Source: a virus. Taken from it: a stretch of 64,000 bases of DNA. Under the pieces are notes generated by a model. That model saw only the letters and a program-made list of their open reading frames with translations, ran no database searches and was not told where the DNA came from. Within the stretch, counting starts at the first letter, position 1; each line of letters begins with the position of its first letter. This document shows, one piece after another, positions 1 through 64,000 of this stretch. The stretch lies in the IMG/VR virus record IMGVR_UViG_3300025137_000023, positions 19,291 through 83,290 of that record; one strand, 5' to 3'. A program made the position numbers and the translations under genes.

Positions 1-996
1 TACGTTACTAGGTGTCTCTTGTTCTTCTGGACTTGCTACTTCTAACATTGGATAGTATTTTCTAACATAACTATCACGTTCTTCTTGTTCTGCAGGTTCG
101 ATGTGACCACGTGTGTTGTGTGCAGTCATAATCATTTCCATACGTTTAATTTCTTGTTCAGTACCAAACTTTGCTACAAGTTCCATTGCATTTTCAGTAT
201 GCATATTCTCATCTTCGTTAGCAAGGAAATCTGCTTTAGTAAAGTCATATTCAACTTGACCACCTGGTGTCATATCATATGATTCGTTTTCAATACTCTT
301 TGTTTGAAAAGCAGATAGTTCTTCTATACTATCAAATGGTCCGCCAACCATTTTACCGTTTCTAAATGCGTAGAACTTACCGTTCTTATGTACTGCCGAA
401 ATACCATACTTGTTCATTTGCGGAACCGCTTCATGCATTTCATCATCACTCATTAAGTTGCCATCTGGCATAACGTGATATCCGTCAGGTATAGGTTTAC
501 ACATACCTGATGATTTGCAAAAGTATTGACCATCTTTACATTGGTCTTTTGATTCAGCAACAATTGGCTGTACTGGTGTTAGTGTAGAAACACCTGCTAA
601 TTTCATAATTTGTTCTATATCTGCATCAGCATTTTCTACTGATGTAGGCTTAGGTAATTTATTATCAATTCCTAGCATCTTCGCAATTTTTTGAAAGCCT
701 TCCCAACTAGTAACCATTGACTCTGCACTTTTTTTATCTTTAGGTTCTCTTCTTGCTACCCAACTATTAATTCGTCCAGCAATCGTAGGATCAATTTCAA
801 CTGTGTAACCATCATCGAATCTAACAGGGTGTGCACCTGATTTTCTCATTTCAATATTTTGTAATACTCTATATGGGTCTGCTTGTTTAATAGGTGTATT
901 CTTTTTACCTAACCCAAATAATTCTACTAGTTCTTCTTCTGAATAATATCTACGAGATTCTAGTTCTACGTTACTGTTTACTTCGTTAACTTTCAT
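1..996 (-). CDS. Acidic phage protein, probable head/internal protein (runs off the window start)
   Basis: Not in the ORF track. Hand-translated from ATG 996 (MKVNEVNSNVELESRRYYSEE...), open to position 1; overlaps the stop of ORF 986-1945. Confidence 0.75.
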   Translation of the reverse strand, partial: MKVNEVNSNVELESRRYYSEEELVELFGLGKKNTPIKQADPYRVLQNIEMRKSGAHPVRFDDGYTVEIDPTIAGRINSWVARREPKDKKSAESMVTSWEGFQKIAKMLGIDNKLPKPTSVENADADIEQIMKLAGVSTLTPVQPIVAESKDQCKDGQYFCKSSGMCKPIPDGYHVMPDGNLMSDDEMHEAVPQMNKYGISAVHKNGKFYAFRNGKMVGGPFDSIEELSAFQTKSIENESYDMTPGGQVEYDFTKADFLANEDENMHTENAMELVAKFGTEQEIKRMEMIMTAHNTRGHIEPAEQEERDSYVRKYYPMLEVASPEEQETPSNV

Positions 997-1945
997 TGCG
1001 TATTTCTCCGTCTTCATTACTTTCATTCTTTGCAACGAAGTCTTTAATCATTTTATATATGTCTTCACCTGCCTTAACGTATGCTTTAGCAAACTCATCT
1101 TCGCTATAACCCATTAAGGAAGCAAGTCCTGGCTCGCCGTCACCTTTGTACATATCTATTAAATCTTTTTCCATAGAAGATGATAGAGACGTCATGCCTT
1201 CTTCAACTTCATCACCATATGTTACACATGGGTCTTGTCCACAACCGCAGTTTTTCTTTTCTACTACTGCTTCTGCTTCTGCTGGCTCTTCGTTTAAAGC
1301 CGCTTCTAATTCTGCTTTTAATTTACTATCAGTTACAATGTGTGCCATTGAACGATAGTGACCATCTTCTAATGCCTCATAGGCATTTGATAATGATTCT
1401 TGTATACTACTGCAACACCCAGTATCACCACCAATAGCATCAATCTTTTTATGCATTAAGCCATCGGGTCTAAATACTTTCTCTAATGAGTTAATCATTG
1501 CTTGAGCTTTTTGAAACATATTCTCAACATAGTTCTCATCTGGTGTGCCTTCTTTAACTTCTTCTTCTTTAAAAGTATGACCTTCGTCTTCAGCCGTTTG
1601 TGCGAATGCTTCTAATACTTCATCAGTAGTTCCAAAGTCATCATTGTCAATAGTAAATGCTTTATCATTTCTATCGTATTGACCTTGTGCAACTATTTTA
1701 TTATCAATTAATACATCTAAATCATATGTGTCTGTGTGTGACTCTGTCATACGCATTTCAATATTGCCTTTAGATGCAATAAGGTTGTCATTTTCTTCTG
1801 ATACACTATTAAACTTATCTAAGATGCCACGCATATCATCTGCAGACTCAGTAACAACTTCTTTATTGTTGTTCTCTGCGTTCTGATAATTCTCTTCTGA
1901 CATTTGGTTAAGTTTGTTAACTAGTGTTGCAAAATCGTCTGACAT
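986..1945 (-). CDS. Acidic hypothetical phage protein
   Basis: 319 aa ORF with GGAG RBS; very Glu/Asp rich. Confidence 0.75.
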   Translation of the reverse strand: MSDDFATLVNKLNQMSEENYQNAENNNKEVVTESADDMRGILDKFNSVSEENDNLIASKGNIEMRMTESHTDTYDLDVLIDNKIVAQGQYDRNDKAFTIDNDDFGTTDEVLEAFAQTAEDEGHTFKEEEVKEGTPDENYVENMFQKAQAMINSLEKVFRPDGLMHKKIDAIGGDTGCCSSIQESLSNAYEALEDGHYRSMAHIVTDSKLKAELEAALNEEPAEAEAVVEKKNCGCGQDPCVTYGDEVEEGMTSLSSSMEKDLIDMYKGDGEPGLASLMGYSEDEFAKAYVKAGEDIYKMIKDFVAKNESNEDGEIRNES

Positions 1946-1946
1946 A

Positions 1947-2312
1947 TTACTCTCCTTTAATTGATTCCTGTGGTTCTATTACTGGCATTTCTTCGCTTGG
2001 TAATTCCGTTGGCACCTCTGCAGGTCGCTCTACTTTTTGAATATCAATTTCTGGCTTCAGCATATCATATTCTAAATGATGTTTAACTGAGCTCATGTAA
2101 TCTGCTGATTTTGTAATTTTGGCTTGTACCCAACCTTCTAAGCCTTCTTGTTCAGAAACGTTGGCTAACATTTTATGCAATTCGATTGCATACTTGGCAA
2201 TTTTATAACAATCACTACGAGCCATTTGCACTTCGTGGTCTTGTTCCATTACAGCCGCTTCTGAGGACAAATTTTCTTTTAAAGGTTTTTTAATAAATTG
2301 TCTTTTTCTCAT
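1947..2312 (-). CDS. Conserved large-phage hypothetical protein
   Basis: DHEVQMARS...LEGWVQAKITKSADY motif of a type seen in large myophages; late TAAATA site at 2344-2349. Confidence 0.7.
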   Translation of the reverse strand: MRKRQFIKKPLKENLSSEAAVMEQDHEVQMARSDCYKIAKYAIELHKMLANVSEQEGLEGWVQAKITKSADYMSSVKHHLEYDMLKPEIDIQKVERPAEVPTELPSEEMPVIEPQESIKGE

Positions 2313-2420
2313 AATAACTCCAATTATATCTTTGCTTATGTTGTATTTATTCTTTTACAACAAATAAACTATCTCATAACTGCCCACGAATACACTTAAT
2401 AGTAGAATAATATACTACTG

Positions 2421-2645
2421 TTAAGCGAAGATTGATTTAACTTTCTTCGTATACGGGGGAAATTTAGTCTTTTTCTTCTTGGGTGTTGTATAACCATATG
2501 GATCTACTGCTTTTCGAGCCTTTTTAGGGTCTCCAAACAATGGAAATGCCACAGCCGCTCCAGCCACTGCACTACTATCTGTAGCACCAGGCGTTGCGTC
2601 TTCTTTGACATTATTGTCCGTTGATGTAACTTCCCAAATTTTCAT
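2421..2645 (-). CDS. Small late protein (MKIWEV N-terminus)
   Basis: 74 aa ORF; TAAATA lies 5 nt upstream of the ATG. Confidence 0.7.
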   Translation of the reverse strand: MKIWEVTSTDNNVKEDATPGATDSSAVAGAAVAFPLFGDPKKARKAVDPYGYTTPKKKKTKFPPYTKKVKSIFA

Positions 2646-2661
2646 ACTAGTATTTAGTTAA

Positions 2662-3447
2662 TTAATGATGTTCGGTCATACTCAATACCTTCAACACGTT
2701 TTCCCATGTTTTGGGTACGTTCATTACTAAATGTATAATGTTATCGTCCCAAGCCGCGGTTCTGTGTGTTTTTCTTGTATCGCAGTAATATAATCTCATT
2801 GGCTCAATGTCTACAGGTCTATAATCATGTACCCATTGAAATCCTTGGTGTCCGCAATTTTCACTTAAAAATCCGACAATTCTAAAACAATCTCTACTGA
2901 GGTATGGCGAATCTCTGTGTGGTGGGAACCAACCTCCTTTATTCAGTTTAACTAACATACATCTTCCTAATGATTCGAAAGCATTAAAGATAGGGTGTAA
3001 TGCAGTTAAATTATGATATGCTTCTGTTGGGTAATGTAAGTCTGCTTCTAGTATACGTTCGCCTGGCTTCTCACCTAGACGTTTTCTTACTTCTGGCATA
3101 CTTAAACTGTCACCTACTGCGTCTCCTTCGGCTCCTACTAACAATAATCCTTCACGGTCATTAGTAACACCTTCACGTCTTAAGTAAGGTACCCATTTAT
3201 CTTTGTACTGTTTTAATTCTTTATCAAATAAATCTTTATCTATTTTAGTATCTAATGGAGCAAAGTCTCCAATGGCGTTTAACTGTAACTCACAACGAAT
3301 ATCTTCTTCAGTTGGTTCTGGCATTTTATATCCAGTAACACCATCATTAATGAAATAATGCTTATAATAATTAGGTGCATTCTTTCTAGGTGGTATCCAG
3401 TCAATTTTTTTACCGTCTTTGGTAAACTCGTCGTCTCTATGTGCCAT
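2662..3447 (-). CDS. 2OG-Fe(II) oxygenase, Asp/Asn beta-hydroxylase-like
   Basis: GGWFPPHRD (HxD) and a distal THRT histidine; sigma70 promoter upstream. Confidence 0.6.
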   Translation of the reverse strand: MAHRDDEFTKDGKKIDWIPPRKNAPNYYKHYFINDGVTGYKMPEPTEEDIRCELQLNAIGDFAPLDTKIDKDLFDKELKQYKDKWVPYLRREGVTNDREGLLLVGAEGDAVGDSLSMPEVRKRLGEKPGERILEADLHYPTEAYHNLTALHPIFNAFESLGRCMLVKLNKGGWFPPHRDSPYLSRDCFRIVGFLSENCGHQGFQWVHDYRPVDIEPMRLYYCDTRKTHRTAAWDDNIIHLVMNVPKTWENVLKVLSMTEHH

Positions 3448-3472
3448 GTTTGATTGTTTTCCTTATGCTTGT

Positions 3473-3501
3473 ACTATACATAACTTTGATGTGAATGTCA
3501 A
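3473..3501 (-). promoter_or_regulatory. sigma70-type promoter
   Basis: TTGACA-17 bp-TATAGT on the minus strand. Confidence 0.65.
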
Positions 3502-3504
3502 GAA

Positions 3505-3702
3505 CTATTTAGAACCCATGTAACCAGCAATGATGCCAATTAATCCTGTGAGTGCCATTTTCATTAATGTAATAACACTTTCGTCTACAGGTCTATTCTC
3601 TTGTAGTGCAACATAATAGTCTCCTATGATTATTACACCTAGTAATGTGAGTACTCCACCTACTAATAGTACTATAACTAAATCTTTTAAATTTTTTATC
3701 AT
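3505..3702 (-). CDS. Small two-TM membrane protein
   Basis: Two hydrophobic helices. Confidence 0.6.
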   Translation of the reverse strand: MIKNLKDLVIVLLVGGVLTLLGVIIIGDYYVALQENRPVDESVITLMKMALTGLIGIIAGYMGSK

Positions 3703-3703
3703 A

Positions 3704-4006
3704 TTATTTCTTTACTGTATTGGAAACGTTCTTAGCCTTACCTTTACGGTTTTTACTAGGATCATCTCTGCGTTTCTTATTAACAGCCGCCGCGATTGCT
3801 TTTTTGCCGCCTTTGGCTCTTAAACTTGCCGCACGTGATTTAGATAAACACTTAGGCTTACCTTCGCCTTTGCTTCTGTCTCCGCATTTACCAATACGTT
3901 CTCCTTTGGTATTATAACGATCCCAACCGCCTCCACCTGCTCCGCCTTTTTTTCCTTTGCCGAACCATGCTCGTAGGTCTTCTGATATAATCTCTGAGTA
4001 TCGCAT
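3704..4006 (-). CDS. Basic Gly/Lys-rich phage protein (putative internal DNA-binding)
   Basis: MRYSEIISE N-terminus; K/G rich; KPKCL motif. Confidence 0.65.
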   Translation of the reverse strand: MRYSEIISEDLRAWFGKGKKGGAGGGGWDRYNTKGERIGKCGDRSKGEGKPKCLSKSRAASLRAKGGKKAIAAAVNKKRRDDPSKNRKGKAKNVSNTVKK

Positions 4007-4489
4007 TTATTTTTTACTCTTGCCCCAATTAGCCGCACCAACTTTTCTACATTTTGTCAATGCACCACTGGCATATGCACTAGGCCATACCTTGTAACGT
4101 GATTTTACTTTATGATAACAAGCATCTTTTTCGCCTGCCTTTTCATCAAACTGTTCTTCAGTTAATGCTTTTTGTTGTGTAAGTTCTATTAATTTCATTT
4201 GTTTATCTTCGGCTACCTTAAAGTTATATGCAAAATTAACTTGCTTTGCTAATTGGTTGCCTCTATCTCTTTCACTTTTCTTAGAGCTTTTTTTTAAGTG
4301 ATTTGCTTTAGCTCTAAGGTTTTTTAAATCTGTCTTACTTATCTTGTCTCCAGCACCTTTACCTAAGTATTGTGCCGCTTTGCGTTTTAAACTTCCTGGA
4401 CGACTCCCAGGTTTGGCTTTGCCAGTGAAGTCTTCAAGTAAACTATCTAGTTCCTCAATAACCCATTGGACTCTATCTTGATAATCCAT
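4007..4489 (-). CDS. Basic phage protein
   Basis: C-terminal KVKSRYKVWPSAYASGAL motif common in myophages. Confidence 0.65.
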   Translation of the reverse strand: MDYQDRVQWVIEELDSLLEDFTGKAKPGSRPGSLKRKAAQYLGKGAGDKISKTDLKNLRAKANHLKKSSKKSERDRGNQLAKQVNFAYNFKVAEDKQMKLIELTQQKALTEEQFDEKAGEKDACYHKVKSRYKVWPSAYASGALTKCRKVGAANWGKSKK

Positions 4490-4508
4490 AACAAGTCTCC
4501 TTGTCTTA

Positions 4509-5933
4509 TTATTTATTCCCTATACCTAAGTTACTTAATGTATTAGGGTCACTGTTCTTTGCCGCTGACTTATGCATCAACGGAGGGTTACCATTTTTAT
4601 CAATGATAAGACCCAATTTTTTTGCCTGTCGTTGTGTTTCTCCTGGCTTAACGTCTACTGTCGTATTTTGTTTAGTAATAATGCCATTTTCTATTATCGC
4701 TCTATCTCCATATATTTCAGCATATGTCTTCATTAAGTTACGCCAATCTAAATTTTTAATAGTACGTCCTAGTTGTTGTGCATAGTATCCTGAAGTATGT
4801 TTTAAAGGTTCAGGAAATCTTTCTGCTTTCTTTCTTACCATTAAATCGTGTAGTAAGTCAGCCGCTCTCTTATATAAACTCGGGTGTGTTTTAAGGTTTG
4901 CAAATCTTTTAATATCATCTACAAAATCTTCATTAATTTCAGAGTCTAATTTAGATATAGTTCTATCTATAGTTTTGTTATTATGCTTAATAGCAATACC
5001 ACCTGCTTGTTCCCATTTACGAATATTATCACCATAGTCGTCAATTAAACCGTTTGGAGTTCCGTCTGGTTGTTTAGCATACTTAGATTTGTTTGGATCA
5101 ATAATAATCTTTTGTGGTGGGAATGATCCTAAATGTTTTTTAATCCATTCACGTTTCTGTGGTTCTGAGTTTTTGTCTCCTGGTAATGGAGCACTTAATA
5201 TATTATACTTGCCTTTGTATGCTTTAATGGCACTTAATAATTGTAATGCGTTGCTTGTCATTGGAATATTAATCCAAAAGTCTTTTTGTTGTTTAACTTT
5301 TTCTAATGCTTGTGGAACGTCTTTGATATTACGCCAGTTGTCTACACCTATTAACTTTGCCCAACTTCCAAAAAAGTCTGCAAGTACGCCGTCCATGTCT
5401 ACAAACAATTCTGAATTAGGTGCTAGTTCTTCAAATATATCTGTTCCAGCATAATCACCGTACATCTCTTGCCACTGTCTAGTATTATCTTCTTCTGCTT
5501 CAGTCCAACTAAATTCTTCTACTGCAAATTCAGGGTTGCTAGTTTTAAAATCTTTCTTACGCATCACAGTTTTTGCAACTAAATCTAATTCGTTATTAGC
5601 ATTGTCCCATTGTAAAACAAAAGGTATGTTAACATCAGTTCTCATATCTTTCATTACTGCTTCTGCATCTGGGCCTAATTGTGCAATTTTCTTACCGTAG
5701 TACTTGTACTCTTGTTTAAATATTCTTATAAGTTCAGCAACTGAAATTTGTTTATCGTTTCGTGAATCGTTTACTCTATCTAAGAAGTGTCTAGTAAACT
5801 CTACATCAACACCTACTTTAGCAAACAATCTATCAGCATAGTCTTCAAGTTTATTCAAGTCACCTTGTGTAACTGGTACACTATCTTTTGAATACTCTCT
5901 TAACCATTTATACGACATTATTTCTTCTTCCAT
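4509..5933 (-). CDS. Multidomain protein with central HAD 5'(3')-deoxyribonucleotidase domain
   Basis: FVDMDGVLADF (HAD motif I), ILSAP, and GLIDD (motif IV). Confidence 0.7.
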   Translation of the reverse strand: MEEEIMSYKWLREYSKDSVPVTQGDLNKLEDYADRLFAKVGVDVEFTRHFLDRVNDSRNDKQISVAELIRIFKQEYKYYGKKIAQLGPDAEAVMKDMRTDVNIPFVLQWDNANNELDLVAKTVMRKKDFKTSNPEFAVEEFSWTEAEEDNTRQWQEMYGDYAGTDIFEELAPNSELFVDMDGVLADFFGSWAKLIGVDNWRNIKDVPQALEKVKQQKDFWINIPMTSNALQLLSAIKAYKGKYNILSAPLPGDKNSEPQKREWIKKHLGSFPPQKIIIDPNKSKYAKQPDGTPNGLIDDYGDNIRKWEQAGGIAIKHNNKTIDRTISKLDSEINEDFVDDIKRFANLKTHPSLYKRAADLLHDLMVRKKAERFPEPLKHTSGYYAQQLGRTIKNLDWRNLMKTYAEIYGDRAIIENGIITKQNTTVDVKPGETQRQAKKLGLIIDKNGNPPLMHKSAAKNSDPNTLSNLGIGNK

Positions 5934-6214
5934 TTACTTTCTTTGTTAGCATCAAACATATCTTCAACAGTTGTTTTACAATTCTCGTGCCAGTATCTGC
6001 CACTTTCTCTTAACTGTTCATTGTCTGTTCTTAGCATCTCCAATTTTTTCATTATCATCTTGTGTTGCCACTGTGATAGTTTTTGTTTGTCTTGTACCTT
6101 TTGTATTCTTTCTAGTATGTCATCTACTGTAGGACAAGTAAAGTCCGGATACTTAGGCGACTTCTTTTTTAACTTTGTCCAGTACTGTCTTTGGTCAACC
6201 TTTTTCTTTGCCAT
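5918..6214 (-). CDS. Hypothetical protein
   Basis: 98 aa ORF with GAGGGA RBS; overlaps neighbours. Confidence 0.55.
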   Translation of the reverse strand: MAKKKVDQRQYWTKLKKKSPKYPDFTCPTVDDILERIQKVQDKQKLSQWQHKMIMKKLEMLRTDNEQLRESGRYWHENCKTTVEDMFDANKESKWKKK

Positions 6215-7497
6215 GATTCCCTCAAATCTTTCTCAAAATTATCAAAAACATTTTTAGGGATACCTCGGCTGGCTTTTCCACCTGCACGTCTAGTATTTTC
6301 AATTTGAGTAAAAGCAGTGTCTAGTGATTTAACCATTAACTGCAATATTCCACTATCTAGTCTATTTTTAATATTTTTAAAATTAGTTGGTTCATTTTTA
6401 CCTGCCTCACTAGCCAAGTCTTTTAACTTGTTGTGTACGTCCATCATTAGTGTTTTAATTGTATAACGACCGACACCTTGAACAAGTACTTCACTGTTCA
6501 TAATGTCTTCCTTATCTAATGCATACAGGCTTTCAACAATCTTTGTGTTGTTATGTATTTGAACTACTGCTTTCAACTGTTCTAGTTTACTATTGATCTT
6601 CATGGAGTCTTGAACTGTTAACTGTTTTTCCTCTTTTAATTTTTTTACTTCCGCTTTTATTGATTCCATTCTACTAATAAATGGCTTTTTCTTTTTACTA
6701 CTTAATCCAAGTTTTTTAACGTTTGCATATTCACTGCCAACAGGACTATCTTTAGTTGCGTTTTGTTTTGTAACAATACCAACACCTGCTTCTGGCATTT
6801 TTTCAAGTTCTTTTCTTCTTACAAACTTGCTTGGTTTAGTTTGAATTTTTAAATTTGGTAACTTTTTATCTTTTTTCCATTGTCCTGTTTCTTTATGACC
6901 TGGATTCTTAACAACAAACTCTGTAATTTTTGATGTCATTAATTTGTGTACTTCTGCATCATACTTGCCAAATAAATCTGTTACCATTTTTTTCTGTGTT
7001 TCATTATCTGCTTTTGCAAAATTACTTCTAAATTCTGTTGCACTTTTCATTGGCTTACCTAATACTTTAAAACTTAAAGTAGGCACTGCAATAATGTATC
7101 CGTGCTTGTCTAGTGACTGCATATCCTTACCTGCTTTTTGAAAGTAACTTGGGCTACCATCTTTTTTAGGTTTGAATGTAAAACGTGGATCTTCAGCCAT
7201 ATCCTTTTCACTTACTGCAAACATTAATATAGTATCTGCAGGATCATACTTTGATACAAGCTCTTGTGCTTGGTATGGATTCTTAGTTTGGATAATAGCA
7301 TTTGCAGGAATGCCTGCAACTATCATCATCTTCTTTTTTTCTTCAAATGTAAAAGGACTTTTGGGAGGAGTAACTTTATCGCTTGTTGCTATGAATACTT
7401 TATCCGCACCAAACTTATTAACTAGTGAATTATATACACTAGCATGACCCTTATGGAAAGGATGGAATCTTCCTGGATAAATTACTAAATGATTCAT
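6169..7497 (-). CDS. HxGH (cytidylyltransferase-like) nucleotidyltransferase with C-terminal extension
   Basis: YPGRFHPFHKGH, SPFTFEEKK and SATEFR motifs. Confidence 0.7.
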   Translation of the reverse strand: MNHLVIYPGRFHPFHKGHASVYNSLVNKFGADKVFIATSDKVTPPKSPFTFEEKKKMMIVAGIPANAIIQTKNPYQAQELVSKYDPADTILMFAVSEKDMAEDPRFTFKPKKDGSPSYFQKAGKDMQSLDKHGYIIAVPTLSFKVLGKPMKSATEFRSNFAKADNETQKKMVTDLFGKYDAEVHKLMTSKITEFVVKNPGHKETGQWKKDKKLPNLKIQTKPSKFVRRKELEKMPEAGVGIVTKQNATKDSPVGSEYANVKKLGLSSKKKKPFISRMESIKAEVKKLKEEKQLTVQDSMKINSKLEQLKAVVQIHNNTKIVESLYALDKEDIMNSEVLVQGVGRYTIKTLMMDVHNKLKDLASEAGKNEPTNFKNIKNRLDSGILQLMVKSLDTAFTQIENTRRAGGKASRGIPKNVFDNFEKDLRESWQRKRLTKDSTGQS

Positions 7498-7529
7498 TGT
7501 TTCTCCTATATAGTGTATTTATTATTTAA

Positions 7530-8222
7530 TTAAGAGAACGTGTGATAACCTGCATGGCCCAATTTAACGTCATTATGTGCCCATACTTTACCGCCCATAT
7601 CACGCCAACGTTTACAAAATGTAAAGTCTTCGCTTAAATAGTTGCCATCGGGTAATAACCAAGTATCAAATAGTGCATACATAAATGGCTCAAACTTGCT
7701 ATCTAAATTTAAAGTATTCTTATACTTTAAATCTACATAACGTTCAAACATCTTTTCTATAACGTGTCTTTTTATTAATAAAAAGCCAGTACCAATATCG
7801 TGTACTTCTTGTGTGCCTGATTCTTGTTGTACTTCATCTGGTAAAGGATTAATTACATATTGTATTGGGTAGTTCTTTTTAGGATATAATCCACCTATAA
7901 CATCTTTATCAGCGGCTACTAATTTATAAACGTCTAATGTTTCAAATCCAATATCCGCATCTATAAACATTAAGTGAGTTGCTTGTGTGTTTGCCATTCC
8001 TTTTGCAACAAGATTATTTCTTGCTCTTGTAACTAAACTTTCGTTTGCAATAGTTTCTAATGAAAACCTTAAATTGTTTCCATTCATATTAATAACGTGT
8101 CTAGTAAAACTAACAAAGAAATTTTCAAATACGGCGCCACCGTAACATGGAACCATAAAAGAAATATGGCTGTTTTTAATTAATGAAACTTCTGCTTCAT
8201 TAAAGGCATTTTGTTGAGACAA
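7530..8222 (-). CDS. GT-A fold glycosyltransferase-like protein
   Basis: RARN, FIDAD, GTGFLLI and SEDFTFC motifs. Confidence 0.7.
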   Translation of the reverse strand: MSQQNAFNEAEVSLIKNSHISFMVPCYGGAVFENFFVSFTRHVINMNGNNLRFSLETIANESLVTRARNNLVAKGMANTQATHLMFIDADIGFETLDVYKLVAADKDVIGGLYPKKNYPIQYVINPLPDEVQQESGTQEVHDIGTGFLLIKRHVIEKMFERYVDLKYKNTLNLDSKFEPFMYALFDTWLLPDGNYLSEDFTFCKRWRDMGGKVWAHNDVKLGHAGYHTFS

Positions 8223-8231
8223 AGGAACCCC

Positions 8232-8594
8232 TTAATAGTTGAATTGTACTTTTGTAAGTGTGCCGGCTGTGAAACTAGTTACTTTAGTTCTTATCCAAGT
8301 AAAGTTTCCTGTAAAATTATGTGTAACATTTGTGCTTGTTGCCGAACTACCATCACCAATTGTAACGCCAGGTATGTCTACCCAGTCTGTACTTGCTGGA
8401 TCTTGTTCCAATGTTCCTTGAAACGTAAGTATACCAATAAAACCATTGGGGAATACTGCGACTGTGTGTAAACCATCTGTGTATCCATAGTATCCATCTC
8501 CAGCAGATTTAACGCCAAAGAATGAAGTATCAGTGCCGTTATAATTGTCAGTTGGTGTACCGTGTGTAGTGGTTGCTATAAGTGTTTGTGTCAT
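8232..8594 (-). CDS. Probable virion structural protein
   Basis: Thr/Gly-rich beta protein; TATAAATA late promoter at 8613-8620. Confidence 0.6.
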   Translation of the reverse strand: MTQTLIATTTHGTPTDNYNGTDTSFFGVKSAGDGYYGYTDGLHTVAVFPNGFIGILTFQGTLEQDPASTDWVDIPGVTIGDGSSATSTNVTHNFTGNFTWIRTKVTSFTAGTLTKVQFNY

Positions 8595-8615
8595 ATTATA
8601 TTCCTATACTGTTAT

Positions 8616-9305
8616 TTATACAATTCTGTATGTGTATATTTGATTAATCACATTGCCAGCCATTAAGTTAAGCATAGTAATACTTTCTTCATTTAAAGCA
8701 TAAATGTATTCAGGCAAAGGCTTTTCCCTTGATCTGTTAACATACATTCTTCTAGTTTCCCAAGTCCAAGGAAACCTAATTTCTCCTGCTTCTTGGTAGT
8801 TTAATAGTGCTTCTACAACATCTTCAGGAACCCAAGTATACTTTGTTATACATTTTAGGTTGTATATACCATATGGCAGTTTGTCTGTAATGATAACGTT
8901 AGGTTCGTCTGTTAAACTTTCACTAAACTCAATTGCATTAAGTCCTGTATCTTCTGCTTTCTTTATGTAATCAACTTCATTAGTATAAAAGTCAATCATA
9001 GGAGATTCAACTCTTATTTTACCAAACATATCGAACTGTTGTCTATAAGCAAATATCTTTAATAATGCTTCTACTTCTCTAGCATCTAAAGACCAGATAC
9101 TTTTAAAACCATATCCTGTTTGTGTAAATCCTGTTGGAGTATTTTGAAAGTCTTTTTCACGTTCACGCATTTCATTTAGTGCGTCAAGTATTGCCGTTTC
9201 ACTATCGTATTGATAACAAGTTCGCAATAAAGACACGCCTCTTCTTAAAATGAATCGTACGCGATATTTAAATCTATTATAAAATAGTCTTTCGTTAGTA
9301 CCCAT
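8616..9305 (-). CDS. Hypothetical protein
   Basis: ORF; preferred start is ATG 9305, 5 nt after a TAAGTA late-like site. Confidence 0.6.
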   Translation of the reverse strand: MGTNERLFYNRFKYRVRFILRRGVSLLRTCYQYDSETAILDALNEMREREKDFQNTPTGFTQTGYGFKSIWSLDAREVEALLKIFAYRQQFDMFGKIRVESPMIDFYTNEVDYIKKAEDTGLNAIEFSESLTDEPNVIITDKLPYGIYNLKCITKYTWVPEDVVEALLNYQEAGEIRFPWTWETRRMYVNRSREKPLPEYIYALNEESITMLNLMAGNVINQIYTYRIV

Positions 9306-9339
9306 ACTAGTACTTATCAACTATTTTTTTATGGAAAAA

Positions 9340-11670
9340 TTATGCTTCTTTTGGTTTGAATTGATCTAAGACAATTAGTCCGTCTTGATCCACGCCAGGT
9401 GCCTGTGCAATCTTATCAATTATAATATTATCTGTTTTATATTCAAATTCAAATTTGTCTTTAACATACTTTAGTATAATTTTTGTTCCTGCTATAGGCT
9501 TGTCTATAATAATTGATTTAGCCAACGGAATTTTAATGTCGTTTTCAATTACACGTCTTAAAGGTCTTGCACCCATTAACGGATCGTAACCACGTTTAGA
9601 AAGTTCTTCTACTGCACTCTCTGAAACTGTTAGATGTAAACCTTTTTCAATCATTAATTCATTTATGTCATCAATAAACTTAATAACAATCTTTCTCATA
9701 ATACCACTGTCTAACTTGTTAAACTTAATAGTACCATCTAATCTATTTCTAAATTCAGGAGCAAAAAACTTTTTAACTTCTTCTGTACTAGCATTGTCAT
9801 TTTCTGTAGCACCAAATCCAATACCCATTTTCTCTGACTCTTTAGCACCTAAGTTACTTGTCATTAATACAATACAGTTTCTAGCATCTGCTTTTTTACC
9901 ATTTGTACTTGTTACAAATCCTTCATCCATTAAACTTAACAATACATTTGTTACGTCTGGGTGTGCTTTTTCAATCTCATCAAATAAAATAATTGCATTA
10001 GGATCTTTTTCAACTTGACTCACAAGTAATCCACCACCTAAGTTTCCATCTTCATAACCAACATATCCTGGAGGTGCACCAATAAGTCTTGCGACTGTGT
10101 GTTTCTCTTGATACTCTCCCATATCAAACCTTAGTAGTTTCATATGTAAATGTTCACTTAACAGTTTAGCCATTTCTGTTTTACCAGTACCAGTAGGTCC
10201 TACCATTAAGTAACTACCGATTGGCTTGTTATGTGCTTTAAGTCCTGCTCTTGTTATTGTAATTCTGTCCATAACTGTATCAACTGCTTTATCTTGCCCA
10301 AACAAGTTCGCTTTAATATCTGTATGAATCTTATCTAAATTTTCTTCTACTTTAACACCACTACTAGCACTACCTAATTGATCAACAGGAATCTTAACTG
10401 CTTTACTTAATTCTTCTAGTATGTTTGGCTTGTTAATTGTAAAATTACTTCTGTTTAATAGTCTTTGTTTAGCACAAGCACTATCAATTAAGTCAATTGC
10501 TTTATCAGGCAATCTCTTGTCTGTCTGATATCTTACACTTAAATCGACACTTGCCTCAATGGCTTCTTGTGTAATTTTAGCAGTATGATATGTTTCAAAC
10601 TCTTTTTTAAGTCCTTTTAATATATCTTTCGCAACTGCTGGAGTTGGCTCATCGATAGTAAGTCTATAGAACCTTCTCATTAATGCTCTATCTTTTTCAA
10701 AACTTGTATTGTATTCTTCCCACGTTGTACTTGCAATAACTCTTAATCCTTTTGTAATGTAAGGTTTAATCATCTGTGCAAAGTCAGGGCCACTACCACT
10801 AGTAGATCCTGCACCTCTCATTGTGTGTGCTTCGTCTATAAAAACAATACTACCTTTTTTAGATTGTAAACTATCAAAGACATCTTTAATTTTTTCTTCA
10901 AACTCGCCTCTGTACTTACTACCTGCAACTAGTCCACCTATATCTAAACTATAGATTGTTGCTTCTTTTAAGTACTCAGGTACTTCACCGTTTATAATTT
11001 TATTTGCTAGTCCTTCTGCAATAGCAGTTTTACCAACACCAGGATCACCAACTAACAACACGTTAGACTTGTTACGTTTACCTAGTATTTGACATAACTC
11101 TGCAAGTTCTTTACTTCTACCAATAACAGGATCAACTTTACCAGAGGTTGCTTGTACGTTTAAATTTGTACAGTACTCACTTAATGTACGTTCAACTTCT
11201 TGTGGACTAAACGTTGCTTCTGGGTTTTCGTGTACATATGTTTCGTTAAAGAATTCTGTTAACTGTTGTTTTCCTATTCCAAATTTCTTAAACAAATATA
11301 AAGAATAACTTTTTTCTTCTGCACAAATACTTAAAAATACATCAATAGTTTGCATATGTTCTCTACCACCAAATAGTACTTGTGTGTATGCTCTATTAAA
11401 TACTCTTTCTAAACCTTGTGTTCTTAAAAGTTTTACTTCACCTTCTGCATCAACTTTTTTACCAAACTTGTTGTCTGTAAGGTACTTGTTAAAAGCATCA
11501 TTCAGACCTTCAAAGTCTGCACCATACTCTTCAAGCATAATTTTAAAATTCTTATAGTTGATTAATGCTAGTGATAGATGCTCAGTTGTAACGTATGAAT
11601 GTCCATACTTAACTGCAAACTCACTTGCTTTTTCTACAATTAGTTCTATCTCTGGATTAGGTCTTAACAT
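9340..11670 (-). CDS. clpA: ATP-dependent Clp protease ATP-binding subunit (ClpA type)
   Basis: Clp N-domain; two AAA modules (GDPGVGKT, GPTGTGKT); IGF ClpP-docking loop; no ClpB middle domain. Confidence 0.9.
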   Translation of the reverse strand: MLRPNPEIELIVEKASEFAVKYGHSYVTTEHLSLALINYKNFKIMLEEYGADFEGLNDAFNKYLTDNKFGKKVDAEGEVKLLRTQGLERVFNRAYTQVLFGGREHMQTIDVFLSICAEEKSYSLYLFKKFGIGKQQLTEFFNETYVHENPEATFSPQEVERTLSEYCTNLNVQATSGKVDPVIGRSKELAELCQILGKRNKSNVLLVGDPGVGKTAIAEGLANKIINGEVPEYLKEATIYSLDIGGLVAGSKYRGEFEEKIKDVFDSLQSKKGSIVFIDEAHTMRGAGSTSGSGPDFAQMIKPYITKGLRVIASTTWEEYNTSFEKDRALMRRFYRLTIDEPTPAVAKDILKGLKKEFETYHTAKITQEAIEASVDLSVRYQTDKRLPDKAIDLIDSACAKQRLLNRSNFTINKPNILEELSKAVKIPVDQLGSASSGVKVEENLDKIHTDIKANLFGQDKAVDTVMDRITITRAGLKAHNKPIGSYLMVGPTGTGKTEMAKLLSEHLHMKLLRFDMGEYQEKHTVARLIGAPPGYVGYEDGNLGGGLLVSQVEKDPNAIILFDEIEKAHPDVTNVLLSLMDEGFVTSTNGKKADARNCIVLMTSNLGAKESEKMGIGFGATENDNASTEEVKKFFAPEFRNRLDGTIKFNKLDSGIMRKIVIKFIDDINELMIEKGLHLTVSESAVEELSKRGYDPLMGARPLRRVIENDIKIPLAKSIIIDKPIAGTKIILKYVKDKFEFEYKTDNIIIDKIAQAPGVDQDGLIVLDQFKPKEA

Positions 11671-12130
11671 AAATTAACTCTTTCGGTATGTTAGTGTTAT
11701 CAGTTCTTTGATGAAACGTTATTCCGTTTAAATGATCGTATTCATGTAAACAGACTCTTGCTTGTAAACCATTCAACATTTTTTTACTTTTATTTCCTTT
11801 ATGATCTTGCCATTCGAATTTAATTTCTTCAGGTCTACTTACAATAATATTTTCACCTTCAAAACTTAAACACCCTTCGTCAAAATCTACCATTTTATCA
11901 CTCCATTCCAAAAGTTTTGGATTGAAGAAACTATTATATTTTCCTTCTACGAAAGTAACAAATAAACTAGTATCAATACCACATTGATTCGCGGCTAGAC
12001 CAATACCATGGCTTTCTCTCATAAAGCCAAACATTATAACAGATAAACGTTCGTTTTCTATTTTCTGTTCCATAGTATCAAAAACCACAGGTTGTGTAGT
12101 GATGTTTAATAGATCATTAGTTAGTTTCAT
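11657..12130 (-). CDS. def: Peptide deformylase
   Basis: GIGLAANQ, EGCLS and HEYDHL motifs. Confidence 0.92.
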   Translation of the reverse strand: MKLTNDLLNITTQPVVFDTMEQKIENERLSVIMFGFMRESHGIGLAANQCGIDTSLFVTFVEGKYNSFFNPKLLEWSDKMVDFDEGCLSFEGENIIVSRPEEIKFEWQDHKGNKSKKMLNGLQARVCLHEYDHLNGITFHQRTDNTNIPKELIYVKT

Positions 12131-12942
12131 AATTTCCCATTCATTATACTTAATATAACTTGTTTTTGCGAATCTGTCAAGTCTTTTGGTACATTTACCC
12201 GTAATATAACATAATGGTGACCATTCTGTATACCTTGATTGGCTAGTTTTATGCGGGTTTCTGGCTGACTCCCTGGTTTTATTGAATATTTGACCTTTCG
12301 ACCATTAACAGTTTCTAATTCTTTCTCGGTTCCTATTATTGCTTCCCAAACAGTAATTTCTTGCATACTAAAGATATCATTTCCGCTACGTTCAAATCTA
12401 GGATGCTCAGTTTGGTTTACTACAATAAACAAATCTCCTTTTTCTACAGGACCAGGATTGCCTTTTCCTTTGTATCTAACTCTTTGCCCGTTTGGCATTC
12501 CAGGTGGTACAGTAATATTTAATACTTCATTTTTACCAGCAATAGTAACACTTATTGTTTTACTAACTCCACTAGCAATTTCTTCTAAAGACATTGGCAT
12601 TTGTAACTGAATGTCTGATCCTTTTTGTCTGGCTCTGTGCATACCACCAGGTCTTCCAAACATACTAGCAAATAAATCTGCTACACCTTCGGGGACTTCT
12701 CCGTCAAATGAAAATGCATTACTGCCTGGGCCTCCGAATTGAAATTGACTTTGTGGATTATCGTATTGTTTACGTTTTTGTGGATCTTTGAGTGTACTAT
12801 ATGCTTCGTTAATTTCTTTAAACTTTTCTTCGTCTCCACCTTTGTCAGGATGATGCTTCAACCCTAACTTTTTAAATGCAGTTTTTATTTCTGCTTCAGT
12901 GGCGTTTTTATTAACACCTAATATACTATAGTAATCTTTCAT
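12127..12942 (-). CDS. dnaJ: DnaJ-class co-chaperone (CbpA-like, no zinc finger)
   Basis: J domain with HPD, G/F linker and C-terminal domain. Confidence 0.88.
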   Translation of the reverse strand: MKDYYSILGVNKNATEAEIKTAFKKLGLKHHPDKGGDEEKFKEINEAYSTLKDPQKRKQYDNPQSQFQFGGPGSNAFSFDGEVPEGVADLFASMFGRPGGMHRARQKGSDIQLQMPMSLEEIASGVSKTISVTIAGKNEVLNITVPPGMPNGQRVRYKGKGNPGPVEKGDLFIVVNQTEHPRFERSGNDIFSMQEITVWEAIIGTEKELETVNGRKVKYSIKPGSQPETRIKLANQGIQNGHHYVILRVNVPKDLTDSQKQVILSIMNGKL

Positions 12943-12948
12943 GACTAT

Positions 12949-12977
12949 ATTATACTACATCTTGTGTTAAGATGCAA
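12949..12977 (-). promoter_or_regulatory. sigma70 promoter of dnaJ-def-clpA (probably leaderless)
   Basis: TTGCAT-17 bp-TATAAT followed by 6 nt and the ATG. Confidence 0.65.
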
Positions 12978-12985
12978 GTGTTTAT

Positions 12986-13282
12986 TTAACTTTTGTTTTT
13001 GGAAGTTCCAGTGTATAAACCAAACCAAGCCGCGCCTGCACCAACTACGATACTTACTAAACCTGATTGTTCCATTGATGGACTTGGCAATGCCATATAC
13101 CATAATACAACTTTGTATAATAATACAATGTATACTGTTAAGAATAATCTTGGGAATATTCTCCAACTGTCTACTGCTTTTGCTAAATGAATTAACCATT
13201 GAAACGGGTTCTTGCTACTATCTACTTGGTTTGTGTCAACCTCAAGCTCGATGTTGATTTTCTTCTTTTGTACTTCTGACAT
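12986..13282 (-). CDS. Small membrane protein (holin candidate)
   Basis: Two TM segments; WRIFPR motif; late TAAATA upstream. Confidence 0.55.
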   Translation of the reverse strand: MSEVQKKKINIELEVDTNQVDSSKNPFQWLIHLAKAVDSWRIFPRLFLTVYIVLLYKVVLWYMALPSPSMEQSGLVSIVVGAGAAWFGLYTGTSKNKS

Positions 13283-13330
13283 AGATACGATCTCCTAGTG
13301 TATTCTTAACTACACTGATATTTATCGTAT

Positions 13331-14041
13331 CTAGGTGTTTTTAGGGGGTCTTTCACTATACCAGCCAACTAAACTAAATCTAGGTTCTGGTGCTACAAAA
13401 CTAACAGGACTAACGAAATGCTTGTTAAACGACGGCTTTGACACGTCTAAGAGCACTAATCTGTTGCCTATTGGGAGTATAGTTGTATGTACTTTACCCT
13501 GTTCATCTTGTAAACATAACTGCCCGCCGTACTCTGCTTTCCACTCTTTTGTAAGGTAAAACAAATAAGCAACTTTTCTAGTAGGATCATAATGTGATGT
13601 AATCCAGTTATCGTACTTATAAAAACTAAATGTAGGGTAAGCGGTATATAGGTTATCAAACCCGGTAATGCTTTCTACCCATTCCTTAAACACTTTGCCC
13701 AAGTTAATTTCTTGTGCAAACTCTTCTGTATGTTTATTTGTGTATTTGCTATCTCTTCTAACTTTTGCAATTCTATGAAAAAATGAAAAATCATCATTGA
13801 ACATAGAGTGCTGAACTTTTTGTTTTAATAGTTCACCTAAAGCAGGTTTAGTATATGGTACTTCCTCATACCAATCACCAACTCCGCCTCTGAAATCATA
13901 ATTTAATGTAGGGACAGTTTCGTATAATTGATTAATATATTCTTGTGTTAATATATTATCAAGTGTTAGATAGCCCTTGTCAGCGAAATGATCCTTGTAC
14001 GCCTGTTGTACATCTGGATCGAAAACTCCCAGATTGAACAT
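13331..14041 (-). CDS. 2OG-Fe(II) oxygenase (prolyl hydroxylase-like)
   Basis: HYD, YLFYL...W...GGQL, HFVSPV and RFSLVGW motifs. Confidence 0.8.
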   Translation of the reverse strand: MFNLGVFDPDVQQAYKDHFADKGYLTLDNILTQEYINQLYETVPTLNYDFRGGVGDWYEEVPYTKPALGELLKQKVQHSMFNDDFSFFHRIAKVRRDSKYTNKHTEEFAQEINLGKVFKEWVESITGFDNLYTAYPTFSFYKYDNWITSHYDPTRKVAYLFYLTKEWKAEYGGQLCLQDEQGKVHTTILPIGNRLVLLDVSKPSFNKHFVSPVSFVAPEPRFSLVGWYSERPPKNT

Positions 14042-14299
14042 TTACTTTTTCTTTTCTAACTTTTCTAATCTTGCTTCTATTTTATCTAATCTAGATGGCT
14101 GTTGTTGAAACCAAGTCCAACCCCAACGATTTACTAAAAAATCTATAGTAGCATCAAACTTACTGTATAACCAAAGTCCAATTCTTGTACTTTTAAAATA
14201 AGTTGAAAATGCTAATCCAAATAATGAACCAACTAAAGCAGTCCATATCCATAAACGATTGCTCGCCATCTCAGATATCATGTTTGAAATATATTCCAT
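14042..14299 (-). CDS. Small membrane protein
   Basis: N-terminal TM helix; basic coiled C-terminus. Confidence 0.55.
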   Translation of the reverse strand: MEYISNMISEMASNRLWIWTALVGSLFGLAFSTYFKSTRIGLWLYSKFDATIDFLVNRWGWTWFQQQPSRLDKIEARLEKLEKKK

Positions 14300-14324
14300 A
14301 TTAATCCTTTATTAGTATTATTTA

Positions 14325-14552
14325 TTAAAACGGACAGGACAATAATGCTTTAGGCTGTATACGAATAGTATGATCGCCTATTACTTCAACATCATTAGAT
14401 TGCTTGTCTGATTGTTCTACGCCGTCTTTGTTTACTTCAACTTTTTTCTCTTGTACTGTAACATCGGCGCTTGGATCTATTTTACAGTTTTTGTATTGTA
14501 GACTGCATCCACTCATAAGAACTACGAGTGTAGACAATAACACAAGTCTCAT
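14325..14552 (-). CDS. Lipoprotein
   Basis: Signal peptide with lipobox MSGC. Confidence 0.6.
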   Translation of the reverse strand: MRLVLLSTLVVLMSGCSLQYKNCKIDPSADVTVQEKKVEVNKDGVEQSDKQSNDVEVIGDHTIRIQPKALLSCPF

Positions 14553-14737
14553 TACTTTCTTACTGAATCTATAAAGTTGTAAACTCTGCCAAATTGTTTA
14601 TCAATACTAATTAAATCTTGTTGAATCATATTGACTAAAATTTGAAGTTCCATTAACGTAATTAACGTCCAAGAAGCCAACCCTAATAGGATCGTACCTA
14701 ATAAGCCTATCAGCATTGTATTAGTTTTTCTTGTCAT
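14552..14737 (-). CDS. Small membrane protein
   Basis: One TM helix; translationally coupled to the lysis genes. Confidence 0.55.
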   Translation of the reverse strand: MTRKTNTMLIGLLGTILLGLASWTLITLMELQILVNMIQQDLISIDKQFGRVYNFIDSVRK

Positions 14738-15123
14738 TATTTGTCTTTTGGAGAATCTTTAGGTTCGTAGTATTCTTTATACTCGTTGATTATATTATCT
14801 TGTTGAATTAAATATGCTCTAATTTGAGCAAAGTTAATAGATAATGCTTCATAGCCTTCATCAGTTAAACCAAATATAACTGCATCAGTATTTTGTTCTT
14901 TTAATTTAGCAAATACTTCTTCAGCATTTTCACTGTTAATGATAATCCATTTGATATCAGATAAGTTTGCCGGAACCGGTTTCTCTAAATTAAGAGGTAG
15001 TCTCGGTTCTTCTTTAGTAAAAATTTCTAACTGTTTGACTGCCGTGCTACAACTAGTAAGGAACGTAACTAGGATTAGCAAGACTAGGACATTCAGGATT
15101 GATTTCTGACTTCTTAGTAGCAT
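14737..15123 (-). CDS. Outer-membrane spanin (Rz1-like lipoprotein)
   Basis: Lipobox LTSC; Pro-rich; overlaps the 3' end of the i-spanin. Confidence 0.65.
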   Translation of the reverse strand: MLLRSQKSILNVLVLLILVTFLTSCSTAVKQLEIFTKEEPRLPLNLEKPVPANLSDIKWIIINSENAEEVFAKLKEQNTDAVIFGLTDEGYEALSINFAQIRAYLIQQDNIINEYKEYYEPKDSPKDK

Positions 15124-15538
15124 TTTTCTCTTTCTCGGTTAAAGGACTGCCCATTGCAATATCAAAACATCTTTTTGCGTTTGCACTTCCTTTATTGATT
15201 ATTTTCTCTATTACTTTTGATTTCTTAATGGCAAGGTCACCCAAATCTCTCTGGTCTCCTTTGCCATTAACTTTATTAAATTTGTTGTCTAATACTTTTA
15301 TTTCTTTGTTTAGTGTATCGACTAAAACATTAAGTCTTTTATTAGTTTCGTTAATTGCCACAAAGTCTGCTTTCATTTGAGCAAGTGCCTGTTTTTGATC
15401 TTCAACACCTTGTTCTAATAACATATTGTTGGCTTCACTTGTTGCCAAATCGGCTTTAAGATTCTTAACGTAAATAAACCCGCCACCTGCTCCTGCAAGT
15501 ACGAGTAACAATAATCCTATTTTTAGTCCACTAAACAT
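15053..15538 (-). CDS. Inner-membrane spanin (Rz-like)
   Basis: N-terminal TM plus long coiled coil; directly follows the endolysin. Confidence 0.65.
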   Translation of the reverse strand: MFSGLKIGLLLLVLAGAGGGFIYVKNLKADLATSEANNMLLEQGVEDQKQALAQMKADFVAINETNKRLNVLVDTLNKEIKVLDNKFNKVNGKGDQRDLGDLAIKKSKVIEKIINKGSANAKRCFDIAMGSPLTEKEKNATKKSEINPECPSLANPSYVPY

Positions 15539-15544
15539 AAAGTA

Positions 15545-16057
15545 TTAACCTACTAATTTTTTTGCTAGTTCTGTGGTTTCATTAACACGTCTTGTCCAGC
15601 CTCTGCCAAATGTAGCAAAGTGACTTAATTTTTCATAATAGGCTTGTCTGTTACTTTGATAAGTTTCAATAGTATCTACAAGTCCATTATCGTCCACATA
15701 TTCTTTTAATTTTGCTAAAGTGTTAGGACCAATTCCGCCGTCTGCTACTGTACCAATCATTGTTTGTAAGTATTTTGCGGCTCTACCGGGACCTGCGTTT
15801 ACACCAAAGTCGAATACACATAAGTCTAATCCACCTGGTAGTTCATCGCCTTTCATTTTATCCCAATATCCTTTTTTGTAAATTGGTGCGACGTCTTCGA
15901 CTAACAAGTCTTTCATATCTTTTGTGCCGCCGTGTTCTAAGTACACTTTTTTTGTAACTCCTAGGTTAGTTTCCCCACCTGGATCGTTAGGGTGATTTAC
16001 ATAACCACCTTCGTGATGTAGAATTGCTTCTAAACATTTATCATAATTTGATTGCAT
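15545..16057 (-). CDS. Endolysin, glycoside hydrolase family 108 with peptidoglycan-binding domain
   Basis: EGGYVNHPNDPGGETNLG, DFGVNAG, DGGIGPNT and FGRGWTRR motifs. Confidence 0.9.
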   Translation of the reverse strand: MQSNYDKCLEAILHHEGGYVNHPNDPGGETNLGVTKKVYLEHGGTKDMKDLLVEDVAPIYKKGYWDKMKGDELPGGLDLCVFDFGVNAGPGRAAKYLQTMIGTVADGGIGPNTLAKLKEYVDDNGLVDTIETYQSNRQAYYEKLSHFATFGRGWTRRVNETTELAKKLVG

Positions 16058-16070
16058 TGTCTTTGCCTTT

Positions 16071-16652
16071 TTAAGTTTTTATATTGGCAAGAGACTGTAT
16101 GAATGATGTGTCTTTATCTTTAGGCGCTTTTCGATATCTTTTATTAGGATCTAAGCCAGCCTGCATCATCATATCATCAAGCTCTTGTTCCTGCATTAGT
16201 CTATTTCTGTATGCTTTAGGACTAGTTGGAATAACTTTTAAATTTTCTTCTGTTACAGGTAAAGGGTATTCGTTCTTATAATATGCAAATTGCCAATCCT
16301 GCTCTTTAGTAAGATGATTTAAGTCGCCTAATAATTCAACAATTTTATTCGGTGAATTAGTTCTACGATTAAATTCAACAAATACTGTAACTTTGCCTCT
16401 ATCATCTGTTGCTGGACTTTGATTGGCATCTAGTACCCATTCATATCCAGATTCAATAAATTCAACTAGATCTTTTGCCGCTTCTTTGTGCATGGCTTTA
16501 AAACCTAAAACAACAACTTGATCATCTTCGCCCATTTTACTTTTGAATCTATCAATAGTTACTGTGGGATCGATTAGATCAAATAAGTCTCCATTACGAA
16601 GACCTTCAAATAATTTATTCTTGGGATTCTGTGTTGTCATTTTCTGTACCAT
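16071..16652 (-). CDS. Conserved large-phage hypothetical protein
   Basis: 193 aa ORF, coupled to the upstream gene. Confidence 0.65.
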   Translation of the reverse strand: MVQKMTTQNPKNKLFEGLRNGDLFDLIDPTVTIDRFKSKMGEDDQVVVLGFKAMHKEAAKDLVEFIESGYEWVLDANQSPATDDRGKVTVFVEFNRRTNSPNKIVELLGDLNHLTKEQDWQFAYYKNEYPLPVTEENLKVIPTSPKAYRNRLMQEQELDDMMMQAGLDPNKRYRKAPKDKDTSFIQSLANIKT

Positions 16653-17130
16653 CTAAATCTAGGTCTTGTTGATAAGCACTGTTAATATCATCTAAGTCTA
16701 CTTTTTCACCTTCAATTTCCATTGTGCCACGATATATATCTGACATAATAGTTTTAGGCATTCTGATTTCAACTAACCAAATAGGATCTGTTTTTAATTT
16801 AGGATATCTTCCACCTGGAGCATAATCGTCTGGTGCTTTAACAGTTACAGGACTTTCTAATACATCTTTTTTATAGTTAACTTTGATGTTATAGTCAAGT
16901 AATCTTTTTGCACCTATAGGCTCTGGCATCATTTTATGAGGCCACATAAAACTACACGTTACCCAATGTTTATCAACTTTAGGTCCCGCTACTAGTTCGC
17001 CTTTAATCCAGTTTTCGTAAACATATAAATGAACACTGTCTAAAACACGTTCAAAGTCTACTAGTGTAGCCATAAAACTTTCGGCTTGGTATAGTTTATT
17101 AACGTTTTCCGCTATATCTTTTGAATTCAT
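16615..17130 (-). CDS. Conserved large-phage hypothetical protein
   Basis: 171 aa ORF; late TAAATA at 17162-17167. Confidence 0.65.
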   Translation of the reverse strand: MNSKDIAENVNKLYQAESFMATLVDFERVLDSVHLYVYENWIKGELVAGPKVDKHWVTCSFMWPHKMMPEPIGAKRLLDYNIKVNYKKDVLESPVTVKAPDDYAPGGRYPKLKTDPIWLVEIRMPKTIMSDIYRGTMEIEGEKVDLDDINSAYQQDLDLDGTENDNTESQE

Positions 17131-17278
17131 GATTTACTTACCGTCTTTTCGTTACTCAAAGTATTTATCCTTTTTAAAGGTTCTAACTTATTATCGCTTA
17201 TTTCTCGTCTAGAAGAGTTAAATATTTTTAAGTATATGACAACTCATATACCCCAACATTAAACGCAGGAGGTTCAAA

Positions 17279-18007
17279 TTGGGCAAACGTAGACACAGAA
17301 AAGAAGAATATATGTATATCTCACAAGATAATCACTATAATAACACTGCACGACATAAAAAACAAGTCAATATAATTCCTAGAAGTAGAACGCAGGAATC
17401 CTATGTAGATGCATTACTCACGTCAAATAAGAGTATTGTATTTGCTTCAGGACCAGCAGGAACGGGTAAAACCCTTATTGCTATGCTTTCGGCTATTAAA
17501 CATTTTAAACAAGGAGAAGTTGATAAAATTATTATGACCAGACCAGCAGTTGGTGTAGATGATGAGAAACATGGATTCTTACCAGGTGATCTCAACCAAA
17601 AAATGGAACCATGGACTCGTCCATTGTTCGATGTTTTACACGAATATTACTCTCCTAAAGAAACAGCCAAAATGCTAGACGAACAAATCATCGAAATATC
17701 ACCCCTAGCATTTATGAGAGGTCGCACATTTAAAAATGCATATATCGTCGCAGACGAAATGCAAAATGCAACGCCAAATCAGATGAAGATGCTATTGACC
17801 AGAATCGGCGAAGGAAGTAAAATTGTTGTAACCGGAGATGTTAAACAGACTGATCGAAGTAATAAAGACAACGGCTTATTAGATTTCATGAAACTTGTAC
17901 AAACAAAAGATTCAAAATATATTGAATGTGTACAATTTTCACATAATGATATTGAACGTCATCCAGCAGTAACGGAGGTATTAGCAATTTATGGTGATAA
18001 TGATTAA
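17279..18007 (+). CDS. phoH: PhoH-family ATPase
   Basis: GPAGTGKT, RPAV, GFLPG, FMRGRTF, DEMQN and TGD motifs; AGGAGG RBS before a TTG start. Confidence 0.92.
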   Translation: MGKRRHRKEEYMYISQDNHYNNTARHKKQVNIIPRSRTQESYVDALLTSNKSIVFASGPAGTGKTLIAMLSAIKHFKQGEVDKIIMTRPAVGVDDEKHGFLPGDLNQKMEPWTRPLFDVLHEYYSPKETAKMLDEQIIEISPLAFMRGRTFKNAYIVADEMQNATPNQMKMLLTRIGEGSKIVVTGDVKQTDRSNKDNGLLDFMKLVQTKDSKYIECVQFSHNDIERHPAVTEVLAIYGDND

Positions 18008-18021
18008 GTAAATTTTATAAT

Positions 18022-18088
18022 GTAGTGTTCCGGACACTACTGCTATGAATACTGTATCGGTGATTATGGGTGAGCCGAAACCCACCCA
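18022..18088. terminator. Two hairpins between convergent genes
   Basis: GTAGTGT-TCCGG-ACACTAC and TGGGTG...CACCCA. Confidence 0.5.
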
Positions 18089-18094
18089 CTATCT

Positions 18095-19057
18095 TTAAAA
18101 TCCGTTTGGTATTAATACATAGTGAATTGTAATAACAATACCTACTGATGCTAACAATCCTGTTATCATCTTAAGAAAGTCTTTGCCAACTAAAGGAAAT
18201 ACTACTTTTAGTTTTCCATTGCCTAGCATAGTTGCCATTGCAAGTTCACGTCCACATAATAGTCCAACAAATACCCATGTTGTTGACATTGGGATATCAT
18301 TGAGTTCTTTAAAGAACCAAAGCACTAACCAATAAAACAAATCAATTAACGTTGCACTTCTTACATATCTTGTATTGTGCTTTTCTAATACAATTTGTTG
18401 TATTTTTCCTCCACGTTCTCTAAACATAAAGAACAAGCCTATAACAAACACAAGGCTTATCATAACCATTAATTCAAAGTTTACTTGTCTTGGCAGGAAT
18501 ACGGCAATGTTTGCCATGTCATGACTTAACCAAGTCCACCATAAAAAACCAGTAGTTACCCATTGACCAACTCGCCAATATACTTTGTGTTTTTCTTTTA
18601 CAGGGTCGTGCTTTTCATCTATAAATTTAGTTATAACAATCCATATGGCATAAGCCGCCACTGCCGCGACTGCATAACCCATAATAGATTTCATTAACAT
18701 TTTTTCTAATACAAATGTACTAGCAAATGCCGACAATACTAAAAATGATGTACTAACAGGAATACCTACCCTTGTTAGTATTAAAAGTAAAGCAGGTGCC
18801 ATTGCATGATACCATTTTACTTCTTGCCACGGTATCCTATTAAGACGTCCGTATGATATATCTCCTCCATTCACTGTCCAGCCATACCATAAGGCCCAAA
18901 GCAAAACCGCCGATGCGGCGATCCATAAAGTTTTCCAATTAAATTTTTCGTTGTTTGATGCAATCCATGTACCGAGAGTTTGTACTGAATCGTTTGCGAT
19001 AACTGAATAAGCGGCTAGTAAAAAACCTACACCCATCCAAAGTGTTAATGCGTCCAT
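18095..19057 (-). CDS. Multi-TM protein, PiT/PHO4 phosphate transporter-like
   Basis: About 9 TM helices; IANDS and SHDMAN resemble the two PiT GAND signatures; start MDALTL follows GGAGA. Confidence 0.55.
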   Translation of the reverse strand: MDALTLWMGVGFLLAAYSVIANDSVQTLGTWIASNNEKFNWKTLWIAASAVLLWALWYGWTVNGGDISYGRLNRIPWQEVKWYHAMAPALLLILTRVGIPVSTSFLVLSAFASTFVLEKMLMKSIMGYAVAAVAAYAIWIVITKFIDEKHDPVKEKHKVYWRVGQWVTTGFLWWTWLSHDMANIAVFLPRQVNFELMVMISLVFVIGLFFMFRERGGKIQQIVLEKHNTRYVRSATLIDLFYWLVLWFFKELNDIPMSTTWVFVGLLCGRELAMATMLGNGKLKVVFPLVGKDFLKMITGLLASVGIVITIHYVLIPNGF

Positions 19058-19180
19058 TTTATATCTCCATTCGACCAAGCTCGACGTTGCTTGAATTGAT
19101 TTATATATTATTTCATTGTAACACTATTTACTTGGTAATGTCAAAAGAAAGATTACAGTTTTGTTAAATGATTTGCAACC

Positions 19181-19762
19181 TTAGACTGTTACAATATTAT
19201 AGATGTGTTCCCAATCCTTTGCTATTGGGTAAGGATACTCGCCATTCATGTTGTGTCCATGTTCTACAAGTATAGGTTTAAGTCCTGCTTTTGATCCTGC
19301 TTCGCAGTTTACAGGTTTGTCTTCAATCCACCAAAGTTTGGATCCTTTGTATTGTGCAAGTGTTTCATCTTTATCGTCTCCAGTACCTAAACAAATTAGT
19401 TTAGTAAAGACTCCTTCTCCGAACAACTTGTCTAAATTTTTCTGTCTTAGCCTTTTTGCATATTTGTTGTTACTTAATGATGTAATGCAATGAAACTCCC
19501 AACCTTCGTCAGCAAGTTTTGTAACATATTGAACTGCGTCACGTAGAGCAGGTAAGTATCCGATTGTAGCACTTTCATTAAACTGTCTAATTAGTGTTTT
19601 AACTTGTGCTTTCGGAATACCATAACGTTCAGCCATATCGTATTTGAACTGGTATCCTTTTGTAGTTTTAAATCCATGTTCTTCCATCCAACAGTTAAAG
19701 GCGAACTCCCAATTAAGTAGTACACCATCTGCATCTGTTAATATAATTTTTTTCAATTTCAT
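19181..19762 (-). CDS. HAD hydrolase / nucleotidase (T4 30.2-like)
   Basis: TDADGVLLNW, ITSL and WIEDK motifs. Confidence 0.75.
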   Translation of the reverse strand: MKLKKIILTDADGVLLNWEFAFNCWMEEHGFKTTKGYQFKYDMAERYGIPKAQVKTLIRQFNESATIGYLPALRDAVQYVTKLADEGWEFHCITSLSNNKYAKRLRQKNLDKLFGEGVFTKLICLGTGDDKDETLAQYKGSKLWWIEDKPVNCEAGSKAGLKPILVEHGHNMNGEYPYPIAKDWEHIYNIVTV

Positions 19763-19793
19763 CTTCTTCTTTTATTGTTTAACTTACAATACT

Positions 19794-19823
19794 AATATAG
19801 CACATTATGTCGTTTTGTCAACC
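19794..19823 (-). promoter_or_regulatory. Early promoter cassette copy
   Basis: GGTTGACA-16 bp (ending GTGC)-TATATT. Confidence 0.7.
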
Positions 19824-19975
19824 TTTTTTGCTTTAGATTTACCTTTCCAGCGATTTAATTTTTGCACGTCATCGGTTCTAGCACCCGGTTCACACACTGT
19901 AATTTTATTGCCTTTTGCTAACCATTCTTGTACTAGTTTATCGTGCTTAATTTGTTCTTCTTGAGTTATAGCCAT
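19805..19975 (-). CDS. Small hypothetical protein
   Basis: MAITQEEQIK...WLAKGNKITVC; GAAAGG RBS. Confidence 0.6.
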   Translation of the reverse strand: MAITQEEQIKHDKLVQEWLAKGNKITVCEPGARTDDVQKLNRWKGKSKAKKVDKTT

Positions 19976-19981
19976 GTTAAG

Positions 19982-20066
19982 CCTTTCTGTAAGGTTGAAC
20001 CCCCAGCGACGGTACAACACTGGGGGTTCGTGTAAGTTAAGAAGGAGATCGTACCGTTAACTTGGT
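19982..20066 (-). ncRNA. Putative structured RNA (two hairpins with a kissing loop)
   Basis: Stems AAGTTAA/TTAACTT and GAACCCCCAGTG/CGCTGGGGGTTC; ACGGTACGA is complementary to the loop TTGTACCGT. Confidence 0.5.
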
Positions 20067-20789
20067 TCACGTTATCTTAACGTAATTAAGTTGTGATTCT
20101 TTAACACCATCGTACCACCTACTGAAATCAGTACGTTTTACTTTAGCATAAATTTTTACTTCTTTATTAACTTTATCAAGCCAATTATGTTGACTCCAAA
20201 AAGTAATTAGTTGATTATTGTTAGTAATACCAACATAGATATAACTAGTATAGTTACGACTATAAATTCCTGAAATAAGTTTAGCAGTAGTATTAATCTT
20301 AGTACCAACTGAACCAATCCAATCTCCTGTACAGGTTGCTAGTATCATATCTTCTAAACTCTCACGTTTTATAGTTCTTAAATATGTTTGTGGAATACTT
20401 GCAATTAATCCAAAATCGTAAGTAGTAATATCATCTTTTTCAAATGTTGCATATAAGTTAGATTCAAAACCATTTAGGTCTCCTGCTATGGCTCTCATAG
20501 CCAATCCTTCTAACCATTCAGAACATTCTTTTGAATTTTGTTTGTCTTTTTTTGAAGGGGTAATTTCTGTCTTGTTTAAGAGATCGATTGTTTCTGGTGT
20601 CATACCATAATGTACATCACTTAAATTAAATCGAATAATTTCTTTATTAGAAACTGTTTTAGGAACAGCCTTATTATCGATCATCTCGATTTCAGTATCC
20701 TTAACGTATTTCTTGTTGAAGGATTGTGAAGCAAATGCCATTGCTAATACGTCTGTGAATTTGAAAGTTTCTTTACCAAATTTTGACAT
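20067..20789 (-). CDS. Hypothetical early protein (possible C-terminal OB-fold)
   Basis: 240 aa ORF with RBS and early promoter. Confidence 0.65.
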   Translation of the reverse strand: MSKFGKETFKFTDVLAMAFASQSFNKKYVKDTEIEMIDNKAVPKTVSNKEIIRFNLSDVHYGMTPETIDLLNKTEITPSKKDKQNSKECSEWLEGLAMRAIAGDLNGFESNLYATFEKDDITTYDFGLIASIPQTYLRTIKRESLEDMILATCTGDWIGSVGTKINTTAKLISGIYSRNYTSYIYVGITNNNQLITFWSQHNWLDKVNKEVKIYAKVKRTDFSRWYDGVKESQLNYVKIT

Positions 20790-20819
20790 CTACTTCTCCT
20801 TTTAATTAACTATAATTAC

Positions 20820-20849
20820 AATATAACACAAAATGCCGTATTGTCAACC
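20820..20849 (-). promoter_or_regulatory. Early promoter cassette copy
   Basis: GGTTGACA-16 bp-TATATT with TG extension. Confidence 0.7.
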
Positions 20850-20853
20850 TTTT

Positions 20854-20979
20854 TTATAGTCTTTTTGCGATTTTTTCTTTAGTAAATTCTGCCGCACCTG
20901 TAACATCTTTTCCAATGCCAGCAACAGTTGAACAAGCACCTAGAGATAGTGCTATTATAATAATCATAATGTATTTCAT
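20854..20979 (-). CDS. Entericidin EcnA/B-family lipoprotein
   Basis: Hand-translated MKYIMIIIIALSLGACSTVAGIGKDVTGAAEFTKEKIAKRL; matches the C-x-T-x-x-G-x-G-K-D pattern. Confidence 0.7.
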   Translation of the reverse strand: MKYIMIIIIALSLGACSTVAGIGKDVTGAAEFTKEKIAKRL

Positions 20980-21131
20980 TGATCTTCTTCCTTTTTTATG
21001 TAAAAATGTGGATACGCCTTTGGACGTTGTTCTTTGACCTGTTCTAAATACTCATTTGCATCCGACTCAGAGTCAAACTTTGCAACGACAACTTCGTCGT
21101 GTACTCTCGGAATGTATATGACTTGAAACAT
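20976..21131 (-). CDS. Small hypothetical protein
   Basis: Hand-translated 51 aa, MFQVIYIPRVHDEVVVAKF...; ATGA overlap with the next gene. Confidence 0.55.
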   Translation of the reverse strand: MFQVIYIPRVHDEVVVAKFDSESDANEYLEQVKEQRPKAYPHFYIKKEEDQ

Positions 21132-21458
21132 CTACTCACCCACCCAAGCCTTTTCAAGTTTTTCGGCGTGCTTTTGTTTAAGCATATCTAGTTTCTTTTT
21201 ATTTTTAGGTGCATGAATTTCTTTATTTGCATAATCGATTAATTGCATCTCTTCTGGCTTTAAGTCTTTGGCTCTGATGCTCCAAAGTTCTCCAAACCTA
21301 CTTAAACGATATCCTAAGTCAGATAGTTTATTTGCTCTGATATCATCTTTTTCGATAAATGCTAGATCCATCATATCCTTACCTAATTGCATAACTTCCA
21401 TCTCATTGGAAGTAATGTCGTAAATGCTCATGGTTTTACCCGTCATTTGATTAGTCAT
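21132..21458 (-). CDS. Hypothetical protein
   Basis: 108 aa ORF with GAGGG RBS. Confidence 0.6.
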   Translation of the reverse strand: MTNQMTGKTMSIYDITSNEMEVMQLGKDMMDLAFIEKDDIRANKLSDLGYRLSRFGELWSIRAKDLKPEEMQLIDYANKEIHAPKNKKKLDMLKQKHAEKLEKAWVGE

Positions 21459-21481
21459 TGTAGCCCTCTTCTATGTTTTGA

Positions 21482-21988
21482 TTATTTAAGTTTAAGTGTC
21501 GTGTCTTTGTGGTCTTGATTACAAGTCCACTTTTGTTTAGATAACTTGTTCGCTTGAGCCCAGCGGATAAACAAACCAAGTTCTCTGCCATGTGCTTCAA
21601 CTTCCCAAGGGTAGTCGTAGTAATTTTCGTCATTTTCTTCAAACATCTTACCGCACCAACGTATTTTGTCAGCCCGGGCCATGTCAACCATTTCGCCTTT
21701 AGCAAACTGTTTAACGTGAACCATTTCGTGTGCAATAGTTTCAAGTAACCTACGAAGTCGTAATTTACTATCTGCTCGGACAGTAAACTCACGTGGTCTC
21801 CAGTTGTTGTCTTCCCAACATGAATCACCATACACTTGCTCCTTTTTCATTAAATTGGCTACAAGTTGTATTTCGACGTCTAAGTTCTTTTGGAGTCGCT
21901 TTGACATCAGAGTGTCTGCCGCAAATCTGGCTAGACTCTCTACATAATTTCGCTGGGTTTTGCACCCACCTGTCACTGAAATTTTCAT
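21482..21988 (-). CDS. Zinc metallopeptidase (HExxH)
   Basis: AHEMVHVKQ and YPWEVEA motifs. Confidence 0.75.
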   Translation of the reverse strand: MKISVTGGCKTQRNYVESLARFAADTLMSKRLQKNLDVEIQLVANLMKKEQVYGDSCWEDNNWRPREFTVRADSKLRLRRLLETIAHEMVHVKQFAKGEMVDMARADKIRWCGKMFEENDENYYDYPWEVEAHGRELGLFIRWAQANKLSKQKWTCNQDHKDTTLKLK

Positions 21989-22022
21989 ATCTGTTCTCTA
22001 TACTATTTAACATCATACACAC

Positions 22023-22052
22023 ATTATAACATAAGCAGATTATCTGTCAACC
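22023..22052 (-). promoter_or_regulatory. Early promoter cassette copy
   Basis: GGTTGACAGATA...ATGTTATAAT, 16 bp spacer. Confidence 0.75.
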
Positions 22053-22119
22053 TATAAAAAACCCTTTATTTTCAACGATTGCGATATTTTGTAATAAAAA
22101 TTATTTAAAAAAGATATCA

Positions 22120-22596
22120 TTAAACTACCATATTATCCTTTTTTCTACCCAGATAATCCTGTTCCATAATAGTTTTGATATTATGGCACGTTTTACATAA
22201 TGCACTTATATTCTCCTGTGTATCGTCTCCGCCCATGGATTTAAGCACTTGATGATCTCCATCCATAACAGATCTCATTGCTCTTAATCTAACAAAAGGA
22301 TCCTCTATTTGATCAAATCTTGGATCTTCTTGTACATTATATCCACAGCCAGGAAAACTTTCAGTACCTACACACACCCAGCCTCTATAGAATGTATGTG
22401 GTCTATCAGGTTTACCAAGTCCTCCATATGGAACACTTTTTAACTGATGATCTCTGCATAAACAATCTCCACCAGGACCTTGATGTACACTTAATAGTTT
22501 ATTACAATCCACTAGTTTACACGTTAAGCCTAATTGTGCTTGTTTCATTCTTACACTAGAACTTTTAAGTTTGTCTTTGTTAGGATCTCTAATCAT
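22120..22596 (-). CDS. HNH endonuclease
   Basis: DGDHQ...GGDD...NISALCKTCHNIKT motif plus additional Cys residues. Confidence 0.75.
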   Translation of the reverse strand: MIRDPNKDKLKSSSVRMKQAQLGLTCKLVDCNKLLSVHQGPGGDCLCRDHQLKSVPYGGLGKPDRPHTFYRGWVCVGTESFPGCGYNVQEDPRFDQIEDPFVRLRAMRSVMDGDHQVLKSMGGDDTQENISALCKTCHNIKTIMEQDYLGRKKDNMVV

Positions 22597-23737
22597 TCCA
22601 AAGATCCATTTTATCTACTGCCCAAAGATGTTTATACTTTGGTGTTTTAAGTTTTGTACTCTTTTTCATTTGTGCAATTAAGAATGGTACACCAAATCTG
22701 GGCTCTGTAGTAAAGTTACTTTTTTGCTTTTCTGCCCAGGCTTCAGGGTTAGATTTTTTAAACCAATTTTCATATGCAATTTTTACTTTGCTCCAGAATG
22801 GTCCTTTTTCTGACCAATTACTATTAAGATAATCTTTTACAAATGAAACAAATTCTAATAGATACTTGTCATCAACTTTTATATTATCTTTTAAACAGTG
22901 GTCAAAATAATCATAAAGTACTCTAGCCTCTTTTGCCTGTACAGGTCTATTAGCATTCATGTATTGCCAATACCTACCAAACATTTTTGTAACTTCAACA
23001 TCTTTACGTTTCTCTGGAGTTTTTGACATAATTGTATCAGACAACAAAGTAAATGCACCTACTTGAGTATGATCACCAAACTTTTCAGCAGTTGCAAACA
23101 AACCACATTTTTCAAAAATGTTGTTTATCTCTGCACTCTTAATCCAATTTGGATCATCACTGTTATCTACATTTACACCAAAAACGTGTCCAGTATACAA
23201 GTCAATTGGTTGTACTTGTAGTTTACCTTCTTGCGAATTTAGTTTAATATAGTTTTCACGAATTTCTAATCTTTTGCTAACAGGATATATGTTACAAGGA
23301 ACTTCTACTTCTACTTGTCTTTGTCCAAATACTCTTGTTAATATAATATACCAAACAATCGATGTGTGCTGACCTTCCCAACATACATAATTGCCATCTT
23401 GCTTATAAACTTGCAAAGGCATACACATTGTTTCTCTAAAGTTACCAAGTATATCTGTTACCCAAGTCAAGTCTAGTGGACGTTGCATTGTTGTATCAAT
23501 TAATATCTCATCGAACTTTACTGGAATTCCTTGTACAAGGCCCTTCATATCACTAAACTTTTTTAAGTTAGGATGACGCCTTTTGAATTCATCTACTATT
23601 TGTTCTATTATGGGAAGGAAATATTGTGATTTATTTAAGGCTTCTTCTAGCCTTGTTTCTAAATCTACATAATTGCTCTCTATTTTGCTATACTTTGAAT
23701 TTACTTCATCTGCATAACGAGTAAAGGGTTGACTCAT
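22589..23737 (-). CDS. ParB/Srx-fold protein (QR and EGQH motifs)
   Basis: DTTMQRPLDLTW and CWEGQHT resemble ParB/DUF262/DndB motifs. Confidence 0.5.
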   Translation of the reverse strand: MSQPFTRYADEVNSKYSKIESNYVDLETRLEEALNKSQYFLPIIEQIVDEFKRRHPNLKKFSDMKGLVQGIPVKFDEILIDTTMQRPLDLTWVTDILGNFRETMCMPLQVYKQDGNYVCWEGQHTSIVWYIILTRVFGQRQVEVEVPCNIYPVSKRLEIRENYIKLNSQEGKLQVQPIDLYTGHVFGVNVDNSDDPNWIKSAEINNIFEKCGLFATAEKFGDHTQVGAFTLLSDTIMSKTPEKRKDVEVTKMFGRYWQYMNANRPVQAKEARVLYDYFDHCLKDNIKVDDKYLLEFVSFVKDYLNSNWSEKGPFWSKVKIAYENWFKKSNPEAWAEKQKSNFTTEPRFGVPFLIAQMKKSTKLKTPKYKHLWAVDKMDLWND

Positions 23738-23796
23738 TTTTTGCTCCTATTCTTTATCGGCTTTTTAGCCTTAGGTTTTTATTAACTTATATACAT

Positions 23797-23826
23797 ATAA
23801 TAACATATCTAGTCAGTCTGTCAACC
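23797..23826 (-). promoter_or_regulatory. Early promoter cassette copy
   Basis: GGTTGACAGA...-16 bp-TATTAT. Confidence 0.7.
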
Positions 23827-23886
23827 GGTTTTTTTGCACTTTTTTAAATAAATATGTATGAAGGGCATAATTTATAAGGAGATATC

Positions 23887-24306
23887 ATGGATATCAAAAA
23901 AGTTATGACCTGGCTTCCTATCGCCCTTGCCCTGATAGGTTCTCTATATACTGGTATAAATGTGGTATCTAAACTTAACAATACCATAGAACAACATACT
24001 ATTAGCATCAATAGTTTGACTGCTACAGTAAAAGGTTTAGACGACAAATACACTATAGAGATTAAAAATTTAACACAAAAATACACTGAAGCAAGAGAAG
24101 AACTTGTTGCTGAAATGACTCGTGTATGGACAGAGATTGCACAAGTAAGAGCTAAATCAGATTCTTTACAACAAGGGTCATATAAAACAGCCAGCCAAGC
24201 AGAATTAAGAGCATTAGAAGATAGTTACTACAAACTATACGATTCTTTACAACAACTCACATACGATATAAAAGATTTAAAACGTGAATTGACGGGTGGG
24301 TATTAA
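23887..24306 (+). CDS. Membrane-anchored coiled-coil protein (late)
   Basis: TM helix plus heptads; TAAATA at 23845; AGGAGA RBS. Confidence 0.65.
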   Translation: MDIKKVMTWLPIALALIGSLYTGINVVSKLNNTIEQHTISINSLTATVKGLDDKYTIEIKNLTQKYTEAREELVAEMTRVWTEIAQVRAKSDSLQQGSYKTASQAELRALEDSYYKLYDSLQQLTYDIKDLKRELTGGY

Positions 24307-24307
24307 T

Positions 24308-24814
24308 ATGGAGAGTATAAGGATGGACTTACGTTTTACATTTTTGTTATTAACATTATTAGCCTTATTGGCATTATTTGTTAAACCAGCTCATGCAAGA
24401 AACGACTACTTACAATACGACCAGCATTGTCAAGGTATTACACTAGAACCATATATGGAATACAGTCAAAGTACTAACAGAGGTACTGGATCAAGTAATA
24501 GTGGATATAATGATGATAGAGGTAGTATTGGTGTACGTTTAAGTATTCCTTTACAATCTACTTGCTCAAAACGTTATAGAGGAATTGTAACAGAAAATGC
24601 CGCCATTAGACAGCAACTTGAATTGTTAAAAATGTGTGGTAGATACAAAGGACTTGAATTAGGACCTGACTTTAAAGAACTTAAAGATAAGTGTTCTCAA
24701 GTTTGGAAATCTGAAGAATTACAGAAAAAGCAAGACGCAGAAGAGTTAGAATTTAAAAAGCAACAAGAAGAATTAAACAAGTCATTTGAAAATCTTAAAA
24801 AAGATACAAAATAA
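24308..24814 (+). CDS. Secreted hypothetical protein
   Basis: Signal peptide ending AHA. Confidence 0.6.
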   Translation: MESIRMDLRFTFLLLTLLALLALFVKPAHARNDYLQYDQHCQGITLEPYMEYSQSTNRGTGSSNSGYNDDRGSIGVRLSIPLQSTCSKRYRGIVTENAAIRQQLELLKMCGRYKGLELGPDFKELKDKCSQVWKSEELQKKQDAEELEFKKQQEELNKSFENLKKDTK

Positions 24815-24821
24815 TAAGTCA

Positions 24822-24864
24822 TAAAAAAGCCCGGGTATCGTTTTATCGTCCCGGGCTTATTTTT
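24822..24864. terminator. Bidirectional rho-independent terminator
   Basis: AAAAAAGCCCGGG...CCCGGGCTTATTTTT between convergent genes. Confidence 0.75.
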
Positions 24865-24866
24865 AA

Positions 24867-25472
24867 TTAAAAGTTAATAATCATACCAAGTGCTAATTCC
24901 TTGTCTTCAAGGTCAAAGCCATTTGAACGATCTTCAACAATAGATGCACTTAATGTCATCTTGTCGCTTACCTTAAATAAAGATCCGTATTCTAGATAAG
25001 AATCATTTCTATCAAAATCAGTAAAGCCACCACTCTTAGACTGCCAGTCAAAACCGACCTCTACAAAAGGTGTTAGTGCATTCATTTCTTTTTGAACACC
25101 TATATACGGAGAAGCAGTTAATGTTTCATCAGTTAAACTATCTCCCCATTTATAAGCCATTCCGGCACCAACATATGTTTCTGCAAATGGATCGGTATCA
25201 ATACCGCCACCTAATGGAAACATTAATTGCTTTGTTGCTTTTAATTGGTAATCTTGTACACTACCATTTTGAAAGAACTTAAATTCACCATTAAATGCAC
25301 CTAAGTTTTTGGCGATGCCATACTCGTTTGCACCAGTTTCTGGTGTTTTAATTGATACTGCATAATCGTCAGTAACTGCTACTAACTCTATCGTACCGTT
25401 ATTATAGTTTTCTGCAAACGCCGATGTTGCCATCAGTGTTAACAATGCTACTACACTCATTAATTTTTTCAT
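24867..25472 (-). CDS. Outer-membrane beta-barrel protein
   Basis: Signal peptide (AFA); amphipathic beta strands; C-terminal Phe. Confidence 0.6.
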   Translation of the reverse strand: MKKLMSVVALLTLMATSAFAENYNNGTIELVAVTDDYAVSIKTPETGANEYGIAKNLGAFNGEFKFFQNGSVQDYQLKATKQLMFPLGGGIDTDPFAETYVGAGMAYKWGDSLTDETLTASPYIGVQKEMNALTPFVEVGFDWQSKSGGFTDFDRNDSYLEYGSLFKVSDKMTLSASIVEDRSNGFDLEDKELALGMIINF

Positions 25473-25583
25473 ATATATTTTTCCTTATTATGAATATACA
25501 ATTACGTCCTGTAATTGTGTTAATCACAACAATAGACACCTATCGGTGCCTAAAGTTGTAAGTCTTACGGGTTGTGTCTTAGA

Positions 25584-26501
25584 TTAAATCTGAGATAGTT
25601 CAACCAATGTTGCTGAAAGATTGATCTCTGGATCGCTAACTAGAGAATGATTAACTAAACCATTTCTAATTGTTAGGATCGCTTTGTCTTGTCCTTCTTC
25701 TGTTTCGCTCCAAAGTTCCAAGTTATCATACATCCAACGAAACAAGTCTTCCATTTCGTCTGCCCTTACTTGGCTAGTTAATAGTTTTCTTGCTTCACGA
25801 ATTTTACCTTCTTTAAACAAGTCCACCATTGCTAGTTTATAATCAGCAGTAGTATTTTCACTTTCTTTTGGACTTTGTAGCTCACCATCGACATTATTCA
25901 TCTGGCATAAGTTTAAACTCTTACGCAAGTCTGGATATGTCGCTTTAACGTAACTGTCTAATACATCTAATTCAAACTTTACATTCTCGTCAATAAGAAC
26001 TTTGGCAACTCTTGCCGTAAATTCTGTTGTATCAATTTTTTCAATATGAAAGCCTTGACAACGACTATGTAATGCTGGAATTACTCTATTTGGATAGTTA
26101 CACGTTAATACAAATCTAGCAGTACTGGCATATGTTTCCATAACACCACGTAATGCCGCCTGACCATTTGGACTAATATAGTCCGCTTCGTCTAAAAGCA
26201 CAATCTTAAATTCTCCAAAAGGCATTGTTTGTACAAAGCCAGTTATCTTATCTCTAATTGTGTCTACGGAATTTTCTCTACTAGCATTTATTTCTAGTAC
26301 ATCATACTCATCAATGCCTAGTTCGTTAATTAGAATCTTTGCTAGTGTAGTCTTACCGACGCCTGGTGCCCCACTGAAAAGCAGATGAGGAATGGCGCCG
26401 GATAAGACCCAAGATTCTACTTGTTTCTTTTGTGCTTCATCTCGAAACACATAATCCCCTACAGAAGAGGGTCTATACTTTTCAGTCCATAATTCTTTCA
26501 T
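25584..26501 (-). CDS. Clamp loader AAA+ subunit (T4 gp44/RFC-like)
   Basis: WTEKYRP, GAPGVGKT, EINAS, DEAD and SRC motifs. Confidence 0.9.
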   Translation of the reverse strand: MKELWTEKYRPSSVGDYVFRDEAQKKQVESWVLSGAIPHLLFSGAPGVGKTTLAKILINELGIDEYDVLEINASRENSVDTIRDKITGFVQTMPFGEFKIVLLDEADYISPNGQAALRGVMETYASTARFVLTCNYPNRVIPALHSRCQGFHIEKIDTTEFTARVAKVLIDENVKFELDVLDSYVKATYPDLRKSLNLCQMNNVDGELQSPKESENTTADYKLAMVDLFKEGKIREARKLLTSQVRADEMEDLFRWMYDNLELWSETEEGQDKAILTIRNGLVNHSLVSDPEINLSATLVELSQI

Positions 26502-26530
26502 TGAGCACCTTTATTAAGTAGTTAAACTAT

Positions 26531-26559
26531 ATTATATATAATTTACCGCCCAATGTCAA
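26531..26559 (-). promoter_or_regulatory. sigma70 promoter
   Basis: TTGACA-17 bp-TATAAT. Confidence 0.75.
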
Positions 26560-26577
26560 GAACTTTTGGACTTAAAA

Positions 26578-26835
26578 TTATATTTCTACTTTTTCGATTT
26601 TAGTAACTGTAAATGCTTTAGTAGTCAAGTTTGGAAAAAAAGCGTCGAATTGAGCTTGATCTTCAAATATGATTGTTCTACGTATTCCAACCGGTGGATC
26701 TAGTATTTCAAATTGAATACCAGTACAACCTGGATTGTTAGCACCGCATGGTCCGTGTTCAGCCTTGAAAGCCTCTACGTCTGCGTATGATTTACCTGCG
26801 TCGTCTTTTAAATCAGATATATGTCTAATTGCCAT
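26578..26835 (-). CDS. Hypothetical protein
   Basis: 85 aa; AAGGAG RBS. Confidence 0.6.
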   Translation of the reverse strand: MAIRHISDLKDDAGKSYADVEAFKAEHGPCGANNPGCTGIQFEILDPPVGIRRTIIFEDQAQFDAFFPNLTTKAFTVTKIEKVEI

Positions 26836-26924
26836 TGTGTTTCTCCTTAACGTCTATCCTTCTAGCATTTCTGCCTCGAGGCGTGTAGTTAGATTAAAAT
26901 AATGTACTTATTGTACAGTATTAT

Positions 26925-27287
26925 TTATCGAGAATGATCACTTTGGTCTTCATCAGATACCAGCATTAATGCGTCTGGATCTACTTTACGAATTTTAAAC
27001 TCGTTTCCGTCTTTATCTTTTACATTGACACCACGTGTCCATCTTCCATGGTCAACATAAACCCATTGACCTGGTTTTACGTCGTTTTGCTCAGGACCAA
27101 CTGCGTATACTTCAGCCCACCTGGCTCTTACACCATCACTGGTGCCATCGTCACTTCGTAGAATAATACCACCAGTAGTGATTCTTTCTTCAAAGTTCAT
27201 ATCTTTAACTAGAACGTTTTCGTGTAAGGCCCTTACGGTCCCTATTTCATACGTTCCTTCGTATGAGGGTTTATGATTTACTTGCAT
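26925..27287 (-). CDS. groES: GroES-like co-chaperonin
   Basis: TTGGIIL mobile loop; VYAVGP and VKPGQ motifs. Confidence 0.8.
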   Translation of the reverse strand: MQVNHKPSYEGTYEIGTVRALHENVLVKDMNFEERITTGGIILRSDDGTSDGVRARWAEVYAVGPEQNDVKPGQWVYVDHGRWTRGVNVKDKDGNEFKIRKVDPDALMLVSDEDQSDHSR

Positions 27288-27823
27288 TATATTCTCTTTA
27301 TACCTGTTTTAGATCTTGCTTTTTGTTTAGGTGTTTGTTCTTTAGGAACACTCACGGATTTTTGTGGTGCTAATGCATCTGCAATACCTTTAGTAGTTTT
27401 CTTTTCCAGGTCTTCTGGTCTAACAAAATTACCTTCAGCATCTTCAACCCATTCATCTTCACTTACAGGTTCGTCTAATGGACCTGATGGATCTTCGTCA
27501 ACAATTTTATCTGCTTCTACTGTAGGAGCAGGTACTTGTTGTACTGGTTCGTCGGCTTGTACTTGATTATTTACAACACCTTCACCTTCGATGTTTGGAT
27601 CTCTAGGCATAGCATCATCTTTAGGAACAATAGAGTTAGAAGTTGCATAATGCTCTTTCATAACATCTTCTCGAGTCCTAACAATTTTACCACCAGCGCC
27701 TAACTGATCTCCACGGGCATTTACACTCATATTTCCGACAGCAATTACTGTTTCGTTTTGTAGAGTTAATGTACCCATATCGACTTGCTTACCGTTAGCA
27801 GTTCTGTATGTCTTATTTGCCAT
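27287..27823 (-). CDS. Conserved large-phage hypothetical protein
   Basis: AVGNMSVNARGDQLG motif; late promoter upstream. Confidence 0.65.
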   Translation of the reverse strand: MANKTYRTANGKQVDMGTLTLQNETVIAVGNMSVNARGDQLGAGGKIVRTREDVMKEHYATSNSIVPKDDAMPRDPNIEGEGVVNNQVQADEPVQQVPAPTVEADKIVDEDPSGPLDEPVSEDEWVEDAEGNFVRPEDLEKKTTKGIADALAPQKSVSVPKEQTPKQKARSKTGIKRI

Positions 27824-27853
27824 ATTATTTCTCCAATTATATACTACTATTAT

Positions 27854-28378
27854 TTATCTAAGGAACTCGCCCACATCTAAATCATAGTACATACTGTTAA
27901 CTTTGTGTACTCCTAATTTATATAAAACAAAACTTGAGACACTAGAACCTCTTCCAAGTCCCATTACCACATTGTTTTTCTTCATAGTTTCTACAAAATA
28001 CTTTAAAAACTTCAATAGTTCTATTAATTTACGTTCTTGGTACATGAGTAATTCAGCACCAACTCGTTGTAATTCTTCGTCATTATCACATTGTTCTAGT
28101 AGCCATTTACATATATCAAAATCTGCATATTCTTTAGGCATATTCCAATGGCTTTGATTTTCAATGTCAAAATCTTCTACAGAAATGCTTGGCTTTTCAA
28201 TTGACTGTAATCTAGGACCTTCACTATATAACTTATTCGCACTGCTATTATACGCCTCTGGATCTAATACATTAAACTTACTAATATCTAAATTAGGGTT
28301 TTCATATAATGCTTTAAAAAGATCAAGTTCGTTATGATATACAATACCGTATTCGTCTGTGTGCATATTACTTTCCAT
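27854..28378 (-). CDS. DNA polymerase III alpha-like fragment
   Basis: GLGRGSSVSSFVLYKLGV...YDL matches the DnaE GPGRGS region; stops before the PDID motif. Confidence 0.75.
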   Translation of the reverse strand: MESNMHTDEYGIVYHNELDLFKALYENPNLDISKFNVLDPEAYNSSANKLYSEGPRLQSIEKPSISVEDFDIENQSHWNMPKEYADFDICKWLLEQCDNDEELQRVGAELLMYQERKLIELLKFLKYFVETMKKNNVVMGLGRGSSVSSFVLYKLGVHKVNSMYYDLDVGEFLR

Positions 28379-28407
28379 ATAATACTATATTATACAGTAT
28401 ATGGTGA

Positions 28408-28647
28408 CTATTTGTCAAGTATATTATTATTCTTCTTTTCTTGCTTTTCTATCTGCATTTGACTAGATTTTGCCCATCTCTTTTCTTGTTCCATATTGGC
28501 TTCTCCTAGCATAACAGTAATTTGTTGTATTGCGCCAGTATTTCCAGTCTTATAAAAGAAGTTGTGTCTTTTGTGTAAGTCGCTAATTCTATCAGTTAAT
28601 TTATCATCACTGAGTTTAGTTATATCTTCTTGTCTAGGATCAAACAT
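28408..28647 (-). CDS. Hypothetical protein
   Basis: 79 aa, coupled to rpiB. Confidence 0.6.
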   Translation of the reverse strand: MFDPRQEDITKLSDDKLTDRISDLHKRHNFFYKTGNTGAIQQITVMLGEANMEQEKRWAKSSQMQIEKQEKKNNNILDK

Positions 28648-29101
28648 TTCTTAATTTTCCTAATCTTTTAGTATGTCTTCCACCTTCAAATTTAGTAGTA
28701 AAAAATGCACGGACAATTTCCCATACATCTTTTTGTTTTACAAAATCTGCTCCTAAACATAATACATTAATATCGTTATGCTTACGAGCCATGTGTGCAT
28801 CTTTAACAGTTCTACAATTTGCCGCTCTAATATGTGGATATCTATTTGCGGCAATAGTTACACCAAACCCTGACCCACAGACTAAGATACCATGTGTTTG
28901 GAATTCTAAATTACTTGCTAATTCTTTTACAATATCTGGATAGTCAACAGACTTATCATTGTACGCACCTACATCTATTAGTACACCAATACCAAATTTT
29001 GTAGGCTCTTCGTCTGTATTGGGTGCAACGTAATTATAAATCCAGTCTTTAAGTTTTAGACCTCTATGGTCACTTCCTATCGATAAACTAATGTCTTGCA
29101 T
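28640..29101 (-). CDS. rpiB: Ribose-5-phosphate isomerase B
   Basis: GSDHRG, DYPD, CGSGFG, HND and FEGGRH motifs. Confidence 0.9.
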   Translation of the reverse strand: MQDISLSIGSDHRGLKLKDWIYNYVAPNTDEEPTKFGIGVLIDVGAYNDKSVDYPDIVKELASNLEFQTHGILVCGSGFGVTIAANRYPHIRAANCRTVKDAHMARKHNDINVLCLGADFVKQKDVWEIVRAFFTTKFEGGRHTKRLGKLRNV

Positions 29102-29118
29102 AATAGTATTTACTCATT

Positions 29119-30357
29119 TTAAAAGTAGTTCTGTATTTCTCCTTCTCGAACAGTATCTAATGTTAAACAATGTAGACCCCCGTCCCAGAAGTTTCTATGC
29201 CTAAAACGGCAGTATATTGGTTCTATTCCATGTTGTTTTAACTTATTGTGTACTTGTTTTTGGTAGTTCATTGATAAAATAGTACTTTCATTTACACTCA
29301 ACATATTAACTTCAAATTGTGTTTCTTCTGCATATCCTACCCACTGATCTAACCACGATTCAATAAATTTAGTATACTCTGGATTATCTTTAGCATCAGG
29401 TGTCCACCATTTTCCTTGTGTAAGATGTTTCTCTTCTTGCCAACTACCATATTCTGACTGCATAGTTTTTGCTTTACCTGTACCAATTTGTAAAACTTCC
29501 CAACCTGGTAATGTTTCTTTAAAATCATCTTTGTCTAAATACGAAGCGGCAATAACAAGACCTGGCTTTGGTAAATTAAACGTTGCATCACTATGACCAC
29601 CATTAGCAGTATTAGTACGTCTAAACTCTGGGTACAATTCTATCATAGCATCATCTAAATTTTCAACATCTTTTGTGTCAATAATTAAAGTGTTGCCTAC
29701 TCTAGTAACAGTTGGTGCCCAGAACCCCCAAGTATAACTCATTGCTCTAATATAGTCAGGGTCACTAGAAAACGTACCTTCTGGAATACTTGGATCAAAC
29801 CATTCTGCTTTATATTTTGTATCGTATTCAACGTAGGACTTTCTAGGTATAAACGGTCCTCTAAATTTTCTTTTCTTTGGATCAATAGTTAATCTTAAAT
29901 CTAAACAATCTGGATTAATAAAGTTTTGTCCACTTGTTGTCATAAACTTATGGAATTCTGGATACTGTTGAGTTAACAATATCTTTTTACCCATTGTTAT
30001 AAGATAATCTCTAGGCATTAAAGCAGGTTTAGGTATTCCTCTAAAACCTTCTTTTTGATCTTCGTAATATTCCATAATACTTGAATACCCAACTCCGTGA
30101 GTACTAGTATCTGATAACGTTGCCGCCTGTGTTAAGTTAGGGTGCAATCTAACAACATCTACACCTAAATCTTCTAGTGTCTTTTGTATGTTGTCTAAGT
30201 CTTCGTGTGTCTCGTATAAAAGTTTTTGTAACAAGTCTCTTAACTTGTGATCTTTTAAGTCTTCAAAAAATTCTGGTTTAAAAACATTTCCTAAAACAAC
30301 TTGCTTTAATGGATCCCAACCATTCCATGCGTTTGCTTTATTAATTCTATAATCCAT
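29119..30357 (-). CDS. Amidinotransferase-family (pentein) enzyme
   Basis: WDPLKQVVLG, PRD, GHSD, VNML and catalytic GGLHC motifs. Confidence 0.8.
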   Translation of the reverse strand: MDYRINKANAWNGWDPLKQVVLGNVFKPEFFEDLKDHKLRDLLQKLLYETHEDLDNIQKTLEDLGVDVVRLHPNLTQAATLSDTSTHGVGYSSIMEYYEDQKEGFRGIPKPALMPRDYLITMGKKILLTQQYPEFHKFMTTSGQNFINPDCLDLRLTIDPKKRKFRGPFIPRKSYVEYDTKYKAEWFDPSIPEGTFSSDPDYIRAMSYTWGFWAPTVTRVGNTLIIDTKDVENLDDAMIELYPEFRRTNTANGGHSDATFNLPKPGLVIAASYLDKDDFKETLPGWEVLQIGTGKAKTMQSEYGSWQEEKHLTQGKWWTPDAKDNPEYTKFIESWLDQWVGYAEETQFEVNMLSVNESTILSMNYQKQVHNKLKQHGIEPIYCRFRHRNFWDGGLHCLTLDTVREGEIQNYF

Positions 30358-30518
30358 TAGTCTTCTTTTAATCTAAATTTAATATTGCAATATCCACATA
30401 TTGCTTCTCCACCATCTGGTATATTATAATATACTTTAGGATGATCATCATCTTCTCCAGTACATGACACCTGCTTACTGCTTACATATATTATTGTTTC
30501 TTCTATTTTGTCTTCCAC
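30357..30518 (-). CDS. zf-CHCC zinc-finger protein
   Basis: Hand-translated from a GTG start: ...VSCTGEDDDHPKVYYNIPDGGEAICGYC... Confidence 0.75.
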   Translation of the reverse strand: MEDKIEETIIYVSSKQVSCTGEDDDHPKVYYNIPDGGEAICGYCNIKFRLKED

Positions 30519-30952
30519 TACAGTGGGCCTAGCCTTTCAAATCCTTGTATATTCTCTTTATATTTGTGTGCTGGTCCTAAATACATATATTTGTAACCTT
30601 TTGCTTTATATATTGCACATTCATGACGTAAACTTTTTATTCCTAAATGTAATTTAGGATTTTTGTAGTCCCAAGCAAATTGATATGCTTCAACATTTTT
30701 ATCATCATAATTTTGTATAATACTAAATGCAACTAATTCGTCTTTGTCATAATATCCCATAATATCATTCTGCTCAAATTCGGCAGGAAATATTGGCATG
30801 AAACTTTTAAACTTTTTATACCTGCAATAGTCTTCATAGATACTTAACAATCTTTCGATTGGAGGATCTTGCAGTATCTTTGCATTTTTAATTTGTTTGT
30901 AGTTAGTCTTTTGTAAATTTATTCGACAGTGGATAAGTTCAAATTCTTCCAT
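30518..30952 (-). CDS. Aminoacyl-tRNA-protein transferase C-domain-like (ATE/Bpt, GNAT fold)
   Basis: IY..Y, LVAF, LG..SL..E, GYKYMYLG and YK...FE pattern. Confidence 0.6.
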   Translation of the reverse strand: MEEFELIHCRINLQKTNYKQIKNAKILQDPPIERLLSIYEDYCRYKKFKSFMPIFPAEFEQNDIMGYYDKDELVAFSIIQNYDDKNVEAYQFAWDYKNPKLHLGIKSLRHECAIYKAKGYKYMYLGPAHKYKENIQGFERLGPL

Positions 30953-30981
30953 TCAAATACTCCTAATTAGTAGAGTAGTAT

Positions 30982-31461
30982 TTATTTGAATCTCCATGTC
31001 ACTACATCATCATAGTGATCCTTATCCCATTCTTTGTAATAACCTTTTTTCTTTAAAATTTTACTTGCTTGATTAAGTTTAGAAAGCCTTTGCACTAATA
31101 TTAGAATACACTTTCCAAAGTTTAAACTGACGGTTTTCCATTCCTCTGCGTCATCTGGGTGATCTTCTAATGCTACTATATCTTTATCCATAGCATTATT
31201 ATTAAAAGCATCAACCAGTTCTACTAATTGCACTGGTGTAAATTCTTTTGTATCTGCATATAAGCAAACAACTTCAAATTTATCATTCCAATTATCAACC
31301 AAATGTACTAGTGTTGACAGTGTATTACTTTTATCTACTTCTCTGTATTCAATTTTATTAGATACTAAGGCTTGTTTGGCAAATGGACATGGAATTTGGT
31401 CTATAGTGGTATTATGCACCGACACAAATTCTTCTATCCATTTTTTAATTTCATCAATCAA
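30982..31461 (-). CDS. DUF1415-like protein
   Basis: W...FV...CPFA, DHP and L.Q motifs. Confidence 0.5.
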   Translation of the reverse strand: MIDEIKKWIEEFVSVHNTTIDQIPCPFAKQALVSNKIEYREVDKSNTLSTLVHLVDNWNDKFEVVCLYADTKEFTPVQLVELVDAFNNNAMDKDIVALEDHPDDAEEWKTVSLNFGKCILILVQRLSKLNQASKILKKKGYYKEWDKDHYDDVVTWRFK

Positions 31462-31868
31462 AGATCGCCTTCTTTACGATTCTCTGAATAATGTACATCA
31501 AATTCTCCGCCTGGATAACGTGACTTTAATTTATGCACGTTTTCTTCTATAACTGCATTAGGATCCAAATCCAAAGCACGGCAAGAATTAATCCAATACC
31601 ACATAATATCGCCCAACTCTCGTTTGGCATGAAATATAGTTTCATCGTCCAATGGTTTACCTTGGAAGATACATTTTTTAACAATTTCAGCAAATTCACC
31701 TCCTTCACTTGCTATACCTATTGAACCGGTTAACAATAATGCCATATTAACACCACTGTCTTTTTCAAGTTTTTCTAACTGTGCAGTTAGTCCACCAGTT
31801 TCGTTACTTTGTAGAGAAGTTACCTTCTCTACGAATTCTTTATACTTGTTTAAATCAACTTGGTTCAT
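31458..31868 (-). CDS. mazG: MazG-like nucleotide pyrophosphohydrolase
   Basis: EGGEFAE, ELGDIMWY and KLKSRYP motifs. Confidence 0.88.
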   Translation of the reverse strand: MNQVDLNKYKEFVEKVTSLQSNETGGLTAQLEKLEKDSGVNMALLLTGSIGIASEGGEFAEIVKKCIFQGKPLDDETIFHAKRELGDIMWYWINSCRALDLDPNAVIEENVHKLKSRYPGGEFDVHYSENRKEGDL

Positions 31869-31957
31869 ATTAAGATACCTGTATTGCTACATAGATTAAA
31901 ACTCCAAGTATGCTGAAATTAATAATCATATTGATATAGTTTGGGTTTGGTGTCATA

Positions 31958-32914
31958 TTATTTTACTCCATTATTAAATAAACTGCTTACAGATTCTTCG
32001 TTTGTAATTCTACGAATTGCTTCGCCAAATAATTGTCCTGTTGAAAGTTGAAATGTCTTTTTGCAATCATCTGGACAACGCCATTTAATCGAATCTGTAA
32101 TTACTAACTCTTCTAAAACACTTCCTTCAACTTTTTTACAAGCGTCATTTGTAAGAACACCATGTGTAATATATGCTCTAACAGATAATGCTCCTTGATC
32201 CATAATTGTTTTGGCGGCATTTACAAGTGTGCCTCCACTATCAATAATGTCATCAACTATAATTGCGTGTTTATCTTTAACGTCACCTATAAGTCCCATT
32301 ACTTCACTTACACCTGCTTTAGGTCTACGTTTATCTACAATAGCAATATCGCCATTGAACATATCTGCAAACTTACGAGCTCGTGCAGTACCTCCTGCAT
32401 CAGGACTAACAAATACTGTTTCTGATTGTGTTGTATCTGATAAGTTTAATTTTCGTTTAATATCTTTTGCAAATACAATTCGACTTGTTAAGTCATCAAC
32501 TGGTATATCAAAAAATCCTTGTATTTGTCCTGCGTGTAGATCCATAGTTAAAACTCTATCGGCTCCAGCAGTAGTAATTAAATTTGCAACCAACTTTGCA
32601 GTAATAGGTGTACGACTTGCACTCTTCCTATCTTGCCTAGCATAACCAAAGTATGGCATAACTGCCGTAATACGTTTTGCACTACTACGTTTGGCGGCAT
32701 CAATCATAACCATTAATTCCATAAGGCTATCATTAACTGGTGTACTTGTTGATTGTATAATAAAGACGTCTTCGCCCCTGACATTTTCTAAAAACTCTAC
32801 ACTGCTTTCGCCATCTGCAAAGGTTGAAATATTAGAAGGGACTATGTTTGTGAAACAATGTTCAGAAACATCATTAGCAAGTTGGGGATTGCTATTTCCT
32901 GCGATAATCTTCAT
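31958..32914 (-). CDS. prs: Ribose-phosphate pyrophosphokinase
   Basis: FADGE, PYFGYARQDRK, DLHAGQIQGFF and VDDIIDSGGTL motifs. Confidence 0.95.
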   Translation of the reverse strand: MKIIAGNSNPQLANDVSEHCFTNIVPSNISTFADGESSVEFLENVRGEDVFIIQSTSTPVNDSLMELMVMIDAAKRSSAKRITAVMPYFGYARQDRKSASRTPITAKLVANLITTAGADRVLTMDLHAGQIQGFFDIPVDDLTSRIVFAKDIKRKLNLSDTTQSETVFVSPDAGGTARARKFADMFNGDIAIVDKRRPKAGVSEVMGLIGDVKDKHAIIVDDIIDSGGTLVNAAKTIMDQGALSVRAYITHGVLTNDACKKVEGSVLEELVITDSIKWRCPDDCKKTFQLSTGQLFGEAIRRITNEESVSSLFNNGVK

Positions 32915-32988
32915 AGAAACTCCGTGAATTAATTATAAGTTATTATAATATATTCAAGTGTCTAAAGTCAAGTAAAAAGTAAGATTTA

Positions 32989-33732
32989 TTACCAAGTAAG
33001 TGTTGTTCTTGTCCAGATTGCAGTACTGCCATCATAGTTTGCTACACAAACATATAGATATTCTGTTGAGCCATCTTTACCACGGCATACCATGCCTTTT
33101 GTGTCGCCTGCGGCACCAGTATTTGTAGTAATTACACGTTCTGGAATACCTTTTGCAACCTGTGGTCCTGATAAAACTGTTACAGTTATTGTAGTACCGT
33201 TGTCGTCTGTAGAGAATCTAAACAGATGTTTACCTGTAGAAGCAAAAGTAATCACGTTACTTGCAATTCCTTGGATACTTGAAGTACCTAATGAAACTGC
33301 TGAAGGTAATGTTAAAGTGTGTGTAACATTTGTAACATCAATTTCAACGTGTAGTTCTGCATACTTGCCTGTTGCGGGCCAGTTGCTAAAACCTAATGTA
33401 ACGGAACCACTAGTTGATAGTGTAGAAAGTTCGCCACTTTGGAAGTTTAATGTTACAGTACCTGTTACAGTTCCTGCTGAATTTTTAGTTTTAACTACTC
33501 TGTTTAATTCAACGTTATATATAGTATTTCCACCTAAATCGTTATCAAGTGATCCACCTGTTAACGCAGATTTGAAAATACCTTTAGTTTGTAGGTCTTC
33601 AATTTCAGTTTTCGCATAACCTAGGTTAGTCTTTACGTTAGTAAAGTTATCTCTAAATCCTTGTGAACTGTTATCCTGTCCTGCAACTGGAAACGTACCG
33701 TCTATATTTGTTGTATTAATTGAACTAGCCAT
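32989..33732 (-). CDS. Virion structural / fibre protein
   Basis: FPVAGQDNSSQGFRDNF N-terminus; Thr/Gly-rich; late promoter. Confidence 0.7.
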   Translation of the reverse strand: MASSINTTNIDGTFPVAGQDNSSQGFRDNFTNVKTNLGYAKTEIEDLQTKGIFKSALTGGSLDNDLGGNTIYNVELNRVVKTKNSAGTVTGTVTLNFQSGELSTLSTSGSVTLGFSNWPATGKYAELHVEIDVTNVTHTLTLPSAVSLGTSSIQGIASNVITFASTGKHLFRFSTDDNGTTITVTVLSGPQVAKGIPERVITTNTGAAGDTKGMVCRGKDGSTEYLYVCVANYDGSTAIWTRTTLTW

Positions 33733-33782
33733 ATTTCTTAAACTCCGTATTACTTTTGTAATATATATTTATTTATCATTTA

Positions 33783-36149
33783 TTATGGTAAGTTTATTAT
33801 CGTGTCCCTAGGGAATTTGACATAAACATTGCCATCTGTTATTTCTTTACGTTTTGTATCGATATTTGGGAAAAATCTTGTATTTTTGCCATCTAGGCTA
33901 GTTTTAGTTGAATCGAATGTTGTTTCATCTCCTACTAACCATGCCTTTGGACTACTTGTTTTGTCATAATTATTACTGAAATATGCATCTAGTACATACC
34001 TGTCCACAGTAAAATTAATTTTATTTAAGTTAATGGCAGTATTAATATTTAAATAATAAAGTATACGTTCTCCACTACCTGGTTTTAAATATGCTACTAC
34101 GCAGGCTGGTGTGTATCCTAATACTGTTCCATCATCTTGTACACTAGTCATCCATCTTGGTAAAGTTCTACTATCTTGGATTCCTAGTTTGTCCTCAACA
34201 CGTTTTTTCATACGTTGTAAACTTGCTGGGTATAATCTTTTATTATTGTTTGCACTTGCTCTTAAATTAGCATTGTCTATATGACCGGCTCCTTCTGCCG
34301 TAATAGGATTATTAATTGAAGAGTATGTAACTTCTAAATTTGCAGTTGTACCAACTGGTGGATCAAACACATCAGTTATTTCAGCATAAACAACATCATA
34401 TATATGATTGTTGTCGTTGTCTGTTGCTTTTGCATATTTAAAATTACCAAATCTTAAATTTATAGTATGATGATTTCTATATACTGATTCAAAGTATTTT
34501 GAAAGTGTGTTTGCTGGTAGTCCTGGTAAGAAAAGCATTCTTGCTTTTTCTTGTCTACCAAAGTAAATATCGGTTGGTCTATATAATGCTTCATCTGGAA
34601 TATCTTGTCTATTGAAAACAACATTATCCCAAACTTTTCTATCTGCTGAAGTTGGTAATAAGTCAATATATAAATCTTCGTAAGGTGCACTATACTCGTT
34701 GTTAACTATAATATTAAATGCTCTGTCATTAAACAAAGTACCAGTGTTATCTCTGGCTCTAATAGTAAACTTGTATGTTCCGTCAACTGTAGTTGTTGCT
34801 GAACTTGATACTACATCTAATTTTGTTGTTCCTGAATCTAATTGGAATGTTTTAAAACTAGCTCTGCCTTCAATTTCTCCTCTAGAGTTTAAAGCCAAAC
34901 CTTGTGGTAACTTACTATTAGGTCTCATTTCGTAAATTAAATTTGTACCGTTTTTAGCAGTTGCCGAAACACCTAATGTACTAACTGATCCTGCTTGTAA
35001 TACACCTAAATCTGAAAGTGTATTCCATGTAATATCTAAATCTTTATTAGATTGTATTGTTAAGTTAAATTCGTGCGAATCAAAAAAGTTACTTGGATCA
35101 CTTGTTCTTGCCGCTCTAACAATAAAAGTATAATCCTTAACTACTTGATTTAAGAAAGGAAGTTTTCCATGTATCCAGCCTGTAGTAGGATCAATAGTTA
35201 ATCCACTTGGTAATACACCTGCTCTTGCATCAAATAATTCTGCATCATAACCTGCATTATCATAACTAGCATTACCTGTATATATACTGTAAGTAATACC
35301 AGCACCACTATAATCAATAGCATCTACTTTAAAACTAAACATATTATCATGTAAAAATGTTCCAATGTTTGCTTTGCTATGTCTAATAATCGGACCATAT
35401 TCACTGCTTGTATCTGCTTGAATTAATAAATCGTTTTTATCAGCACTAATTGTATCACTATCTGCTTTTAAATCAAATGCACCATATACATATATACTAA
35501 ATTCTTTAACAATAAATGCTTTTCCGTCAGTTGCTCTTGCAACAAAACGATACATTTTACTATAACTACCTACACCTGTACCAAAGTCAAAAAGTACAGT
35601 ATCATATGCTGAAGTATCAAAACTTCCTGCCGCACTAGAACCTTCAACTAGTTTTGGTTGTATAAATCCTCTTACATAACCATCAGATGTTAGTGTTGCT
35701 CCTGTTGGTAATTCGCCACTTAAAAATTCATATGATAATGTATCATCACTATCAGGATCATTTACTAATAATTGTTTATCTAGATATTGGAAGTCGATAT
35801 AACTTCCTAAAAATTGTGTTGTTTCCCATACAGGAATATCTTGCCCTGTTACTGTTAATTGAAATGTTCTATCATTAACAATACCTGTAGAATCTGTTGC
35901 TCTTACTGTGAATTTACTTGTTACGTCTTGGCTTACTTCCATAGGAACGCCTTGCACCACTTTTCTAGGGTGTCCAAAAAGTGTTCCATTAGTTGCTAGT
36001 TCAATACCATCAGGCAGTTTACCAGATACTGTTGAATATGCAATCGACCCACTTGCTGGATCTCTGGCATCAAGAGCAAAATGATAAAATTGACCTTCTT
36101 GTATTACGCCTAGGTTAGTTGCAGTAGTGTACCAAACAGGTGCCGCCAT
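33783..36149 (-). CDS. Baseplate/virion protein with Ig-like repeats
   Basis: Repeated G.LP.G..L...G...G and FT.RA.D motifs. Confidence 0.7.
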   Translation of the reverse strand: MAAPVWYTTATNLGVIQEGQFYHFALDARDPASGSIAYSTVSGKLPDGIELATNGTLFGHPRKVVQGVPMEVSQDVTSKFTVRATDSTGIVNDRTFQLTVTGQDIPVWETTQFLGSYIDFQYLDKQLLVNDPDSDDTLSYEFLSGELPTGATLTSDGYVRGFIQPKLVEGSSAAGSFDTSAYDTVLFDFGTGVGSYSKMYRFVARATDGKAFIVKEFSIYVYGAFDLKADSDTISADKNDLLIQADTSSEYGPIIRHSKANIGTFLHDNMFSFKVDAIDYSGAGITYSIYTGNASYDNAGYDAELFDARAGVLPSGLTIDPTTGWIHGKLPFLNQVVKDYTFIVRAARTSDPSNFFDSHEFNLTIQSNKDLDITWNTLSDLGVLQAGSVSTLGVSATAKNGTNLIYEMRPNSKLPQGLALNSRGEIEGRASFKTFQLDSGTTKLDVVSSSATTTVDGTYKFTIRARDNTGTLFNDRAFNIIVNNEYSAPYEDLYIDLLPTSADRKVWDNVVFNRQDIPDEALYRPTDIYFGRQEKARMLFLPGLPANTLSKYFESVYRNHHTINLRFGNFKYAKATDNDNNHIYDVVYAEITDVFDPPVGTTANLEVTYSSINNPITAEGAGHIDNANLRASANNNKRLYPASLQRMKKRVEDKLGIQDSRTLPRWMTSVQDDGTVLGYTPACVVAYLKPGSGERILYYLNINTAINLNKINFTVDRYVLDAYFSNNYDKTSSPKAWLVGDETTFDSTKTSLDGKNTRFFPNIDTKRKEITDGNVYVKFPRDTIINLP

Positions 36150-36183
36150 GATTTATCCTTAAATTACACTAGTATTTAGCAGA

Positions 36184-37899
36184 TTACAGTGCCGCTATTC
36201 TCGACTGGAAGTCAGCAAAGTCTGAACTCGCCGCCACAGTTGATTTTAATGTCGCTAAAGTAATCGTCTCAACGTTTGTAAGTCCACTTCCATCTCCAAC
36301 AAAATTAGTTACTGATAGTGTTTCAGTACTAGCATTATATGTGTATGCACTTCCATCTGTTTTAACTGTTAAGGCGCCTATTTGTCCTGTTCCAAACATT
36401 GGAAAACAAGTTGTGTCTGAACTTTCATCACCTACATTAACGCCGTCAGCATAGTCACCTGCATTGGCTAACTTTATCCAGTTACCACCATGTGCAAAAT
36501 AACCTGCTCCAGTGCCATGTACGTGAGCAAACATACCGTGATATGTAGTTGCATTTGGTAAATCCGCTTCTGCAGAATACATATTTGAATATAAAATTTT
36601 ACCTGTAGTAGTAATATTAAATGCTTGAGCATCTAAGTTACCACCAAGTTGTGGTGTTGTATCTGATACAACACTTGCAATACCGCCATCGGTTATTCCA
36701 TAACCTGCTATTGTAGTTGGCTTACCTGTTAAACTTGCGAATGATTGTGCCGGAACACTTGTTAAGTAAGTTCCTAAATCACTAATTTGTGATTCTGTAA
36801 TACTTAATGACGCTTGGTGTTGTGTTACTGCACTTGCTGGAACATTTGCATCTGGAATGTTTGCCCATGTTACTGCCGCAGTTAAATCGTTTACTTCTGA
36901 ACCACCGCCAACTGTGCCTGGTTCCCATTCTAAATTACTATTGTTCCAAACTAGTGCTTGTCCATTAGTTGGAGGTGTTGTTGAAGTATCAACATCACTT
37001 AAATTATTAATGCCTGTTGGAATGTCAGATATAAATGCTACTGTACCACTTGCATTTTTAAATGAGATTGTATTATCCTGTGTAGGATTTACTACAGTTA
37101 CAATAGTTTCGTGTGCATCAGCAGTACTTCCTTCAAATGTAATTTGGTTGTTAACTAAAACATCATTTGTTTCTAAAGTAGTTGTTGTACCTTGTACAAC
37201 TAAATCGCCCGTTACAGTTAAGTTTTGAACGTTACTAGGGCCAGTTGCAGTTAAGTTAACAGTCGTTATGTTAGTATTGTTTACGTCACTAGCAATAGTA
37301 CTGTTTACTGTTCCAGTAAATGTACCTGTAATAGTTCCACTAGCGTCAATGTTTGTTGTGTTTAATGTTCCCCAACGATTACTTACTGCACCTAAATTTT
37401 GTGTAGTACTAACTGGAAGAAAATCCGTTGCCGCTTTGGCATTGTAAGTAACTGTATCTGTATTAGCATTACCTAGTACAGTATTACCTGATATACTTAC
37501 AGTTGCTAGTGTTGTTGAGCCTGAAACTTTTGCATCACCTGTTACATCAAGTGCTACTGTAGGAGCATTATTTTTAATACCAACAAACCCGCTACTTCCT
37601 TTAACATATAAAACATCACTTGCTAAATCTGTGTTAACAGTAAAATTAAAATTACCGTTATCTGGATTTATGATGGTATCACCGGCTACTTTAAAAGCGC
37701 CTGTATCTGCAGGATCTATGATAACATCAGTTGTACCAACAATACTGTTGGCAGTAATATTTAAATTACTGTTAACTGCGCCATATGTCCATATGTCGTC
37801 AAAGTTTAAGTTTATTTTTTCAAATGCCGAACGAAGTAAGTCGCCTGTACCGTCGTCTGCGTTTGTTCCTATATTAATTACTCTTTTAGTTCCAGCCAT
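36184..37899 (-). CDS. Tail fibre / baseplate protein
   Basis: INIGTNADDGTGDLLRSAFEKIN (T4 gp9/gp10-like N-terminus); KPTTIAGYGITD fibre motif. Confidence 0.75.
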   Translation of the reverse strand: MAGTKRVINIGTNADDGTGDLLRSAFEKINLNFDDIWTYGAVNSNLNITANSIVGTTDVIIDPADTGAFKVAGDTIINPDNGNFNFTVNTDLASDVLYVKGSSGFVGIKNNAPTVALDVTGDAKVSGSTTLATVSISGNTVLGNANTDTVTYNAKAATDFLPVSTTQNLGAVSNRWGTLNTTNIDASGTITGTFTGTVNSTIASDVNNTNITTVNLTATGPSNVQNLTVTGDLVVQGTTTTLETNDVLVNNQITFEGSTADAHETIVTVVNPTQDNTISFKNASGTVAFISDIPTGINNLSDVDTSTTPPTNGQALVWNNSNLEWEPGTVGGGSEVNDLTAAVTWANIPDANVPASAVTQHQASLSITESQISDLGTYLTSVPAQSFASLTGKPTTIAGYGITDGGIASVVSDTTPQLGGNLDAQAFNITTTGKILYSNMYSAEADLPNATTYHGMFAHVHGTGAGYFAHGGNWIKLANAGDYADGVNVGDESSDTTCFPMFGTGQIGALTVKTDGSAYTYNASTETLSVTNFVGDGSGLTNVETITLATLKSTVAASSDFADFQSRIAAL

Positions 37900-37913
37900 A
37901 ACCTATTCTCCTA

Positions 37914-38606
37914 TTACCAAGTTGATACTAATACACGTTTCCAAATGTCAGCACTGCCGTCATGTGTTCCTGTGCAATAGTATATGTAACTTGAATCAAA
38001 GGCTACATCTCCATTAATATCACCTGCGGCTCCTTTAGCCGTTGCTGGTGTATATGTTGTAGAAACATTTATTCTGTCGCCTGATGCCGTTAATTTTGTT
38101 CCAAAGATCCCACGCCATACGTTTGCCGCTGATCCTAAATCTTTTGTGTTTGTTGCATTACTTAAAATGTGACCTGAAACGTTAACTTCGCCACCACCTG
38201 GTACTAAATTAATGTCGTTTGCTGTCGCTGTCAATGTAGTTGTAGTACCGTTAATTACTAGGTCGCCCATAGTAACTGTTGTACCGTCATCAACTACAGA
38301 ACTTACTACTACATTACCACTTGCATCAAACTTTAAGATTGAATTGTCAGTGTGTGTAGTAAACTGTAAATTTTTGGAAGTGTCAACAATGATTGCACCT
38401 GTACCGTTCGGACTTAATGTAATATTTCCGTTAGTATCATCTGATCCAATAGTATTACCTGAAATGCTGATATTACTTAAACTTGATCCACCTAATTCTG
38501 TATAGACTTCAGTGAAGTTTTCGTTAATCTTATTAAAGGCAGTTCTTAAAGGATCACCTGCGCCATCATTTGCACTGCTTCCAATGTTAATTGCTTGTTT
38601 CGCCAT
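37914..38606 (-). CDS. Short fibre / baseplate protein
   Basis: INIGSSANDGAGDPLRTAFNKIN N-terminus. Confidence 0.75.
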   Translation of the reverse strand: MAKQAINIGSSANDGAGDPLRTAFNKINENFTEVYTELGGSSLSNISISGNTIGSDDTNGNITLSPNGTGAIIVDTSKNLQFTTHTDNSILKFDASGNVVVSSVVDDGTTVTMGDLVINGTTTTLTATANDINLVPGGGEVNVSGHILSNATNTKDLGSAANVWRGIFGTKLTASGDRINVSTTYTPATAKGAAGDINGDVAFDSSYIYYCTGTHDGSADIWKRVLVSTW

Positions 38607-38645
38607 TGTTATAACTCCTGCAGATTATATAATTTTGTCTACAAG

Positions 38646-38692
38646 TATTTATCCATCTTATTCAATAGCCGAATGCTAATAACGAATAAATA
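38646..38692. promoter_or_regulatory. Divergent late promoters
   Basis: TAAATA on minus (38646-38651) and on plus (38687-38692). Confidence 0.65.
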
Positions 38693-38697
38693 CTTGT

Positions 38698-38976
38698 ATG
38701 TATTTAGGTTATACATTTATTAAACAGTGGCATCAACGACAGCAGAAATCAGTCAAACGTAATCTTCAAGTTTACGCCTTAATGTGTGATAATTGTTTCA
38801 ACCTTTTCTTAAGAAGTTCAAAAAACATTAGCAAAAGTCGATTAAACAGATGGGTTAATCATTACTGCGGATCCTGTGGAGACGTTTATAAACTTGCACA
38901 AAAAGATAGTGCATTACGAAAGAGGACATTAAAATATGACGCGAGTTCAACAATGCCTATTAATCGTTTGCGTTAG
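38698..38976 (+). CDS. Zinc-ribbon protein
   Basis: CDNC...CGSC. Confidence 0.6.
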   Translation: MYLGYTFIKQWHQRQQKSVKRNLQVYALMCDNCFNLFLRSSKNISKSRLNRWVNHYCGSCGDVYKLAQKDSALRKRTLKYDASSTMPINRLR

Positions 38977-40027
38977 TTTCTTTACATTTTGTGGCTGGAC
39001 TTCAGTTGCAAATAGTAGTTTACCAAACATTGAAAATAATTTACATTCAACTGTTTTAGTTGCTACTAAAAATGTAACACCGAGACTGGACGAAACTACA
39101 CATAATATGGCTCCGGTTCCAGCACCGGATATTACGAATCCTGGAATGGGAACAGGTATTATTATGACTGATAAAGGTCATATTATTACTAACTACCATG
39201 TTGTTGAAAAGGGCAATACAATTTCTGTATGGATGTATGAAGATGAAACTATGACAGAATATGATGCAACTATCGTGGGCTTCGATAAACTGTCTGATAT
39301 AGCAGTTATTAAAATTGATTTACCAAAAGATTACAATTTTAAAAAAGTAGAATGGGGAAGATCACCTGATTATGGTGATGATATCTATGTAATAGGGCAT
39401 CCACAAGGAATGATATGGAGTGTGAGTAAAGGAGTTGTTAGTCATCCTAAAAGATTTGTAACATCACCTTGGCAAACACTTATTCAATCTGATGCTTTAA
39501 TAATGCCTGGTAATAGTGGCGGTCCACTCTTTGACCACCATGGTGATTTAGTAGGTATAAACACTCTTATGATTTTGAGTCGTGATCCAACTGCCAAGAC
39601 CCAAGCATGGGCAATGAGTATTCATTTAGATGATGTGAGATGGGTTTACGACAGAATAATTGAGTACGGTAGAGTACGAAGACCTGCTTTAAACATCGAA
39701 GTTGATTTCGACGTTGAGAATAAGTTGGTAAAAATAAAGGCTGGACCGGACACCGCATTAGGAAAGTTAGGAATGAAAGAATCTTATCTTTTAGAAATTG
39801 ACGGAATAGAGGTCAAAGAATATGGCGACATCTTTAATTACTTAAGAAGTAAATTAGATGGGGATACTGCTATTATTAAGGTTAAAGAGTTAGAATCAGG
39901 AGAGGTTAAGTCGCTAACATTCAAATTAGCGGATTGGGAGGCTTTACAGTCTAATAAGGAAAAAGATAAAGTGTTGGAGAAAGAAGAGGAACTAGAAATA
40001 CCACATGGTATTCCTTCGCCTAAGTAG
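38936..40027 (+). CDS. HtrA/DegP-like serine protease with PDZ-like domain
   Basis: Signal peptide; TNYHV, SDIAV and PGNSGGPL catalytic triad motifs. Confidence 0.88.
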   Translation: MTRVQQCLLIVCVSFFTFCGWTSVANSSLPNIENNLHSTVLVATKNVTPRLDETTHNMAPVPAPDITNPGMGTGIIMTDKGHIITNYHVVEKGNTISVWMYEDETMTEYDATIVGFDKLSDIAVIKIDLPKDYNFKKVEWGRSPDYGDDIYVIGHPQGMIWSVSKGVVSHPKRFVTSPWQTLIQSDALIMPGNSGGPLFDHHGDLVGINTLMILSRDPTAKTQAWAMSIHLDDVRWVYDRIIEYGRVRRPALNIEVDFDVENKLVKIKAGPDTALGKLGMKESYLLEIDGIEVKEYGDIFNYLRSKLDGDTAIIKVKELESGEVKSLTFKLADWEALQSNKEKDKVLEKEEELEIPHGIPSPK

Positions 40028-40030
40028 AAT

Positions 40031-40366
40031 TTAAAATCCTACAGATTCTCCACAACCACAAGAACTAGTGGCTTGGGGGTTTTCGATTACAATTTGAGAG
40101 CCTCCAAAGTCTTCTTTGAAGTCTATTACACAACCCATAAGATAAAATAAACTTACACCATCAATAATTAAATTTTTAACTTCATTTAATTTTATTAAGT
40201 GATCTTTAGGATTGATTTCTTCTGTTTTGATTGTAGACCAGTCGTATTTGAATCCTGCACAACCTCCACCTTTAACTCCAAAGTGTACATTCGTGGCATC
40301 ATTCTTATCAGCCATTGTAATTAAATAATCTTTAGCGGAATCTGTGATAGTCGGTAACATATTCAT
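40031..40366 (-). CDS. iscA: A-type Fe-S carrier (IscA/SufA/HesB)
   Basis: GGGCAGFKY and CGCGES motifs. Confidence 0.88.
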   Translation of the reverse strand: MNMLPTITDSAKDYLITMADKNDATNVHFGVKGGGCAGFKYDWSTIKTEEINPKDHLIKLNEVKNLIIDGVSLFYLMGCVIDFKEDFGGSQIVIENPQATSSCGCGESVGF

Positions 40367-40760
40367 CTTCTCCTGTGTCTCCGTCTAGGTTAAGTGTCAT
40401 TTGTGCTAGTTCACTCATTTGTGATGGGCTAAACGTAGGTTCAAATGTCATCTCAACTTCTACTTCGTTAATACCAGGTACTTTTAATAATGCTTCTTTT
40501 GTCCATATTGGCATTTCGCCTGCTACTGGACAAAAAGGACTTGTAAGTGTCATAAGTGTAATACATTTACCATCTATAACATCACAATGATATATTAATC
40601 CTAGCTCAAATATATTTATACTGATTTCGGGATCGTATACTTCGCGAAGTTCTTTTTTTATGTCTTCTTGTTTTACGTTTTTATCTTGAATTTCTAGATT
40701 AAAACTTCCGTCTTCAGACGCACTACGGTTAAAATCTTTTACTGCAATAGTACTGCTCAT
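40332..40760 (-). CDS. DUF59/SufT (MIP18-like) Fe-S assembly factor
   Basis: VYDPEISINIFELGLIY and TLTSPFCP motifs. Confidence 0.85.
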   Translation of the reverse strand: MSSTIAVKDFNRSASEDGSFNLEIQDKNVKQEDIKKELREVYDPEISINIFELGLIYHCDVIDGKCITLMTLTSPFCPVAGEMPIWTKEALLKVPGINEVEVEMTFEPTFSPSQMSELAQMTLNLDGDTGEDEYVTDYHRFR

Positions 40761-40866
40761 ATTTTATAGTTGGCCCTTATAAGGTGTTCCGCAGGCACTC
40801 ATAAAGCGGTGCCTGAGGAATTATTGTTGAAATTAAACTTGCCTTGTATTAGGCGTTGGCGAGATG

Positions 40867-41028
40867 CTAACCTTTTTTATAGATTTGCCATGCTCCGTAA
40901 CCTATGGCTACATAAGCCGCCAATTTAGCAAAAGGTCCAGCAATTAGAACTATTACTCCAATAGCGACTAGAGCCGCTCCAGAGTGAGACGTTCTTTCTT
41001 TTACTCTCTCTTTTATCCAATTTGTCAT
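40867..41028 (-). CDS. Small membrane protein
   Basis: Hand-translated 53 aa MTNWIKERVKERTSHSGAALVAIG...; AAGGAG RBS. Confidence 0.6.
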   Translation of the reverse strand: MTNWIKERVKERTSHSGAALVAIGVIVLIAGPFAKLAAYVAIGYGAWQIYKKG

Positions 41029-41059
41029 TTATTTGTCTCCTTATTAAATGGTATCACTA

Positions 41060-41293
41060 TTACTTTCTAGTAAAAATGTGATACAACACCCAAATTGCTA
41101 CTAAACCTACTAAACCATTTGCTGAAAAACCAGCAATGATATTTTGTATATTTGCAATAACTCCGATGTTTGGCCAGAACGGTATGTTCTGTCCGTTAAA
41201 AAGTACTTCTAGTACGACTCCTACAGATATTAAACTAATACCTGCTTCTGTTAGAGCGCCTGCCCATCCTTTTACTTTGTTAAGTATGTCCAT
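41060..41293 (-). CDS. Small membrane protein
   Basis: Two TM helices; GGAG RBS. Confidence 0.6.
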   Translation of the reverse strand: MDILNKVKGWAGALTEAGISLISVGVVLEVLFNGQNIPFWPNIGVIANIQNIIAGFSANGLVGLVAIWVLYHIFTRK

Positions 41294-41308
41294 ATTTGAC
41301 TCCTTTTG

Positions 41309-41530
41309 TTATTTGTGTCGATAACTGATTCGTCCTTTATGCATATCATAAGGACTCAGTTCTATGTCAACTCTGTCTCCCAACAATACTTTAATATTGT
41401 TTTTTCGCATTTTCCCGTTAAGGTGTGCGACAATGGAAACGTTATGTCCGTCGACTTTTACTTTGAAGAGAGTGTTTGGCAATAGTTGTTCAACTACACC
41501 CTCCACTTTGATTGTGCTATCTTTTGCCAT
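41309..41530 (-). CDS. infA: Translation initiation factor IF-1
   Basis: EGVV..LLPN..F.V, GKMR and GDRV..ELSPYD..KGRI.YR motifs. Confidence 0.93.
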   Translation of the reverse strand: MAKDSTIKVEGVVEQLLPNTLFKVKVDGHNVSIVAHLNGKMRKNNIKVLLGDRVDIELSPYDMHKGRISYRHK

Positions 41531-41547
41531 GTGTAGTATTTATCGGT

Positions 41548-41985
41548 TTAACGCCTCATTCTTGCCAATTCCTTGGCATCTTCGTCGCTAAATACGGGCA
41601 CTAGATTGCTTTTGTGCATAGTTGCTATGCCTAACAAACGTCTTTCACCACTATATTGCATAGGTTTTCTTGCCTTGCATGGTGCAAACGTTTTTTCTGA
41701 AATAACACTAGGATAATCTGCAATAGTTTCTCTTTTATAGTCTCCTGCAGACTCGTGCCATGGTGTATTCAAAACTGGTTGTGTTTTTGGTTTATAGTTA
41801 CCTTGTGTGTAATCTGTGTATTCTTTTAAATTCATTACTAAATTAGGACACCCAAGTTTTTTCATATACTTGTTGTGTTCTCGCATTTGTACTTCAAGTT
41901 TTGAAATCTTACTTTCGGTAAGTTTTTTCTTTTTTCTTTTTTTAGTATTTAGAGTTGTAAGTCCTCTATCTAAATGCATTGTCAT
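41548..41985 (-). CDS. Conserved myophage hypothetical protein
   Basis: GIATMHKSNLVPVF motif. Confidence 0.65.
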   Translation of the reverse strand: MTMHLDRGLTTLNTKKRKKKKLTESKISKLEVQMREHNKYMKKLGCPNLVMNLKEYTDYTQGNYKPKTQPVLNTPWHESAGDYKRETIADYPSVISEKTFAPCKARKPMQYSGERRLLGIATMHKSNLVPVFSDEDAKELARMRR

Positions 41986-42998
41986 TTGGCGTTCCTGTTT
42001 GTTGCTTTAAGTTTATCGATACAAAATTTGTTACATATTACAGATTGTCTATTGTCTATAATATCTGATAGTCTCTTATTATACCATGAATTTGATAAAA
42101 TGTCAAGTAACTTGTGGTTGTATATGTTATTTTCTTGTGGATTAAATCCTGGCAAATCCATAGGTTCTGCACCGGCTTCAGGAGCCCTAGCGGCTGTCCA
42201 ACAACAGGGCCATATAGTTCCCCAAGGATCTACTTGTATTCTCATATCGTCATACCATGCACAAGGAGTATCAAAATTTGCTTTCTCTGGTACAGGGTAA
42301 TTTTTATATGTATTTTTCTTAAATTCTACTAACTTTGATTTAAAGTTTCTAACTTTTTTATGTGTAACTTGATAACTTTTATCTTGTACTGTTAGTGTTT
42401 TGTTTCTATCAAAACTGGGTCTAATATAATGTGTATAAGCACCTAATTCTTTTGCTAGTTCGGTAATTTTATCTAGTTGTTCTAAGTTATGATCAAATGC
42501 AGTTGTAATAACTTCAGCAACTCCGCCGGCATTAGTAAATGCTTTAATATTTTCGCATATCTTTTTAAAACTTGTATTACGTCTATATAAATGATGTGTA
42601 TCCTCTAAACCATCAATAGCAAATTCAATCTTATGTGAATGTGCTTGTTGTAATACACTAGAAAGTTCTATCCACCAATTTTTATCTCGCATACTACCAT
42701 TTGTAGCAATACCAATAGATGTTTTAGGATGATTGTTTACAATACTTTTACAGATGGAAATAAAGTCAGGGTGCATACAAGCATCTCCCCAAACTCCGTT
42801 GAAATGAACTTTTTTAAATAAAAATCCTTTAGTATCCTCGGACATAACTCTGTCCCATATTTTAGGATCTAAATGATTTAGTTTTAAACTTGGGATCGTG
42901 TCCCCGCCGTCTATGTTTCTTACACAACTAACACACTTGGCGTTACAATAACTAGTAGGATCTACTTGTATAAATTGAACACGTTCTGACCATTGCAT
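41982..42998 (-). CDS. Radical SAM protein with SPASM/twitch domain
   Basis: CNAKCVSC, TNG and IDG motifs; C-terminal C...PCC...C..C. Confidence 0.85.
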   Translation of the reverse strand: MQWSERVQFIQVDPTSYCNAKCVSCVRNIDGGDTIPSLKLNHLDPKIWDRVMSEDTKGFLFKKVHFNGVWGDACMHPDFISICKSIVNNHPKTSIGIATNGSMRDKNWWIELSSVLQQAHSHKIEFAIDGLEDTHHLYRRNTSFKKICENIKAFTNAGGVAEVITTAFDHNLEQLDKITELAKELGAYTHYIRPSFDRNKTLTVQDKSYQVTHKKVRNFKSKLVEFKKNTYKNYPVPEKANFDTPCAWYDDMRIQVDPWGTIWPCCWTAARAPEAGAEPMDLPGFNPQENNIYNHKLLDILSNSWYNKRLSDIIDNRQSVICNKFCIDKLKATNRNAK

Positions 42999-43285
42999 TA
43001 CTCAACTTCGGCCCACTCTTTTTCTTCCTGTTCTTTGTTAGAGTCTTTACCTAATTCTTTTATTTTCTTCACATCACCTGATCCTAGAGCTCTAAAGAAT
43101 TGCCCTATTGCAGTAGTTGTGGGATCGTATTTGTTAGGTATCGAACAACCAACTAGTGCTACAAGTATTAATACTACTACAACACCTTTAAAGAAAGAAA
43201 CCCACATAAAACCATAATTTGTCATTCCGAATGCGTCTTGCATTCTTGCTATGTGTTTTTTATGCCATTCGATAAATTTCTTCAT
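42998..43285 (-). CDS. Putative lipoprotein
   Basis: LVGC lipobox after a hydrophobic stretch. Confidence 0.5.
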   Translation of the reverse strand: MKKFIEWHKKHIARMQDAFGMTNYGFMWVSFFKGVVVVLILVALVGCSIPNKYDPTTTAIGQFFRALGSGDVKKIKELGKDSNKEQEEKEWAEVE

Positions 43286-43287
43286 AA

Positions 43288-43476
43288 TTACTCAATCGGT
43301 TTTTTAATCGTTTCTGCACCTGATCGAATCTTTGCCGCAAACTCAGGATCATTCTCTAGATCCTTTCTCATACGTTTAGCCATTTTATAAGCCTTTCGAG
43401 CATTTTCTCTTCTTACTGCTCTACTTTCGTTATTTTCGGCTTTCGACTGCATAAAGTCGCCTACTTTATTGAACAT
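43288..43476 (-). CDS. Hypothetical protein
   Basis: Short ORF coupled within the operon. Confidence 0.5.
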   Translation of the reverse strand: MFNKVGDFMQSKAENNESRAVRRENARKAYKMAKRMRKDLENDPEFAAKIRSGAETIKKPIE

Positions 43477-43477
43477 A

Positions 43478-43714
43478 TTATCTAACCTTTACTTTGACTT
43501 CTTCTTCTTCAGATTTTACAGGTTCTTGTTGATGTGACTGAATTACTAAATCTAACAATTCTGACGTATCATGCTTTTGAGTGTCTAACTGTTCTATTGC
43601 GTCACCAACATCTTTAGCAACACCAGTTCTAATCATTCTTGCCACAACAAGGATCAGCTCGTTTTTACTGTATCCAGTAGTATTTATAGTATCTTGTGTG
43701 AAAACTCTTCCCAT
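43478..43714 (-). CDS. Hypothetical protein
   Basis: 78 aa; TTGACA-16 bp-TATAAT upstream (43750-43777). Confidence 0.55.
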   Translation of the reverse strand: MGRVFTQDTINTTGYSKNELILVVARMIRTGVAKDVGDAIEQLDTQKHDTSELLDLVIQSHQQEPVKSEEEEVKVKVR

Positions 43715-43787
43715 ATTATGCCTTTCAAGTTAAATTGTTATTATAGTTCATTATAGCACTTTTAAACTTAATGTCAAGCACTTATTT

Positions 43788-43861
43788 TGGCTGGGATACA
43801 AGGATTCGAACCTCGATTGACTGGATCAAAACCAGTTGTCCTACCATTAGACGATATCCCA
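43788..43861 (-). tRNA. tRNA-Gln(UUG)
   Basis: Cloverleaf: TGGGATA/TATCCCA acceptor, ACTGG-TTTTGAT-CCAGT anticodon arm, encoded CCA. Confidence 0.93.
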
Positions 43862-43882
43862 ACGTTTTTGTTAATTTCTGGG

Positions 43883-43968
43883 TGGTGCGAATGGAGGGAC
43901 TCGAACCCACACACCTTAAAGATAACGGATTTTAAGTCCGTTGCGTCTACCTATTCCGCCACACTCGC
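43883..43968 (-). tRNA. tRNA-Leu(UAA)
   Basis: GCGAGTG/CATTCGC acceptor, ACGGA-CTTAAAA-TCCGT anticodon arm, long variable arm, ACCA end. Confidence 0.93.
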
Positions 43969-43970
43969 TT

Positions 43971-44171
43971 CTACTCACCCAAATTAGGTTTTTTTCTTAA
44001 ATCGCTAACTCGTTCTTTCATCCAACCAATAGCAGTATGTATGTGTCCAGTATCATGTGGTTCTAAACACGACTTCGCATATGCTATTTCTTCTTTTAAA
44101 ATACGAATTTTTGTTGTAGTATCTAATATATTAGTAGATAGGTCTAGTTCTAATTGTTTTGCTTTTTCCAT
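43971..44171 (-). CDS. Hypothetical protein between tRNAs
   Basis: 66 aa; GGAGA RBS. Confidence 0.6.
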   Translation of the reverse strand: MEKAKQLELDLSTNILDTTTKIRILKEEIAYAKSCLEPHDTGHIHTAIGWMKERVSDLRKKPNLGE

Positions 44172-44183
44172 AATGTTCTCCGT

Positions 44184-44269
44184 TGGCAGAGGTGAAAGGA
44201 TTCGAACCTATTTGACTTTACGCCCTGGTTTTGGAGACCAGTGTGCCACTCCAACTGCACCGCACCCCC
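44184..44269 (-). tRNA. tRNA-Trp(CCA), atypical (13-nt variable arm)
   Basis: GGGGGTG/CACCTCT acceptor, CTGGT-CTCCAAA-ACCAG anticodon arm, TTCGAAT loop, GCCA end. Confidence 0.8.
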
Positions 44270-44328
44270 TCATTTGCAACGTTTATAATTTAATGTAGCA
44301 AAGAAAGTGCCGTTTGTCAACTGTTTTT

Positions 44329-44967
44329 TTACTCTAATGGTAAAATAAATTCACCCTTGTTGTGTTTATCCACTACATCGTTATATGTTTCTCCGTTTGT
44401 TCGAAAACGTAAAACAACTCTATAATCTTTCATTTCTTCAACACTGTGAATTGCTTTGCCTGTAACTAGTGTTGGATGTTCTGTACTGTAGTAAACTTTG
44501 TAAATTTCTTTTCCTGGGTTTCTGAAGTCGTCACCTTCTAAAAATGTTAATGGTTCTCCTCCATCTTTAGGAATGATAGGTATCATAATACTTAATTCAA
44601 CTTCCTGGTCAATATGTGGTACAAATTCAAAGCCAGGTTCGTATGCTAATATCTGTACATCTGTTATTCCTAACGGAACTTTAAAATTAAACTGTTTAAT
44701 AAACTTTTGTATAATTGGATACTCAATTAACTCTTTACCTTCAAAATTAGGAGCATATATTTGTCTAAATTTATCAGTAAGTGTTTTACGATAAGGATTA
44801 TCCTTGTTATATTTTTTCTTAAATTCATTCCAAGGTAAATGACAACTATCATCGAATTGATTATAGAAATCTATAAGTTCGTTTCTATCCCAAACTACGT
44901 TTTCTAAAACACAATGGTATTCAGCACTTGATGTTCCACTATAAATTCTTAAATTGTCCATTCCCAA
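44329..44967 (-). CDS. 2OG-Fe(II)/cupin-like oxygenase
   Basis: FVPHID, IHSV and RVVLR motifs; paralog of 57002-57634. Confidence 0.55.
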   Translation of the reverse strand: MGMDNLRIYSGTSSAEYHCVLENVVWDRNELIDFYNQFDDSCHLPWNEFKKKYNKDNPYRKTLTDKFRQIYAPNFEGKELIEYPIIQKFIKQFNFKVPLGITDVQILAYEPGFEFVPHIDQEVELSIMIPIIPKDGGEPLTFLEGDDFRNPGKEIYKVYYSTEHPTLVTGKAIHSVEEMKDYRVVLRFRTNGETYNDVVDKHNKGEFILPLE

Positions 44968-45488
44968 TAAAGCCTTTCTTGTCCTCTGTTACCAACTGTT
45001 TCTTCTCTGGTTTCCCATATAGTTTTATATATGGTTCTAGGTCCATCTACGAATGTAAATCCGTACTCTTTTGCAAATTGAATTGCTTTCTTTTCATTCC
45101 ATGGATAATATAATTCATGTTTGTGTTCACACATTACTCTAAAAAATATATGTCCATTTGTTTTTGTTATACGTTTTACTTCGTCTAGTTGTTTTCTAAT
45201 TAATTCTTCACTACCAAAATTTATACTTCCTAAAGCAAGGCAAACATCAGCACTATCGTCATTAAATGGTAAGTCTTCAATTAAACCATTAATATCTGCT
45301 TCTTCAGTTGCAACATCTATGCCTACTAAATTGTCTATCCATTTTTTGTATAAATTTGCACCACAACCTAAGTCTATTACTGCTTGTGGCTTTAATGCAT
45401 TTATCTTATCAATCATAGGTGTAGCACAATCGGGCCATCTATGAATGTCTGTACTACCTTGTTGAAAGATATCTTTAAGTTGTTGCAT
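44949..45488 (-). CDS. Class I SAM-dependent methyltransferase
   Basis: VIDLGCG and LPFNDDSAD motifs. Confidence 0.8.
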   Translation of the reverse strand: MQQLKDIFQQGSTDIHRWPDCATPMIDKINALKPQAVIDLGCGANLYKKWIDNLVGIDVATEEADINGLIEDLPFNDDSADVCLALGSINFGSEELIRKQLDEVKRITKTNGHIFFRVMCEHKHELYYPWNEKKAIQFAKEYGFTFVDGPRTIYKTIWETREETVGNRGQERLYWEWTI

Positions 45489-46284
45489 TAGATAAGAATT
45501 CTTTGGTTTTTTCGGTTACAATACCTGTAATATTTAAAACGGGTCTTGGTTTATGTCCGTAATTACAAGTTCCATGTGGAACATCTCTCCAGGGCCATGT
45601 AATACAATCACCACGTTTCCATTTTATTAATAGATTACCTAATTGAAATATTTGTCCTTGATGCTGGTCATCTAAAAATATCATTGTTCTCATTACTTTA
45701 CGTTGATCCAAGTCTCCTTTATCAGCATTATCATATTCTTGTCTGGATTTTTTAAGTACTCCACCAAAATTATCTAAATGCCAATAAAAACATTGTCCAG
45801 GTTTTTGTACATCAAACTTTACTACACCGGGTTTTTCAAATCCAAATGCATCAACAATATATTGTAAACTATCTTTTAGTTTAGGGTGCAAGGTTCTGTT
45901 TGCGATAGTATATCCACCATCTATATCATACCCCCATTTTTTAAAATCATTTTCTTCCCAGTCGTTTGTTGTGTCTTTTCTTGTTTCTTTACGAAACTTA
46001 AAGTCTGCTGGTGTTGTTTCTTTGCTTAATTCTGCTACTGCTTCGTCCCAGTCCCCACCAAAATTTCCAACAGGTATTACTGGCGGACAATCTCCATCCA
46101 ATTCTGCAATATCATCTCTGGATTCATCGAAATGATATCGACTTGTTGCTTTACAAAAATCATATAAACTATTATAACCATCTTTACTTACAGGTGGCTT
46201 TGTTTTTAGTTTTTCCCACATTAATAATGGGTCTCTACTAAATTCTAAATCATAAAATTGCATTAATATTCTCCAAAGGCCCAA
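45475..46284 (-). CDS. 2OG-Fe(II) oxygenase-like protein
   Basis: QKPGQ...WHLD, PHGTCN and R..L.ITG motifs. Confidence 0.65.
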   Translation of the reverse strand: MGLWRILMQFYDLEFSRDPLLMWEKLKTKPPVSKDGYNSLYDFCKATSRYHFDESRDDIAELDGDCPPVIPVGNFGGDWDEAVAELSKETTPADFKFRKETRKDTTNDWEENDFKKWGYDIDGGYTIANRTLHPKLKDSLQYIVDAFGFEKPGVVKFDVQKPGQCFYWHLDNFGGVLKKSRQEYDNADKGDLDQRKVMRTMIFLDDQHQGQIFQLGNLLIKWKRGDCITWPWRDVPHGTCNYGHKPRPVLNITGIVTEKTKEFLSNATT

Positions 46285-46850
46285 TGCCTTTCTTTACACC
46301 ACCAACATTCTTTACAAGGTCTCGGTGGTTGTTTCGCTTCACAACTTATTGTTAAAGGAAATAAAGTTTTAAGTAGGTTATACTCTTTATATAGTTTTGC
46401 AATACCTTTTTTATTTAAGTCTGCTAAAGGTCTATACATGGTTATACCATTTTTAGTAGTTACTTCTTTTTCTAACTGCTGGTTGCGTGAATTATCTGAT
46501 CCCTCACCTATGTATTCGTCAGGGTTTCGAGTAAAGCCGTTTATAAAACAATCTAGTTTATGGTATTCAGCAAACTGTTTTCTTAACTTGTCTCTGTTTG
46601 CTTTGCCTTCGGCTCTATCTTTAAAAGTATATATTGCATATGCTTTAATGTTATTTAGTTTTAATTCATTTAGTATATTATTACAGTTTTCTAAATGATA
46701 CTGTCCATCATCTAATCTTGATCCAACATACAAATAAAATTCACTGTTAGGATGTGTTTTAGAAAGTTGATATAACATAAGTGTACTATCAGCACCACCA
46801 CTAAACAATACACCAATTCTTTTATGTTGTGGAATTATATTTGTTTCCAT
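46263..46850 (-). CDS. QueC-like PP-loop ATPase
   Basis: FSGGADS, RPL...K and SC...PCKECWWC.ER motifs. Confidence 0.75.
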   Translation of the reverse strand: METNIIPQHKRIGVLFSGGADSTLMLYQLSKTHPNSEFYLYVGSRLDDGQYHLENCNNILNELKLNNIKAYAIYTFKDRAEGKANRDKLRKQFAEYHKLDCFINGFTRNPDEYIGEGSDNSRNQQLEKEVTTKNGITMYRPLADLNKKGIAKLYKEYNLLKTLFPLTISCEAKQPPRPCKECWWCKERHWAFGEY

Positions 46851-47950
46851 AAACCTGCTCTAGAATCTTTCTCCATAGAATCCAGTGCAGATTGACTAGT
46901 TATTCCGTTAAACTTATTACAACAATGATCTGATCCATATACTAATAAGTTTGGATTATAGTCTACTAACGTTTCTATAAAACGTTTTGCATTCATATGA
47001 CTTTGTTCGCTTGTTTTATTGACATTTGCTGGTTGTCTTTTTAATGCACCATTATACCAAAACACACTTGAATCATATGCTTTATGTTCTGCAAGTATTC
47101 TTTTAAAAGAACTGTTATCTCCTAGGTTACAAACATAATAATTATGGTTACATTTTTGATAAAGTTTCCAATGTTCAATCCAACTCTTTTTTGTCCATTT
47201 TTTATCCATATGTTCTAACACATGATGAGTAGGTCTATGCCCACGTCTAAATTGTTTACCATTAAAGACTGTTAGTAGTGGAAATTTCTCATATAAATGG
47301 TCCATCCAACTTAAATAATCTTCACCATCCCAATTTTCTATTGTGTATTTTCGTACTGCTAAACTGCTTTTGCTTATATCAATATGGTTTACAATAGTGT
47401 TACTATCAAAGCCAGCATCTTGTAAGATATAGTTAATATAGAAGCCGGAACTCACTGTCATTGCCCATTTAACCGGTTTATCCAGCCCGTACACGGGCTC
47501 AGGTATCTCATTATGTACAATGTAAGCCAAGTTTGAGTTCTTTAAAACCATGTCTATTGCACTATCATGAGTAGCACTAAAAGTATTAGAATTTTGTGGG
47601 TTTACTTGGGTAAAGTTATATGGTAGTTTAATTTCTCCAGTATTTTTACCCGATGGACAATAAATTAAAGCAGGTCCTACTGTTGTATATTTGTATTGTC
47701 CTAGTTGTGGCTGAATAGCTCTTTGGAAATATGAATAAGGAAATATAACACCCGGTTTAACTGCAATAGCGAATTCGTAATCTTTAAAGTTGTTCCAATT
47801 CAAGGTTTTGGTTTCATAAAAATGCCAATCAGCATTTTCATCAAATCGGTCTGCCATGCAGTAATCAAAATTAAGTTTTGTGTAATTGGTGGCGACCTTG
47901 TAGAACCATGTGTCCACTGGATTATCGTGAACTATTATAAAAGCCTTCAT
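46835..47950 (-). CDS. Hypothetical protein (first gene of a putative modification operon)
   Basis: 371 aa; late TAAATA at 47974-47979. Confidence 0.65.
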   Translation of the reverse strand: MKAFIIVHDNPVDTWFYKVATNYTKLNFDYCMADRFDENADWHFYETKTLNWNNFKDYEFAIAVKPGVIFPYSYFQRAIQPQLGQYKYTTVGPALIYCPSGKNTGEIKLPYNFTQVNPQNSNTFSATHDSAIDMVLKNSNLAYIVHNEIPEPVYGLDKPVKWAMTVSSGFYINYILQDAGFDSNTIVNHIDISKSSLAVRKYTIENWDGEDYLSWMDHLYEKFPLLTVFNGKQFRRGHRPTHHVLEHMDKKWTKKSWIEHWKLYQKCNHNYYVCNLGDNSSFKRILAEHKAYDSSVFWYNGALKRQPANVNKTSEQSHMNAKRFIETLVDYNPNLLVYGSDHCCNKFNGITSQSALDSMEKDSRAGLWKQI

Positions 47951-47987
47951 TTTTCACCTTATAATTATAGTAGTATTTATCCGTGCC

Positions 47988-48019
47988 AAAAGGTGATGAC
48001 ACATATGAGTATCATCACC
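47988..48019 (-). terminator. Terminator after tRNA-Arg
   Basis: GGTGATGA...TCATCACC followed by TTTT. Confidence 0.7.
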
Positions 48020-48024
48020 GTTAT

Positions 48025-48102
48025 TGGCCTCTCGAACAGGACTCGAACCTGTGACCTACGGTTTAGAAGACCGTTGCTCTAATCCAACTGAGCTACCGAG
48101 AG
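48025..48102 (-). tRNA. tRNA-Arg(UCU)
   Basis: CTCTCGG/TCGAGAG acceptor, ACGGT-CTTCTAA-ACCGT anticodon arm, GCCA end. Confidence 0.93.
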
Positions 48103-48112
48103 TAAAAATTCT

Positions 48113-48679
48113 CTACAGTTTCTCTAAATCGGATAATGCTTTTTCAGTAAGATTGTTCTTAAACTTTTTGTCTTCCTGTGTTGCTTTATATTCTAAAACA
48201 TCATTAGTACCATTAATTGGATACTCAAGAAGAACATAAGCTCGAACTTTACCGCTTTCTAGCTCTAGTACTTTGTGTTTGATTTTATAACCTGCTACGT
48301 TTACGCCATTAATAACGTTTTGTGTAGCCTGTGTATTAATCTCAGACCCATTAGTTTTAATACTTTTGCTTTTCTGAGAAAGTTCGCCTTGCAGTCTATC
48401 TGCTAACATAACTTTTGCTCTAAGAATAGCAATATCTAATGAGTATTGTGGATCATCTGAAACACCTGTACCAGCCGCATACACGGCATAATCGCTAGTT
48501 GGAGTTTTCAAATACCATTTCGGCATTTCGTCAATAGTATTTTCTAAGGCTTTTTCTTTAGCCTTCATTTTTTCTTTTTGCAGTTTAGCAAGACTTTCAG
48601 GACTCCCTGGCGTCATACTACTACAAGCCGAAAGAAATACTACACCTACTAGTGCAATTATAGTTGTTACTTTGTTCAT
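48113..48679 (-). CDS. LPP20-like lipoprotein
   Basis: Lipobox LSAC; PKWY...YAAGTG.S...A...A pattern; start MNKVTT. Confidence 0.65.
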   Translation of the reverse strand: MNKVTTIIALVGVVFLSACSSMTPGSPESLAKLQKEKMKAKEKALENTIDEMPKWYLKTPTSDYAVYAAGTGVSDDPQYSLDIAILRAKVMLADRLQGELSQKSKSIKTNGSEINTQATQNVINGVNVAGYKIKHKVLELESGKVRAYVLLEYPINGTNDVLEYKATQEDKKFKNNLTEKALSDLEKL

Positions 48680-48689
48680 TTTTTCCTCT

Positions 48690-49226
48690 TTACCAGTTTT
48701 CGATTCCGACCCATTGGCCCGGACCGATTTCACAAGCGGGTTTACTTATTGTATACAACTTGCCTGCTTGTTCGACAGTTTGTACAAAGTACTTACAGGT
48801 AAAACCTTTGTAAGTAAATTCTGGTTCGTAACCTGTTTTTTGTGTGTAATCACTATTGTCATCACATACCATATATTGGTTACTAATAATTCTTTCTGCA
48901 CCTGCAATTCTAATTACTTCAATTTGTGCATTTTTTAAGGCTTGGTTACAAACATAAGTTGTATCCGAGTGTCCAGTTGCTTTACCGTATGCAGGATACC
49001 ATTGACCACCTATCATTGCATTAAACATAACACTACATTGTTTTGTACCGTCTTGATTCTTTAATACACTTCTGTTTACACTATCATATCGAGTAATTTG
49101 TGTAACACTTGATGTTTCTGTAGTCGAAACTACTTTACATCTATCATTAGCATAACTAGTACCCGATAGGCACATTAGTAAAACAATGATCCCGAATCTG
49201 ACTTTGTTTAAGATCGATGACTGCAT
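48690..49226 (-). CDS. Secreted Cys-containing protein
   Basis: Signal peptide (SYA). Confidence 0.55.
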   Translation of the reverse strand: MQSSILNKVRFGIIVLLMCLSGTSYANDRCKVVSTTETSSVTQITRYDSVNRSVLKNQDGTKQCSVMFNAMIGGQWYPAYGKATGHSDTTYVCNQALKNAQIEVIRIAGAERIISNQYMVCDDNSDYTQKTGYEPEFTYKGFTCKYFVQTVEQAGKLYTISKPACEIGPGQWVGIENW

Positions 49227-49521
49227 TTCTTAATCCACTCCTTGTTGTATATGCCCATTTACGTTTTCCTGTAAATTCAGCATAAATTTGACCAGCTCTA
49301 GTATTAGTATACACGGCTGAGGTAAGTTTGTCAACCTTGTCACTTCGTTGTTCTTCTAGCCAAGAATATTGGGCTTTTGCTATATTACAGTCAATCACTA
49401 AATGATTGATTTTCTCAAAATTCATATCTGCCGTAGAAGTACGGTGAATACTTTGTGGTTGAGTAGTCGCCGAACAGGCTCCTAAACTAATTGCCAAACA
49501 TACTAGTAACAGGTATTTCAT
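49156..49521 (-). CDS. Lipoprotein
   Basis: Lipobox LGAC. Confidence 0.6.
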   Translation of the reverse strand: MKYLLLVCLAISLGACSATTQPQSIHRTSTADMNFEKINHLVIDCNIAKAQYSWLEEQRSDKVDKLTSAVYTNTRAGQIYAEFTGKRKWAYTTRSGLRNAVIDLKQSQIRDHCFTNVPIGY

Positions 49522-51867
49522 GTTTCTTTCCAGTTTTATTATCGACTAATTTAAACTCTAAATTATGCCAGTTATACTTTTGGTTGTTTATAATATCGTA
49601 TTCAACTTGAACTGTAAATTTTGAAGAATCAACATCACGTTGAACTGTTGATTGTAACTGCTTGGCGGCAAATACTGCCTTTGCGTCTATAATATTATCC
49701 ATTATGCTTCGTCCATCTTCTGATTCGCTAAATCTATTAATAAATCTGTATGTTTCATTTGTGTTGAGTAATTGTCGTAATCACTTACTAGTTGTTTTAT
49801 CATATCCATGGTAGGTTGTGGTATTTTTTCTATACCCAATGCTTTGTTCATATGAACAATACCACTTAATATACCCATTGCCCGGTGGGCACACATGGCT
49901 CTTTGCTCGGATAATTTCTTAACTTGCACGAAGTAATTATCTCTAGGACTATTTGGCACTATACGACTCCATAAATTCTAGTTCCATTTGTTTTTCAAAT
50001 TGAATAACTTGGTCCTGTTTCTTTGTAACCATATTTTCAATTATGCCAATACCTTGTTGCTTTTCATCACTTGCTCCCTCTTTAATAAGAACTAGTGCTG
50101 AATTAAGATCTTCAATGTCTGTTAAAACATCAATCATAATATAACCTTTCAAACTCTTTTAATGACCAAAACTCTTCAATTGACAAGCCTGTCATTGTTA
50201 AACAGTAAATACCAAAACATACTGCGGCGAACATTATAGCTCTATCTTTCATACTAAATCCTCTCAAAAAATCTGTTCTGGGTCTTTTCCAGTAACAGTA
50301 AACATTTTAACTATAGTTCCATCTACTTGGTCTTTAGTTAAAAATCCTTTAACTGTATCACCTTGTTCAGTAATACCATCTATCTCTGTCATTTCGTTAT
50401 GTTTAAATGCACAAATTTCATACATACCATCTTTACCACCATACGAACCAATATGTTTAACAATACTCAATTCGTAATCACCAAACTTTAACCTAACTTG
50501 AAATGGATTTGGATCTCCAAAAAACATTTTAGGTGTTGCAGTATTTTTATATTGATCTAACCTACTCATTTTATAAATCCATCCTCTACTGTATACGTTG
50601 AATTAAGTTTATGGATAATTGTCTTACCTACTTGCTGAACCCATTCATTGTCAAAGTTCAATTCCATCCAGTCCTTAACCTTAAATGCCTTATCAACTAA
50701 CTGTTCATGTGTCATAGAACAAACTCTATTTTTTAGATATGTTGTATCTATGAAACTAACTACTTTATTCATATTTTACTCCTACTTAAACTTTTCAAAT
50801 GCTTGAGTAACAAAGTTAAGGATACCGTCAACATTAAAATCACTGCTGAACTGTTCCCAACCATTACCAATCATTGGATACACTGCTAAAAAGATTGCTA
50901 CTAAAATTGCCAACCTAATCATAATTACCTCTAGACTTTCCCTACAATCATTGAATTGTAGATTTTTGTAACTGTTCGACCGAAAGGTGTAGCACCTGCA
51001 TTCTGTATTTCGCAAGTCTTTTTATTCATCTTAACAATCGTTCCAGTTTTAACAACACCTTTGTTTTCCCACTGTACAGTGTCGCCTTTCTTAACCATAC
51101 GACCAATTCGTGTGGCAATAAAAGTCTGTTGGTCTCTCCATGCTTGTGCGAGGACGTTTAAATCAGTTTGAGTACGGATTGCCTGTATGGCAGTAAGTGC
51201 CGTATCAAGTTCTTTACTATTCATTAGTCTGCTCTCCCTTGTCCATAGGCTCTAATTCCATAACTCTGCAATACGTTTGCAAAGGCTTCAACGGCAACTT
51301 CTTTAACGTCTAAAGATTGTGTATGCCTTTGTGGATGACCTTTTGGCATAATATCATAATACGAAAGTCTATATCCTCTAGGATATCCTTTAGAACCAAT
51401 ACCTTCACGTTTACAAAATGTTATAAAATTACCTCTTGCAGGGTAAATTTGAATACTACCAAAACCACAATACATCGGTTCACCGTGTTCAGCAACATAC
51501 TTGTTAACTTCTTTTACTGCTTTTGCACAGGCTTCATTCCAAATAACTTTAGTGTCTACACACTCACCATTAAACTTTAATAATTCTGCTGATTGTAACA
51601 TTAATGCACCACCTTTTCTTTAATAAATGCTTCTAAATATTCTGGATTACTAGTTTGTAAAGTAACAACAGGACCAAAGTATTTGTCAAAAACTCTTAAC
51701 AAATTAACATAATCACCTTTTGTCATTTTCTTTTCAATTTTAGTAAAATCCACGCCAATTTGTTTACATAGGTTTTTTGCAACACCAAGTAAATAAAATG
51801 CATTTCCATTTGGGCCATCTAAGTCAATAACTATGTTATCTACTGGACCTTTTGCTTCTATTGTCAT
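49487..51867 (-). other. Run of small coupled early hypothetical genes (49487-49702, 49702-49959, 49949-50152, 50264-50569, 50566-50772, 50782-50922, 50931-51224, 51224-51601, 51601-51867)
   Basis: Tightly packed minus-strand ORFs downstream of the early promoter at 51899-51928. Confidence 0.6.
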
Positions 51868-51898
51868 TTATTGCTCCTTTTTGTTAACTTACTATTAT

Positions 51899-51928
51899 AT
51901 AATAACACAAATCGTCTATCTGTCAACC
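51899..51928 (-). promoter_or_regulatory. Early promoter cassette copy
   Basis: GGTTGACAGATA...GTGTTATTAT, 16 bp spacer. Confidence 0.75.
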
Positions 51929-51930
51929 TT

Positions 51931-52611
51931 TTATTCATCATAAAACTTAATTAATATCTTTTCTACTGCTTTTGCTTTATTTTTAACTAGTTTTGTATAA
52001 TCAGGATTGGTACTCCACTTATGTAATTGGTCAATTTGAGCACCTATATCAATTACTCCAGATTCGATTTGAAGGGTTCTTAGAGTGCGAAATCCTTCGT
52101 ATGCCGGGTGTCTATTAATTGTTTTAATCATATCAAGCACACTATCGCACTTGGTTTTATACTTTTTTACACCAAATTTTGCTTTAAGATTTCCTAAAGG
52201 TTTTAGTTGAGGTACTGAGTCAGTCCATGTTCTAATACCAAATAAATTGTTACCTTCTATAGCAAATCTACTAGTTCCATAACCTGTTTCTAATACAGCC
52301 ATTGCAATAATAATATCTCTATGAACCCTAACGTTGTGATCTAAAGATAAGTTATGGTAGTTAATGCATTTACCTACTGCAATAACAAATTCTGTATTAT
52401 TACTGTATATAATAGTTGGTGCTTGGTACCCAAATGATTTCCATTCACTTATAATTTTTTGTTCTGCAACTTTTTCAATCTTTTGAACTACCCAATTATT
52501 AGGATAAAATGTTCCTGCCGCATAAACCATAAAAGAAAAGAATATAACACCAGAAATGTATATTGTCCATTTCTTAATTTTTCTAAAAATTGCTTTAGTA
52601 TGATTATCCAC
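51931..52611 (-). CDS. Glucosaminidase (GH73/Bax-like), membrane anchored
   Basis: AVLETGYGTSRFA, NNLFGI and STNPDY motifs. Confidence 0.8.
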   Translation of the reverse strand: MDNHTKAIFRKIKKWTIYISGVIFFSFMVYAAGTFYPNNWVVQKIEKVAEQKIISEWKSFGYQAPTIIYSNNTEFVIAVGKCINYHNLSLDHNVRVHRDIIIAMAVLETGYGTSRFAIEGNNLFGIRTWTDSVPQLKPLGNLKAKFGVKKYKTKCDSVLDMIKTINRHPAYEGFRTLRTLQIESGVIDIGAQIDQLHKWSTNPDYTKLVKNKAKAVEKILIKFYDE

Positions 52612-52957
52612 TAACTGCTCCTGATTCTAATGCATAAGTATCAATTACAACATCACCATCTTCTTCTGCATATTCGTTATCTTCATCATATGCAACCTTT
52701 CCTAAGAAAGTTGTATTATCTGAATCCGTATAATTAGCATCTACTACAGTCGTTTCTACTCCGTCAGTTGCTTCTGCAAGATCCGAATTAACATTTGAAT
52801 GATTTATTCCACCACCATCTAGAAACTTTTTATCTGCTTCATCTTGGTCGTTTGCTAGAACGTGTTGTTCTATCATAACTGTATAATAAGTTTTTTTGGA
52901 ATATAAGTTCTTACCTATATCATCTTTATTAAAATAAACGTCTGTGTCTATACTCAT
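52604..52957 (-). CDS. Acidic hypothetical protein
   Basis: 117 aa; AGGAGA RBS. Confidence 0.6.
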   Translation of the reverse strand: MSIDTDVYFNKDDIGKNLYSKKTYYTVMIEQHVLANDQDEADKKFLDGGGINHSNVNSDLAEATDGVETTVVDANYTDSDNTTFLGKVAYDEDNEYAEEDGDVVIDTYALESGAVSG

Positions 52958-53118
52958 ATGTTCTCCTATTTGTTTAATGGTTGCATTAAAGGAATCATTA
53001 TATTTGGGTCCGGAAACACTTCGTCTTGAAGTTGTTTGATTGAGACCGACATATAAATTAATAATCCTAAAATTGCTATTTTTATTATTGTATCTATTTG
53101 TTTAGTCATCTTTCTCCT

Positions 53119-53373
53119 TTATTGTTTCGGTATTGTTGGTAATGGATTAGCATTTGGGTTACCTTTTGTATTTGTTCCTCTTGCTATATCTTTAATAATT
53201 TGAGCACCTTCTTCATGTGCTGAATCGTCCCAAGTTCCATTTTTTGTTTTTTGATCTATTTGGTAAATTGTTTTACCAACTGTTAAAATATCTTTACCAG
53301 TAACTGCACCTGTTTCTGCAACACCAACTACTGTTACCCAAATTGCTCCTACTATACCTGCAATACTACTCAT
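53119..53373 (-). CDS. Hypothetical protein
   Basis: 84 aa ORF. Confidence 0.55.
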   Translation of the reverse strand: MSSIAGIVGAIWVTVVGVAETGAVTGKDILTVGKTIYQIDQKTKNGTWDDSAHEEGAQIIKDIARGTNTKGNPNANPLPTIPKQ

Positions 53374-53924
53374 TATGCAACCCTCTTAATTAATGGTTCA
53401 AATTCTTTTTGGTAAGAATAAGGTATGTGTAAACTATAACAGATATAACCTGCATCACTCTCATCTTCCATATTTTCTGCCTGCATAATCCAACGTAATG
53501 CAGTTTCTCTATTACCTGCACCTGAACTAATCATGTCAGTAACTCTTTCTTCAAATTCTTTAATTGCCATTTCTTCTTGCTCTTTTTCTCTAGCAAAATG
53601 TTCTTCATTCTCTTTTGACCAATAATCCATTTCTTTCTTAAATTCTGCATCAGACATATTGTCTGTTTTTGCAACAACAGTACGAGCATAACTCTTACTA
53701 GTACAAGAAGAAACCATTTCGTAAAGAGTAGTTTCATCTAAATACCTGTCTAATTGAGCAGGTGTAGTAACACCATATTCTGCCCAATGTTTAGGATCGC
53801 TAACTAGCATACCACCAAACCTGTTACTTGGATCTTCATCAATCCAAATTTGAGTTTTAGCATTCATCTTTTCAATGTGTTTTACTAGTGCATTCATTTT
53901 TAAATCCTTTTTTGTACTGTTCAT
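53373..53924 (-). CDS. Hypothetical early protein
   Basis: ORF directly after an early promoter. Confidence 0.65.
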   Translation of the reverse strand: MNSTKKDLKMNALVKHIEKMNAKTQIWIDEDPSNRFGGMLVSDPKHWAEYGVTTPAQLDRYLDETTLYEMVSSCTSKSYARTVVAKTDNMSDAEFKKEMDYWSKENEEHFAREKEQEEMAIKEFEERVTDMISSGAGNRETALRWIMQAENMEDESDAGYICYSLHIPYSYQKEFEPLIKRVA

Positions 53925-53930
53925 ACTATT

Positions 53931-53960
53931 ATAATAACACTGTTTGCTTATCTGTCAACC
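53931..53960 (-). promoter_or_regulatory. Early promoter cassette copy
   Basis: GGTTGACAGATA...GTGTTATTAT. Confidence 0.75.
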
Positions 53961-53971
53961 TTTTAAACCAT

Positions 53972-54000
53972 AAAAAAAGCCTTGATAAACAAGGCTTTTT
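53972..54000. terminator. Rho-independent terminator
   Basis: AAAAAAAGCCTTG-ATAAA-CAAGGCTTTTT. Confidence 0.75.
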
Positions 54001-54105
54001 AATCTTTTTTTCACTTAATTACAACCTGAGACACATAACATTAGCATATCTTCATTACCTGCCACTTTAGCCATAATATGTACTACTGCCAGTATTGCAT
54101 AAAAC

Positions 54106-54300
54106 TCAATAAATCCCATTGTACTCATCTCCCTTTAAGACTGTTTCGATTCCTTTAATATGCTTACACTTTACATATGCTGGACAATTACATTCAAATC
54201 CTCTGTCTTGCATAACAACTGTGTACTCGTCGCCCTTGGAACCAATAACGGGCCACTCAACTCCGACTAAATGATGACCTTTTGTTTCTATTTCAGTCAT
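54106..54300 (-). CDS. SWIM zinc-finger protein
   Basis: GSKGDEY.V...CNCP...CKHI. Confidence 0.75.
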   Translation of the reverse strand: MTEIETKGHHLVGVEWPVIGSKGDEYTVVMQDRGFECNCPAYVKCKHIKGIETVLKGDEYNGIY

Positions 54301-55411
54301 CTCTTTTTCCACTACCATAATCAATAACTACAGGAAACCTAGGAATGCCATCATTTGATAACTCAAAATATCTACAAGTTACCCAGGTAGGTTTTTCTGT
54401 GCTTTCCCATAATGCTTTTAATTGTGTTTGCGAACCTCTTACTCCAGAACTAAATGTTCTACCATCTTTCATTGCAAGATTAAACTTTTTAGCATATCCT
54501 GTCCAGTTACCCTGTCCTTGTTCTATGCTTACTATGTCATATTCTTCAGTAATAAATTCTTTTCTCTTTAACAAAGTTTTAGACCTCTTACACTCGTATT
54601 GTGCATCTTGTCTAATCATTTGACCTTCATATCCAGCCTGTGTATATTCTCCGTACAGTCTATCAATATCTGCAGATGTATCTGCTTTATCAGTTGAAAC
54701 TAAAACAATTTTATTACCTGCAACATTATCTGCTAACCACTTGCTTCTTGTAGTAAACGTCATTGATGTATTGTTTTTATCAAACATATCGTAAATGTGA
54801 TATTCAACTTTTTCTGAACTTTCTGCAATCTCTTCTGGTCTACACTTTACTTTTCTTACAAGAGAAACAATCTTCTGAAAGTCTGCTTTAAGTTCATGAT
54901 TATAAAGTTCACCATCTAGTACTATATCTGGATTTGCTTCGATAATATGTTTTACACTTTCCCAAATATGAGGACAACTATTAATAGGCTTTCCTCCTCT
55001 AGTATGCATACCATTTTTATCAACTACACATCTTATACCATCTAGTTTAGGTTGTGTGTATCCACTATCAACAGGAGTTTTTGTAAAATCATGTGCTAAC
55101 ATAGGTTTAAATAATTCGTAACTATCTACGTCTTTTACATTTTCAAAATACTCTTTATCTGCTTTTTTAGTCCACTCGCTTTGTGCTTCTGCCATAGCCT
55201 GTGTTTTAGAAGTAGTAGCATTTGACCTACCAGTATTTTTAGCAACTGAAATATTCCATTCACCTGTAATCTTTTGACCGTCAACTAAACCAGAGATAGT
55301 TCTAATACCTGCAACGTCCTCAGAATCAAAACCATATTCAATAGTCCAAATTCTCAATTTACCTTTTGTGTCTCTTTTATAAAGACTTGCTAAACTAGTA
55401 ATATTCTGCAT
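54293..55411 (-). CDS. lig: ATP-dependent DNA ligase
   Basis: QPKLDGIR, LDGELY, GYEGQMIR, LLKRK and PRFP motifs. Confidence 0.92.
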   Translation of the reverse strand: MQNITSLASLYKRDTKGKLRIWTIEYGFDSEDVAGIRTISGLVDGQKITGEWNISVAKNTGRSNATTSKTQAMAEAQSEWTKKADKEYFENVKDVDSYELFKPMLAHDFTKTPVDSGYTQPKLDGIRCVVDKNGMHTRGGKPINSCPHIWESVKHIIEANPDIVLDGELYNHELKADFQKIVSLVRKVKCRPEEIAESSEKVEYHIYDMFDKNNTSMTFTTRSKWLADNVAGNKIVLVSTDKADTSADIDRLYGEYTQAGYEGQMIRQDAQYECKRSKTLLKRKEFITEEYDIVSIEQGQGNWTGYAKKFNLAMKDGRTFSSGVRGSQTQLKALWESTEKPTWVTCRYFELSNDGIPRFPVVIDYGSGKRDD

Positions 55412-55413
55412 AT

Positions 55414-55746
55414 TTACCATCCCCTCGCTTCTGCTATTTGTTGAATACATATCATAAAATTTTCTTTACTAGGAGTTAATCCGTTTTGCTTACACAATTT
55501 TTTTGCTTGTGGAGTAACAAAGCCTTTAGACTCTAAAATATCTAACGGACTTTCACCTGCGTTGTATCTACTAAAGTATTCATCTGTTGTGAAATTTTTA
55601 ATTAAAAATGCTTTAAAAGAACCAGCAAATTTTTGGTATTTAAATCTAGCAACAAACTCATTGTTACCATAATGTTGTCCAGGCTTAAGATTATACATTA
55701 AGTACATTCCATCATATTCGAAGTTTTCTTTAGTAAATTTGTTCAT
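55414..55746 (-). CDS. Hypothetical early protein
   Basis: 110 aa; AAGGAG RBS. Confidence 0.6.
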   Translation of the reverse strand: MNKFTKENFEYDGMYLMYNLKPGQHYGNNEFVARFKYQKFAGSFKAFLIKNFTTDEYFSRYNAGESPLDILESKGFVTPQAKKLCKQNGLTPSKENFMICIQQIAEARGW

Positions 55747-55779
55747 TTATTCTCCTTTTTGTTATTAACTTATATTATA

Positions 55780-55809
55780 ATAATAGCACCTTTACACTAT
55801 CTGTCAACC
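55780..55809 (-). promoter_or_regulatory. Early promoter cassette copy
   Basis: GGTTGACAGATA...GTGCTATTAT. Confidence 0.75.
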
Positions 55810-55838
55810 TTTTATATGGCTATTTCTGCCTTATTTTA

Positions 55839-56003
55839 CTAGGTTTTTTTAACAAAAACCCACTTAACTACAGTAAAAGGATCACCAACTTTGAATATTT
55901 GTGCGTCTATTCCTAGTGTACGAGCAAATTTAACTGCTTCTTTTACTGTTGGAAACTGGTGATTAAAGATTGTGCCTGTTTGGCTAGTGAATACATCGAA
56001 CAT
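55839..56003 (-). CDS. Small hypothetical protein
   Basis: Hand-translated 54 aa MFDVFTSQTG...; AGGAG RBS; early promoter copy at 56036-56065. Confidence 0.6.
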   Translation of the reverse strand: MFDVFTSQTGTIFNHQFPTVKEAVKFARTLGIDAQIFKVGDPFTVVKWVFVKKT

Positions 56004-56085
56004 TAACTTCTCCTGTTTGCTTAAATTACTATTTTATAATAACACCTTTTGCCAATCTGTCAACCTTTTTTGGTTAAATAATTGT

Positions 56086-56325
56086 ATGAGTTATCGCTTT
56101 AATAATCTAACCCTTGTATACGATTCAGCCAAGGCTAAACTGTACAAAGAAGGTCGTTTACTGTTCATGGGTGATGGTTATGTCGCTATAAAAATGTTTA
56201 TAGACGAATCAAATAATGATATTAGTGTATTGGAGATGTTTAAATCACGTATCGATGCACGTGAATTGATAAAGCAGAGATCTTTATCAGAAAAGAAAAA
56301 ACTATCCGACGAAAGCCTTCTCTAA
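56086..56325 (+). CDS. Small late hypothetical protein
   Basis: MSYRFNNL...; TAAATA lies 5 nt upstream. Confidence 0.6.
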   Translation: MSYRFNNLTLVYDSAKAKLYKEGRLLFMGDGYVAIKMFIDESNNDISVLEMFKSRIDARELIKQRSLSEKKKLSDESLL

Positions 56326-57000
56326 TGTAAATGTTCCGGCGGTACGTTTGTTACCTTCTTCGAAACCTTTTTCTTCTAATCTTTTTTTCATTTCCAAGTT
56401 AAACTCCATACTACCACAAATCATAACTTTATCATTTTTTGGTGTTATATCGTCCCACATACCTGCGTCGATATACTTGGTAATTCTGCCTGGATTTTTA
56501 AATTCTTCTCTAGTTACTGTAGGAAGATATTCTATATCACATTCTTCTAAAAAGTTGTTGTAGGATCTTAAATCTTTTGCATAAGGTACTGTCCAGCAAA
56601 GTTTAATATTATCAAAATGGTCATATGTAGTTGGATCTCTTAATAAACTAATAAAAGGTGCAATACCTGTACCAGTTGCCATTAAGTGTAACGTTCCACC
56701 TAACTCTAAATTGTTAAGTGTTAGTGTTCCTGTTGGCTTATCGCTAATATATAAAAACTTACCTGGTTCAATATGTTGTAGTTTACTTGTCAACGGTCCA
56801 TCTGGAACTTTAATACTATAAAATTCTAAATAATCATCATAAGGGCCACTTGTATATGAGTATGCTCTTTTAAGTTTTTCTTCAGGAAAACCTATCATAG
56901 TAAATTCGCCTGCCACAAATCTGTATGTTGGTGGTCTTTCTAATTTAATTCTAAATAACTTATCCGTGTAATGTGTAACTTCTATAACTTCTAGATTCAT
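56302..57000 (-). CDS. fpr: Ferredoxin-NADP+ reductase
   Basis: RAYS, GPLTS, ATGTGIAPF, ICGS and EKAF motifs. Confidence 0.9.
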   Translation of the reverse strand: MNLEVIEVTHYTDKLFRIKLERPPTYRFVAGEFTMIGFPEEKLKRAYSYTSGPYDDYLEFYSIKVPDGPLTSKLQHIEPGKFLYISDKPTGTLTLNNLELGGTLHLMATGTGIAPFISLLRDPTTYDHFDNIKLCWTVPYAKDLRSYNNFLEECDIEYLPTVTREEFKNPGRITKYIDAGMWDDITPKNDKVMICGSMEFNLEMKKRLEEKGFEEGNKRTAGTFTLEKAFVG

Positions 57001-57001
57001 A

Positions 57002-57634
57002 TTATTTTACAAATGTTCCTTGCTTTAATTTTTCTACAACAGAGTCATATGTTTCACCTAAACATTTTAGTCTAAGAATTACACGTTCTGAGGTTATCTC
57101 TGGAACACCGTGTACTGCCATTCCGTTAAACATAGTAGGGTGTTCTAGACTATAATGGTGTAAGTAATCTATATCATTATCGTCCCAACCGTATTTCTTT
57201 TCGTAGTTGATATTTCTTTCTGGTTCAATACCTTCTCTACTAAAGAAACTAATAGGAGTAATGTCTTTTACAGGTAATATTGGAAACATAATAGCACAAT
57301 TCATAAAATGATCAGTATGTGGGTGAAACTTGTAACCAACATCATAATGTAGTATATCAATATGGTCTGGATCAGGACGTTCTTTCCAATTAAACTTATC
57401 TACTAAATCTCTAACAACAGGAAAGTCTAACAAAGACATATCGTTCTTTTTCCTTATTGCTATTGTATTCATTCCTTGCCGACCTTTAAATTCTCTTTTA
57501 GTACCTCTTGCTAGATACTGCATATAATCACCAAAGTTTTCTATAAGGTGTCTATGCTCTTCAAATAAATCTTCTAAGGCTTGTCGGTCATAAGTTACTT
57601 CATCTATTTCTGTGTGAAACTTGCCTTGTATCAT
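57002..57634 (-). CDS. 2OG-Fe(II)/cupin-like oxygenase
   Basis: FHPHTD, VHGV and RVILR motifs; paralog of 44329-44967. Confidence 0.55.
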   Translation of the reverse strand: MIQGKFHTEIDEVTYDRQALEDLFEEHRHLIENFGDYMQYLARGTKREFKGRQGMNTIAIRKKNDMSLLDFPVVRDLVDKFNWKERPDPDHIDILHYDVGYKFHPHTDHFMNCAIMFPILPVKDITPISFFSREGIEPERNINYEKKYGWDDNDIDYLHHYSLEHPTMFNGMAVHGVPEITSERVILRLKCLGETYDSVVEKLKQGTFVK

Positions 57635-57637
57635 TTT

Positions 57638-57997
57638 TTAAATGTATCCTATTAATATAACTATAACAAAGTAATTTGTGTAATGTAATGCTTGGTCAAT
57701 AGTTTGTAATCCCCAAAACATTTTGCCATTTTTAATTACTTTGTACTTGTTTAATATTATGTGTTTTAACCAATCTATTATACAATGTGTAGTGTAATCA
57801 AACATTGATAATAGTAATGCATATTTGATATCTACAAAGAATAGTAATATAATTAGTGTTGCTACTGCGTGGTCAATACAGTGTCTATGCAATCCCCAAC
57901 TAAAAAGATTTGCTTTGTTACTTGGAGGTCGAGTAGATTGGAGAAATAAGTCGCAAACTGTGTGCTTTAGTAATAATAGTATGAATACTGCTGACAT
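57638..57997 (-). CDS. DUF3307-like membrane protein
   Basis: H..CDL.LQ, H...H, H..ID..K and DQ.LH motifs. Confidence 0.7.
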   Translation of the reverse strand: MSAVFILLLLKHTVCDLFLQSTRPPSNKANLFSWGLHRHCIDHAVATLIILLFFVDIKYALLLSMFDYTTHCIIDWLKHIILNKYKVIKNGKMFWGLQTIDQALHYTNYFVIVILIGYI

Positions 57998-58021
57998 TAA
58001 GTTCGCTTCTTATTAGGTAAG

Positions 58022-58140
58022 TGTTGGAGAGTAGATTCATTTCCGTTACTACGTTAAACTAAACCAATAGTTTTTTTTCAAAATCCGACCAAAAATTTAG
58101 TAATCGAAATTACTAGGGAAAGGTTTCCACCCCTCCAACA
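58022..58140 (-). ncRNA. Putative structured RNA of about 120 nt
   Basis: Terminal stem TGTTGGAG/CTCCAACA plus internal GGAA and TTCG tetraloop hairpins; no ORF. Confidence 0.45.
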
Positions 58141-58145
58141 TATAG

Positions 58146-58553
58146 TTATTTATCAGTTCTATGAAATATACCTTGCTCTAAAACAAAAATTTCAAATCCC
58201 CACCCTGCTATATGTTGCCTGCCGCCACCTATTATTTTACCGCCTGCTTCTTTTTCATCGCTTAATGTACTGCTATAATGCCATACGTTATCGTGTTCAA
58301 TCATAGCAAATTGCATACCTTCTACCATATCAGCATTCATTATAGATAAGGTCTTATCACCCTTATTCCAATATAAGCCAAAATACCCACGATCGTCGTC
58401 ATTGCTAGGCTTGGTCCTGTAAAATATGTCAACAGGCACGTCAGGCTCATTGAGCTCAGTAGTGCATACATATCGTACTTGTCCATCTTGTCCAGTTCCA
58501 TAGGACTTCTCCACTTTTTCAGATTCAGTAATAGGTTCGTGCTCTATATTCAT
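58146..58553 (-). CDS. Hypothetical protein
   Basis: 135 aa, coupled ORF. Confidence 0.6.
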   Translation of the reverse strand: MNIEHEPITESEKVEKSYGTGQDGQVRYVCTTELNEPDVPVDIFYRTKPSNDDDRGYFGLYWNKGDKTLSIMNADMVEGMQFAMIEHDNVWHYSSTLSDEKEAGGKIIGGGRQHIAGWGFEIFVLEQGIFHRTDK

Positions 58554-58735
58554 TTCTTATTGATGTTATCAACTGCTTTTTGTATATCAACACCGTTTAT
58601 ATTAATAATTTTTGCTTTTTCTAAAGTATCTAACGTTGCATTAACACCTTCAGCAACTCCAGATTTGTAGTTATAATAAGAGCAGGCTATTGTAAATAAT
58701 ATCAATACTCCTAAATGCCATAGTTGGTATTCCAT
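58550..58735 (-). CDS. Small membrane protein
   Basis: TM helix; AAGGAG RBS. Confidence 0.55.
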   Translation of the reverse strand: MEYQLWHLGVLILFTIACSYYNYKSGVAEGVNATLDTLEKAKIININGVDIQKAVDNINKK

Positions 58736-58748
58736 TATTACTCCTTGT

Positions 58749-59774
58749 TTAGTTAAAACTTTTAAAGAACTTAATACTTGCTAAATTCTTTGCCTTACTC
58801 TCCACCATTATATCGGCGAATTTATTGAATGTGGATGCCCATGTATTTACCGCATTATTCCACATAAAATCACTATGCCCTCTTAACTTACCTTTTTTAA
58901 AACCTTGCTCTAATAGTATTTCTTTGTCTGGTAAAGTGTTAATATCGTGTTCAGGTATGTAATCTTCTCTGCTAACACTATAATGAATTGTAGGTCTTAC
59001 TCCACGCCAACTATCTACTATGCGTTTAAATCTATCGTCGGTGGGGTGTATGTATTCACCTTCTTTAACCCAGTGATGGTGTATGTCAAGTACGAGTGCG
59101 AGATGCTTTTCAAGTTTGACACTTTCGTCGATGCCCCACGAGTTTTCATCATTTTCAATCGTAATAACATTTCTCGCCTCTTGAGATAATCTTGGGAGGA
59201 CATCGATGATACCGGCTGAACCTTGCCTACCGGAGATATGTACGTTGCACTTAAAGTCCTGGAATTGTTTGCCGTAGCCCATCCATCTGATAACGTCAAC
59301 ATGATATTCAAACTCCTCTATACTTCTATTTACCACCTCTGGTCTATCACTTGCTAGTACAGTAAATTGTCCTGGGTGCATACTTAAACGTACATCTGCC
59401 TCTCTGGCAATGTCGCCTACTTTAATTAAATTTTCTTCTAAATACTTTTGTACATCTGCCTTTTGCCAAAAGTAACTCCAAGTTGGTTCTGTGTATGCCG
59501 GTAATAAGTCACTACCTAGTCTAATCATTCGTAACTCAGGCTGTAGTCCTGCTACATAACTAATAATATTTTTATAGGATTCTATGTTATGGACCATAAT
59601 GTCCCATAAACGTTCTTCAGCAACTTCTCGTGTTTGTCTGTTAAGCCACGTAATAGTTGTCGACCTTGTGTTATAAGGACGTTGCAACTCTTCTAATATT
59701 TTTTTGCTTTGAGATTGGTCTTCTACCATATACTTACAGGCAAAACCAATACGATTTATATTTTGACTAAACAT
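58749..59774 (-). CDS. uvsE: UV-damage endonuclease
   Basis: IGFAC, RLSMHPGQF, IENDE, LDIHHH, HYS and HSD motifs. Confidence 0.9.
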   Translation of the reverse strand: MFSQNINRIGFACKYMVEDQSQSKKILEELQRPYNTRSTTITWLNRQTREVAEERLWDIMVHNIESYKNIISYVAGLQPELRMIRLGSDLLPAYTEPTWSYFWQKADVQKYLEENLIKVGDIAREADVRLSMHPGQFTVLASDRPEVVNRSIEEFEYHVDVIRWMGYGKQFQDFKCNVHISGRQGSAGIIDVLPRLSQEARNVITIENDENSWGIDESVKLEKHLALVLDIHHHWVKEGEYIHPTDDRFKRIVDSWRGVRPTIHYSVSREDYIPEHDINTLPDKEILLEQGFKKGKLRGHSDFMWNNAVNTWASTFNKFADIMVESKAKNLASIKFFKSFN

Positions 59775-59797
59775 AATACTATGTTAGCACGAAATAA

Positions 59798-60427
59798 TCA
59801 GGAAGTCAATAGTTGATTTTCAAAATTTTCGTATGAATCTTCGTATGCGTTATCGTGCGTAAAGAACGTTTCAGGTGTCCATTCATTTATAAAAATAAAC
59901 TTAACGTCTTTAAAGTGTTGAATTATATGTCCAACTTGTTGTACGTCAAATCCCATATCACGTTGTTTATTTTTTGTTTTGGGATAATTTGATGTGTCTG
60001 CGTATATATTATTTACATAACCAAAAGGATTTCCAAAATTTCTTTCTCCTTTACCAGTAAAGTCATAACCAATTATAGTAACTATGTCGTTTTCCATAGC
60101 CGCCAATAGTATTGCCCAAGATCCACTAGACCAATTCTCAGGTTTATCTTTATCGTGACCTATGTTGTAAGGAATTTTTGGTAATAGTTCTATATAAGGA
60201 TCTTTAAGAATATTAATTAATTCTACTGTTGAAAAAACAAGAGACTTTTTATGATAATTGTATTCTATTGCTTCTTGTAAATGTGCAAGTTTACTACATA
60301 CTAAATTTTGTACTGTGAAATCTCTGTGCAATCCGTTACAACCGTATGTTAAACCCTTGCCAAAAAGTTTTCTTAAATCAAAACTTTTTCTACTTTCACC
60401 GTTGCCAATAGCAAAACCAATTGACAT
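59798..60427 (-). CDS. Rossmann-like sugar/nucleotide transferase candidate (IGNGxS family)
   Basis: IGNGESR, YGCN, SSG..A and GYD motifs. Confidence 0.5.
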   Translation of the reverse strand: MSIGFAIGNGESRKSFDLRKLFGKGLTYGCNGLHRDFTVQNLVCSKLAHLQEAIEYNYHKKSLVFSTVELINILKDPYIELLPKIPYNIGHDKDKPENWSSGSWAILLAAMENDIVTIIGYDFTGKGERNFGNPFGYVNNIYADTSNYPKTKNKQRDMGFDVQQVGHIIQHFKDVKFIFINEWTPETFFTHDNAYEDSYENFENQLLTS

Positions 60428-61344
60428 TATTCGGCGACTCCAAATTTAGCCCAAACAGTTTCACCTAAACAAACCCAACCAACCGGTTGTCCAACTTTTG
60501 GATCAGAGTTCCATGCTAGGTCTCCTTTTTCTCCATGAAAGCCAGGTGTTTCTTTTACTGTAGTAAATCTTGTTTTGTCTAAAATTGGATTGGAGATTGT
60601 TGTATCTCCGGTTTGTGTTAATACAATATTATTTTTTGTTCCTGATCCAATTTCTATATCACTCTTGGATCTGATACCTATGGTATGTTGTTTGCTTTTA
60701 CCTATATTAAGGTTTGTTTCTTCGTCCCATAAGGTTAATGTGCTTTGTGGTTCATCTGTATTAATACCAACTCTTTTTGTATTAGATGAGTATAACGTAT
60801 CACCTAATAGTGTTTCTCCTGCTACAACTAAATCTTGTAAGGTTCCTACTGTTTTTAAATTACTGTTTATTACTGTTTTAGATAAACTATCTCCACCCAT
60901 AAACCGTTTTATTTGATCGTGAAGACCAACAATACTATGAGCATTTATTTCTTGTGCATCAATAGTATTTGTTGTAATTTTTTCTGCATTTATACTTGTG
61001 GTTGTAATATTCTCTCCAACGATGTCCGGAGAGTGCAACGATTGTGTAACATACACACCAGCATCATTTGTATTAAGTTCTGGAGTAGAAACTGTTTGTG
61101 CAGTCAGATTACCAAAATCTCCAGTAATCATACCTGCATTAAGTTTAAAAGTTTCCCAATTGATAGCACTATTGTTAATAGAACCATGAGGAAATTCTAA
61201 GTTATTAATTTTATCTTGTACAGATTGTTTAACAAATTCTGCAACAGATTCGTTTAAGTTTATTTTACTTAAACTATCTTTGATTTGTGTTTCTACAGTT
61301 TCACGTATGAAAGACTGTAATGCGTTTTGTAGTTCTTGTGACAT
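60427..61344 (-). CDS. Virion fibre-like protein
   Basis: SNLKTVGTLQ, VGINTDEP and GDLAWN...GWVC motifs. Confidence 0.6.
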   Translation of the reverse strand: MSQELQNALQSFIRETVETQIKDSLSKINLNESVAEFVKQSVQDKINNLEFPHGSINNSAINWETFKLNAGMITGDFGNLTAQTVSTPELNTNDAGVYVTQSLHSPDIVGENITTTSINAEKITTNTIDAQEINAHSIVGLHDQIKRFMGGDSLSKTVINSNLKTVGTLQDLVVAGETLLGDTLYSSNTKRVGINTDEPQSTLTLWDEETNLNIGKSKQHTIGIRSKSDIEIGSGTKNNIVLTQTGDTTISNPILDKTRFTTVKETPGFHGEKGDLAWNSDPKVGQPVGWVCLGETVWAKFGVAE

Positions 61345-61365
61345 TTGTTGCCTCTTTGATTTATA

Positions 61366-62106
61366 TTAAATCTTAGCAACTGCAATATACTCGTAACTTC
61401 TACTGAATAAGTTTTTGTAAAAATGAGATTGAGAGATTTTAAACTCTTTACAACCTAAGTCGTGTACATATTTTGCAAGTTGCTTGAAATATAATGTTCT
61501 TTTATGTTCTGTTACTTGTGATAATAATTCACCATCACTTAACTGATACATTGTTTCTTTGAATTTCTGCTTGTCAGTTCTATCCCAATTTCTATGGCAT
61601 ACGAATACATGACTTGCGTTTCCACTGTTAATTACCATTGGAGGATCAACTAAACGATCCACTGATTTCATATTTTTAAAATCTTTAACAGTTGTGACCA
61701 ATGCTTTACCTGTGTACTCATGTGCTTCAGCAATAATTTCTTTTTGTCTTGCTTCGCTAGAGAACCTTGTAAAGTAACTATCCAATGCTAGTACAATATC
61801 GTATTTCTTTCCTTGTGCTTCTTCTTTAGTAACAACTTCAACTAAATCCTTTAAGTCTTCGTGATTACGGATAAAGTCTGCTTCGTGGTCGTCAATACAT
61901 AATACTGTAAATTTAAATCCTTCGACATCATTACATATGTGCCACAACACTGGGTTAAATCCTAATACTAAAGCAGTTCCAAAATCACCTGCTTGATATT
62001 CCATAACATCTTTAATGATTTGACTTTTTAGTTCTACTAGTTTTAAGAATTTTACTTTGTCTTGCTTATATAGTGTATCAACTGCGTTGTACCAATTCAT
62101 TGTCAT
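61366..62106 (-). CDS. Hypothetical protein, possible methyltransferase fold
   Basis: ALVLG and YDIVLA motifs; late TAAATA at 62138-62143. Confidence 0.5.
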   Translation of the reverse strand: MTMNWYNAVDTLYKQDKVKFLKLVELKSQIIKDVMEYQAGDFGTALVLGFNPVLWHICNDVEGFKFTVLCIDDHEADFIRNHEDLKDLVEVVTKEEAQGKKYDIVLALDSYFTRFSSEARQKEIIAEAHEYTGKALVTTVKDFKNMKSVDRLVDPPMVINSGNASHVFVCHRNWDRTDKQKFKETMYQLSDGELLSQVTEHKRTLYFKQLAKYVHDLGCKEFKISQSHFYKNLFSRSYEYIAVAKI

Positions 62107-62176
62107 ATTTTAAACCTTTGGTCTTTCTTATACAATGTATTTAGCCGGATTGCTATACAGTGTTAAGTTCTTGCTA

Positions 62177-62362
62177 TTAATCCTTAGGATACTCGCCTGT
62201 GTCTTTTGCTAATAGCAAACAGTCTGCTTGTATGGTTTGTATAACCATGTCAATAGACTCGCGAGATGCTTTCGGTGTTGCATATTTCATTTCACGCAAC
62301 TTGTCCGATTGAGCTTTAATAGTGTCAATCTTATCACAGAATTCACTTATTTTATGATACAT
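62177..62362 (-). CDS. Small hypothetical protein
   Basis: AAGGAG RBS after the tRNA. Confidence 0.55.
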   Translation of the reverse strand: MYHKISEFCDKIDTIKAQSDKLREMKYATPKASRESIDMVIQTIQADCLLLAKDTGEYPKD

Positions 62363-62380
62363 ATTTTCTCCTTTATTAAT

Positions 62381-62457
62381 TGGCGCACCCGACAGGACTC
62401 GAACCTATTACCTCCAGTTCCGCAAACTGGCGCTCTATCCAGATGAGCTACGGGTGC
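62381..62457 (-). tRNA. tRNA-Arg(GCG)
   Basis: GCACCCG/CGGGTGC acceptor, CCAGT-TTGCGGA-ACTGG anticodon arm, GCCA end. Confidence 0.9.
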
Positions 62458-62468
62458 CTATATACTTA

Positions 62469-62544
62469 TGGTGGAGGATACAGGAATCGAACCTGCGACC
62501 TCCTGAATGCAAATCAGGCGCTCTCCCAACTGAGCTAATCCCCC
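62469..62544 (-). tRNA. tRNA-Ala(UGC)
   Basis: GGGGGAT/ATCCTCC acceptor with G3:U70; CCTGA-TTTGCAT-TCAGG anticodon arm. Confidence 0.95.
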
Positions 62545-62774
62545 CATTCGTATTACATCAAACTAGTTTGAATAAAGTTTGTAACTTTTTCAACTGCTTC
62601 TGATATATTTTGACCATTTTCTGCTAATTGAGCCTTACCTTGTTCCCAACTGTTCTTTTGGTATTCGATAATGCTTTCCTTTTCAGAAATTAACCAGTTT
62701 TTTATATTTTCCATAATTATCCTTTGTTAAGTATTATACTATAGCAAATAATGGGAAAATGTCAATAGGTAATT

Positions 62775-63737
62775 TTATGCTAATTGCGTCTCAAATTGAA
62801 TCATTTTACGTTGTGTTTCAAATTCAACGTTCCATGGCATTGTCATATGGAATTTTTTATTATCCCAAAGGTTTAATCTACCTGGATCCCCAAATTTAGC
62901 AACTTTTTCTAGTGATAACCCGTAAAATGCTTCTTTATCTAAAGTTGTATTACCAATTAATTCACTTGTTAATTTTGAAAAGTCATCATCAGAGATGTTT
63001 TTACCCGTATAATTTCTAATGTGCTCATCAAATCTGTTAATATCTTCATCTTTTAAGAAAGTTATCCTAACTTTTTTACTTTTAGGGTGGTCAGCCAAAG
63101 TTTCTTCTGTAAAATTCGGCATATAGTAAACACTCCATGGAAACCATTGATCAAATACTGCGGTTCCATAGTCATTATCAGTTTTTAACGTAATCATTCC
63201 TTGAAATGCACAAAAATGGTTGTTAGGTTTTTTAATATGTTTGTTTTCTAACCAATCTTCTGCTTTAGTTGGTACAGGTCTTCCTTTATTTCTATTTTTA
63301 ACGTTATTACCATCACAATGCGTAGGTAAAAATGTGTCTAAGTTATGTAAAGACATTTGTCTAAACTTTAAATTAGTATGACCTAATTTTTTTAAGTTTT
63401 CCATTATAACATTTGGTATAGTTGTTAATGGCTTAAACTTATCTTTCATTTTTTCACATATTTGGTCATAAAATTTATCACCTGGGTTTAAATCTTTTGA
63501 ATGTCCTGTTTCTTTTACAAGGTATCCAATATAAGTTGGCGGAAAATCTGGAACAAAGTCTAGTTCAAAAAGTCTAATGTCTTTTTCAACCATCTCTGAC
63601 ATATGTTTTTCAAATTCATCGTAGACATTGAGTACTTCTAATACTACGTCATTGTCTAAAAAGTTATCTACTTGTTGCGTAGGTACTATTTCTTCTTTAT
63701 ATAATTTTAATTTACTGTTATTTTCAAATTCTGACAT
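62775..63737 (-). CDS. Hypothetical protein, possible 2OG-Fe(II) oxygenase
   Basis: LPTHCDG (HxD), KFH and distal R. Confidence 0.5.
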   Translation of the reverse strand: MSEFENNSKLKLYKEEIVPTQQVDNFLDNDVVLEVLNVYDEFEKHMSEMVEKDIRLFELDFVPDFPPTYIGYLVKETGHSKDLNPGDKFYDQICEKMKDKFKPLTTIPNVIMENLKKLGHTNLKFRQMSLHNLDTFLPTHCDGNNVKNRNKGRPVPTKAEDWLENKHIKKPNNHFCAFQGMITLKTDNDYGTAVFDQWFPWSVYYMPNFTEETLADHPKSKKVRITFLKDEDINRFDEHIRNYTGKNISDDDFSKLTSELIGNTTLDKEAFYGLSLEKVAKFGDPGRLNLWDNKKFHMTMPWNVEFETQRKMIQFETQLA

Positions 63738-64000
63738 GGTGTGTCCTCATGAGCTTCATCGTCATAGTCTAAGTCTAAGATGAAGGTTACTTTATTTTTT
63801 AGTTTATTAGTAGGATTGTGTATAGTAAGAATCCTTTGATAATAACTATGGTTCTGTTTTGCTACTCTACTAGGATGATTATGTATTGTATAGTTATCGG
63901 ATAGTGTTGCTATCCAGTAAACGAGTATTCCGTACTCGGATAAACCTTTTGTATCAACTTCAAATTCATGTTTTATATACCCATCACTTGTAGTAGGTAT

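What the first reader, a model, noticed from the sequence alone, without database searches (positions are those of the whole stretch)
19976..20066. Unannotated kissing-loop RNA exposing an anti-Shine-Dalgarno-like sequence
Seen on the minus strand: hairpin 1 is AAGUUAA[CGGUACGAUCUCCUUC]UUAACUU and hairpin 2 is GAACCCCCAGUG[UUGUACCGU]CGCUGGGGGUUC. ACGGUACGA pairs with the whole 9-nt loop 2 (one G-U). The rest of loop 1, UCUCCUUC, is anti-SD-like. A third small hairpin, CCUU-ACAGA-AAGG, hides the RBS of the next ORF. The element is GC-rich in an AT-rich genome and has no U-tract. Inference: a new riboswitch-like cis-regulator or a stable sRNA that pairs with SD sequences.
Basis: partly seen in the sequence, partly recalled or inferred. 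Interest (0 to 1): 0.75.

Follow-up and report, generated by a model that had tools for sequence, protein, structure and literature searches.

The report
Phage RNA matching a late gene's start
A small conserved RNA element in a marine giant phage carries a 26-letter stretch that is the mirror image of the ribosome landing site of another phage gene 6.7 kb away, so it probably silences that gene by pairing with its message.

Summary
The sequence is as described, but only part of the anatomy survives comparison. I found 19 copies (10 distinct) in marine and estuarine phage contigs. Two parts are conserved:
- an invariant 26-nt block, ACGGUACGAUCUCCUUCUUAACUUAC (window 20057-20032, minus strand);
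- hairpin 2 (20029-19997), where 10 of 12 stem pairs covary and the loop core GUACCGU never changes.

Hairpin 1 is perfect only in this window, and hairpin 3 is not conserved. The loop-to-block pairing (7 bp) is possible in every copy but never varies, so it is unproven.

The element is single-copy, has no Rfam match, and always sits just before a 55-56-aa ORF.

New result: the best non-self complement of the invariant block is the same orthologous site in two whole phage records. That site is the translation start region of a 98-aa two-helix membrane protein gene (ATG at 13282). Pairing covers 24 of the 26 invariant bases: 12 bp over the Shine-Dalgarno sequence and spacer, plus 11-13 bp on an upstream hairpin loop. 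Only element-bearing genomes have this leader (1 of 80 orthologous loci).

Best reading (about 0.5): a trans-acting antisense-type RNA seed carried on an early mRNA that represses a late gene. On energy alone p is about 0.02, and there is no covariation and no experiment.

The parts
20032..20057 (-). Invariant 26-nt block ACGGUACGAUCUCCUUCUUAACUUAC, the proposed seed. Bases 3-26 are complementary to the target leader; bases 1-7 are complementary to the hairpin-2 loop.
   Evidence: Identical in all 19 copies (10 distinct), although the metagenome pattern forced only the last 19 nt. Duplex predictions.
19997..20029 (-). Hairpin 2: 12-bp GC-rich stem with a 9-nt loop. It is the structural or terminator-like 3' module.
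   Evidence: Ten of 12 pairs change on both sides. The G-U pairs are allowed only on the gene-sense strand.
20009..20015 (-). Invariant loop core GUACCGU, complementary to bases 1-7 (ACGGUAC) of the block. Proposed pseudoknot or self-inhibiting toehold.
   Evidence: All 7 pairs form in 10 of 10 distinct sequences and never vary. No covariation.
20057..20063 (-). Specific to this window.
   Evidence: Changes in relatives are not compensated.
19805..19975 (-). Small ORF (56 aa; WLAKGNKIT...NRWKG...KKVDK) that always follows the element. Its SD, GAAAGG, lies at 19982-19987.
   Evidence: The MFE pairs CUCCUU or UUCUU with this SD in 7 of 10 variants.
20067..20789 (-). Upstream 240-aa ORF (phrog_2319, unknown function). 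The element begins 9 nt after its stop codon.
20820..20847 (-). Sigma-70-like promoter (TTGACA-16-TATATT, 11 of 12 matches, TG before the second hexamer) ahead of the 240-aa ORF. Presumed early promoter of the transcript that carries the element.
   Evidence: Promoters at equivalent positions in L121 and L119.
13303..13315 (-). Target site A, GUGUAGUUAAGAA. Its 5' GUGU(A) forms the 5' arm of the inner leader hairpin and the rest (GUUAAGAA) is the loop. It pairs with UUCUUAACUUAC(AC) of the block.
13284..13295 (-). Target site B, GGAGAUCGUAUC: the Shine-Dalgarno sequence plus spacer of the 98-aa gene. It pairs with GGUACGAUCUCC of the block (12 bp).
12986..13282 (-). Proposed target gene: 98-aa protein with two hydrophobic helices (phrog_10198, unknown function).
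13319..13326 (-). Late-promoter-like GATAAATA inside the target leader. It overlaps by 3 nt (13324-13326) the 3' end of the outer-helix 5' arm (13324-13333) and lies upstream of the inner hairpin.
   Evidence: (NATAAATA 18 on the minus strand vs 2 on the plus strand).
13324..13333 (-). 5' arm UAGAUACGAU of the leader's outer helix. It pairs with AUCGUAUCUA (13282-13291), which covers the spacer and the A of the AUG.
   Evidence: (I20).

Best explanation
The element is a base-pairing regulatory RNA module carried on an early phage transcript, in the 3' UTR or intercistronic region behind the 240-aa gene.

Its 26-nt invariant block acts as a seed. It pairs in trans with the 5' leader of the mRNA for a 98-aa two-helix membrane protein encoded 6.7 kb downstream on the same strand. 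Two sites are paired:
- Site A is the loop of a small leader hairpin (GUAGUUAAGAA). It is the likely first contact.
- Site B is the Shine-Dalgarno sequence plus spacer (GGAGAUCGUAUC).
Occupying site B would block 30S binding and so repress translation.

Hairpin 2 is the stable 3' module. It looks like a terminator in several relatives. Its invariant loop pairs with the first 7 bases of the seed, which may hold that end closed until target binding displaces it.

The target leader also has a T4 gene-e-type design. A late-promoter-like motif lies inside a helix that masks the start region on read-through transcripts. The RNA would therefore be a second lock on a late protein.

Shown here: conservation, hairpin-2 covariation, complementarity and its genome-wide rank, and co-occurrence with this leader.
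Inferred: that the two RNAs meet, the direction of control (repression), the early and late timing, the pseudoknot, and any role in lysis.
For: 1. The 26-nt block is identical in 19 copies (10 distinct). Meanwhile the hairpin-2 stem, the flanks and the small ORF all diverge; the small ORFs are 56-61% identical to the window's.
2. I ran an RNAduplex scan of the block against the whole 83-kb record. The best non-self site of 16,650 windows is the 98-aa gene's start region at -29.1 kcal/mol (mean -7.3, sd 2.9; next locus -24.4).
3. In the 306,714-bp relative, the best non-self site of 61,336 windows is the orthologous start region at -28.0 (next locus -22.4).
4. The duplex uses bases 3-26 of the block, so the conserved block and the complementary region have almost the same limits.
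5. It covers the SD and reaches to 1 nt before the AUG; the nearest paired base is C13284.
6. Matched element and target pairs from four genomes give -25.3 to -29.1 kcal/mol. The other 79 of the 80 fetched orthologous leaders average -11.3 (sd 2.4, best -18.9).
7. Cofolding gives a net -22 to -26 kcal/mol with a late-type leader and -12.6 to -19.4 with the read-through leader. Hairpin 2 stays intact.
8. The spacer between sites A and B differs in length and sequence (UACACUA, AACACACUA, GACACAUUA), while both sites are kept.
9. Co-occurrence:
   - Target sites are found in the contigs of G000 (window), G001, L120's contig (L141) and L122's contig (L142).
   - A variant site is found in G003.
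   - The complete 328-kb relative G002 has neither the element nor the gene.
   - Only 1 of the 80 orthologous loci has the element.
10. The G-U pairs in hairpin 2 place the RNA on the gene-sense strand.
11. Contigs from RNA libraries of three studies cover the element. This is weak, because DNA carry-over is not excluded.
Against: - On energy alone the match is only moderately unusual: 11 of 600 mononucleotide shuffles of the block find a site in the 83-kb record at -29.1 kcal/mol or better.
- The G001 result is not independent of G000, because the two leaders are homologous.
- There is no covariation between seed and target, since both are invariant. The one target variant (G003, an extra A in GGAGAAUCGUAUC) weakens the pairing to -25.3 without any compensating change.
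- The co-occurrence is confounded by phylogeny. The element-bearing genomes are each other's closest relatives (target protein 90-97% identical, against 80% or less for the rest).
- Many of the 80 loci are short contigs, so absence of the element there is not proven.
- No discrete small transcript, 5' end or 3' end has been shown. No promoter is conserved directly upstream of the element.
- Trans pairing alone does not explain the conservation of the hairpin-2 loop or the fixed position before the small ORF.
- The early and late assignments rest on promoter-like motifs only.
Confidence: 0.5

Rival explanations
1. The element is a cis-acting leader or attenuator of the small 55-56-aa ORF. The pyrimidine block (CUCCUU or UUCUU) pairs with that ORF's own SD across hairpin 2. 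Hairpin 2 terminates or pauses transcription. The loop-to-block pseudoknot, or a bound factor or ligand, decides between the states. This could coexist with the trans reading: the late leader RNA would then free the small ORF's SD.
For: - The element is always immediately 5' of the small ORF. This holds even where an extra 67-aa ORF separates it from the 243-aa gene.
- The MFE folds pair the block with the downstream SD around hairpin 2 in 7 of 10 variants.
- Hairpin 2 is followed by U-rich tracts in several relatives.
- No promoter-like site lies between hairpin 2 and the small ORF.
Against: - The SD pairing is only 5-7 bp (-3.5 to -5.6 kcal/mol), and any pyrimidine block would give it. In the window itself it is not in the MFE fold.
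- It does not explain why 26 nt are invariant, including GAUCGUACC-complementary and UUAACUUAC bases that have no partner near the small ORF.
- More distant small-ORF relatives have no such element: 0 of 22 loci and 0 of 28 loci.
- No Rfam riboswitch or leader matches.
Confidence: 0.2
2. Hairpin 2 is a plain intrinsic terminator or 3' stabilising hairpin for the upstream early gene. The invariant block and loop are a binding site for a phage or host protein, for example the basic small-ORF product regulating itself. The match to the 98-aa leader is a coincidence or a relic of an old inverted duplication.
For: - The GC-rich 12-13-bp stem has U-rich tails in L119, L121, L159 and L162.
- 11 of 600 shuffles reach the same duplex energy.
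- The small ORF product is lysine-rich at its C-terminus.
Against: - The window's own copy has no U-tract.
- Terminator loops are not normally conserved, yet this one is invariant and complementary to the block. My own calculation puts the chance of that at about 20 x 4^-7 = 0.001.
- The complementary region matches the limits of the invariant block and falls on an SD in four genomes.
- No RNA-binding family is detected for the small protein.
Confidence: 0.17
3. The element is a general anti-SD decoy. It mimics the 3' end of 16S rRNA and soaks up SD-led mRNAs or a factor that binds the anti-SD region. This would favour the phage's many short-leader late messages.
For: - GAUCUCCUUCUUA resembles the E. 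coli 16S 3' end in 11 of 13 positions. That sequence is recalled from memory and was not tested with a tool.
- The lower-ranked duplex hits are GGAG-rich.
Against: - One single-copy RNA cannot titrate bulk SD sequences.
- The invariance extends well beyond the anti-SD part.
- The best match is one specific leader, by a 4-6 kcal/mol margin.
- There is no exact copy in 185,579 prokaryote species genomes.
Confidence: 0.05
4. The two complementary sites are DNA sites: inverted repeats for an invertase or a DNA-binding protein.
For: The two sites are inverted relative to each other and lie 5.6-6.7 kb apart.
Against: - The half-site spacing differs by 7-9 bp between the two copies, and it also differs among genomes.
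- The orientation is the same in every contig that holds both sites.
- The G-U pattern of the adjoining hairpin points to RNA.
- I saw no recombinase in the ORFs I scanned.
Confidence: 0.03

Closest known systems
Phage P22 sar RNA (Rfam RF00262)
   Same: A short phage RNA with a pyrimidine, anti-SD-containing 5' part followed by a GC-rich hairpin. It represses a phage gene by covering its ribosome binding site. This was the best weak Rfam alignment and has the same layout. The sar role is described in review PMC12197685 (passages seen).
   Different: It scores 18.3 bits against a gathering score of 43, E = 0.27, which is chance level. From the review and from recall, sar is transcribed opposite its target (cis-antisense). 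Here the target lies 6.7 kb away on the same strand and pairing is in two segments.
P1/P7 c4 antisense RNA (recalled from memory, not from a call)
   Same: A phage RNA encoded apart from its target site that acts in trans. It uses two short complementary segments to occlude a ribosome binding site.
   Different: No Rfam family other than those listed reached E <= 10, so there is no c4 match. c4 belongs to temperate-phage immunity and is cut from a precursor by RNase P (recalled). Neither was tested here.
3'-UTR-derived base-pairing sRNAs of enterobacteria such as CpxQ and SroC (recalled)
   Same: A conserved seed sits directly after a stop codon and is followed by the mRNA's terminator hairpin. 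There is no promoter of its own.
   Different: Here the U-tail is present in only some variants. The host, any chaperone and any processing are unknown. The terminator loop is conserved and complementary to the seed.
[quoted passage not shown]
   Same: This comparison concerns the target leader, not the element. A helix masks the start region on long transcripts, and a late-promoter motif sits in the part that encodes the 5' strand, so late transcripts would lack it.
   Different: The consensus helix is only 7 bp and covers the spacer rather than the SD. There is an added trans-complementary RNA. The same review states that no trans-acting regulatory RNA had been functionally characterised in T4.
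PAK_P4as15, an antisense RNA at the endolysin gene of Pseudomonas phage PAK_P4 (review PMC12197685, passage seen)
   Same: An RNA of a virulent phage proposed to repress translation of a lysis-related gene and so delay lysis.
   Different: It is a cis-antisense transcript. Here the target's role in lysis is only a guess from topology and neighbourhood.

Membership tests
sar RNA (RF00262) | Covariance-model score at or above the gathering score (43 bits) | tested here: not met
   18.3 bits, E = 0.27.
sar RNA (RF00262) | Transcribed from the strand opposite its target's ribosome binding site | tested here: not met
   The opposite strand has no ORF or start codon after its AAGGAG. The complementary start region lies 6.7 kb away on the same strand.
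Any Rfam 15 family (riboswitches, leaders, ribozymes, c4 included) | Match at the gathering score, or any match with E below about 0.01 | tested here: not met
   Only 6 tRNAs in the window at gathering scores. Best E = 0.19 in 19900-20150 with lax filters.
Trans-encoded base-pairing sRNA (functional class) | Conserved seed complementary to a target translation start region at another locus | tested here: met
   Energy-only p is about 0.018.
Trans-encoded base-pairing sRNA (functional class) | Compensatory change between seed and target | tested here: inconclusive
   Seed is invariant in 10 distinct copies. Only 4 target variants exist; the sole change is a 1-nt insertion.
Trans-encoded base-pairing sRNA (functional class) | A discrete transcript, or a defined processed RNA | not testable with these tools
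   Only assembled contigs of RNA libraries were available, and they cannot show ends or strand.
Trans-encoded base-pairing sRNA (functional class) | Effect on target expression | not testable with these tools
   Needs a reporter or infection experiment.
Intrinsic (Rho-independent) terminator | GC-rich hairpin followed directly by a U-tract | tested here: inconclusive
   Not called in the window. Called in L119. U-rich tails in L121, L159 and L162, none in L120.
   Hairpin 1 is perfect only in the window, and changes elsewhere are uncompensated. Hairpin 2 is conserved.
Pseudoknot between the block's 5' end and the hairpin-2 loop | Pairing kept across relatives, with covariation | tested here: inconclusive
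   7 of 7 pairs form in 10 of 10 distinct sequences but never vary.
T4 gene-e-type masked leader (for the target gene) | A helix covering the start region, with a late promoter inside the part that encodes its 5' strand | tested here: met
   Helix 13324-13333 with 13282-13291, and GATAAATA at 13319-13326. The motif shows an 18 vs 2 strand bias. Promoter activity was not tested.

The most novel reading that the evidence does not exclude
A lytic, T4-related marine giant phage times a late, holin-like membrane protein with a trans-acting RNA seed embedded in an early mRNA's 3' UTR. The seed is kept half-closed by the loop of its own terminator hairpin, like a built-in toehold. It first docks on a hairpin loop at the 5' end of the late transcript, then zips over the Shine-Dalgarno sequence. 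This RNA lock sits on top of a T4 gene-e-type masked leader. It would be the first trans-acting regulatory RNA with a defined target in the T4-like lineage.
Probability: 0.3. Interest if true: 0.75.

Novelty: new variant of a known kind. Interest (0 to 1): 0.6.

Why it matters
A 2010 review of T4 post-transcriptional control (PMC3014915, passage seen) says that no riboswitch and no small trans-acting regulatory RNA had been functionally characterised in T4. It suggests that T4-related genomes might offer candidates. A 2025 review (PMC12197685, passages seen) describes phage sRNAs that are mostly cis-antisense or come from temperate phages.

This element is a concrete, testable candidate. It offers:
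- a defined 26-nt seed;
- a defined two-site target on a late gene's ribosome binding site;
- four natural seed and target pairs;
- an apparent self-pairing feature.

If it works as proposed, it adds RNA-RNA control in trans to the timing toolkit of large lytic phages. It would also give a function to a small membrane protein family with at least 594 loci in IMG/VR. If it fails, hairpin 2 and the invariant block still define a new conserved phage RNA motif of unknown role.

Tried and rejected
- **GenBank phages.** blastn of window 19000-21000 found no match.
- **Generic hairpin pattern.** A scan of viral contigs for the hairpin-2 stem pattern returned 117 or more stretches from a generic GC-rich hairpin pattern; I did not inspect them and did not use them.
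- **Related loci from the 240-aa protein.** No relative was confirmed.
- **Exact 20-mer in prokaryote genomes.** 0 hits, so there is no host or prophage copy.
- **More distant relatives.**
  - HAD-neighbour relatives (L123-L138) and small-ORF relatives (L147-L152): 0 of 22 loci match model R1 at E <= 1.
  - L168-L199: 28 of the 32 loci were searched; I left out the 4 that lie on contigs already known to hold the element. The best hit was 8.1 bits, E = 1.2.
- **Repeated promoter or mobile cassette (PeSL-like).** Rejected, because there is one copy per genome.
- **ORF on the opposite strand behind the strong AAGGAG.** Rejected, because no variant has a start codon there.
- **Small ORF identity.** No Pfam or PHROG family. 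The protein atlas gave only unnamed viral clusters at 0.86 or below, plus a SutA-RBD cluster at rank 10 (0.83, carried by 28% of members). That is below the tool's own reliability line, so I did not use it. The homologue search gave 108 small hypothetical proteins with no informative names.
- **Holin claim for the 98-aa protein.** Not made. PHROG family is of unknown function and there is no Pfam hit. GenBank relatives are annotated only as 'TMhelix containing' or hypothetical.
- **RNA libraries.** Gaps between contigs prove nothing, for example the X1 records ending at 20068 and starting at 20075. I draw no transcript ends from them.
- **Target-site search in further records.** The metagenome records behind L159, L161 and L154 are not held. 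My pattern was also mis-specified: it fits only the variant with the extra A, so its 0 hits in G004 mean nothing. L141 already shows the site in that contig.
- **Supplementary files of papers.** Not opened. Table S1 of PMC12197685 (38 uncharacterised phage sRNAs) might list something related.
- **Search of print.** I ran three searches and saw no description of this element. That is not proof of absence.
Full report
**What is there**

- RNAfold gives hairpin 1 (7 bp, 16-nt loop) and hairpin 2 (12 bp, 9-nt loop). The energy is -33.1 kcal/mol, z = -2.96, and 1 of 200 shuffles folds as well.
- Hairpin 3 is not in that fold.
- The window is 32-38% GC. It belongs to an 83-kb IMG/VR phage record that CheckV rates 24% complete. 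Relatives reach 306-328 kb.
- Rfam finds only six tRNAs at gathering scores.
- With lax filters on 19900-20150, nothing scores better than E = 0.19. The P22 sar RNA model aligns end to end at 18.3 bits against a gathering score of 43. I treat that as chance, though the layout is alike.

**Relatives**

- Related loci found through the neighbouring HAD-like gene gave 20 loci, and 4 of them carry the element.
- An exact 21-mer scan of IMG/VR found the same four contigs.
- I scanned JGI metagenomes with only the 3' 19 nt of the conserved part, so that the loop-complementary bases were free to vary. This gave 12 more loci.
- A covariance model (R1) finds 19 copies in 41 sources, 10 of them distinct.
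- R1 finds none in 22 loci of more distant HAD or small-ORF relatives.
- It finds none among 28 further small-ORF relatives with filters off (best E = 1.2).
- There is one copy in each of G000, G001 (306,714 bp) and G003. There is none in the complete 328,292-bp relative G002.
- No prokaryote genome holds the 20-mer.

**What is conserved**

- ACGGUACGAUCUCCUUCUUAACUUAC (20057-20032) is identical in all copies.
- The hairpin-2 stem differs in 8 distinct versions. All have 12-13 uninterrupted canonical pairs (a ninth, L159, was not parsed by my script but has the same letters as L153).
- On the model-fitted alignment, 10 of 12 pairs change on both sides and every cell pairs. No shuffle of 500 reaches this, and slid controls give 33-47% paired. 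Fitting favours the structure, but the unfitted MAFFT alignment already gave 7 compensatory pairs.
- G-U pairs such as U-G at stem positions 8, 9 and 12 would be C-A mismatches on the other strand. The RNA is therefore gene-sense.
- The loop core GUACCGU is invariant, and so are its 7 pairs with ACGGUAC. That is conservation without covariation. By my own arithmetic, a fixed 7-mer is Watson-Crick complementary to some 7-mer of a 26-nt block with probability about 20 x 4^-7 = 0.001.
- Hairpin 1 fails. Its 5' arm reads GUUAA only here and GUUUA or GAUUA elsewhere, against an unchanging 3' arm. RNAalifold omits it.
- Tails after hairpin 2 are U-rich in several relatives and poor here.

**Context**

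- The element always directly precedes the small ORF. This holds even in L121, where an extra 67-aa ORF lies between the 243-aa gene and the element.
- Sigma-70-like promoters (11 of 12 matches) precede the 240-aa gene (20847-20820) and the HAD gene (19821-19794), and they sit at the same places in L119 and L121. None lies between hairpin 2 and the small ORF.
- The element is therefore most simply the 3' UTR or intercistronic part of an early-type transcript.
- Contigs of RNA libraries from three studies cover it, and two bridge it (X2 19964-20130; X7 19850-20109). These cannot show strand or ends, and they do not exclude DNA.

**The complementary site**

I scanned the 26-mer with RNAduplex against both strands of whole records.

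| Record | Windows scanned | Best non-self site | Energy (kcal/mol) | Next locus |
|---|---|---|---|---|
| G000 | 16,650 (mean -7.3, sd 2.9) | GUGUAGUUAAGAA-UACACUA-GGAGAUCGUAUCUAUG | -29.1 | -24.4 |
| G001 | 61,336 | orthologous site, GUGUAGUUAAGAA-AACACACUA-GGAGAUCGUAUCUAUG | -28.0 | -22.4 |

- The AUG is the start of a 98-aa ORF (12986-13282, minus strand) with two hydrophobic stretches.
- GGUACGAUCUCC pairs with GGAGAUCGUAUC, which is the SD plus spacer (12 bp, one G-U).
- UUCUUAACUUAC(AC) pairs with (GUG)UAGUUAAGAA (11-13 bp, one bulged U).
- Thus 24 of the 26 invariant bases are used.
- The same sites occur in L141, on L120's contig. G003 has them with one extra A.
- Energies for the four matched pairs are -25.3 to -29.1. 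The other 79 of the 80 fetched orthologous leaders average -11.3 (sd 2.4, best -18.9).
- Only L220 (= G001) among those 80 loci (896 kb) holds the element.
- G002 lacks both the element and the gene.
- Cofolding keeps hairpin 2 and gives a net -22 to -26 kcal/mol with a leader starting after the late motif, and -12.6 to -19.4 with the longer leader.

**How strong is this?**

- 11 of 600 composition-preserving shuffles of the 26-mer find a site in G000 at least as good. Energy alone therefore gives p of about 0.02.
- The G001 hit is homologous to the G000 hit, not independent.
- Three things add weight: the duplex and the independently defined invariant block share their limits; the site is an SD on the sense strand; and the spacer between the two sites varies while the sites do not.
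- Three things subtract weight: there is no covariation; G003 has an uncompensated insertion; and co-occurrence is confounded by relatedness (target protein 90-97% identical within the clade, 80% or less outside).

**The target leader**

- UAGAUACGAU (13333-13324) pairs with AUCGUAUCUA (13291-13282). An inner GUGU/ACAC hairpin presents GUUAAGAA in its loop. With four sequences there is no covariation.
- Between them lies GATAAATA (13326-13319).
- In the window, NATAAATA occurs 18 times on the minus strand and twice on the plus strand. It mostly lies 6-50 nt before start codons.
- 13 of the 80 orthologous leaders have the motif within 75 nt of the start, against 1 of 80 in the reverse-complement control.
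- This is the design described for T4 genes e, soc, 49 and I-TevI. There, read-through transcripts mask the start and late transcripts begin inside the structure (PMC3014915, passages seen).

**The target protein**

- Its family is of unknown function (phrog_10198, no Pfam).
- It is widespread, with at least 594 IMG/VR loci. It is also present in KVP40-like Vibrio phages and Pelagibacter phage Mosig, annotated only as TM-helix or hypothetical.
- A GH108 endolysin and two Rz-like spanin genes lie 1.5-3 kb upstream.
- A lysis role is therefore a guess, not a finding.

**Mechanism proposed**

Early transcripts carry the seed. It docks on the leader's hairpin loop (site A) and extends over the SD (site B). 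This blocks initiation on any read-through or first late transcripts of the membrane protein. As early RNA decays and late RNA rises, the block is outrun. The hairpin-2 loop, by pairing with seed bases 1-7 (five of which also pair with the target), may protect or gate that end.

Only the complementarity, the conservation and the co-occurrence are shown here. Every dynamic step is inferred.

**Rivals**

- A cis leader of the small ORF. The block pairs with that ORF's SD in 7 of 10 MFE folds, but by only 5-7 bp.
- A terminator combined with a protein-binding site.
- A general anti-SD decoy.
- A DNA inverted repeat.

These are weighed in their own sections of this report. The cis and trans readings can coexist.

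**Novelty**

The element is not in Rfam. I saw no description of it in three literature searches. The mechanism class, occlusion of an RBS by a base-pairing RNA, is well known. The setting and the self-complementary terminator loop are new: a trans target within a lytic T4-related giant phage.

Noticed in passing
window 19794-19821 (minus strand), overlapping the 3' end of the small ORF at 19805-19975: The small protein's conserved C-terminal KKVDK codons (aaa aag gtt gac aaa) contain the -35 TTGACA of the sigma-70-like promoter for the next gene (HAD-like). Part of that 'protein' conservation may therefore be promoter conservation.
   Followed up: partly
window, whole, minus strand (e.g. 58154, 47981, 41544, 38653, 17169, 13326): NATAAATA occurs 18 times on the minus strand and 2 times on the plus strand, and G is the commonest first base (9 times). 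It looks like this phage's late-promoter motif and is often only a few bases from the ATG.
   Followed up: partly
window 58147-58154 (minus strand): A GATAAATA motif sits directly upstream of the intergenic structured RNA that another first-stage note places at 58015-58145. That RNA may therefore be a late transcript.
   Followed up: no
window 14737-16057 (minus strand): A lysis cassette: a GH108 endolysin with a PG_binding_3 domain (15545-16057), an Rz-like spanin (15053-15538), and a lipoprotein Rz-like spanin overlapping it (14737-15123). Three small membrane or lipoprotein ORFs follow.
   Followed up: partly
window 12986-13282 and loci L220-L299: The 98-aa two-helix protein family is very common in marine viral contigs. 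It has no annotation anywhere I looked.
   Followed up: partly
L121 1986-2189: In the 306-kb relative, an extra 67-aa ORF is inserted between the 243-aa gene and the element. The element starts immediately after that ORF's stop codon.
   Followed up: no
window 22120-22596 (minus strand): A Cys-rich HNH endonuclease ORF (PF01844, E = 6e-6) lies 2 kb upstream of the element.
   Followed up: no
loci L156, L161, L162: hairpin-2 loop: In these variants the loop reads UGUGGUACCGUG. It can extend the stem through three wobble pairs and one G-C pair to a GUAC tetraloop. That would compete with the proposed pseudoknot.
   Followed up: no
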